From an uncultured Acidimicrobiales bacterium (GTDB taxonomy: Bacteria; Actinomycetota; Acidimicrobiia; Acidimicrobiales; UBA10347), in the NCBI GenBank assembly GCA_937942965.1, contig CALDGN010000114.1:1-36303 (forward strand): a DNA stretch of 36,303 bases, in the 5' to 3' direction. Below are positions 1 through 36,303 of this stretch, piece by piece. Every line of letters starts with the position of its first letter. Positions within the stretch are counted from its first letter, which is position 1. The notes under the pieces were generated by a model that searched no databases, was not told where the DNA came from, and worked only from the letters and a program-made list of their open reading frames with translations. The translations under genes were made by a program, and so were the position numbers.

Positions 1-67
1 GTCTCATCGAGATCTACTGATCCACCCCGAACGGTGCCTGACACCCGTTCGCCGAGAATTCGACTGG

Positions 68-91
68 ATCGGCCGCCTTCGGGCGGCCGAT
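68..91 (+). terminator. Perfect 10-bp GC-rich hairpin with cUUCGg tetraloop; probable terminator of an upstream gene
   Basis: ATCGGCCGCC-TTCG-GGCGGCCGAT followed by TCGGCGTTTT; lies after a possible gene end (...LIEIY*, TGA at 18-20). Confidence 0.6.
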
Positions 92-181
92 TCGGCGTTT
101 TGCGCCGATGCCGTCTTGCGCGAACACTCGACGACGGCGCATGATCGAGGCACGCCGGCAGCCAACGGAAGGGTGACCGAG

Positions 182-1291
182 ATGGACGAGTTCGAGCAGT
201 ATTGCGCCGAGGGCCGTGAGCGAGCGATGACGCTCGGCAACCGCGGTCCGGTGCGTTTCGTCGGAGACAGCGCACTACACCCGGACATCGTCGAGGCGTA
301 CTGGCGGACCGGCTTCTACGTGTTCGAAGGACTGGTCGGCCCCGACGAACTCGCCGACCTCGGAGCGGACCTCGCGGACATGAAGCGGCGTCTGCCTTCG
401 CACCGCAAGTCGCCTGTCGACAACGACGGTAATCCTGCGCTGGGCGCGGACCTCGAGGCCCGCACGGTCGTCTGGGGTCGCACCTTGGCTGACCCGGTTG
501 GCGGCACCAGTGCGTCGCACGGGCGTCACCCGGTGAAGATGACCGAGCCAACGCCCGCCGATGACGCGCCTGACGAAGTCGTGTACGTACTGCAAGGCAC
601 CCTGCAGTTCAGCGACGCCCACCTTCGTCTCTATGGACACCCCGACTTGCTGGGGATCGCGGCAGCGCTCAACGGAGACGACTTCACCCCGTTCAACGAG
701 GGCATCTTCATCAAGGATCCTGGGGTAGGCCCCTCGGTGGCCTGGCACCGCGACGGCGTGACCCACTGGGAATCGCCGGTGTGGGACCAAGGCACGCACG
801 GCTTCAACCTGATGGCCCAGCTGCACGGATGCGGTCCCGAGAACGGCGTCTGGGTGCTGCCGGGTAGCCACAAGGAACGCCACGTCGACTTGGGAGCGAT
901 GGCCGCCGAAGCCGGAAGTGATCGGCTGCCGCAAGGCGTGCCGCTGGTGTGCGCGCCTGGCGACGTTGCGATCGTCAACCGCCAAGCAATCCATGGCTCG
1001 TTCGCAAACACGAGCCCGCAACCACGGATCACGTTCAACATGGGGTTCCATCGCCGCAGTGCCGTGCTCGGTGCAACCGGAAGCGGCATTCATGGTGTCG
1101 TCGGCCCGCTCGACGACGACCGCATCGCGAAGCGGTCCGAGATCATCGGCTTCGCGATCTCTGCCCGCAGCCAGCGGTTCCCAGACGAGACCCCGTTCGA
1201 CTACCAACCGCACCGTGGCCAGACCTTCGCGTGGAGCGAAGCAGCCCGCGCCCAGATCCACGACTACAGCCTGCTCGACCTCAGTATCTAG
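182..1291 (+). CDS. Phytanoyl-CoA dioxygenase (PhyH) family Fe(II)/2-oxoglutarate dioxygenase
   Basis: TGFYVFEGL N-terminal motif, WHRDG (HxD), ENGVWVLPGSH and distal HGSFANTS..PR. Start is uncertain (ATG 182, GTG 173 or TTG 116). Confidence 0.85.
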   Translation: MDEFEQYCAEGRERAMTLGNRGPVRFVGDSALHPDIVEAYWRTGFYVFEGLVGPDELADLGADLADMKRRLPSHRKSPVDNDGNPALGADLEARTVVWGRTLADPVGGTSASHGRHPVKMTEPTPADDAPDEVVYVLQGTLQFSDAHLRLYGHPDLLGIAAALNGDDFTPFNEGIFIKDPGVGPSVAWHRDGVTHWESPVWDQGTHGFNLMAQLHGCGPENGVWVLPGSHKERHVDLGAMAAEAGSDRLPQGVPLVCAPGDVAIVNRQAIHGSFANTSPQPRITFNMGFHRRSAVLGATGSGIHGVVGPLDDDRIAKRSEIIGFAISARSQRFPDETPFDYQPHRGQTFAWSEAARAQIHDYSLLDLSI

Positions 1292-1293
1292 GA

Positions 1294-2220
1294 CTACTCG
1301 AGGTCGAGTGCCACGTAGTTGGCGTGGCGGCTTGCCTCGGCGGGCCGACCCCAGATTCGCACGAGCCCGCCGGCCTGCTGCATCGCGATGACCTCGGCGG
1401 CCGAGAGGTCGGTCGACGGCGCGTTGTAGATCACGATGTGAGGGTCGGCGAGGGTCACGGATGTCGGGCGGGCGGCGACGAAGGCCGCGGCCGTGAGTCC
1501 GGCGCTGCCTCGATACGCGTCGATGTCACCGGTGACGACGACGAGCACGCTTCCCGACAGCTCGCCAAAGGTCGGCCAGCCCGTCTGCGCTGTCGCAGCA
1601 CCCAGGGTTGTGGCGCCGGGACTCCGCACGATGAGATCGAGCGGCGTGAACAACCGATCTTCGAAGGCGTCGCGAATCGAGCGATCGAATACGAGCCGGT
1701 CCCGTTGCGTCGCCGGGGCGTCTTTGAAGTCAAGGAAGACCGTCAGTGGTTCGTCAACCGGAAGTGCGGCGATCGACGCAAGGGCGTCGTCGAGCGTTGC
1801 GACGTTGCTGGTCCGATCGAAGGCGTGGTGGTACACCGACCATTCGCCGTCGGCGGTCGGCCCGTGCAGATCGAACTCGAAGCCACGGACACCACCCTGG
1901 TAGAGCTCGCGAACCGAGCGCTCGGAGCGATAGGTGTTGTGGCTCGCAAGCTGAGTGCTCGCAGTGAGCGGCAACCCAGGCCATGGCTCCACGCTGAGCA
2001 CATGGTCTTCGATCGAGCGAGCTGCCTGCAACAAGGACCGGGCGAGATCTCGCAGGCGATCGCCGAGCTCGTCGAGGACATCGACGCCTCCGACAGCGAG
2101 GTCGACCGACGCTCGTGCCACGGTCGTGCGCACCAGGAGGTCATCGCTCTTGGCGGCCTGCACCGTGAGCTGTTGGCCGACCTCTCGCACTCGCTCCCCG
2201 TCGATTCCATGCCAAGCCAT
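1294..2220 (-). CDS. PI-PLC-like phosphodiesterase with an N-terminal WXG100-like helical segment
   Basis: PLC-like motifs ASHNTY, GVRGFEFDLH, WSVYH, PLTVFLDFKD and WPTFGELSG. The first ~75 aa are amphipathic helices (MAWHGIDGERVREVGQQL...LRDLARSLLQAARSIE) with no signal peptide. Confidence 0.7.
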   Translation of the reverse strand: MAWHGIDGERVREVGQQLTVQAAKSDDLLVRTTVARASVDLAVGGVDVLDELGDRLRDLARSLLQAARSIEDHVLSVEPWPGLPLTASTQLASHNTYRSERSVRELYQGGVRGFEFDLHGPTADGEWSVYHHAFDRTSNVATLDDALASIAALPVDEPLTVFLDFKDAPATQRDRLVFDRSIRDAFEDRLFTPLDLIVRSPGATTLGAATAQTGWPTFGELSGSVLVVVTGDIDAYRGSAGLTAAAFVAARPTSVTLADPHIVIYNAPSTDLSAAEVIAMQQAGGLVRIWGRPAEASRHANYVALDLE

Positions 2221-2228
2221 CGGCGGTC

Positions 2229-2257
2229 AAGCTAGAACCCCGTGAGTGTCTTTTCAA
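2229..2257 (-). promoter_or_regulatory. SigA-type promoter giving an essentially leaderless transcript of the PLC gene
   Basis: Minus strand TTGAAA-17 nt-TAGCTT, 8 nt before the ATG at 2220; no SD visible. Confidence 0.65.
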
Positions 2258-2351
2258 TACCTTTCTTTCCCCGGGTCGGGGGCAAAACCACGACGTCGGC
2301 GCATGACCGAAGCCAGGCGCCGACGTCGCTCATCGTTCGGAATGGACTGAG

Positions 2352-3047
2352 CTATCCAGCCGCGGTCTCCACCCCGAGGCATAGGCCGACATCGGCGACC
2401 CGTGTCAGGTCGTACTCGGCCGCACAGAAGTCGCCGAGCTTCCCGTCACAGTTGACGTCGAATCCGCCGGAACAATTGAAGCTGCAGAAGCTGCCGCCAG
2501 TCACGATTTCGTACGTCACGTTCTCGTTGTTGAAACGATCGCCGATCGCGAGGCCCTGCGCGTTGGCCTGGACCCGATCGTCTTCGATACAGACGAGCGT
2601 CGCCAGATCGAGTGACTTGGGTTCAAGCGCCTTCTTCTCGGCCAGGTGTTCGGCGAGCTCGCTATCGAGTATCAGCGTCGGGCGTACGCACAGCCCACTC
2701 GGCGTCTGGTAGTGGAAATCAGGGCGCTCGCCGCACTCCCGCGCCCTGTCGTACGTGCACACGCCTTCGACCTGTATTGCACCGGGCGCTTCGCTGCAGA
2801 GCTCGGCGTCGGTGCCAACCGGGCTGTAGCCGTTCGGGTGACAGCCGGTGTAGCTCTGGCCGAAAATCACAGATGTGCCGAGCGAAGAGAACCCGCTCGG
2901 GCACGATGTGCCCCGCTCGATCGTGTCGTGGGTGAACGATCCGCCGACCGCGTGGGCTTCGGCCTTAGGCGATGTCAGTACCGCCGCGCCGAGCAACATC
3001 GACAGGACCGCCATCGTTACCCCGATGACCTTGACCACATTTCGCAT
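2352..3047 (-). CDS. Secreted cysteine-rich hypothetical protein (12 Cys)
   Basis: Strong SD (AAGGAGG), Sec signal peptide ending ...PKAEA, 12 cysteines. Confidence 0.75.
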   Translation of the reverse strand: MRNVVKVIGVTMAVLSMLLGAAVLTSPKAEAHAVGGSFTHDTIERGTSCPSGFSSLGTSVIFGQSYTGCHPNGYSPVGTDAELCSEAPGAIQVEGVCTYDRARECGERPDFHYQTPSGLCVRPTLILDSELAEHLAEKKALEPKSLDLATLVCIEDDRVQANAQGLAIGDRFNNENVTYEIVTGGSFCSFNCSGGFDVNCDGKLGDFCAAEYDLTRVADVGLCLGVETAAG

Positions 3048-3241
3048 GCTTCCTCCTTGGTTGTAGCGACGGGCGTGGCGATGTTCGCCGTCGTCCCGTT
3101 CCGCCTGCGATCAACGTATGGAGGATTCGAAGTTCGTTCAGGCGACGAAGACACGCCGCAAGTGCGTAGTCATGCGCAGAGTCTCTGCACGCGGATCGAT
3201 TGTTCACGTGCCCGTGACACACAGCCGGCAGCCGGCTCGCG

Positions 3242-5242
3242 CTACTCGTCGGTTGTGCCTTCGAGGTCGGCTGGGTCCGCCAGGACGACCAGCACCTGAC
3301 CGTTGTCGACCTGGTCGCCGACGGCACAGCGCAACTCAGTGACCACTGCGTCGACCGGTGCGTTGATGGTGTGCTCCATCTTCATCGCTTCCATCACGAC
3401 GAGTGCCTGCCCGGCCGTGACGGTGTCGCCTTCGGCGACGTGGACGAGCAGCACCTTGCCGGGCATCGGTGCGGTCTGGCCGCCAGCGACATCGCCGCTG
3501 CCGTAGTCCGGGAAGCGGTCAACGTCGTGCAGCACGACGACACCGCCGGGACCTTGGACCGTCCACTGCGTTCCGGACCGCGTCACGCCATAGGGAGCTC
3601 GGGCGCCTGCGACTTCGACGTCGACTCGACCGCCGTCGATCGAGATGAGCGCGGCCTGGACCGGCTCGGCCTCGTCGACCGCCATCTCGAACGCTCCCGA
3701 GCGATCCGATGACGGGCGGTAGTGCACCGTGAACTCGTCGTCGCCATGGGCATAGATACGCCGTTCGGCAGGCATCGACGAGTTGCGGTAGCCGCTGGCC
3801 ATGAAAGCGAGCGATCCGGCATGGGCACGGTTCTCGTGTTGAGCAACGAGCGACGCCACAAAGGCCGCGGCGGCAATCGTCTCGGGCGTGACCTCGGCGA
3901 CCCGCGGCGGATCGACGCGTTCGATGAAGTCCGTTGTCGTGTCCCCAGCCAAGAACTCAGGCGTGCGGAGGGTCGCAACCAAGAAGTCGCGGTTCGTCGT
4001 CATGCCGGCAACGGCCATGCGTTCGAGCACGAGCGCCAGGCGATTGGCCGCCTCGGTGCGAGTCGGTGCGTGCACGATCACCTTGGCCAGCATTGGATCG
4101 AAGTCGACGCTGACCACCGAACCGGTCTCGACACCAGTGTCGAGACGGGCGGCGGGCGCATCGGGCAAGCCGAAGGCATCCAGCGTTCCGATAACGGGCA
4201 GGAAATCGTTCGCCGGATCTTCGGCATAGAGCCGCGCTTCGATCGAGTGCCCGTCGATTCCAAGATCGTCTTGGGCATAGCCAAGCGGCTCGCCCATCGC
4301 GACACGGAGTTGCTCGCGGACAAGGTCGATGCCGGTGATCTCTTCGGTCACCGGGTGCTCAACCTGGATACGCGTGTTCATCTCCAAGAAGAAGAACTCG
4401 GCGTCATCGCCTTCGCCATCGACCAGGAACTCGACCGTGCCCGCGCTGTAGTAGCCGACCGCTTGTGCGGCCGCGACGGCGGCGGCACCCATGCGGTCAC
4501 GCAGCTCAGGCGAGAGAGCGGGCGACGGTGCCTCTTCGATGATCTTCTGATGGCGGCGCTGAATCGAACACTCGCGCTCGAACAGGTGCACGACGTTTCC
4601 GTGCTGGTCACCAAGCACCTGGATCTCGACGTGACGAGGCGTGGTCAGATAGCGCTCGATGAACACCGTGCCGTCGCCAAACGAAGACGCGGCTTCGCGC
4701 TGCGCGCCTTCGACCGCGGCGCCAAGTTCGTCAGCGGATTCAACGACGCGCATGCCCTTGCCGCCACCGCCTGCTGAGGCCTTTACGAGCACGGGCATGG
4801 ATAGTTCGCCGAGATCGGCCGGGGCCTCGCCGTCGACGAGCACCTGCGGCAGCGTCGGCACGTCGGCGTCGATCATCATCGCTTTGGCCGCGAGCTTGTC
4901 GCCCATCGACGCGATCGCGTCGGGAGGCGGCCCGACCCAGGTCATGCCTGCGGCCATTACGGCGCGGGCGAAGTCCGCGTTCTCAGCCAAGAAGCCGTAG
5001 CCGGGGTGGATCGCATCGGCGCCGGTTCGGCGTGCTGCGGCGAGCACCTTGTCGACGTCGAGGTACGTCTCGGCTGGTGTGCGCCCGTCGAGGGCGACCG
5101 CTTGGCCAGCCTCGTGCACAAAGGGAGCGTCGGCATCGCCGTCGGCGAAGACCGCGACCGTGTCGATGCCCATGTCATGTGCGGTCCGGAAGACGCGCCG
5201 TGCGATCTCGCCACGATTGGCGACCAAAAGCCTGCGGATCAC
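3242..5242 (-). CDS. Biotin-dependent acyl-CoA carboxylase alpha subunit (biotin carboxylase + BCCP), AccA2/AtuF-like
   Basis: LLVANRGEIA, HPGYGFLAEN, KASAGGGGKGMR, RECSIQRRHQK, FLEMNTRIQVEHPVTE and the biotinylation motif EAMKM. Confidence 0.95.
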   Translation of the reverse strand: MIRRLLVANRGEIARRVFRTAHDMGIDTVAVFADGDADAPFVHEAGQAVALDGRTPAETYLDVDKVLAAARRTGADAIHPGYGFLAENADFARAVMAAGMTWVGPPPDAIASMGDKLAAKAMMIDADVPTLPQVLVDGEAPADLGELSMPVLVKASAGGGGKGMRVVESADELGAAVEGAQREAASSFGDGTVFIERYLTTPRHVEIQVLGDQHGNVVHLFERECSIQRRHQKIIEEAPSPALSPELRDRMGAAAVAAAQAVGYYSAGTVEFLVDGEGDDAEFFFLEMNTRIQVEHPVTEEITGIDLVREQLRVAMGEPLGYAQDDLGIDGHSIEARLYAEDPANDFLPVIGTLDAFGLPDAPAARLDTGVETGSVVSVDFDPMLAKVIVHAPTRTEAANRLALVLERMAVAGMTTNRDFLVATLRTPEFLAGDTTTDFIERVDPPRVAEVTPETIAAAAFVASLVAQHENRAHAGSLAFMASGYRNSSMPAERRIYAHGDDEFTVHYRPSSDRSGAFEMAVDEAEPVQAALISIDGGRVDVEVAGARAPYGVTRSGTQWTVQGPGGVVVLHDVDRFPDYGSGDVAGGQTAPMPGKVLLVHVAEGDTVTAGQALVVMEAMKMEHTINAPVDAVVTELRCAVGDQVDNGQVLVVLADPADLEGTTDE

Positions 5243-5252
5243 GAAACACCCC

Positions 5253-5315
5253 TAGCCGTGTTGGGAGTTGAGAGGCGGAGCCGAGCAACTCCGTTTGTGA
5301 GCGAAGCGAACGGCA
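5253..5315. repeat. REP-like multi-hairpin intergenic element
   Basis: Stems GGAGTTG/CAACTCC and CCGTT/AACGG; an alternative GCCGT/ACGGC pairing could close the element. Loops GAGGCGGAGCCGAG and GAGCGAAGCG are related. Only one copy is seen in this window. Confidence 0.45.
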
Positions 5316-6938
5316 TCACCTGAACACCCCGAATCCCTCGGCGCCTTGGACTTGTTCGTTGTGGCAGACCGACAGCGACATGCCGACGATGTCTCGTGTG
5401 TGTCGGGGGTCGATGACCCCGTCGTCGGCGACCCGGCCGGTCGAGTAGAGCGCCAGCGACTTGAGCTCGTGGTAGTGCTCAACCGTGGCGGTCGTGGCTG
5501 CGTCGGCTTCTTCGTCGAACTCGAGACCCTTGCGAGCAGCTTGGGCTCGGCGCACGAGCGACATCACGCCGGCAATCTGCTTGGGGCCCATGATGGCGAT
5601 CTTGGCGGTCGGCCAGAGATACGTGAAGCGGGTGTTGAAGCCTCGACCGGACATGCCGTAGTTGCCGGCGCCATAGCTCGATCCGATGATGACGCTGATG
5701 TGCGGCACCGTCGAGTTCGACACCGCATTGATCATGCGGCTGCCGTTCTTGACGATCCCACCGTGCTCGAAGTCCTTGCCGACCATGTAGCCGGTGATGT
5801 TGTGGAGGAACAGCAGCGGGATGTTCTGCTGGTTGCAGAGCTGAATGAACTGGGCGGCCTTGTTTGCACTCTCGCTAAAGAGTGGGCCGTTGTTGCCCAA
5901 GATGCCGACCGGGTACCCGTGCACGTTGGCCCAGCCACAGATCAGCGTCGTGCCGAAGCGGGCTTTGAACTCTTCGAAGCGGCTGCCGTCGACGACCCGC
6001 GCGATGACCTCACGCACGTCGATAGCGACGCTTAGATCGCGGGCCATGCAACCGAGCAACTCTTCGGGATCGTGCACCGGCGCGTCAGCTTCGCCCGTTG
6101 GCCCGTAGCCCCGCTTGTGATGGTTCAGGTGCGCAATGACCTCGCGGCACATGCGGAGGGCGTCGAGTTCGTCCTCGGCGAGGTAGTCGGCCAGGCCGCT
6201 GACCTCGGCATGCATCTGCCCGCCGCCGAGCGTCTCATCGTCGCTGATCTCACCCGTCGCCATCTGCACCAGCGGTGGCCCACCCAAGAAGACCTTGGAC
6301 TTCTCCTTGATGAAGATGTTGTAGTCACTCATCCCGGGTTGGTACGCGCCACCGGCGGTGGACGACCCAAAGACCACGGCGACCGACGGAATGCCGAGCT
6401 TCGACAGCTCGGTCACGTCGTAGAACAGGCGGCCGCTCTCTCCGAAGTGGTCCATCTGCTCACGCATCTGACGTTCGGGATCGTCATCACCCCGCAGGTC
6501 ACCACCGGCTGATTCGACGAACTGCACATAGGGCAGCCGATTCTCTCGACAGATCTGAATCGCTCGCATGATCTTCTTGCCCGAGACCGCGGTGAGCGCT
6601 CCACCGAGCACCGTCGGGTCGTTGCCCATGATCATGCACTCGGTGCCTTCGATGACACCGAGGCCCATCACCAGACCACCGCCGACCGTGTAGTTCGTGC
6701 AGTAGCCGGCAAGCGAACTGATCTCGAAGAACGGCGAGTCGGGATCGAGGACGGCCGAGATCCGCTCACGAATCGGCAGCTTGCCTCGTGACCGCAGTCG
6801 GTCCATCGATGCTGGGCCACCGCCAGCAGCAGCTTCGGCATGTAGCGCATCGAGTTCGGCGAGCTGTTCGAGCATGTCGTCGCGATTGCGGACGAACTGC
6901 TCGCTCGACGTATCGAGGTTGGTTCTGAGAATCCCCAC
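5316..6938 (-). CDS. Acyl-CoA carboxylase carboxyltransferase (beta) subunit, AccD2/AtuC-like
   Basis: RGKLPIRERI, NDPTVLGG, VESAGGDL, GSSTAGGAYQPGMSDY, GSSYGAGNYGMSGR, DDGVIDPR and terminal FGVFR. Confidence 0.93.
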   Translation of the reverse strand: MGILRTNLDTSSEQFVRNRDDMLEQLAELDALHAEAAAGGGPASMDRLRSRGKLPIRERISAVLDPDSPFFEISSLAGYCTNYTVGGGLVMGLGVIEGTECMIMGNDPTVLGGALTAVSGKKIMRAIQICRENRLPYVQFVESAGGDLRGDDDPERQMREQMDHFGESGRLFYDVTELSKLGIPSVAVVFGSSTAGGAYQPGMSDYNIFIKEKSKVFLGGPPLVQMATGEISDDETLGGGQMHAEVSGLADYLAEDELDALRMCREVIAHLNHHKRGYGPTGEADAPVHDPEELLGCMARDLSVAIDVREVIARVVDGSRFEEFKARFGTTLICGWANVHGYPVGILGNNGPLFSESANKAAQFIQLCNQQNIPLLFLHNITGYMVGKDFEHGGIVKNGSRMINAVSNSTVPHISVIIGSSYGAGNYGMSGRGFNTRFTYLWPTAKIAIMGPKQIAGVMSLVRRAQAARKGLEFDEEADAATTATVEHYHELKSLALYSTGRVADDGVIDPRHTRDIVGMSLSVCHNEQVQGAEGFGVFR

Positions 6939-6950
6939 GAACGGATCGTA
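6939..6950 (-). promoter_or_regulatory. -10 element for a leaderless carboxylase operon
   Basis: TACGAT 6 nt upstream of the GTG start at 6938. Confidence 0.55.
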
Positions 6951-7117
6951 GGTGGTCGCCTCCCTCCGCTCCGAAGCCGAGTCACTCCCAGGCGACAGAA
7001 CCGGCGTGACCGACGCGGGTGCTGAGCGTCACGACAACGACAGCCGCCCGGGGCCGATCCGTCGGATGATGACTCGGCGAGGCGATAGCGGATCGCCTCC
7101 GACAACAAAGGAACATC

Positions 7118-7585
7118 ATGACGAACCCCCCAAACCCAGCAACGTCGACGCATGCACACCCTCGAGCACGGCGACGACGGAGCTCGATCACGCTTCTGGC
7201 GATCGGCTTTGCGCTACTCGCTTCGATGTTCGTCGCAGCGGGACCGGCGCAAGCCCGTGAGCTACGAGCTGCACCTGACGACGGCGTCGCTGAACTCACG
7301 CCCGACGAGTGGGATTGCATCCTCAACTACGAGGTCGAGCTCGTCGACTTCTGCATCCGGCTGAAGGAGAAGCCGAGCAAGAGCGATGCGGACACGACGC
7401 AGGTGCTCGCAGCTCCAACCACGACCCGCACACCGGACAAGGACGTACCGGCGTTCTTCTGCCCCGGCGGCACGGTGGCGACGCCATTCGAACAACCCAT
7501 CTATGACGACGCCACCGGGCTCTTCGTCGTTGACTTCGAGATCGTCTGGTACTGCCTGCCAGCCGATCTCGAACCCGAGGGCTGA
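7118..7585 (+). CDS. Secreted hypothetical protein
   Basis: SD-like AAAGGAA; basic RARRRRS stretch, hydrophobic segment and AQA cleavage site; two Cys pairs separated by a T/K-rich linker. Confidence 0.7.
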   Translation: MTNPPNPATSTHAHPRARRRRSSITLLAIGFALLASMFVAAGPAQARELRAAPDDGVAELTPDEWDCILNYEVELVDFCIRLKEKPSKSDADTTQVLAAPTTTRTPDKDVPAFFCPGGTVATPFEQPIYDDATGLFVVDFEIVWYCLPADLEPEG

Positions 7586-7601
7586 GCCCCTTGACCTCAC
7601 C

Positions 7602-7665
7602 AGATCCCGGCGCTGTTCCCGGCGCTGGGATCGCGCAGATGCCCGAGGCTTCAGCCTCGGGCATC
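7602..7665 (+). terminator. Two tandem hairpins downstream of the secreted-protein gene
   Basis: GATCCCGGCGC...GCGCTGGGATC (G-U pairs favour the + strand) and perfect inverted repeat GATGCCCGAGGCT-TC-AGCCTCGGGCATC (7638-7665). Confidence 0.55.
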
Positions 7666-7687
7666 GACGCGTGTCATCGTGGAACCC

Positions 7688-8356
7688 ATGTTTGCTCCGA
7701 CCGACGAGCTCCGCGCCGCGCTCGTTGCACTCGCCGACCCTGAACGGGCGGCACCGATGGCCGCGTACATGCGAGACAAGTTCGTCTTCCTTGGGATCAC
7801 GGCCAAGGACCGTCGCGCCGCAACCAAACCGTGGTTACGCGACGCCAAACGGGCCGACCCTGACGAGCTACTCGTCCTCGCACGCTGGTGCTGGGACCAG
7901 TCCGAACGAGAGTTCCATCACGTGGGCGCCGACGCCCTCCGAGCCGGCGCAGCGAACTTGCGCACAGGTGACCTCACGGCGGTGCGCGGCTTCGTCACCG
8001 ACAAGTCGTGGTGGGACACGGTTGATGCGCTCGCCGCTTGGACCGTCGGCCCGCTCGTCTCCAAGCACGACCTCGGTGCTGTCATGGACGAGTGGATTCA
8101 CGACGACAACCTGTGGGTTGCACGGACCGCGATCCTTCACCAGCTTGGCTACAAGGAAGCCACCGATGGCGACCGGTTGTTTCGACACGCCGAGCTGCGG
8201 GCGGCCGACACCGAGTTCTTCATCCGCAAGGCACTCGGTTGGGCCCTCCGGCAGTACGCACGAGGAGCCCCCGACGAGGTGCGGGCGTTCGTCGAGCAGC
8301 ACCGAGAACAGCTGTCAGGACTCACGGTGCGCGAGGCGCTGAAGCACCTCGGCTGA
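7688..8356 (+). CDS. DNA alkylation repair protein (AlkD-like HEAT-repeat glycosylase)
   Basis: MAAYMRDKFVFLGI, EREF, KSWWDTVDAL, NLWVARTAILHQL, EFFIRKALGWALRQY and LTVREALKH. Alternative start GTG 7679. Confidence 0.9.
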   Translation: MFAPTDELRAALVALADPERAAPMAAYMRDKFVFLGITAKDRRAATKPWLRDAKRADPDELLVLARWCWDQSEREFHHVGADALRAGAANLRTGDLTAVRGFVTDKSWWDTVDALAAWTVGPLVSKHDLGAVMDEWIHDDNLWVARTAILHQLGYKEATDGDRLFRHAELRAADTEFFIRKALGWALRQYARGAPDEVRAFVEQHREQLSGLTVREALKHLG

Positions 8357-8372
8357 CGCAGCCGTGTTCAGG

Positions 8373-9158
8373 TCACGCGTCGGGGCGGATGCTGACCCAG
8401 TCGGCGAGCCGCAGATCCGGCGTCAAGGCCTGTCGACTCATCCCCGTGGTCACGACGGTGACCGACACCGCGACGGATCCGAGCACGAGGAACATGACCA
8501 CCAGCTGAATGAGAACGGCATCGAGCGGGTCCGCGCCCGCGAGCAACAAGCCGGTCATCGCCCCAGGAAGCGCAATCAAGCCCACTACCCGAGTGCGCTC
8601 GATCTGCGGGGTGAGCGCAAGCCGAGTCACGTCACGAACGAGTGGACGCGTCGCTTCGACCCGAGGAAACCCGAGAGCGAGCATCGCTTCGATTTGCCCC
8701 GTCCCGTCGAGCAGACCGCTCCGAGTCCGCTCAACGGCTTGAACCGTGGCGGGCATCGTGTTTCCGATCGTGATCCCGGCGATCACGACGATCGCGACCG
8801 GCTCGGCATCGAGCACGCCGAAGCCGAACAAGACGACGAGCACGACGGCACAGGTCAGCCCGATCGATGCGATCCCGATCGCGAAGAGGCCCGGCACGGC
8901 CGAAGCTCGGCGGGTGACGACCCAACCCGAGATGAGCACCATGCCCAGAACCCACAACCAGGCCCACAGCGAAGCCAGCGACGATTCGAAGATGACGGTG
9001 AAGAACACCCCGACCGCGATGAGCTGCACGGCCGCTCGCAGCGATGCCCACAGGATCGAGCGCTCAAGCCCGAGTCCGCGCCAGGCAGAGACGGCGACGA
9101 CAACCGCCACCAAGACGAGCGAAATCGCCGCCTGCCACGGTTCGATGTCGGCGACCAC
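8373..9158 (-). CDS. ABC transporter permease, FetB/YbbM (UPF0014) family
   Basis: RAAVQLIAVG, GITIGNTM, IEAMLALG, GLIALPGAMTGLLLAGADPLDAVLIQ; multiple TM helices; TAGCAT -10 lies 6 nt before the GTG (leaderless). Confidence 0.88.
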   Translation of the reverse strand: MVADIEPWQAAISLVLVAVVVAVSAWRGLGLERSILWASLRAAVQLIAVGVFFTVIFESSLASLWAWLWVLGMVLISGWVVTRRASAVPGLFAIGIASIGLTCAVVLVVLFGFGVLDAEPVAIVVIAGITIGNTMPATVQAVERTRSGLLDGTGQIEAMLALGFPRVEATRPLVRDVTRLALTPQIERTRVVGLIALPGAMTGLLLAGADPLDAVLIQLVVMFLVLGSVAVSVTVVTTGMSRQALTPDLRLADWVSIRPDA

Positions 9159-9198
9159 GCCGAGATGCTAACGAACGCCGGGGAGCCCGGCTGCCGCT

Positions 9199-10887
9199 CT
9201 ACTCCGACGATACGACGAAGCCCTCGGTGGCGCCGTCGTGCACGACCGGCATTGGGATGCTCGGCGGCGACACCTGGTACCGGTTGTGCAACAGGGCGAG
9301 TGCTTCAACCTGTGGCACCGCTGGCGAGAACAGATAACCCTGGGCCTCGTTGCATCCGGCGTTGACCAAGAGCGCAACTTCGCTCTCGTTCTCGACGCCT
9401 TCGGCAACGATGTGCAGGTCGAGCGTGTCGGCGAGTTCGACGATCGATCGGACGATGACCTCGTCGCGCCGATCCTGCAGGGCTTGCGACACGAAGTGCC
9501 GGTCGATCTTGACCTCGCTGATCGGCAGATCGACGAGTCGAGCGAGCGAGGAGTAGCCGGTCCCGAAGTCATCGATTGAAATCTGCACGCCAAGTTCGGA
9601 GAGTCGAGCGAGCACCCGTGAGTTCTGGCCCGCCTCGTCCATGATGTCGACTTCGGTGATCTCGATAATCAGCAGGTGCGCAGCCAGCCCGTACTCGCGG
9701 AGCAAGTGGGCGGTTCGGTCGGGCAACGTGTTGTCGAACAGCGATCGGGCCGACAGGTTCACCGCGACCGGCACGGCATTTCCCGCGTCTCGGCATTGCA
9801 CGGCGAACTGCACGCCGACCTCGATGATGCGGTCCGCGAACGCCTGGCTCTCGTCACTCAGGGTCACGAGGTGGATGAAACGATCGGGGCTCAACAAGCC
9901 AAGCGACGGGTGGTTCCAGCGAGACAGCGCCTCGAAGCCGGTCACCTTGCCCGTCGCAAGCTCAACTTTGGGCTGGTAGTGGAGCACGAACTCATCGCCA
10001 GCGAGCGCCGTCTTGAGCGAGGCCGAGAGAGTGACTTCTTCGAGCGGCGTTTGTTCGATCTCGTTGCTGAAACGTTCGATCGTGCGTCCCCGCCGCTTCG
10101 CCTCGTACATGGCGATGTCGGCATGGCGCATGAGCGATTGCACGTCGTAGCCGTGCGAAGGAGCGAGCGCGATGCCGCATGAAATCGTCGTGCTGATCGA
10201 CATGCCGCTCAGACGCATCGTGCGACTGATTGCGGTCGCGATCTTGTCCGCCAGCTGATGTGAGGACTCGGTGTCAGCGCTACTCGAGATGATGGCGAAT
10301 TCGTCGCCGCCGAGCCGGGCTACGAGATCAGGAGCTTCGACGACTTCGGACAGGCGATTCGCGATGTGCACCAGCACGTCGTCACCAACGGCATGCCCGA
10401 GCGTGTCGTTGATCGTCTTGAACCGGTTGAGGTCCATGATCATGACCGAGAGCGGTGCGCCTTCGGCCAGACGTTCGCGAAGACGCTCGACGTAGTGAGA
10501 GCGGTTCGCCAGACCCGTGAGCGCATCGGTTTCGGCCTGCCGCCGCAGCGCTTGGTGGGCATCTCGGGCACGCAATGCAGTCTCATGGAACTGTTCGTTC
10601 ACATAGGACGCTGCGCCCATCAGGATGAGGGCAACCAACAGCGACGCTTGCCAAGCCGTCGGCTGGGAAATCAACGCGAACGAGCCCAGCAACGCCAGCG
10701 CAGGCACGGTCATCAGGAACACCATGTGGCGCGAATGCCAGATGCCGAGCCAGAACGTCACGGCCACCATCAGCAGCACCGAGACGGGCCAAACGTTCGG
10801 GATGAGACCAGACAGGACCACACATGCGAGCGCGGGAATCGCAAAACGCGAGCGCACGGTGCGCTTTTGTGGCCAGGGTCCCTTCAC
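9199..10887 (-). CDS. Membrane-anchored GGDEF-EAL diguanylate cyclase/phosphodiesterase
   Basis: N-terminal TM helices; DALTGLANR, DLNRFKTINDTLGHAVGD, RLGGDEF; HYQPKV, FEALSRW, IEITE, DDFGTGYSS, AEGVE, QGYLFS. Confidence 0.95.
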   Translation of the reverse strand: MKGPWPQKRTVRSRFAIPALACVVLSGLIPNVWPVSVLLMVAVTFWLGIWHSRHMVFLMTVPALALLGSFALISQPTAWQASLLVALILMGAASYVNEQFHETALRARDAHQALRRQAETDALTGLANRSHYVERLRERLAEGAPLSVMIMDLNRFKTINDTLGHAVGDDVLVHIANRLSEVVEAPDLVARLGGDEFAIISSSADTESSHQLADKIATAISRTMRLSGMSISTTISCGIALAPSHGYDVQSLMRHADIAMYEAKRRGRTIERFSNEIEQTPLEEVTLSASLKTALAGDEFVLHYQPKVELATGKVTGFEALSRWNHPSLGLLSPDRFIHLVTLSDESQAFADRIIEVGVQFAVQCRDAGNAVPVAVNLSARSLFDNTLPDRTAHLLREYGLAAHLLIIEITEVDIMDEAGQNSRVLARLSELGVQISIDDFGTGYSSLARLVDLPISEVKIDRHFVSQALQDRRDEVIVRSIVELADTLDLHIVAEGVENESEVALLVNAGCNEAQGYLFSPAVPQVEALALLHNRYQVSPPSIPMPVVHDGATEGFVVSSE

Positions 10888-11002
10888 CTGCCCAAATTCG
10901 GCCGCGCGGAAGGTGATTTAAGCAGTTCGTGCCCCGGGTAGGAATGGTGGGCCGAGCGACAGGGGCCACCCGGCTCAGCTCAACCGAGTGAGGGCGGGAA
11001 GA

Positions 11003-11479
11003 TCAGCCCGCCTCGGCCTGACGCACACGCTGCGTGACATCGTCGAACACAATTGCGACGGCGCCATCTTCGAGCGGCGTGATGGCGAGGTCGACGATCT
11101 GGCCCGCAGCAGCTGCACCTGGCACAGGCACGGCTTCTTGCAGATGCTCTTGCCCGGTAAGCGAGACGAGCAACGCCAGATTGAAGAGGCCCGAGTCACG
11201 CATGCCAGCTTCGGCCGACGCTGCAGGATCGACGTGATCACCGAGTCGGCCGTAATAGGTGGCTGCGATGTCGTTGACCATGGACACCCGAAGCGTCGCA
11301 TCGCTTCCGACCGGCTCCAGCACGGCGACGCCGGTCGTAATCAGGCCAAGAATCGTCTCGCACTGATGCAGGCGCCGGCGAAGTTCCGACTCGTCGGCGG
11401 GCGCGTCACTCCAGGTGATTTCCTCATCCATGTGGTCCAAGACGTGTCGCAGCCGCATTAGTCGCGCGATTTCGTACAT
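11003..11479 (-). CDS. Small stand-alone PAS-like domain protein
   Basis: TGVAVL...VSMVN pattern and C-terminal PAC-like VAIVFDDVTQR; start uncertain. Confidence 0.6.
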   Translation of the reverse strand: MYEIARLMRLRHVLDHMDEEITWSDAPADESELRRRLHQCETILGLITTGVAVLEPVGSDATLRVSMVNDIAATYYGRLGDHVDPAASAEAGMRDSGLFNLALLVSLTGQEHLQEAVPVPGAAAAGQIVDLAITPLEDGAVAIVFDDVTQRVRQAEAG

Positions 11480-11556
11480 TTATCCCATTCCGGGTTCGCG
11501 GCGCGTTGACGTGACAACACAGTCGTCATGTTTTGACCCTTGGGTCCAGGTCACCA

Positions 11557-12762
11557 TCAATCAGGCAGGAGAGGCACCGATCGAGCCGCTCGACCGAGAA
11601 GGCGGGCCCGATCGATCGCGTCATTGCCAAATCGGTCGCGAATCGCGTCGACGGCGCCATCAAGCTCACGCGGCGGGCCGTCAAACGGCAGGGCCAACTG
11701 CACCGCCGATGCGTCACCGAGATTCGTCAGCGACAGCCCGATGCGGGTGAGCCCACGCTCTTCGCACGCGTCCCAGTTTCCGGCCAGCAACAAGCGAGCA
11801 GCCTGGAGGATGGGATCGGTCGCTGCGGTTGCTTGCGCGAACGTGTGCGACCGCGTGGCCGCGGTGAAGTCGCCGTAGCGGAAGCGCACGACAACGGTCC
11901 GCGCAACTCGGTCAGCGGCCCGCAGCCGCTGAGCAACTCGATCGACGATCTCTAACAGCACGGTCTCGGACTCGGCCCGGTCCAAGCGACTGCGAGGGAA
12001 CGAGCGCTGCGAGCCAATGGATCGACGCCGACGGTTCGTTTCGATCCGGCGAGGATCCCGGTTCGAGCTGAGCGCGTGGAGGTGATGGCCTGCGCCTCGC
12101 CCAACGAGTCCGGCGAGTCGGTCCGGGTCGACTTCGGCGACATCGCCAACGGTGCGGATGCCTTTGGCGCGCAGCTTCTCGGCCGTGACCGGACCGACAC
12201 CCCAGAGACGCTCGACCGGCAACGGATGCAAGAACTCGAGTTCACTGCCCGGTTCAACGACGAGCAAGCCGTCGGGTTTGGAGACCGTGCTTGCGACCTT
12301 GGCCAGGAACTTGGTCGTTGCGCATCCGACGCTGATCGGAAGCCCGACCTCGTCCAACACGCGGCGACGCAGTCGTTCGGCCACGATGCGGCCTGGTCCG
12401 ACGAGTCGGTGCAAGCCGGTCACATCGAGAAAGGCCTCGTCGATCGATAGCCCTTCGACCTCGGGGGTCGTATCGCGGAAGATCTCGAACACGTCAGCGC
12501 TCGCCGCCGAGTACGCGTCCATGCGGGGCGGGACTTCGACGATGGTCGGACACAAACGGCGGGCCTGCCCCGTCGACATTGCGGTGCGCACGCCCACTCG
12601 GCGCGCCTCGTAACTGGCGGACAGCACGACTCCGCCACCGACCATCATCGGTATGTCGCGTAGCGCCGGGTCGTCTCGCTGCTCGACCGATGCATAGAAC
12701 GCATCGAGGTCCGCATGCAGGATCGTGGCGGTCCTGTCTTGCGACAGCAGGGTCGACGTCAT
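11557..12762 (-). CDS. dinB: DNA polymerase IV (Y family)
   Basis: ILHADLDAFYASVEQ, SASYEAR, SIDEAFLDV, KFLAKVAS, KPDG, LWGVGP and RSIGSQRSF. Start placed at ATG 12762 from promoter geometry. Confidence 0.95.
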   Translation of the reverse strand: MTSTLLSQDRTATILHADLDAFYASVEQRDDPALRDIPMMVGGGVVLSASYEARRVGVRTAMSTGQARRLCPTIVEVPPRMDAYSAASADVFEIFRDTTPEVEGLSIDEAFLDVTGLHRLVGPGRIVAERLRRRVLDEVGLPISVGCATTKFLAKVASTVSKPDGLLVVEPGSELEFLHPLPVERLWGVGPVTAEKLRAKGIRTVGDVAEVDPDRLAGLVGRGAGHHLHALSSNRDPRRIETNRRRRSIGSQRSFPRSRLDRAESETVLLEIVDRVAQRLRAADRVARTVVVRFRYGDFTAATRSHTFAQATAATDPILQAARLLLAGNWDACEERGLTRIGLSLTNLGDASAVQLALPFDGPPRELDGAVDAIRDRFGNDAIDRARLLGRAARSVPLLPD

Positions 12763-12777
12763 CGAACACATGTTCGC
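12762..12777. promoter_or_regulatory. LexA (SOS) operator overlapping the dinB -10 element and start
   Basis: TCGAAC-ACAT-GTTCGC versus actinobacterial consensus TCGAAC-N4-GTTCGA; minus strand TTGACC-17 nt-GAACAT-7 nt-ATG. Confidence 0.85.
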
Positions 12778-12856
12778 ATCGGACGGGCTAAAGGTCAACC
12801 GGTCCACCGACACCCGACATTCCAACGGAGCCAAGACGCCGTGCCAGGATGCCGAG

Positions 12857-13786
12857 ATGCGCATTCTTGTCACCGGCGGCACCGGATTCATCGGCGCCGA
12901 GATCGTCCGCCGTCTCACCCACCAAGACCACGACGTCGTGGTCGCCCACCGATCGGGCAACTTCAGTCGCATCGAAGACGTGCTTGACCGAGTCACCACG
13001 GTCCAAGCCGACCTCGGCGACAATGACGCCGTGACCGCGCTCGTCACCGACGTTGCCCCCGAGATCATCCATCACTTCGGCGCGACACTCACCGGCCCAG
13101 GCGAGGCCGACCCGCCCTCGCTCCTGCGGTCGAATGTCGATGGCGTGATCACGCTGTTCGACGCAGCGCGCACTGCCGGGACACGACAGGTGATCTTCGC
13201 GAGCAGCATCGGCACCTATGGGCGCGACCTCGTTCCCGGCGAGCCGGTGCATGACCTCAGCCTGCAGCGACCAACGAGCGTCTACGGCGTGACCAAGGTC
13301 TTCGCTGAGAATCTTGGCGCCTGGTATCGCCAGCGGTACGGGCTCGACTACCGAGGGATCCGCTACCCGTCGATCGTCGGGCCGGGTGTCACCACGAAGA
13401 GCGTCGCCCAATACACGAGCTGGATGATCGAAGCAGCCGGCCGAGGCGAGGCGTTCGATGCCTGGGTTGGGCCCGAGGCCGTGGTCCCGATCCTGTATTA
13501 CAAGGATGCCGCCCAAGCTGCGATCGACCTGTCGAACGCGCCGATCGAAGACATCGCGTCGATGAACTATCTCGTTGACGGCCCTCGACCAACGCCGACC
13601 GCGGGACAACTGGCAGAAGCAGTCGTCGCGGCGCTGCCCGCGGCGGAGATTCGATTCGACAACTCGCCCGACACCCCGCCGCGCCACCTGGTGATTGACG
13701 ACGCGGTCGCTCGCAAGGAATGGGCCTGGGCTCCGAGCTACGGCCTCGAGGCGATGATCGAAGACTTCTTGCGCGAGATGGCGTAG
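12857..13786 (+). CDS. NAD-dependent epimerase/dehydratase (extended SDR), resembling SDR-type L-threonine 3-dehydrogenases
   Basis: ILVTGGTGFIG, FASSIGTYG, catalytic YGVTK and GLDYRGIRYPSIVG; CAGGAT lies 6 nt before the ATG. Confidence 0.88.
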   Translation: MRILVTGGTGFIGAEIVRRLTHQDHDVVVAHRSGNFSRIEDVLDRVTTVQADLGDNDAVTALVTDVAPEIIHHFGATLTGPGEADPPSLLRSNVDGVITLFDAARTAGTRQVIFASSIGTYGRDLVPGEPVHDLSLQRPTSVYGVTKVFAENLGAWYRQRYGLDYRGIRYPSIVGPGVTTKSVAQYTSWMIEAAGRGEAFDAWVGPEAVVPILYYKDAAQAAIDLSNAPIEDIASMNYLVDGPRPTPTAGQLAEAVVAALPAAEIRFDNSPDTPPRHLVIDDAVARKEWAWAPSYGLEAMIEDFLREMA

Positions 13787-13910
13787 CCAATCAACGGGCT
13801 GGCGAGCACCTCACCGCCCGCACCCCACACGAGAGAAATTTCTCACCGGCTGGACATGGCGACGTACATGGTCGTAGGTTCTGTCCGGTTGCGAGCCACC
13901 GGGGTACCGC

Positions 13911-15203
13911 ATGTCCGAGTTGAGCCACCACCACCCAACATCGATTGACGATGTTGCGCGTGCGCTCGAAGCCCGAGAATTTGAGCTCTGGTTCCAGCCC
14001 AAGGTGCGGCTGCGCGATCAAGTAATCACCGGCGCTGAGGGTCTCGCTCGCTGGATCCACCCCGAGCGCGGTGTGCTGGCACCCCATCACTTCCTTGACG
14101 CGTTGCGCAACGCCGAACTGCTCGACCAGTTCACGAACCAGATGATTGAGCAGGCGGTCGCGTTCGCGGGCGATGCCGTACGACTCGACCGCGAGATCGA
14201 AGTCGCCGTCAATCTCGGACCACGCAGCTTCCTTGTTCCAGGCCTGGCCGAGTACATCGACTCGCTCCTCGACATCCACCAAGTCCCCGCACGTCGACTG
14301 GTTGTCGAAATCACTGAAGAGGATTTGCTCGAAGACGGCCCCGAGGCTGCGGGCGCCTTCGAAGCGCTCGGACGCCTCGGCGTTCGCCTGGCGATCGACG
14401 ACTTCGGCACTGGCTATTCGTCCTTGGCCCGGCTGCGACGACTGCCCGTCGACGAGCTGAAGATCGACCAAGAGTTTGTCGGCGCCCTCGGGACCGACAA
14501 CGAAGACATGGTGATCGTTCGGACCATCATCGAACTCGCACGCTTGCTGAACCACGCAACGGTTGCCGAAGGAATCGAAACTGTCGAGCAACTTGAGCTG
14601 CTTCGCAGTCTTGGCTGTGCCGACGGGCAGGGCTGGCTGTTCGCCAAACCCATGCCCCGCCACCAAGCGGTCGCCTTGATCTCGACGACCGACCGGCTTG
14701 TCCCCAAGCACATCGAGCCCTCCGGCACGGACTTCCGCAATCGCCTCGCTATCACGAGCTTGTTCGCAGCCGGCGAATGGGGCCAGGACGGCATTCGGTT
14801 GCACGCCGCTTCACAGGAGCTGAGCGATGCGCTCATCACCGATCGACAGCAGCTCGAAATGATGACCGCACTGCTCGACATCGTTCCTTGCTGTGCATTC
14901 ATCAAGGACGAACAGGCGCGGTTCGTGCAGGCCAATGCCCAGGCTCGAGCCGTGATGGGCGTCGAATCAATCGACGCGATCGTCGGGCGCACCGACTTCG
15001 ACGTGTACCCGTTCGACGACGCGCTGCGCTACCAGGCTGACGACCTCCATGTGCTGACGACGGGCAAGCCGATCATGGAGCGAGCCGAGCGCCACACGCG
15101 TCCCGACGGTTCCTATGGGTTGATGCAGACATCCAAGGTGCCGGTGCGTAACAGCAGCGGCGAGATCATCGGCTTGGCCGGGTTCTCGTCTGACCTCAGC
15201 TGA
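13911..15203 (+). CDS. EAL-domain c-di-GMP phosphodiesterase with a C-terminal PAS domain
   Basis: FQPKV, AEGLARW (EAL variant), VEITE, DDFGTGYSS, ELKID, AEGIE, QGWLFAKP; then PAS-type FIKDEQARFVQAN...GRTDFD...KVPVRNSSGEIIGLAGFSSD. Confidence 0.92.
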   Translation: MSELSHHHPTSIDDVARALEAREFELWFQPKVRLRDQVITGAEGLARWIHPERGVLAPHHFLDALRNAELLDQFTNQMIEQAVAFAGDAVRLDREIEVAVNLGPRSFLVPGLAEYIDSLLDIHQVPARRLVVEITEEDLLEDGPEAAGAFEALGRLGVRLAIDDFGTGYSSLARLRRLPVDELKIDQEFVGALGTDNEDMVIVRTIIELARLLNHATVAEGIETVEQLELLRSLGCADGQGWLFAKPMPRHQAVALISTTDRLVPKHIEPSGTDFRNRLAITSLFAAGEWGQDGIRLHAASQELSDALITDRQQLEMMTALLDIVPCCAFIKDEQARFVQANAQARAVMGVESIDAIVGRTDFDVYPFDDALRYQADDLHVLTTGKPIMERAERHTRPDGSYGLMQTSKVPVRNSSGEIIGLAGFSSDLS

Positions 15204-18200
15204 CCTCGTCGTCACGGCGTCGTCGGCGATCGTTGATCACCAGCGCACCACCAGCCAAGAAGAACAGGCTGGAGATGGCGATAGCCAAGTTTGCTTGACC
15301 ACCGGTGAGCGCAAGCGACGTTGGTGGCGCTTCGTCGGCGACCTGTGGGTTCGGCGGAGCATCGGTGTCGGGAGCGTTCGTGATGTTCGGGAACTCAAGC
15401 GGGACTGCTCGCGGAACGGCAGGCGTCAGCGGCGGCGGCGTGACCACCGTGACCTCGTCCTCGTTGTCGGCAGGCGCAACGTCGATGATTCCGGCCGGAG
15501 GCGTGACCGACACGACGTAGGTGAGTTCAGCATCGGGGCTCGTCACGACGGCGTTGACCACGATCGTGATCGACGATCCGGCGGTGAGGTCGAGTGAGAG
15601 ATCCAACCCGCCGTCGCCATCACCGTCGCCGCAACCGGCGAGGCCGACGATTTCGCCGCAGACCCACGACACCTGGCTGACGCCTTCGGGGAGTTGGTCG
15701 AACACCTGGGCGTTCGAGACGTCGCTCGGACCGTTGTTCGTGATGACCAGTTCCCAGCTGATGGTGTCGCCGACTTCGGGCACCTCGTCGCTGACGGTCA
15801 CATCGATCGCTAGGTCAACTTCACCCAGCGTCGCATTCGTGTCGATTGCGGTGTTGTCGCCAGGGGCGGGATCGACCGCATTCGGGCCCGGCTCGACCTG
15901 CACCGTGTTTGCCACACCGTCGGTCGCACTGGAGCGCACGGTTGCGTCAAGGACGATCGTGACCGAGGTGCCGGATGCCAGATCCACGGTGCCGAGCACC
16001 TGGCCATCGACGATCTCAACCGCACACGCTCCTGCGGCCGGAAGTGCGCCACAGGCAACGCTCACGTCGGTGATCGCCTCGGGGATGGTGTCGATGATCG
16101 TGGCACCGACTGCGTCGGACGGGCCATCGTTGGTCACGGTGATCGTGTAGACGATCGGCTGACCAGCCGTCGCTGGGTTCGGAGCTGACGTCTTGGTCAC
16201 GCTCAGATCGGTCGAGCGAATGACGGGGACCTCGACCGAGGTGCCTTCGTTGTTGGTCGGATCCGGATCGTCGGTCGGCGATGTGGCGGTCGCTCGGTTC
16301 ACGAGCGGGCTTGGAGCGTTGCCGTCGACGACCGTTTCAAACTCGAGCGCTACGGACGTGCCTGCTGCGATCGTTCCGAGCTGGCAGACGCCGCCCGAGC
16401 ACAGCTCCGGCTCATCGGACAGCGAGAGTCCGGCAGGAAGGGCGTCGGTGAGTTCGACGCCGACGGCGTCGGATGGTCCGTCGTTGCGCACGACCACGGT
16501 CCACGTCATCGTGTCGCCGCCGAGCACCTCGGTGACCGCAGGTCGCTTCTCGACGACGAGGTCGGCCGATGGCGCCGTCGGGGCGACGTCGGTGGCGGTG
16601 TTTCCGGTCAGGTCAGGATCGGTGAATCCGGTCGGTGGCGTGACCGTGGCCGTGTTGGTGATGTCACCAGCGACGGTCGGGTCGATCGTGCCGCTGATCG
16701 TGATCGTGGCCGAGGCGCCTGGAGCGAGGTCTGCCGATGCAGTGACCTCGGCGCCGTTGACCTCGGTCGTGCATGCGTTCGGCGCGTCAGTTGCACAAGA
16801 GGCGCTCGGAGCGAGCACCGCAGCGGGCACGAGGTCGAGTACGCGCACGCCATTGGCTTGCGACGGGCCGTCGTTCGTGACGGTGACGGTGTACGTGACT
16901 GCTTCGCCTGGGACAAGCACGTCGGGCGACGATGACTTCGTCACCGTCAGGTCGGTCTCGCCCAGCGACGGGTTGACGTTGGTGTCGCTGTTATTGCCGG
17001 GCGCAGGGTCGGTTGCACCAGGGCCAACGACGACCGTTGCCGTGTTCTCGAGCGCACCATCGAAGGCTGGATCGATCGTGCCTGCGACCTGGACGCTGAC
17101 CGTCGAGCCTGCGGGGATGTCGAGCGTGAACGCTGCGGGGTCCGATCCATCGACCGAGCACGCAGCGCCCGCAGCGACGTCGGCGCAGCTCGCGATGGCG
17201 TCGAGCACGGCTGCGGGTACTGGATCAGTGACGGTGGCCCCGACTGCATCAGACGGCCCGTTGTTCGTGACGGCGATCGTGTAGACGATGGCTTCGCCCG
17301 AGATGAGCGGATCTGGGGTCGACGACTTCGCAAGCGCGAGGTCGGTGACGAGCGTGACGGGGACAGGCTCGGTCGCCGTGCTGTCGTTCGTCAGGTCAGG
17401 GTCGGGGGTATCGGCTGTGACCGAAGCTTCGTTGACCAGCGAGCCGGTCGTTGACGAGTCGACGAGCGTCTCGAACACGAGGTCGATTTCCTGTCCCGGT
17501 GCGAGCGACGCGATCGAACACACACCGTCGGTGCAGTTCGCCGGCTCGGCAACGAGGGTGACGCCCGCTGGGAGCGTGTCGGTGACCTCGATGCCAGTGG
17601 CAGTCGAAGGACCCGCGTTCGCAACCGTGACTCTCCAGCTGAGGGTTTCACCAGCGACGACGCTGTCGGCGAGCGCGTTCTTCCGCACCGAGAGATCGGC
17701 CGAAAGGGTGACTGGTGTTTCGTCGGTGGCCGAATCGTCGGTCAGGTCAGGGTCCGTCACGCCGATTGGCGGCTCGACCGTGGCGGTGTTGGCGAGTGTG
17801 CCGGTGGCCGCGTCGTCCAGGAGCGCCTCGACGGTGATCGTGGCCGAGGCACCTGGCGCGAGCGCCACGGTTGCGGTCACGGTCTGGGCGACGACGTCGG
17901 CGGAGCACGTGTCGGGGGCTGCGACGGCGCACGATGCGCTCGCATCGCTGAGGGCCGCAGGCAACACGTCAGTCACGATGGCGCCATCTGCGAGCGATGG
18001 GCCGTCGTTGGTCACGACGATCTCGTAGGTCACGGTTTCGCCCGCCACGACATCGCCGATGACGGTCTTGGTGATCGACAGGTCAGCCTCGCCGACCGAT
18101 GGGTTCACGTTGGTGTCGCTGTTGTTGGCGAGCGTCGGATCGGTGTCGTTCGGGCCAGGGGTGACGGTTGCGGTGTTCTCGAGCGAGCCGTCCGAGGCCG

Positions 18201-21200
18201 GGTCGATCGTTCCGGCGATCTCGATGGTGACCGAAGCACCTGAGGGGATGTCGAGGGTGAACTCTGCGGGATCGCTCGACACGACCGTGCACGCTGCCGA
18301 AGCGACAACGTCGACGCAACGGGCGACGGCGCCGAGGACATCAGCAGGCACTGCGTCGATGACCGAAGCGCTGACCGAGTCCGACGGCCCGTTGTTCGTA
18401 ACAACCAGCGTGTAGATGATCTCCTCGCCGGCGACGAGAGGATCGGGCGCTGACGTCTTGATGAGCGCCAGATCGGTGACGACGTCGACAGGTACGGGGT
18501 CGGTGGCATCGACATCATTGCCAGAATCCGGATCTGGCGTCGCCGCCACCACCGTGACCTGGTTTGTGATCGGATCAGTGACGCTTGGCGCCACCGCGGT
18601 CTCGAGCACAATCTCGAGCTCTTGGCCTGGTGCGAGCGAGGCGACCGAGCAGACACCGTCGGTGCAGTTCGCCGGCTCGGACACCAGCGTCACGCCCGCT
18701 GGGAGTGCGTCGCTGACAACAACATCGGTTGCGGTCGATGGTCCGTTGTTTCCGACCGTGATCGTCCAGGAGAGGGTCTCCCCTGCCGTCACGGTCGCCG
18801 CATCGGCGGATTTGGTGACATAGACGTCGGCGATCGCGGTGACGGTCGTCTCGTCGGTTGATTCGTCGTTGTCCGGGTTCGGATCAGTGACGCCTGCTGG
18901 CGGCTCGACCGTTGCGGTGTTGGTCAACGTGCCGGTGAGCGATGGGTCGACCGTGCCGTCGACGGTGATCGTGGCTGAGGCGCCCGGCGCGAGCGAGAGC
19001 ATGGCGTCAACGACGCCCGCATCGGCGGTGGCCGAGCACGTGTCCGGTGCGACTGCTGCGCAGCTCACGCTGACGCCGCTGATCTCGGATGGCAGCACGT
19101 CGGTGACGGTGGCACCGCTCACTGCGGAGGGCCCGCTGTTGGTGACGACGATCTCGTACGTGATGCCTTCGCCGGCGACGACCGGAGCAGGCGTCGACGT
19201 TTTCACGATCGACAGGTCAGCTTCGCCAATCGACGGGTTGATGTTCGTGTCGGTGTTGTTGCCTGGAGTTGGGTCCGTGTCGTTCGGACCGGCGGCCACA
19301 CTGGCGGTGTTCTCAAGTGATCCGTCCGAGGCCGGGTCGATGGTGCCCGCGATCTCGACGCTTACGGAAACGCCAGCGGGGATGTCGAGGGTGAACGCAG
19401 CGGGGTCTTGCGAGTCGACCGTGCATGCGGCAGCTGCGACGACATCGGCGCAGCGAGCGATCGCCCCGAGGACGTCTTCAGGCACGTCATCGGTCACGGT
19501 TGCACCGATCGAGTCCGACGGCCCGTTGTTCGTCACAACGATCGTGTAGACGATCTCTTCGCCGGCCACGAGTGGATCCGGAGCAGACGTCTTGACGAGC
19601 GCAAGGTCGGTGACAACATCGATCGGCAAAGGATCGGTCGAGTCAGCGTCGTTGCCAGGTTCTGGATCTGGCGTCGCCGCTTCGACGACAACCTGGTTCG
19701 TGATCGGGTCGGTGATGTCGGAATCGATCGCCGTCTCGAGGACGATCTCGACTTCTTGGCCCGGTGCTAGCGATGCGATCGAGCACACACCGTCGGCGCA
19801 GTTTGCTGGTTCAGCGACGAGCGTGAGGCCAGCCGGTAGCGAGTCGGTCACGACGATGTCGGTGGCGGTCGAGGGTCCGTTGTTGCCGACGGTGATCGTC
19901 CACGACACGTTCTCGCCTGCGACCGCGACGGATGCGTTGGCGGACTTGGTCACGTAGACGTCAGCGATTGCGGTGAGTGTTGCTTCGTCGGTTGCTTCGT
20001 CGTTCGCCGGGTTCGGGTCGGTCACGCCGGCTGGCGGTTCAACGGTTGCCGTGTTCGTCAATGTGCCGGTCGCATCGGCGGCGACAGTCCCGTCAATCGT
20101 GATCGTGGCCGAAGCGCCAGGCGCCAACGAGACGCTGGCGTCGACAACACCTGCGACGGCAGCGGCGGAGCAGGTGTTCGGGGCGACGGCCGCACAAGTC
20201 GCGGCGGCGCCCGAGACTTCGGCGGGCAGGACATCGCGGACTACAGCGCCGCTTACCGAGGACGGGCCGCCGTTCGTGACGACGAGCTCATACGTGATGC
20301 CTTCGCCGGCGACAATCGGGTCGGGCGTTGAGGTCTTGGTGATCGACAGATCGGCCTCGCCCAGCGATGGGTTCACGTTGGTCGATGTGTCGTCGCCATC
20401 GTCAGGATCAGTTGCGCCTGGACCTGGCGCGACCGAGGCGGTGTTGGTCAATGCGCCCTCGAAGGCCGGGTCGATCGTTCCGGTGACCTGCACGCGGACC
20501 GAGGATCCAACGGGGATGTCGAGCGTGGCTTCTGCCGGATCTGATGAGTCGATGGTGCAGCTCGTGCCAGCAGGCACAAGCGCGCACGTTGCGGTGGCGC
20601 CCAGAACGGCGGCCGGCACGGGGTCACTGACGACCGCCCCGACCGCGTCGGATGGGCCCTCGTTGGCAACAACGAGGGTGTAGGTGATCGACTCGCCAGA
20701 GATCAGCGGGTCCGGCGCCGAGGTCTTCACGATGGACAGGTCGGTGATCACGTCGACAGGAACCGCCGGCGTCTCATCGTTGTTGTTGGCCGGGACCGGA
20801 TCAGTCGTGGCCGACGTGACGGTGACGGCGTTGGTGATCGAACCCGTGACGTCGGCAGCGACGAGCGTTTCGAATGCAAGCTCGACCATCTCACCGGGAT
20901 CGATGGCGTCGATGTCGCAGACACCATTGGTGCAGTTCGCCGGTTCGCTGACAAGCGTCAGGCCCGCGGGCAGCGTGTCGGTGACCTCGACGTCAACGGC
21001 CATCGACGGGCCGGCGTTTCCGACAACAACGGTCCACGAGATGGTCTCGCCGGCGGTTACTCGAGCTGCGTCGGCGGTCTTCGTGACCGACAGATCGGCC
21101 TCGGTGTCAAGTGGATTCGTGTCGGTCGATGAGTTGTTGCCCGGCGTTGGATCCGAGGCGTTCGGTCCCGGCACAACCGTCGCCGTGTTCGACAGGGTGC

Positions 21201-24200
21201 CTGTCGCCGAGGCATCCACGGTGCCGTCGACGGCAATCGTGAGTGAGGCACCTGGGTCGAGACTGAAGACGCCCTCGATCACAGAGCCGTTGAGCGCTGC
21301 AGAACAGGTGCCGTCTTCGGGAGCGACGGTGCAGCTGAGTGACGGCGACAAGACTGCGTCGGGAAGTGGGTCCGTGATCGACGCGCCGACCGCACGGGAC
21401 GGTCCGTCGTTCGTCACGACGATTTCGTAGCTGATCGCTTCGCCCGCAGTTGCCGGGTCCGGGGTCGAGGTCTTGACGACGCGTAGATCGGTGACGACCG
21501 ATGGCGTGCCGGGGTCGCCGTCGTCATCGGTGTTGTTCGTCAGGTCTGGGTCCGTCACGCCAACAGGCGCAGTGACGTTGGCGGTGTTCACGAAGCCTGC
21601 GACAGCGGCCGGGTCGACGGTGCCTTCGATCGTGATGGTCGCCGAGGCTCCGGCAACCAAGTCGATGGCGAAGCTCGTCTCCGGGAAGATGGTGGTCTCG
21701 ACGCAGGTGCCGTCGGCGACATCGACGGCGCAGCTTGCGGTCGGTTCAACGACCTCGGGCGGTGTCGTGTCGGTCATCGAGGCGCCGACCACATCGGACG
21801 GGCCGTTGTTTGTGACCACGATCGTGTAGGTGATCGGTGCGCCTGGAACGACCGGATCAGGAGCGCTCGACTTCTCGATCACCAGATCGGCGACGAGACC
21901 CACGGGGACCTCAACCTCGGGCGAGATGTTGTCGGTGGGGTCCGGGTCTGGCGTCGAGGACGTGACCGATGCGTCGTTGAACAGCGCGTCGGTCTGGTTT
22001 GAGTCGACGGCCGTTTCGATGGCGATGTCGATCGTTTCGCCGACGTCGAGCGTCGGGAACGTGCAGCTCACGCTGTTGTCACACTCGGCTCGGTCGACGT
22101 TGAGAACGGTCAGACCAGCGGGAAGCGAGTCGGTGACCTGCACGTCGGCCGCTTGGCTGGGACCGGCATTGGTGACCGCGAGGGTCCAGGTCAAGGTTGA
22201 GCCTGCGACGGCGGTGGTCTCGACCGAGTCCTTGATGATCGACACGTCGGCGCTCGTCACGACCGGCGTGGTGTCGCCGTCGGTGTCATTGCCAGTTACC
22301 GGGTCGGTCTCGTTGCCCGCAACCGATGCGGTGTTCGTGATGGTTGAGCCAGGCGCCAGGTCATCGTCCACGACAAAGGCGATGATGACCGAGCCGTCGT
22401 CACCGGGATCGATTGGGCCAGCGACCGGACACGTCACGATGCCCGCGGCGACAGAGCATCCGGGGGTAGAAGCATCGACGTCGAACGTCGTGTTCGCGGG
22501 CACGGCGTCGGTGACCTCGATGCCGCTCGCCTGCGATGGACCAGCGTTGGCAACCGTCATCGTGTAGCTGACGATCTCACCGGCTGTCACGGTCGCATCG
22601 CCGTCGTCCTTGACGATGGACAGGTCCGCTTCGCGATCGATGTTGCTTGTGGCGCTGTCGTCGTCGTTGTCAGGGTTCGGGTCGGTTTCGGTGGCCGTCA
22701 CGACTGCGTTGTTCGTGACTTGGGCACCGTCGGCAAGGTCGAATGCGACGTTGGCGGTGAAGCTGAACACGGCGCTTCCGTCGGCGGCGATGGTGCCGGC
22801 CGAACACTCGACCGTCTGACCGTTCGGGGTGCAGTCGCCGCTCGCCCACGTCACGCCGGCGGGCAGCGTGTCGTTGACGACGACGTTGGTCGCTTCGGAC
22901 GGGCCAGCGTTTTCGACGGTGATCAGATAGTCGACCGTCTCGCCTGCAACCACGGGATCGGGCAGTGCGGTCTTGGTGACCGACACGTCGGCCGACCGGG
23001 TGACCGGTGTCGATGAGGCGCCTTCGGCCCCATCGGCGTCGTCGGGCGACGCTGCGTTCGCGGTGTTGTCGATCGATGCGCCGTCGGCGAGGTCTGCATC
23101 GGTCGTTGCGACGACCTCGACGACGACTGTGTCACCGACGTTGAGTGAGCGGGTCGGCGCGGTACCGACATCGCAGTTGATGGTGCCGGCGGCTTCGGCA
23201 CAGTCGGCAACGCCCGATACGACGTCGAGCGAGACGAACGTGACGCCGGCGGGCAAGGCATCGGTGAGCGTGACGCTCGAGGCCGACGATGGACCGTCGT
23301 TGGTGAGCGTCAACGTCCACGTGATGTCTTCGCCTGCGACGACCGACGCCGGCGCAGCGCTCTTCGTCAGCATCAGGCCGGCATTGCGGTCGATCGTCGA
23401 AGGTGCGATTGCGTCGTTGTTGTCGAGGTTCGGATCGGTGCCGTCGTAGCCCGTGATCGCGACCGAGTTCTCGAAGGTGTCGCCACCCACAAGGTTGGCG
23501 TCGATGTCGCCAACGATCGTCAAGTCGACCGAGTCACCTGCGGCGACGCCTGGGATCGTGCAGGTGACGAGCGCGGCAGGCGCTCCGTTGGGGAGGTCGT
23601 TGCAGGTGAACTCGCCGCCGGCGAAGGTCACGCCAGCGGGCAGCTGGTCTTGGATGGTGATGTTGGTTGCGTTTGACGGCCCGTTGTTCGAGACGGTGAT
23701 CGTCCATGTGACCTGCTCGCCAGCCACAACGGGTTCGGGCGTCGCACTCTTGGCGATCGCGAGGTCATTGACCTGGGTGATCACGGTGTCTTCGGTGTCG
23801 GTGTTGTTCCCGCTGATCGGATCCGTTTCGTCAGCGCTGACCGAGGCTTCGTTGGTGAGCACCGTGCCGGGCGCAACCAGCGAATCGACCGTGGCCGCGA
23901 TGACGAGGGCGCCTGGCGTGTCGACCGTGACGGCGGGCAGCAGACAGGTGACGACGACACCTGCGGCCGAGCATTCTGCTGACGAGGCAGCAGCGTTGAA
24001 CGTTGTGTCCGGCGGCAGCGTGTCGGTCACGACGACATTGGTCGCGTCGCTGGAGCCGTTGTTGGTAACCGTGAGGTCCCAGACGATGTCGGTGCCCGCG
24101 GCAACCTCGTTCTCGCGATCGACCTTGGTGATTGCCAGGTCGGCTTCGCGGATGACGTCGGTGCTGGTCGGCGCGTTGACCGGATCACCGTTTCCGTCCC

Positions 24201-27200
24201 AGTCGATACTGGCGACGTTGACGATCGCACTGCCATCGAAGAGCGCAGGATCGGTATCTACGGTAATCGTGACTGTGACGGGCACGTCGACCGCGAGGTC
24301 ACCCAGTGCGCACGTCACCAGGCCGGCGGCTTCGGTACAGCCAGGTGCGCTGACGAACTCGGTGCCGGTCGGCAGTGGGTCGGTCAGCACGGCGTTGGCA
24401 GCGATCGATGGGCCGCCATTCTCGGCGACGATCGTGTACGTGATCTGCTCACCGGCAACGACCGGGTCAGGTGACGAGGTCTTGACGAGGCTCACCTGCG
24501 ACTGCTGCTCGATGGTCGTTGATTCGCTCTCGCTGTTGTTGCCTGGGTCCGGGTCGGTCGTTGAAGACGAGGTCGAGGCGGTGTTGTCGATCGGGCCAAG
24601 CTCGCCGGGATCGACGACGACGGCGATCTCGACGCTGGCCGTCTCACCTGGGGCGAGCGTGCCGACGGGGCAGGTGACCGTGCCAGCGGCTTCGGAACAT
24701 GCGGCGGTCGAGCCTGCATCGTCGTAGGTGACGCCGCTCGGCAACAGGTCGGTGATCTCCGCGTTGACGGCGTCGCTCGGGCCGTCGTTGCGGATGGCGA
24801 TCGTCCACACAAGACCCTGGCCGGCGATCGCCGGGTTCACGTCGTGGGTCTTCTCGGTCATGACCAAGTCGGCCGAGGTGTTGACGGTGACGGGAGCGCT
24901 CGCCGACGGCGGGGTCGGGTCGGTCGGCGACGAAGCCACGGCGTTGTTCGTGACGGTTCCGGTCGCATTCGGTAGCACGTCGACGAGGACTTCGACGGTG
25001 CGGGTTTCGCCCGGGCTCATCGTGCCGTAGCCGCAGGCGAGGGTGCCGCCGTCGGCTGCGCCATCGTGGTTGCACGTTGCGGGACCGCTGATGACGGTCG
25101 TCGAGTTGTAGCGGACGCCAGTCGGGAGTGCGTCGTTGACGTTGACCGCTTGCGCGGCGGACGGTCCGGAGTTCGAGATGGTGATGGTGTAGGTCACCTG
25201 CTCGCCAGCGACGACGGGGTTCGGTGTGGCCGTCTTGCTGAGGCTCAGGTTGGCGTCGGCCTCGATCGCCGTGGATTCGTTGGCGTCGTTGTTCGCCGGG
25301 TCCGTATCGGTCGTGTCGGTGGTGACGGATGCTTCGTTGACGGCGAACACCGAGGTGGTTTCGGCATCGACGGTGCCGTTGATCGTGATGGTGACGCCTT
25401 CGCCGGCGCCGAGCGTTGCAAGGTCGCACGTGAGGAGACCCCCGAATGCAGCACCGTCATGGGTGCACGACGCACCGCTCGCGCTTGAGAAGCTCACCTG
25501 CGCGGGGAGCGTGTCGGTCACGATCGTGTTGGCGGAGGCCGATGGACCTGCGTTGTCGACCTGCAGCGTCCAGCCGATGGACTGGCCGGCGACTACGGGG
25601 TCTGCGAGGTCGGTCTTGGTGATCGAGACGTCAGCCTGAGGCGTAACCGGCGTGTCGGTCGTGGAGCTGTCGTTGTCGGTGTTCGGGTCCGCGGTGTCCG
25701 AAGAAACGGTCGCCGTGTTTGCGATCGATGCTGTGGTCGCGTCGTCAACATCAGCCTCGACGACGATCGTGACTTCGGCGTCGGGGGCAAGGTCACCGAG
25801 CGTGCAGGTGAGCGTGCCTCCGGCCAAGGCTCCGTCGTGGGAGCAGTTGGCATCGTCAACCGAGACGAACGCAAGCGAGCTTGGCAGCACATCGACGAGT
25901 TGCGTGTTCGCCGCGGTGCTTGGCCCGTTGTTGGAGACGACGAAGGTGTAGGTGATCGGCGTGCCCGGGACGACTGGTTCCGGCGACGCTGTCTTGACGA
26001 CCGCCGTGTCGGCACGGCGCTCGATGGTGGTGTCTTCGGTTGCGGCCACTCCGACCGCGTCTTCGTCACTCGTCACGGTCGCCGAGTTCGTAACGGTGCC
26101 GTCAGGGGCTGCGGCGTCGACGGTGAACGCCAGGTTGACCGAGTCGGTTCCACCGGGTGCGATGAGGCCGAGATCGCATTCGATGGTGCCGGCATTGTCG
26201 ACACAGTTCGCCGACGAGTTCAGCGGGTCGAAGGTCAAGCCGGCTGGCGGGGTGTCGGTGATCGTGACGCCGTCGGCGTCAGATGGGCCGGCGTTGCCAG
26301 CTTCGAGCGTGTAGATCACAAGCTCGCCCGCGGTGACGGGGTCGACGTTGTCGACCTTGGTCAGCGAGAGGCCGACGTCGGCGGTCACGTCGACCGGGAC
26401 CGTGCTCTCATTGTTGCCGGGATCGGGGTCCGGTTCGTCGGCGGACACCGTTGCCGTGTTGGGCAACAGGTCGATGCCAGGTTGGACCGATGCGTCGACC
26501 GTGACTTCGATCGTCAAGATCTCGGTGGTGCTGGCCTCGATGATGCCGAGGTCACAGGTGATCGTGCCCGCAGCGTCGGTACACCCGGCGGGCAGGCTGA
26601 CAACGGTGAGTCCTGCGGGAAGTGGGTCGAGCACGGCTGCAGTGGTGGCGTCGGACGGGCCGAGGTTGTCGACCGTGAGCGTGTAGGTCAGGTTCTGGCC
26701 TGCGACCACAGGGTCCGGTGCGACCGTCTTGACGATCGCAAGGTCGGCCTCGCGCTGCACGTTGACGACGGCGTCGCCGGTGACTTCGGTCGCCGCATCC
26801 GCGGTTCCGGAAACCGTGTTGGTCGCCAGGCTGTCGTCGGGTGTCGATGCATCGACGGTGGCGACGATCGTGACGGTGACCGTCTGGTTCGGTGCGATCG
26901 TGCCGAACGTACAGGTGACGTCTCCGCCCGCGAGCGAACCATCGTGGGAGCAGACGCCGTCGGGAGAAGTCGAGCTCACGTGGCTGACTTCGGCGGGCAG
27001 CGTGTCGACGATCTGCGCGTTGTCTGCGTCGGACGGGCCTTCATTGAGGAACGTGACGGTGTAGGTGACGTCCTCGCCGGCGCGGACAGGGCTCGGCGTC
27101 ACGATCTTGCCGATCGAGAGGTTGACCTCATTGATGGAGTTGGTCGTTTCGACGGCCGTCGCGCCGACCGGATCTTCGGTCGCGGTGACGGTTGCGGTGT

Positions 27201-30114
27201 TCGAGAGGGTGACACCAGGGTCGAGGTCGGGCGGCGTCGCCACCTCGACCTGAATCGTGACGGACTGACCGCTGGCCAGCACGGCGGCGGTCGGGGTGCA
27301 GGTGACGTCACCGCCGAGGGCGGCGGCGTCGTGGATGCAGGTGCCATCGCCTGCGGGCACGAAGGTTGCCGAGGTGAAGATGACCTCGGGCGGAAGGCTG
27401 TCGATGATGGATACGGCCGACGCGTCACTTGGTCCGTCGTTGCCCGCGATGATCGTGTAAATGAGCGGTGCGCCCGCCGCGATCGGTTCGACGTTGTCGG
27501 TCTTGGCGATCGTGAGCGCGACCTCGCGTGTGATCTCGACGAGGTGATCATCAGAGGCGCCGACCGCGTCCTCGGTCGCCGTGACCGAAGCGGTGTTGTT
27601 GATCGATTGTGGCGTCGTGTCCGACGGCACCAGCGCAGAGATCGTGACGGTCTGGCTCTCCCCCGCTCCGGGAAGCATGTCGGTGAGTTGGCAGGTGACG
27701 CCTTGTGGCGGCGCCGACAGGGTGCAGCCCGGCGACGAGGTTGCCGCATCGAAGACGAGCGGCAGTGGCAAGTTGTCGGTGATGACCGGAGCGGTCGCAA
27801 CCGATGGGCCGTTGTTCGACACCTCGACGGTGAAGCTGACGATCTCGCCCGCATTGATCGTGGCGGGGCCGGTCTTGTCGATCGCAAGGTCGGCGACTCG
27901 AGCGACCGGGTTGTTCACCGCGGACTGGTTGTTGTTCGGGTTGGTCTCGGGCGTGTCGGTTGTGACGGAGGAAGCATTGTTGAGCTCCGCGCCATCGGCG
28001 AGCGTCGGATCGCTGAGCACATCGATGGTGATGATGACGGTCTCGCCCGCAGCAAGCGTGCCGAGGTCACAGGTAAGGAGCGCGGCACCGGAGCACGTCG
28101 AACCGTTGTTCGGAGTGGCCGACACCAGCGTGACACCCGCGGGGAGCACGTCGGAGACGATCGTGCTTTGACCGGTCGATGGGCCGGTGTTCTGGACGGT
28201 GAGGGTGTAGGTGATCGGCACACCAGCGTTCAGGATCCCGGACGGGCCGGTCTTGACGATCGACACATCGGTCGAGCGGACGATCTCGGTCGTCTCGCTT
28301 GCGTCGTTGTTGGTGTCGTCGGGATCGACGGTGTCGCTCGCAACCGAGGCCGTGTTGGTCACCGTGGTGGCGGCAGCATCGGCATCGACGAGCACGGTGA
28401 TCGCAACCGAGTCGGTGCCGCCCGACGCGAGCGGAGAAGCCAACGTGCAGGTGACATCTTGACCCGCTGCAGAACAGCCAGGTCCGGACACGAAGCTCAG
28501 GCCGGTCGGCAGCGTGTCGGTGACGACAGGATTGACGGCCGGCGAGGGTCCGTCGTTGCGAACCTCGACCGTGTAGACGACCTGGTCGCCAGCGGTGACG
28601 GGGTCGACGTCGTCGGTCTTCGAGACGAGCACGAGTTCTGCTGCGGCAACGACGTCGATATCAGCGGAGCCACTGCCGGTGAACGGGTCGCCGGTCGTGG
28701 CTGAGTCGTAGTCGACGAACGCCTCGTTGGTGATCGTCGAGAACTCGGTGCCCGCGTCAACGGTCACGTCGAAGCTCAATGAGTAGGACTCGCCCACGCC
28801 GAGGGTCCCAAGGTCGAAGATGACTTCGCCGGCGACGATTTCGCCCGCGTCTCCATCGACATCATCGGTCTGCGGACCGGTCGGCAAGGTCGGGTGGCTA
28901 TCGAGCGTCAAGCTGTTGTCGACGTAGGTCGTACCCGCGGGCACGACGTCGGTGAGGACAGAGTTCGCCGCCGGGTCGAGGCCGAGGTTCGACGAGCTGA
29001 CCGTGTAGGTGATGACGTCGCCGGGGACGATGTCGCCACCGTTGACGTCGACGGCGGTCTTTTCGAGATCGGTGTCGAGGTCGGGAACGAAGATGTCGAT
29101 GGCGGTAGCCACGACGCCGACGTAGTACCAGTCGCCGGCCGAGGTGTAGTTGACGGTGGCCGCCGACTGGCTGTTCGCGAGCAGGCCGGTGACGTCAGTG
29201 CGAGCGATGTCGAAGCCGAGCTGGTCGACATAGTTCGGCGACTTGTCGTTGAACAGCGCGCCGTCCTTAGAGATACGACTGTTGAAGAAGTTGCCCGCGG
29301 GGTGGGCACCGTCGCTGAGCACGGACCCTTCGAACAGCATTTGGTCACCGCTGTAGCGCTCGTCGCCTTCGTAGACGACCTGGGTGACCTTGGCGGTCAC
29401 GGGACCGACCACGGGCGTGGTGAACCCGTCGACCGTGATCTCGACCGGGTTGCTTGAGTTGACGCGTGCGAAGCCATCGAAGACGGTCAGGTTGCGGAAC
29501 GGCTGCGTCGTGTCTTCGTAGACCACGATCATCGACCAGCCGGCGTGACGTCCGCCGCCCGTCTCGGCCTGGACGTTTCCGAGGAAGTACTCGCCGTTCC
29601 CGGCCGCTTGCACCTCGGAGGTGGCGTCGTAGAACGCTTGGTAGTTCGCGCCGCCATCACTGTCGACCACTCCTGCGGTCACGGTCTGATAGCTCCCGCC
29701 GGGAACTTGCAAGAGCGCCTGGTTGCGGGCACCGTCGCTGCTTCGGGCACCCCAGTACAAGCCGGCGAAGAGCACGTTCGCACCTGCGGGCAGCGAGAGT
29801 GTCGACGCGGACGAGTTGAAGGTCGAACCATCGACGTCCTGGTCGACGTAGATCATCGAGTAGTTGTTGTTCGCCTGGTTGTTGCCGCTGGTTTGGGTGG
29901 TGGCGCAGTCGCCGCCGGGCGGGCAGGTCAACAAGGTGTTACCGATGAAGTCGATGTCGCCTCGAACGTTGGTGCCGAACCGTTCGGCGGGCGCGTCGTA
30001 AAGCTGGGCGGCGGCTTGGTCAGCGGGGCCAACGAACGTGAGGGTTGCGAGCATCGAGCACGCGAGGAACGCCACGACAGCGGTTCGGATCGTGCGCGAG
30101 GAGAAACTCGGCAT
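15196..30114 (-). CDS. Giant (~4,972 aa) surface protein/adhesin: signal peptide, N-terminal head domain, 36 DUF11 repeats, LAxTG-type cell-wall sorting signal
   Basis: GGAG SD before ATG 30114; signal peptide ending ...QAAA; 36 hand-counted repeats of DL.I.K...G..I.Y/W.I.V.N.GPS.A...V.D.LP; C-terminal LALTG, hydrophobic helix and RRRRR. Confidence 0.92.
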   Translation of the reverse strand: MPSFSSRTIRTAVVAFLACSMLATLTFVGPADQAAAQLYDAPAERFGTNVRGDIDFIGNTLLTCPPGGDCATTQTSGNNQANNNYSMIYVDQDVDGSTFNSSASTLSLPAGANVLFAGLYWGARSSDGARNQALLQVPGGSYQTVTAGVVDSDGGANYQAFYDATSEVQAAGNGEYFLGNVQAETGGGRHAGWSMIVVYEDTTQPFRNLTVFDGFARVNSSNPVEITVDGFTTPVVGPVTAKVTQVVYEGDERYSGDQMLFEGSVLSDGAHPAGNFFNSRISKDGALFNDKSPNYVDQLGFDIARTDVTGLLANSQSAATVNYTSAGDWYYVGVVATAIDIFVPDLDTDLEKTAVDVNGGDIVPGDVITYTVSSSNLGLDPAANSVLTDVVPAGTTYVDNSLTLDSHPTLPTGPQTDDVDGDAGEIVAGEVIFDLGTLGVGESYSLSFDVTVDAGTEFSTITNEAFVDYDSATTGDPFTGSGSADIDVVAAAELVLVSKTDDVDPVTAGDQVVYTVEVRNDGPSPAVNPVVTDTLPTGLSFVSGPGCSAAGQDVTCTLASPLASGGTDSVAITVLVDADAAATTVTNTASVASDTVDPDDTNNDASETTEIVRSTDVSIVKTGPSGILNAGVPITYTLTVQNTGPSTGQSTIVSDVLPAGVTLVSATPNNGSTCSGAALLTCDLGTLAAGETVIITIDVLSDPTLADGAELNNASSVTTDTPETNPNNNQSAVNNPVARVADLAIDKTGPATINAGEIVSFTVEVSNNGPSVATAPVITDNLPLPLVFDAATSSPGCTLSAPPQGVTCQLTDMLPGAGESQTVTISALVPSDTTPQSINNTASVTATEDAVGASDDHLVEITREVALTIAKTDNVEPIAAGAPLIYTIIAGNDGPSDASAVSIIDSLPPEVIFTSATFVPAGDGTCIHDAAALGGDVTCTPTAAVLASGQSVTIQVEVATPPDLDPGVTLSNTATVTATEDPVGATAVETTNSINEVNLSIGKIVTPSPVRAGEDVTYTVTFLNEGPSDADNAQIVDTLPAEVSHVSSTSPDGVCSHDGSLAGGDVTCTFGTIAPNQTVTVTIVATVDASTPDDSLATNTVSGTADAATEVTGDAVVNVQREADLAIVKTVAPDPVVAGQNLTYTLTVDNLGPSDATTAAVLDPLPAGLTVVSLPAGCTDAAGTITCDLGIIEASTTEILTIEVTVDASVQPGIDLLPNTATVSADEPDPDPGNNESTVPVDVTADVGLSLTKVDNVDPVTAGELVIYTLEAGNAGPSDADGVTITDTPPAGLTFDPLNSSANCVDNAGTIECDLGLIAPGGTDSVNLAFTVDAAAPDGTVTNSATVTSDEDAVGVAATEDTTIERRADTAVVKTASPEPVVPGTPITYTFVVSNNGPSTAANTQLVDVLPSSLAFVSVDDANCSHDGALAGGTLTCTLGDLAPDAEVTIVVEADVDDATTASIANTATVSSDTADPNTDNDSSTTDTPVTPQADVSITKTDLADPVVAGQSIGWTLQVDNAGPSASANTIVTDTLPAQVSFSSASGASCTHDGAAFGGLLTCDLATLGAGEGVTITINGTVDAETTSVFAVNEASVTTDTTDTDPANNDANESTAIEADANLSLSKTATPNPVVAGEQVTYTITISNSGPSAAQAVNVNDALPTGVRYNSTTVISGPATCNHDGAADGGTLACGYGTMSPGETRTVEVLVDVLPNATGTVTNNAVASSPTDPTPPSASAPVTVNTSADLVMTEKTHDVNPAIAGQGLVWTIAIRNDGPSDAVNAEITDLLPSGVTYDDAGSTAACSEAAGTVTCPVGTLAPGETASVEIAVVVDPGELGPIDNTASTSSSTTDPDPGNNSESESTTIEQQSQVSLVKTSSPDPVVAGEQITYTIVAENGGPSIAANAVLTDPLPTGTEFVSAPGCTEAAGLVTCALGDLAVDVPVTVTITVDTDPALFDGSAIVNVASIDWDGNGDPVNAPTSTDVIREADLAITKVDRENEVAAGTDIVWDLTVTNNGSSDATNVVVTDTLPPDTTFNAAASSAECSAAGVVVTCLLPAVTVDTPGALVIAATVDSLVAPGTVLTNEASVSADETDPISGNNTDTEDTVITQVNDLAIAKSATPEPVVAGEQVTWTITVSNNGPSNATNITIQDQLPAGVTFAGGEFTCNDLPNGAPAALVTCTIPGVAAGDSVDLTIVGDIDANLVGGDTFENSVAITGYDGTDPNLDNNDAIAPSTIDRNAGLMLTKSAAPASVVAGEDITWTLTLTNDGPSSASSVTLTDALPAGVTFVSLDVVSGVADCAEAAGTINCDVGTAPTRSLNVGDTVVVEVVATTDADLADGASIDNTANAASPDDADGAEGASSTPVTRSADVSVTKTALPDPVVAGETVDYLITVENAGPSEATNVVVNDTLPAGVTWASGDCTPNGQTVECSAGTIAADGSAVFSFTANVAFDLADGAQVTNNAVVTATETDPNPDNDDDSATSNIDREADLSIVKDDGDATVTAGEIVSYTMTVANAGPSQASGIEVTDAVPANTTFDVDASTPGCSVAAGIVTCPVAGPIDPGDDGSVIIAFVVDDDLAPGSTITNTASVAGNETDPVTGNDTDGDTTPVVTSADVSIIKDSVETTAVAGSTLTWTLAVTNAGPSQAADVQVTDSLPAGLTVLNVDRAECDNSVSCTFPTLDVGETIDIAIETAVDSNQTDALFNDASVTSSTPDPDPTDNISPEVEVPVGLVADLVIEKSSAPDPVVPGAPITYTIVVTNNGPSDVVGASMTDTTPPEVVEPTASCAVDVADGTCVETTIFPETSFAIDLVAGASATITIEGTVDPAAVAGFVNTANVTAPVGVTDPDLTNNTDDDGDPGTPSVVTDLRVVKTSTPDPATAGEAISYEIVVTNDGPSRAVGASITDPLPDAVLSPSLSCTVAPEDGTCSAALNGSVIEGVFSLDPGASLTIAVDGTVDASATGTLSNTATVVPGPNASDPTPGNNSSTDTNPLDTEADLSVTKTADAARVTAGETISWTVVVGNAGPSMAVDVEVTDTLPAGLTLVSEPANCTNGVCDIDAIDPGEMVELAFETLVAADVTGSITNAVTVTSATTDPVPANNNDETPAVPVDVITDLSIVKTSAPDPLISGESITYTLVVANEGPSDAVGAVVSDPVPAAVLGATATCALVPAGTSCTIDSSDPAEATLDIPVGSSVRVQVTGTIDPAFEGALTNTASVAPGPGATDPDDGDDTSTNVNPSLGEADLSITKTSTPDPIVAGEGITYELVVTNGGPSSVSGAVVRDVLPAEVSGAAATCAAVAPNTCSAAAVAGVVDASVSLAPGASATITIDGTVAADATGTLTNTATVEPPAGVTDPNPANDEATDEATLTAIADVYVTKSANASVAVAGENVSWTITVGNNGPSTATDIVVTDSLPAGLTLVAEPANCADGVCSIASLAPGQEVEIVLETAIDSDITDPITNQVVVEAATPDPEPGNDADSTDPLPIDVVTDLALVKTSAPDPLVAGEEIVYTIVVTNNGPSDSIGATVTDDVPEDVLGAIARCADVVAAAACTVDSQDPAAFTLDIPAGVSVSVEIAGTIDPASDGSLENTASVAAGPNDTDPTPGNNTDTNINPSIGEADLSIVKTSTPAPVVAGEGITYEIVVTNSGPSAVSGATVTDVLPSEISGVSVSCAAVAPDTCSATADAGVVDAMLSLAPGASATITVDGTVDPSLTGTLTNTATVEPPAGVTDPNPDNDESTDETTVTAIADVYVTKSADAATVTAGETLSWTITVGNNGPSTATDVVVSDALPAGVTLVSEPANCTDGVCSVASLAPGQELEIVLETAVAPSVTDPITNQVTVVAATPDPDSGNDVDATDPVPVDVVTDLALIKTSAPDPLVAGEEIIYTLVVTNNGPSDSVSASVIDAVPADVLGAVARCVDVVASAACTVVSSDPAEFTLDIPSGASVTIEIAGTIDPASDGSLENTATVTPGPNDTDPTLANNSDTNVNPSVGEADLSITKTVIGDVVAGETVTYEIVVTNDGPSLADGAIVTDVLPAALSDASASCAVAAPDTCSADVVAQTVTATVALAPGASATITVEALLDDAATGTLANTATVEPPIGVTDPDLTDDSATDETPVTLSADLSVRKNALADSVVAGETLSWRVTVANAGPSTATGIEVTDTLPAGVTLVAEPANCTDGVCSIASLAPGQEIDLVFETLVDSSTTGSLVNEASVTADTPDPDLTNDSTATEPVPVTLVTDLALAKSSTPDPLISGEAIVYTIAVTNNGPSDAVGATVTDPVPAAVLDAIASCADVAAGAACSVDGSDPAAFTLDIPAGSTVSVQVAGTIDPAFDGALENTATVVVGPGATDPAPGNNSDTNVNPSLGETDLTVTKSSSPDVLVPGEAVTYTVTVTNDGPSQANGVRVLDLVPAAVLAPSASCATDAPNACTTEVNGAEVTASADLAPGASATITISGTIDPTVAGDITNTATVTPPTGFTDPDLTGNTATDVAPTAPSADLVVEKRPAVTEVLGGDTMTWTVVVRNDGPSDAVGVELTDALPAGLSLSDEPELCSGGVCQLGTIAAGTSVALEFETVVDGNAPSPLVNRATATSPTDDPDPTNNEGTSVEVPVIRSTDLSVTKTSAPNPATAGQPIVYTITVTNDGPSDAVGATIIDTIPEAITDVSVACGALPAAGACAVEIVDGQVLGTVDLASGTSVTIVLDATVRSSATDGVANTVQVEPGPNAVDPAPGDNTAIDTNATLGEVDLAIDVTVSDEVPEVGDTISWELVITNNGPSDVSNAQVFDQLPEGVSQVSWVCGEIVGLAGCGDGDGDGGLDLSLDLTAGSSITIVVNAVVTSPDAELTYVVSVTPPAGIIDVAPADNEDEVTVVTPPPLTPAVPRAVPLEFPNITNAPDTDAPPNPQVADEAPPTSLALTGGQANLAIAISSLFFLAGGALVINDRRRRRDDEVS
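15440..29085 (-). repeat. Tandem array of 36 DUF11 domains of ~125 aa; the C-terminal half forms a three-domain super-repeat of ~1134 nt
   Basis: Homologous ADVYVTKS codons at ~18821 and ~19955 are 1134 nt apart; domain subtypes recur in a W / YT / YE order. Confidence 0.85.
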
Positions 30115-30175
30115 TGGGGGCTCCCTGGTGTGGTCGTGCAGGGTTGCAATTGCATGGCGCGAGGAGGGTCGCAAA

Positions 30176-30200
30176 TGTTGACAAAGTCAACAAAAGTCAA
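30176..30200. promoter_or_regulatory. Palindromic operator candidate upstream of the giant surface protein
   Basis: TGTTGAC-AAA-GTCAACA perfect inverted repeat plus a second AAAGTCAA half-site 10 nt further on; AT-rich island. Confidence 0.6.
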
Positions 30201-30327
30201 GAGTAGTGCGCAGTGAGCCCGCTATTCGGATTCTGCAACATCCGTCTCAACCACACACAGTGTGCACATGAGCGCGCAGAATGACCACATCTTGGGGAAG
30301 TTTGCTTAGGCGGCGTCGCCTGTTGTC

Positions 30328-32586
30328 CTAGTTCTTGGCCGCCACCATCTGCTCGGGGCGCCCGGCGATCACACCGTCAGCACCACGCCCGATCAGCTCG
30401 CGATAGAACGCTTCGTTCTCTTGCGACGCAGCGTCGTCGGGCCATACCCAGACCTCGAGACCTTGCTCGTGGGCGGTCGCGATCCGCTCCGCCGTCGCGA
30501 CCTCGAGGCCTTGCGCAAACGGCGGGATCTGCACGATGCGGAAATGCTCTTCGAGTTCGGTGCCGAGCAGCACCCATTCCGTCAGCCGGTCGAGACCGGG
30601 ACTCACGTCGACGGTCGGCGCCAGTTCGTGGAAGCGGTCGACGATGCCGTCATCGAACGACACAACCACGGTCGAGTCGAGGCGACCGAGATCGGTGAGC
30701 TCGACAGCGAGCGCCTCAGCCACGGCAAGTGCTTGGTCACCCTCGCCCTTGATCTCGATGTCGAGTGGGAGCGCAGGGAATCGCTCTGCGACCTCGCGCA
30801 GCGTTGCGACCGAGAAGTCATCAGCTGAGTAGCCGTTCGGTGGTTCCTTGTCGCCGGTGCGGACACCTCGCCACAGGTAGTCGGCATCGGGGAGGTCCCG
30901 GCATGGCCAACACGCAGGCGAGAACCAGTACGCATTGTCGAGCTGGTCCAGTTCCTCGTACGTCAGATCTGCGATCAGCCCAGTGCTATTCGTCGTGCCG
31001 TCAACGGTGAGGTCGTGCTGCACGACGACGACGCCATCAGCGGTGGTCAACACGTCGAGTTCGAGGACGTCAACGCCCGCGGCGACCGCTTCGCCGTAGG
31101 CGAACAGGGTCGAGTGCGGCGCGGCTTGATCGCCACCGGCGTGCGCGATCGCGAGCACGTCGTCGCGGGCCAGCAGGTCATCGATCGAGGCGGCTTCGCC
31201 TTGGCCGGACTCGGTACACCCATCGACGGCTGGCTCACCGGCAAAGCGCCCGTTGAAGAACCGAAGCAGATCCGGAATGGCCGCCCCGGTCGTCAGCACG
31301 CCTGCGTGGCTCTGCCCGGGATAGACGATGCGCTCGGTCGCTGCCTGATCATCGAATGCACAGAGCTGCGAGAAGAGGGTCGCCGACGTTTCAACCGGGA
31401 TCTGCTCGTCCTCGCCGCCGTGGATGATCAGCAGCGGCTGGAGCACGGGCAACTGATTCGTGTCCTGGGCTTCGATGGCGGGACCCCACGTCGGCAGGGC
31501 GAATGGATCATCGACCTTGGTGATCTCTTCGTACGCCAGGCCGTTGTAGACGTCGAAGATCTCGCCGGTGCAGCCGGTCTCGACCACGTCGAGCTGGGCG
31601 AGCGCCGAGTCGGTGAAGACCTCGCTCAAGTCGATATCGGGATACGCAGCGGCGAGGCCAGCTGACGTCATCACCAGGTAGCCCTGGAAGTCACCGCCGA
31701 CCAGCGAGTCGCCCAGGTCGCTCATCTGCGACGGCGGTGCGCCAGCGACGGTGCCGATGAGTTCGAGCTCTGGCGCATAGGTCGGTTGCAGCTGCGCGGT
31801 GAACATCGCCGCATGCCCGCCTTGAGAGTGACCGAACGCGATCCATTCGGTCGTCACGGGAAGATCCATCTGTTGGACGGCCCGCACTGAGTCGAGCACC
31901 GAGTGCGCTTCGCTGGCACCAACGACGTAGGGATGCGTGCCGGGCGTGCCGAGACCCTCGTAGTCAGTGGCCACGACGGCGAAGCCGAAGCTGGTGAGGG
32001 CGTCGGCGAGCTGGTCGCCTTCGGCATTGATGCTGGGCGCACACGTGTCACCGAGACCCGTCGTGCCGTGGGCCCAGGCGATGAGGGGCCAGCCCCCGGC
32101 CGGCGCTTCGCCGGCGGGAAGGCGAACGAACCCGGACACGGCGACGTTGTCGCCGATCGCGGAGGTCGAGTGATAGAGGATGCGGGCACCTTCACCCGTG
32201 TCGAGAGCGAGCGGTTCGACATCGATCAGCTCACCAGGCGCTCCTGCCGGGAGCGGCTGAGGGACTTCGAGCTCGCCGGGCGCGTCGTAGGAAGCGGCGC
32301 TCGTCGAGCCGTCACTGGAACTGCTCTCGTCGGCCACATCGGAGTCGGTGTCGCTCGACACATCTGCGCTCTCGTCCGATGCGCTCGCTGCCTCTTCGGA
32401 AGTGGCGTCCTCGGTACCAGCTTCGGTCGCTTCGTCGGCGACTTCTTCCGCAGTGGCTTCGGGGTCCGCCACGGGCTCGGAAGTTTCGCCGCTCGAGCCG
32501 CACGCGGCGGTGAACAGTACGACGGCGAGCACGAGCCAACCGGCTCGAGTCACGGTCAAGAAGCGAGCGCCCAGGGGATGCGACAT
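30328..32586 (-). CDS. Lipoprotein: secretory lipase (alpha/beta hydrolase) fused to a glycerophosphodiester phosphodiesterase-like domain
   Basis: Lipobox-like FTAAC and acidic linker; AWAHGTTG, CAPS, TDYEGLG, GHSQGG, HGGEDEQIP; then IAHAGG, LELDV, VVQHD, DIEIKG, VVSF. TAGCTT -10 lies 6 nt before the ATG. Confidence 0.88.
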   Translation of the reverse strand: MSHPLGARFLTVTRAGWLVLAVVLFTAACGSSGETSEPVADPEATAEEVADEATEAGTEDATSEEAASASDESADVSSDTDSDVADESSSSDGSTSAASYDAPGELEVPQPLPAGAPGELIDVEPLALDTGEGARILYHSTSAIGDNVAVSGFVRLPAGEAPAGGWPLIAWAHGTTGLGDTCAPSINAEGDQLADALTSFGFAVVATDYEGLGTPGTHPYVVGASEAHSVLDSVRAVQQMDLPVTTEWIAFGHSQGGHAAMFTAQLQPTYAPELELIGTVAGAPPSQMSDLGDSLVGGDFQGYLVMTSAGLAAAYPDIDLSEVFTDSALAQLDVVETGCTGEIFDVYNGLAYEEITKVDDPFALPTWGPAIEAQDTNQLPVLQPLLIIHGGEDEQIPVETSATLFSQLCAFDDQAATERIVYPGQSHAGVLTTGAAIPDLLRFFNGRFAGEPAVDGCTESGQGEAASIDDLLARDDVLAIAHAGGDQAAPHSTLFAYGEAVAAGVDVLELDVLTTADGVVVVQHDLTVDGTTNSTGLIADLTYEELDQLDNAYWFSPACWPCRDLPDADYLWRGVRTGDKEPPNGYSADDFSVATLREVAERFPALPLDIEIKGEGDQALAVAEALAVELTDLGRLDSTVVVSFDDGIVDRFHELAPTVDVSPGLDRLTEWVLLGTELEEHFRIVQIPPFAQGLEVATAERIATAHEQGLEVWVWPDDAASQENEAFYRELIGRGADGVIAGRPEQMVAAKN

Positions 32587-32630
32587 GCCCCGAAGCTAGC
32601 CCCGTATTGCGGAACGATGACGATCGGTGC

Positions 32631-32800
32631 AACGGGGAAGATGCGCTGGCGCCCCCGGGTTTCCCTTGCCTAACGAGCCCGTTTCTTGCCGGTGGTTCCC
32701 CTCCCTCTGTCATCGGCTGGAAACGGCGCCTCGTGCTCGGCCCACCCGACAACGTTCTGGGGCACCCGGTCCATGGCAGAGGGTCCGGGTGCCTCAACTA
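32631..32800 (+). ncRNA. Candidate structured small RNA: long interrupted hairpin with central bubble and C-rich apical loop, followed by a terminator-like hairpin
   Basis: Nested stems GCCCC/GGGGC, GCC/GGC, ACGAG/CTCGT, CCGTTTCT/GGAAACGG and GCCGGTGG/TCATCGGC with G-U pairs on the + strand; 3' hairpin GGCACCCGG/CCGGGTGCC. Ends approximate. Confidence 0.55.
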
Positions 32801-32825
32801 TTTGGCCAGCACCTTGGCGCTGCGC

Positions 32826-33296
32826 CTAGGACGCGTCGCGGTGGAGCGCGGCCCGCAGATGGTGGGTCAGCGGTTCGCCGACCGCTGCCATCGACACCGT
32901 GTACGCGAGCGCGTCGTCGGTGACTTCGATGGAGCGGACGACATCGGTAACCGACTTCGCCGCGGGTGTCGTATGCACGGCATGCAGCGTGAGATCGAGG
33001 CGGGTTCCAGCGACGCGTCCGCCATGCAGCTCGACGATGCCCGACGGCTGCGACAGCACGAACTCGATGCGCTCCTCGCCGATCGCACGGATGTAGCCCG
33101 TCTCCGCATGCAACGGCTGGCCGGTTTCTGCATGCCGGGTCTTCTGCGAATACGCGAGGAACGGCTTGCCGACGTGACCGAAGGTGACCTCTTCGAGATA
33201 GGTGAACGACTCGATGGTCGGGTACTCGCCCTCGCCCTGCCCTCGCCAGGTGCCGAGTAGAAAGGCGAGCGGGGCGCAGTCCTCATGCAGGTCCAT
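32826..33296 (-). CDS. Nitrobindin / FABP-like beta-barrel heme-binding protein
   Basis: PLAFLLGTWRGQGEGEYPTI, YLEEVTFGHVGKPFLAYSQ, PLHAETGY and C-terminal HLRAALHR with the heme His. Confidence 0.92.
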   Translation of the reverse strand: MDLHEDCAPLAFLLGTWRGQGEGEYPTIESFTYLEEVTFGHVGKPFLAYSQKTRHAETGQPLHAETGYIRAIGEERIEFVLSQPSGIVELHGGRVAGTRLDLTLHAVHTTPAAKSVTDVVRSIEVTDDALAYTVSMAAVGEPLTHHLRAALHRDAS

Positions 33297-33319
33297 CCCG
33301 CAATGATGGCCCGAAAATC

Positions 33320-33840
33320 GGTTTGTGCCCGACCGCCGGAGCGATCGGGCACGGTAGGAGATCTTCCACCGACGACGACTGATGCGTTGCCGGTGGCCGC
33401 TCACAAGCCAAGGTTCAGGCGACGTGCCTCGCTGCAGGAGTCACGGCCGGCTGCGTCGATGCCGGGGAAGTTGTCGAGTCGCTATGTGCGACCGACACCG
33501 ACGCGTGCCGCCAGGGCTTGGGTGGTAGTCCTTCCCACGCCGCCGGATGGAGGGGAGTGTTCCAGTCGGCGTGGGGTGTTCTTTTGCTGGTTCGTAGCGA
33601 TTGGATGCGGGAGGCTCGGTTTCTCACGTTGGTGGCGGTTCGCATGTAGTTGAAACGCCGTGAGCTGGCCCTGTGGTCCGCGATTGCAACATCTCGGACA
33701 ATTGGATTCGGGTTGGTTGCTGTTCGGTGCTCTGCCCGCATGGATTCATGATGAACGGATCGCTGGCTTCGGTCCGTGTGGCCCCACACAGAAGCCGCGT
33801 GACGGTCGCTACGGCGCGAATCCCCATCGCCCCACAGTCC
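33320..33840 (-). ncRNA. Candidate long structured non-coding RNA or leader in a ~700-nt intergenic region
   Basis: Structured blocks at 33743-33823, 33534-33575 (loop ACACUCCCCUCCA), 33363-33470 and 33325-33352; G-U pairs in the last three favour the minus strand; no convincing ORF. Confidence 0.4.
33325..33352 (-). terminator. 12-bp hairpin with UCCG tetraloop, probably ending a minus-strand transcript
   Basis: Minus strand GTGCCCGATCGC-TCCG-GCGGTCGGGCAC; the single non-Watson-Crick pair is G-U only on the minus strand. Confidence 0.6.
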
Positions 33841-34001
33841 ATGTCGTGAGCAACATTGTCCACACCGGCAACGATTGGAACGGATCCAGCGTTCACCAAG
33901 TCAGGACAAGTTGTGTCGGGTGATTGACCCTCCCGGCGCGCTGGAGTTGACTGGAGCTATGGCCGACATCGCATCGGTCGGCCAACTCGAAGGAGAATGA
34001 C

Positions 34002-35048
34002 GTGCCGGAGTGGACTGCAGAAGTGATCTCGTGGGTGTGTGGCGCGGGCGGAGTCGGGCTCGTGCTCGGCTGGCTTGTTGGGCGTTTCGGTGGTGGCCGT
34101 GTGTCGCGCGCCGAGTACGACTCGATCTATACCCAAGAGCGTTCGTTGCGTAACGAGCTACGCGACACCAAGGCGCATCAAGCTGCTGTCGACGCCGAAC
34201 TACGTGGCCTACGCACCCGCAACCTGACGCTCGAGGGCGAGCTCGATGCCAGTCAGCGCATCGCTGGCGAAGCGCGCGACGAGGCCACGGCCCATGCGAC
34301 CCGCGAGCTCGAGGTGCACGAGCTCGAAGGCGTCAACGCTTCGCTGCGGGCTGAGCTCGAAGCCGCCCGGATTCGCTACGCCGAGCTCCATGGCCAGCAG
34401 GCGCAGATCTTGGCCGACTTCGAAACAGCATCGGCGCAGATCGAAGCCCACGACAACGCGCAGGGTCGCATGAGCGGCGAGCTCGAAGATGCCCAGCAGC
34501 GCGCGTCGGAACTGGCCGAAGCCAACGCGTCGATCACGGCCGATCTCGACTTCGTCGCCAACCGGGTCGATGATCTTGAGAAGCGCACCGCCGTCGCCGC
34601 CGACGGCCTGTATCTCGCACGTGCTCGTGTGTCCGAAGTCGAGGGCAAGCTCGCGGCAGCACTCTCTGCGCTCCGCTCCGCGTCAGGCGATCTGTCGGCC
34701 GTGCAGGACGACATCAATGCGGCCGAGGCTGGCGCCACGGTTGCTGCGTCCGCGGAACCGACGGTGGCAAGCGAGCCAGTCGCAAGTCAACCAGTGGCAG
34801 CCGAGCCGGACACCAGTGAGCTGGCGACCGAGATGGTCGATGACAGCGTCTTCGATCTGCCCGCCGCAATGGGGACCGACACTCCCCCAGCCGCCTCCGA
34901 ACCGCTCGACCTCACCGATGCGTTCGACGCCACGGATCCGATCGATCTGACCGAAGACGCCTCCGAGCTCGCAGGCAACGGAGTCGACGCCGCCGCAGAC
35001 GCAGCCGAGGTTGCTGCCAAGCGAGCGGCGAACATCGACGCCTGGTAG
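34002..35048 (+). CDS. Membrane-anchored coiled-coil protein with acidic low-complexity C-terminus
   Basis: AAGGAG SD 6 nt before the GTG; N-terminal TM segment (GVGLVLGWLVGR), ~200 aa of heptad-like helix and a D/E/A/P-rich tail. Confidence 0.75.
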   Translation: MPEWTAEVISWVCGAGGVGLVLGWLVGRFGGGRVSRAEYDSIYTQERSLRNELRDTKAHQAAVDAELRGLRTRNLTLEGELDASQRIAGEARDEATAHATRELEVHELEGVNASLRAELEAARIRYAELHGQQAQILADFETASAQIEAHDNAQGRMSGELEDAQQRASELAEANASITADLDFVANRVDDLEKRTAVAADGLYLARARVSEVEGKLAAALSALRSASGDLSAVQDDINAAEAGATVAASAEPTVASEPVASQPVAAEPDTSELATEMVDDSVFDLPAAMGTDTPPAASEPLDLTDAFDATDPIDLTEDASELAGNGVDAAADAAEVAAKRAANIDAW

Positions 35049-35065
35049 AAGCAGCTGCTCGTCGG

Positions 35066-35776
35066 CTAGTCGATCACCACGAGCACGTCGTCGATCGACT
35101 TGCGAGCGATGTCGGGCACCTTCGTGCCCGGCAGCGGAAGCCCGATCGGGAACATCACGAACGGCCGCTCGTTTTCCGGGCGCCCAAGCAGCTTGGTGAG
35201 GAACGCCATCGGTGAGGGCGTGTGGGTGAGCGTCACCAAGCCGGCCGTGTGCAACGCGGTAATGAACATGCCCGCGGCGATGCCGCATGATTCTTTGACG
35301 TAGTAGTTCTTGCGCCGCTCGCCATCGGCTCGAACCTCGTACCGCTGTTCGAAGAGCACCACGATCCAGGGCGCGATCTCGAGGAACTCCTTGTGATGGT
35401 CGGTGCCGAGCGGTGCGAGCGCTTCTTGCCATTCCTCGTTCATGCGGTTGTCGAGGTAGTTGACGCGCTCCTCTTCTTCGGCCGCGAGCCGGATCTCGCG
35501 TTTTGTGGCTGGGTCGCTGATGGCGACGAAGGTCCAGGGTTGCTTGTGCGCTCCTGACGGCGCGGTCGATGCCGCAGCTACCGCCTGCTCGATGACCGCC
35601 TGCGGCACGGGGTCGGGAGCGAACATGCGGACGCTTCGGCGCGCTTCGAGGTGGGCATGGAACTCGCGAGCGCGCCGCTCCATTTCATCGGCGTCGAGTG
35701 TGTTGTGCTCGTACGTGATGAACGGATGCTCGGCCGCCAGCTCCGGCGACGGGTAGGGGTGCTCGTAGAGACTCAC
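35066..35776 (-). CDS. Nitroreductase superfamily, iodotyrosine deiodinase (IYD)-like flavoprotein
   Basis: RRSVRMF, APSGAHKQPWTF, AEEEERVNY, LGTDHHKEFLEIAPW, YYVKESCGIAAG and LVTLTHTP. Confidence 0.88.
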   Translation of the reverse strand: MSLYEHPYPSPELAAEHPFITYEHNTLDADEMERRAREFHAHLEARRSVRMFAPDPVPQAVIEQAVAAASTAPSGAHKQPWTFVAISDPATKREIRLAAEEEERVNYLDNRMNEEWQEALAPLGTDHHKEFLEIAPWIVVLFEQRYEVRADGERRKNYYVKESCGIAAGMFITALHTAGLVTLTHTPSPMAFLTKLLGRPENERPFVMFPIGLPLPGTKVPDIARKSIDDVLVVID

Positions 35777-35805
35777 CTGACGAGTCTCCCACTTGCCAGC
35801 AAGCC

Positions 35806-36303
35806 TTAGGCACAGAGCTGAAGCACCCGAAGCACGTGGTAGCCGTCGCCATCGATCGCTTCGAGGCGTCCGGTGAACGCACAGAAGCGGTCGCCTGGCA
35901 GCGGCGCGGAACCAATCAGTCCGACTGGGTCGATGTTGGCGGGAATCTGGAGTCGACCGTCGCTGTCCGGGTTGCCGATCAAGACGGTTCCGTCGACGAA
36001 GCGGAACTCGGAAACGTCCGGAATATCGAGGTCGGAACCGAACGGCTCAGCCCGCACAAGAATCGGTCGCCGCGGCACGGTGTCGTCGACCGGCTGCACT
36101 TCTTCTCGCAGATAGAGCGACGATGCCCACCCGGTCAGCATCTGCCCATCCGGCTGGTCAAGGGCAACCCAGGTCCAGTTACCGAACGGGTGCGGCACAT
36201 CGGAGCGGAAGATCCGACACTGGCCCTCGGCCAGCTCGCCGACGATCGGCTCATCAGTCGAGGGGCCGCTGCGCACGTTGAGCGTGTCCGGAGAGACGAT
36301 GCC
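35806..36303 (-). CDS. Partial (5' end outside window) protein with a bacterial SH3-like domain
   Basis: Frame is open to the window edge; TLNVRSGPSTDEPIVGEL...W...GWASSLYL is an SH3b pattern. Confidence 0.7.
   Translation of the reverse strand, partial: GIVSPDTLNVRSGPSTDEPIVGELAEGQCRIFRSDVPHPFGNWTWVALDQPDGQMLTGWASSLYLREEVQPVDDTVPRRPILVRAEPFGSDLDIPDVSEFRFVDGTVLIGNPDSDGRLQIPANIDPVGLIGSAPLPGDRFCAFTGRLEAIDGDGYHVLRVLQLCA

Follow-up and report, generated by a model that had tools for sequence, protein, structure and literature searches.

6S RNA is a rod of ~180 to 200 nucleotides in which a large central bubble separates a long closing stem from a terminal stem; it binds RNA polymerase holoenzyme and is a template for product RNA. 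In Firmicutes, small RNAs (sRNAs) of the RsaE/RoxS type carry exposed C-rich motifs that pair with Shine-Dalgarno regions; CCUCC is the core of the anti-Shine-Dalgarno sequence of 16S rRNA. In Mycobacterium tuberculosis, according to a published study, the C-rich loops of 6C RNA bind mRNA targets directly, and a chaperone is not needed (PMC6486639). For Ms1, another study describes conserved neighboring genes that encode a HAD-IB hydrolase and an oxidoreductase (PMC9130861).

We report here an element with features of both kinds of RNA. Like 6S and Ms1 RNAs, it is an imperfect rod with internal loops, noncoding and intergenic. Like 6C RNA (Rfam RF01066; B11 in mycobacteria), it is actinobacterial and has a G+C-rich stem with a single-stranded C-rich loop. 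The element is a real, conserved and structured feature of the + strand, found in four species of one genus of Acidimicrobiales. A first-pass annotation of the window, by which we mean the entire 36,303-nucleotide stretch of DNA analyzed, had described it as a 6S-like rod that could not be assigned to a family. Its strand, its exposed loop and its lack of a known family are borne out by our analysis, and its likeness to 6S is not.

The element occupies an intergenic gap between two minus-strand genes, as the first-pass annotation had it. Coordinates of all features are collected in Table 1. The source assembly is a metagenome-assembled genome, 74% complete, and the sequencing runs that contain the region are marine or aquatic metagenomes. 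We refer to this genome as G000 and to the other species of the genus that carry the element as G005, G008 and G001.

Table 1. Features of the locus, in window coordinates
Feature	Position	Strand	Basis or remark
Giant ORF, 4992 residues	15196-30174	-	36 DUF11 repeats and CARDB/DUF7507-type domains
LIP+GDPD gene, secreted enzyme	30328-32586	-	left neighbor of element
Intergenic gap, 239 bp	32587-32825		flanked by two minus-strand genes
Element, ~200 nt, three hairpins (P1, P2, P3)	32600-32800	+	
P1, 5' hairpin	32600-32637	+	RNAalifold on four orthologues
P2, imperfect rod, 93 nt	32656-32748	+	predicted minimum-energy fold
P2 apical loop UUCCCCUCCCUCUG, C-rich, 14 nt	32696-32709	+	predicted fold
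P3, 15-bp G+C-rich hairpin, one bulged U, loop AUGGCAGA	32758-32796	+	predicted and comparative fold
Tail AACUAUUUGGCC, 3' of P3	32797-32808	+	AACCUUUUUGGGCC in G005, AACCCGUCGGCCC in G008, none in G001
Nitrobindin gene, THAP4-like heme-binding beta-barrel	32826-33296 (open frame to 33404)	-	Pfam PF08768, E 1.7e-50
Structured RNA candidate (second block), ~370 nt	33305-33680 (conservation to ~33830)	-	alignment, folding
Second-block hairpin	33534-33575	-	apical loop ACACUCCCCUCCA at 33548-33560
348-residue protein	34002-35048	+	read from translation

Several observations concern the flanking genes. The LIP+GDPD gene looks leaderless: on the minus strand (window 32584-32598), a TAGCTT box lies 6 nucleotides before its ATG in G000 and G005, and the G008 version of the box, at the same distance, is TACCTT. 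Immediately downstream of this gene, the giant ORF encodes a giant surface protein. The 348-residue protein begins with a membrane segment at its N terminus, has a coiled-coil-like central part and ends in an acidic tail; it matches no Pfam family, and its G001 orthologue is 51% identical. Nitrobindin translation probably starts at the ATG at 33296 (MDLHEDCAPLAF). The longest open reading frame begins at a GTG (33404), which would extend the protein by 36 residues, rich in arginine and absent from G001; the G001 orthologue starts with MDLH.

On the + strand, the segment 32631-32800 has a predicted energy of -80.1 kcal/mol (z -2.28), and 2 of 200 shuffled sequences fold equally well. The corresponding values for the minus strand are -69.4 kcal/mol and z -0.03, with 94 of 200 shuffles equally good. 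When the rod is folded alone, its z score on the + strand is -4.08 in G000, -4.11 in G005, -4.97 in G008 and -5.23 in G001, and in each case no shuffle of 200 does as well. On the minus strand, the scores in the same order are -1.15, -1.01, -2.80 and -2.00, and for G000 the rod is equaled by 28 of 200 shuffles.

The first hairpin, P1, lies outside the structure that the first-pass annotation described. Its core, UUGCG..CGAU-GACG-AUCG..UGCAA with GACG as the loop, is at 32607-32632, and the spacing of its blocks is conserved in all four orthologues. Outer CCCC/GGGG pairs are present only in G000, G005 and G008. In G001, the core helices survive sequence changes (C-G to G-C and U-A to U-G). On the opposite strand, the P1 stretch overlaps the -35 region of the LIP/GDPD promoter in G000, G005 and G008.

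The rod was first drawn as five nested helices spanning 32651-32763. A rod is indeed predicted on the + strand, but it is the 93-nucleotide P2. The outermost GCCCC/GGGGC closing helix of the earlier drawing is absent from the predicted fold, and inspection of G001 by eye shows no equivalent there. What was taken for a pyrimidine-rich bubble is mostly paired in the predicted fold (CGGGU/ACCCG and CC/GG), and there is no conserved bubble, because the lower part of the rod differs between orthologues. Conservation is concentrated in the upper part (~32674-32735), a rod of ~21 base pairs composed of a CGAG/CUCG helix followed by middle and apical helices. The exposed C-rich apical loop was correctly recognized. 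It contains CCCCUCC in all four orthologues, its mean unpaired probability is 0.99 to 1.00 in full-length folds of each, and this motif is the sole sequence-conserved feature within P2.

A GC-rich hairpin does follow the rod, as initially noted, and corresponds to P3. It had been called terminator-like, but no U tract is present directly 3' of the stem, as a canonical intrinsic terminator would require. The stretches that follow it in the orthologues are AACUAUUUGG, AACCUUUUUGG, AACCCGUCGG and UCGCGUACG, and a terminator scan of the element returned 0 terminator-like sites. Within P3, 35 nucleotides (32761-32795) are identical in G000, G008 and G001. Two stem positions have changed in G005 (G-U to A-U and G-C to G-U), and both changes keep pairing on the + strand only. 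In alignment columns, two genomes have G-U and two have A-U at pair 166/200, and pair 168/198 has gone from G-C to G-U in G005. Because the loop as well as the stem is invariant, P3 probably does more than stop transcription.

Comparative analysis favors the + strand as the functional one. RNAalifold, applied to the four orthologues, predicts 51 pairs on the + strand at -56.4 kcal/mol, of which 8 are changed on both sides. An independent run on the minus strand gives 42 pairs at -40.4 kcal/mol, and the apical helix is lost. When the pairs are counted genome by genome, 187 of 200 cells are paired on the + strand (93.5%), including 23 G-U pairs, and 3 are A-C; with this structure transferred to the opposite strand, 167 of 200 cells are paired. 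The argument that G-U wobbles fix the strand, made earlier by inspection of a single sequence, thus agrees with the alignment.

Pairs with changes on both sides are more frequent than expected: 8 were found, compared with 2.9 +/- 1.2 in shuffled alignments, none of 500 of which reached 8, and controls in which partners were slid gave 0 to 3. Such changes are frequent in helix 6 of the count, which belongs to P2 (7 of 16 pairs), and compensatory changes are present in the apical helix of G008. This covariation is suggestive rather than proof: the alignment has no more than four members, three of which are fairly close to one another, and the structure itself comes from these sequences.

The most distant orthologue, G001, illustrates how the element varies. 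Here the rod is kept with other stem letters (GAGUGUCG/CGACACUC, GGUCG/CGACC and UUCGGCG/CGCCGGG), and G001 also retains P3, the CCCCUCC loop and the length of the rod. Conservation in this rod is of shape rather than of letters. Identity of the element to that of G000 is 87% for G005 and 79% for G008, and for G001 the BLAST match consists of 35 nucleotides of P3 at 100%. In the adjacent nitrobindin coding DNA, G000 and G001 share only 73.5% identity. We also considered a small open reading frame running through the element, but its frame is broken, and length differences in G005 and G008 are not multiples of three.

The element is present in four of nine genomes of the genus. It was not found in the other five, three of which are 94% complete, by BLAST, by pattern search or with a covariance model; in those five, the model yielded a spurious 20-bit match inside an open reading frame and a 17-bit partial match. 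A pattern search of 401 genomes from the order, with at most 3 mismatches allowed, returned exact matches from the four known genomes only. It also returned 7 matches with 2 to 3 mismatches, compared with 8 for a reversed control pattern, and we attribute these to chance. A covariance model, R1, was run on 150 genomes of the order, including G000. At E <=1, it matched 29 genomes; G000 scored 157 bits, and the next best score was 26.7 bits (G107), for a match that lacks the C-rich loop. An unpublished genome in this sample, G049, gave two chance-level matches and is not the basis of any claim made here.

Searches with the P3 core extended the survey. A metagenome scan gave one match, which is unrelated; contigs of species-representative genomes gave only the three known relatives; and viral contigs gave 0 matches. 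The DNA runs that we examined contain no new variant of the rod, and a contig from run X5 carries the changes of G005. The first-pass annotation had noted that many dispersed copies would mark the element as a repeat; it is single copy in its own genome and in every genome that carries it.

No Rfam family accounts for the element. Rfam models applied at their gathering thresholds to the window gave no match, and a permissive search of 32400-33000 (E <=10) gave two chance matches to microRNA models only (E 0.39 and 6.6). This agrees with the earlier statement that it could not be assigned to a family. The 6S model (RF00013; gathering score 46.4 bits) has no match at 32400-33000 at E <=10 and none in five whole genomes of the genus at E <=1; the 6C model, RF01066, also has no match at 32400-33000 at E <=10.

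6C RNA offers a close comparison. The conserved single-stranded C-rich loop of 6C is found in P2 (CCCCUCC, four of four orthologues), and the loop motif of the element, UCCCCUCCCUC, resembles the loops of the genus's own 6C-like RNA, UUCCCCCA and UUUCCCCCUC. That RNA is a separate locus, at G000:C258:3955-4035 (L055:1501-1581) with orthologues in L056-L059. It occurs once per genome in five of five genomes tested, scoring ~30 bits against a cutoff of 47 for RF01066. One of the five is G002, which lacks the element, and we therefore rejected the possibility that the element is the 6C orthologue. The 6C-like RNA comprises two canonical C-loop hairpins and a U-tract tail, GUUUUGGG, and its gene has a conserved promoter, TAGACA-N17-TA(G/C)C(G/A)T.

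The element differs from 6C in that it has one C-rich loop, in P2, rather than two adjacent C-rich-loop hairpins, and in that it is ~200 nucleotides long with three hairpins, compared with ~80 nucleotides. Moreover, the 6C-like gene has a clear promoter and a U-tract terminator, neither of which is seen at the element: no sigma-70-type promoter (TTGACA/TANNNT) is found upstream on the + strand in any of the four orthologues. The exposed C-rich motif is likewise reminiscent of RsaE/RoxS RNAs, which are unrelated in lineage and sequence.

We tentatively favor, at a little under even confidence, the hypothesis that the element is a lineage-restricted RNA that acts in trans, with its C-rich loop used for pairing in the manner of 6C. 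Pairing in trans through the loop is favored because the loop is conserved, unpaired and contains CCUCC, and because the 6C loops of M. tuberculosis bind mRNAs. In this mechanism, the DNA at 32600-32800 would encode a + strand RNA of ~200 nucleotides that is limited to part of one uncultured marine genus. The exposed loop of P2 would form several G-C pairs with G-rich, Shine-Dalgarno-like stretches in mRNAs, and this pairing would alter the translation or stability of the target. P3 would provide the 3' end, or a module for stability or protein binding. By analogy with 6C, the element probably works by G-C-rich pairing of its loop with mRNAs and without a chaperone.

Our analysis shows the fold and its conservation, the preferred strand and a loop that is both accessible and conserved; separate transcription, action in trans and targets are inferences. 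A scan of the whole G000 assembly with the loop found many G-rich, Shine-Dalgarno-like sites, none of which is outstanding. That no sigma-70-type promoter was found, and that no U tract follows P3 directly, counts against a trans-acting sRNA. So does the arrangement in G001, where the element lies upstream of nitrobindin on the same strand, which fits a cis role too.

The arrangement in G001 arises from an inversion. In this genome, nitrobindin is inverted relative to both flanks (window 32836-33313 versus L032:1491-1967). The inverted segment comprises the gene, ~17 nucleotides upstream of its ATG and a short 3' stretch with a small hairpin. One breakpoint practically abuts P3, at most a few bases from its 3' end, such that the element is directly upstream of the gene and P3 ends 22 nucleotides before the ATG. 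The statement in the first-pass annotation that no + strand gene lies downstream, which served to set aside a cis-leader, is therefore true of the window but not of G001. In all four genomes, the element adjoins nitrobindin, where the first-pass annotation had suggested looking for homologues, and the fold is the same in each. The left neighbor is LIP/GDPD in three genomes and an RHS-repeat gene in G001. The wider neighborhood of G001 is unchanged, with the orthologue of the coiled-coil gene just past an extra MFS gene, which indicates a local rearrangement rather than transfer. In G000, G005 and G008, short inverted-repeat-like tails (AACC..UUUU..GGGCC) bracket the nitrobindin cassette.

These observations could be explained if the element were a cis-acting RNA module of the nitrobindin cassette, which we judge unlikely but deserving of serious consideration. 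Such a module would be a leader or attenuator where the gene points away from it, as in G001, and a convergent terminator, an insulator or a source of antisense RNA where the gene points toward it, as in G000, G005 and G008. The terminator or attenuator stem would be P3, with CCGGGU from the rod base as a competitor for its 5' arm. This role is consistent with the constant proximity to nitrobindin despite a differing left neighbor, with the short distance and shared strand in G001, and with the failure to find a promoter of its own. Because the inverted segment has just ~17 nucleotides upstream of the ATG, transcription of the gene in G001 may come from the flank. Also, the 3' arm of P3 recurs on the 5' side of the rod base, as CCGGGU or, in G005, as CUGGGU, and so, as read from the sequences, an alternative pairing is possible. 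However, in three of the four genomes no + strand gene follows, and yet the element is kept, with compensatory changes in G008. The C-rich loop has no evident partner in cis, and the start region of nitrobindin has no G-rich Shine-Dalgarno sequence. Moreover, neither the lower rod nor the proposed alternative pairings keep their register among the orthologues.

The near-invariance of P3, loop and stem, across four species is a constraint that a mere terminator would not need, and it raises another explanation, that of a protein-binding or decoy RNA. We regard this explanation as improbable. Its C-rich loop and P3 would be recognized by an RNA-binding protein, or the GAGGG of the P3 loop would titrate C-rich loops of the 6C type. 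In G000, the sequence AUGGCAGAGGG of the P3 loop and 3' arm is complementary over 11 base pairs to the rod loop, in its 3' half. By eye, the same complementarity amounts to ~10 of 11 in G005, ~9 in G008 and 5 in G001, and its decay in G001 argues against this role. In addition, the GGG of the motif is already paired inside P3, and we know of no candidate protein partner for the element.

The position of the inversion breakpoint so close to P3 in G001, and the inverted-repeat-like tails that bracket the cassette in the other three genomes, would also fit an element that functions as DNA. Such an element might be a hairpin recombination site or the relic of a mobile element, with the RNA-like fold being incidental. 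This seems quite improbable to us: the element is single copy in every carrier, viral contigs gave no match, no recombinase was noticed alongside, and in P1 and P2 the compensatory changes and the G-U asymmetry indicate selection on a folded single strand.

Beyond nitrobindin, as seen from the element, there is a second conserved noncoding block, which is probably a structured RNA on the minus strand (Table 1). It is found in exactly the same four genomes as the element. Its alignment shows long stretches without change, and its indel lengths are not multiples of three; z is -4.26 on the minus strand and -1.29 on the + strand, and RNAalifold predicts 95 pairs, 9 of them changed on both sides, with 28 G-U cells and 2 A-C cells. 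It has a terminal hairpin followed by an invariant tail, AAACCGAUUUUCGGGCC, which the tail after P3 resembles in inverted form. Rfam searches of this block gave no match. RNA run X16, available as contigs only, includes a 257-nucleotide contig that covers 33367-33623 of this block; the element is uncovered in the run, which speaks neither for nor against its transcription.

The element and the second block converge on nitrobindin from opposite strands, and the CCCCUCC loop motif occurs in both. Since the RNAs lie on opposite strands, the loops are alike, not complementary. We rejected homology or complementarity between the rod and the second block, as local alignment scores of 17 to 25 do not exceed the 95th percentile of shuffles (25 to 26), and an 8- to 10-mer shared by the two has no statistical support as homology. 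A speculative scheme, to which we assign little credence, would combine these parts. Nitrobindin would be a small autonomous cassette between two convergent CCCCUCC-loop RNAs, flipped between species, such that the RNA upstream of the gene reads into it as a sense leader and the other runs convergently toward its 3' end. With the 6C-like RNA as a third member, they would form an expanded set of C-loop riboregulators wired to a heme- or NO-binding protein, and the inversion might be a switch and not a single accident.

Finally, an RNA polymerase-binding RNA that imitates an open promoter, such as 6S or Ms1, would suit the rod shape and a niche that is formally vacant, since canonical 6S is undetected at E <=1 in the five genus genomes searched, but it is highly improbable, and both identities were rejected: the element has no RF00013 match even at E <=10, its 93-nucleotide rod is much shorter and has small internal loops that differ among the four orthologues instead of a conserved central bubble, it is patchy (four of nine congeners) whereas 6S has a housekeeping distribution in a lineage, and, compared with Ms1, it is ~200 rather than ~300 nucleotides long, with LIP+GDPD and nitrobindin as neighbors in place of the HAD-IB hydrolase and oxidoreductase genes described for Ms1 (PMC9130861).

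A loose query of the literature found no sRNA work on Acidimicrobiia or Acidimicrobiales, which is not proof of absence. The reach of the present finding is limited to four uncultured species, known here from sequence alone. If transcribed, the element would represent a regulatory RNA family from Acidimicrobiales that is absent from Rfam release 15. If the trans-acting RNA that we favor is correct, pairing through C-rich loops, experimentally shown for mycobacterial 6C, would be reused by lineage-specific RNAs that exist beside 6C. The locus is also a natural experiment, in which the same RNA is accompanied by its neighboring gene in either orientation.
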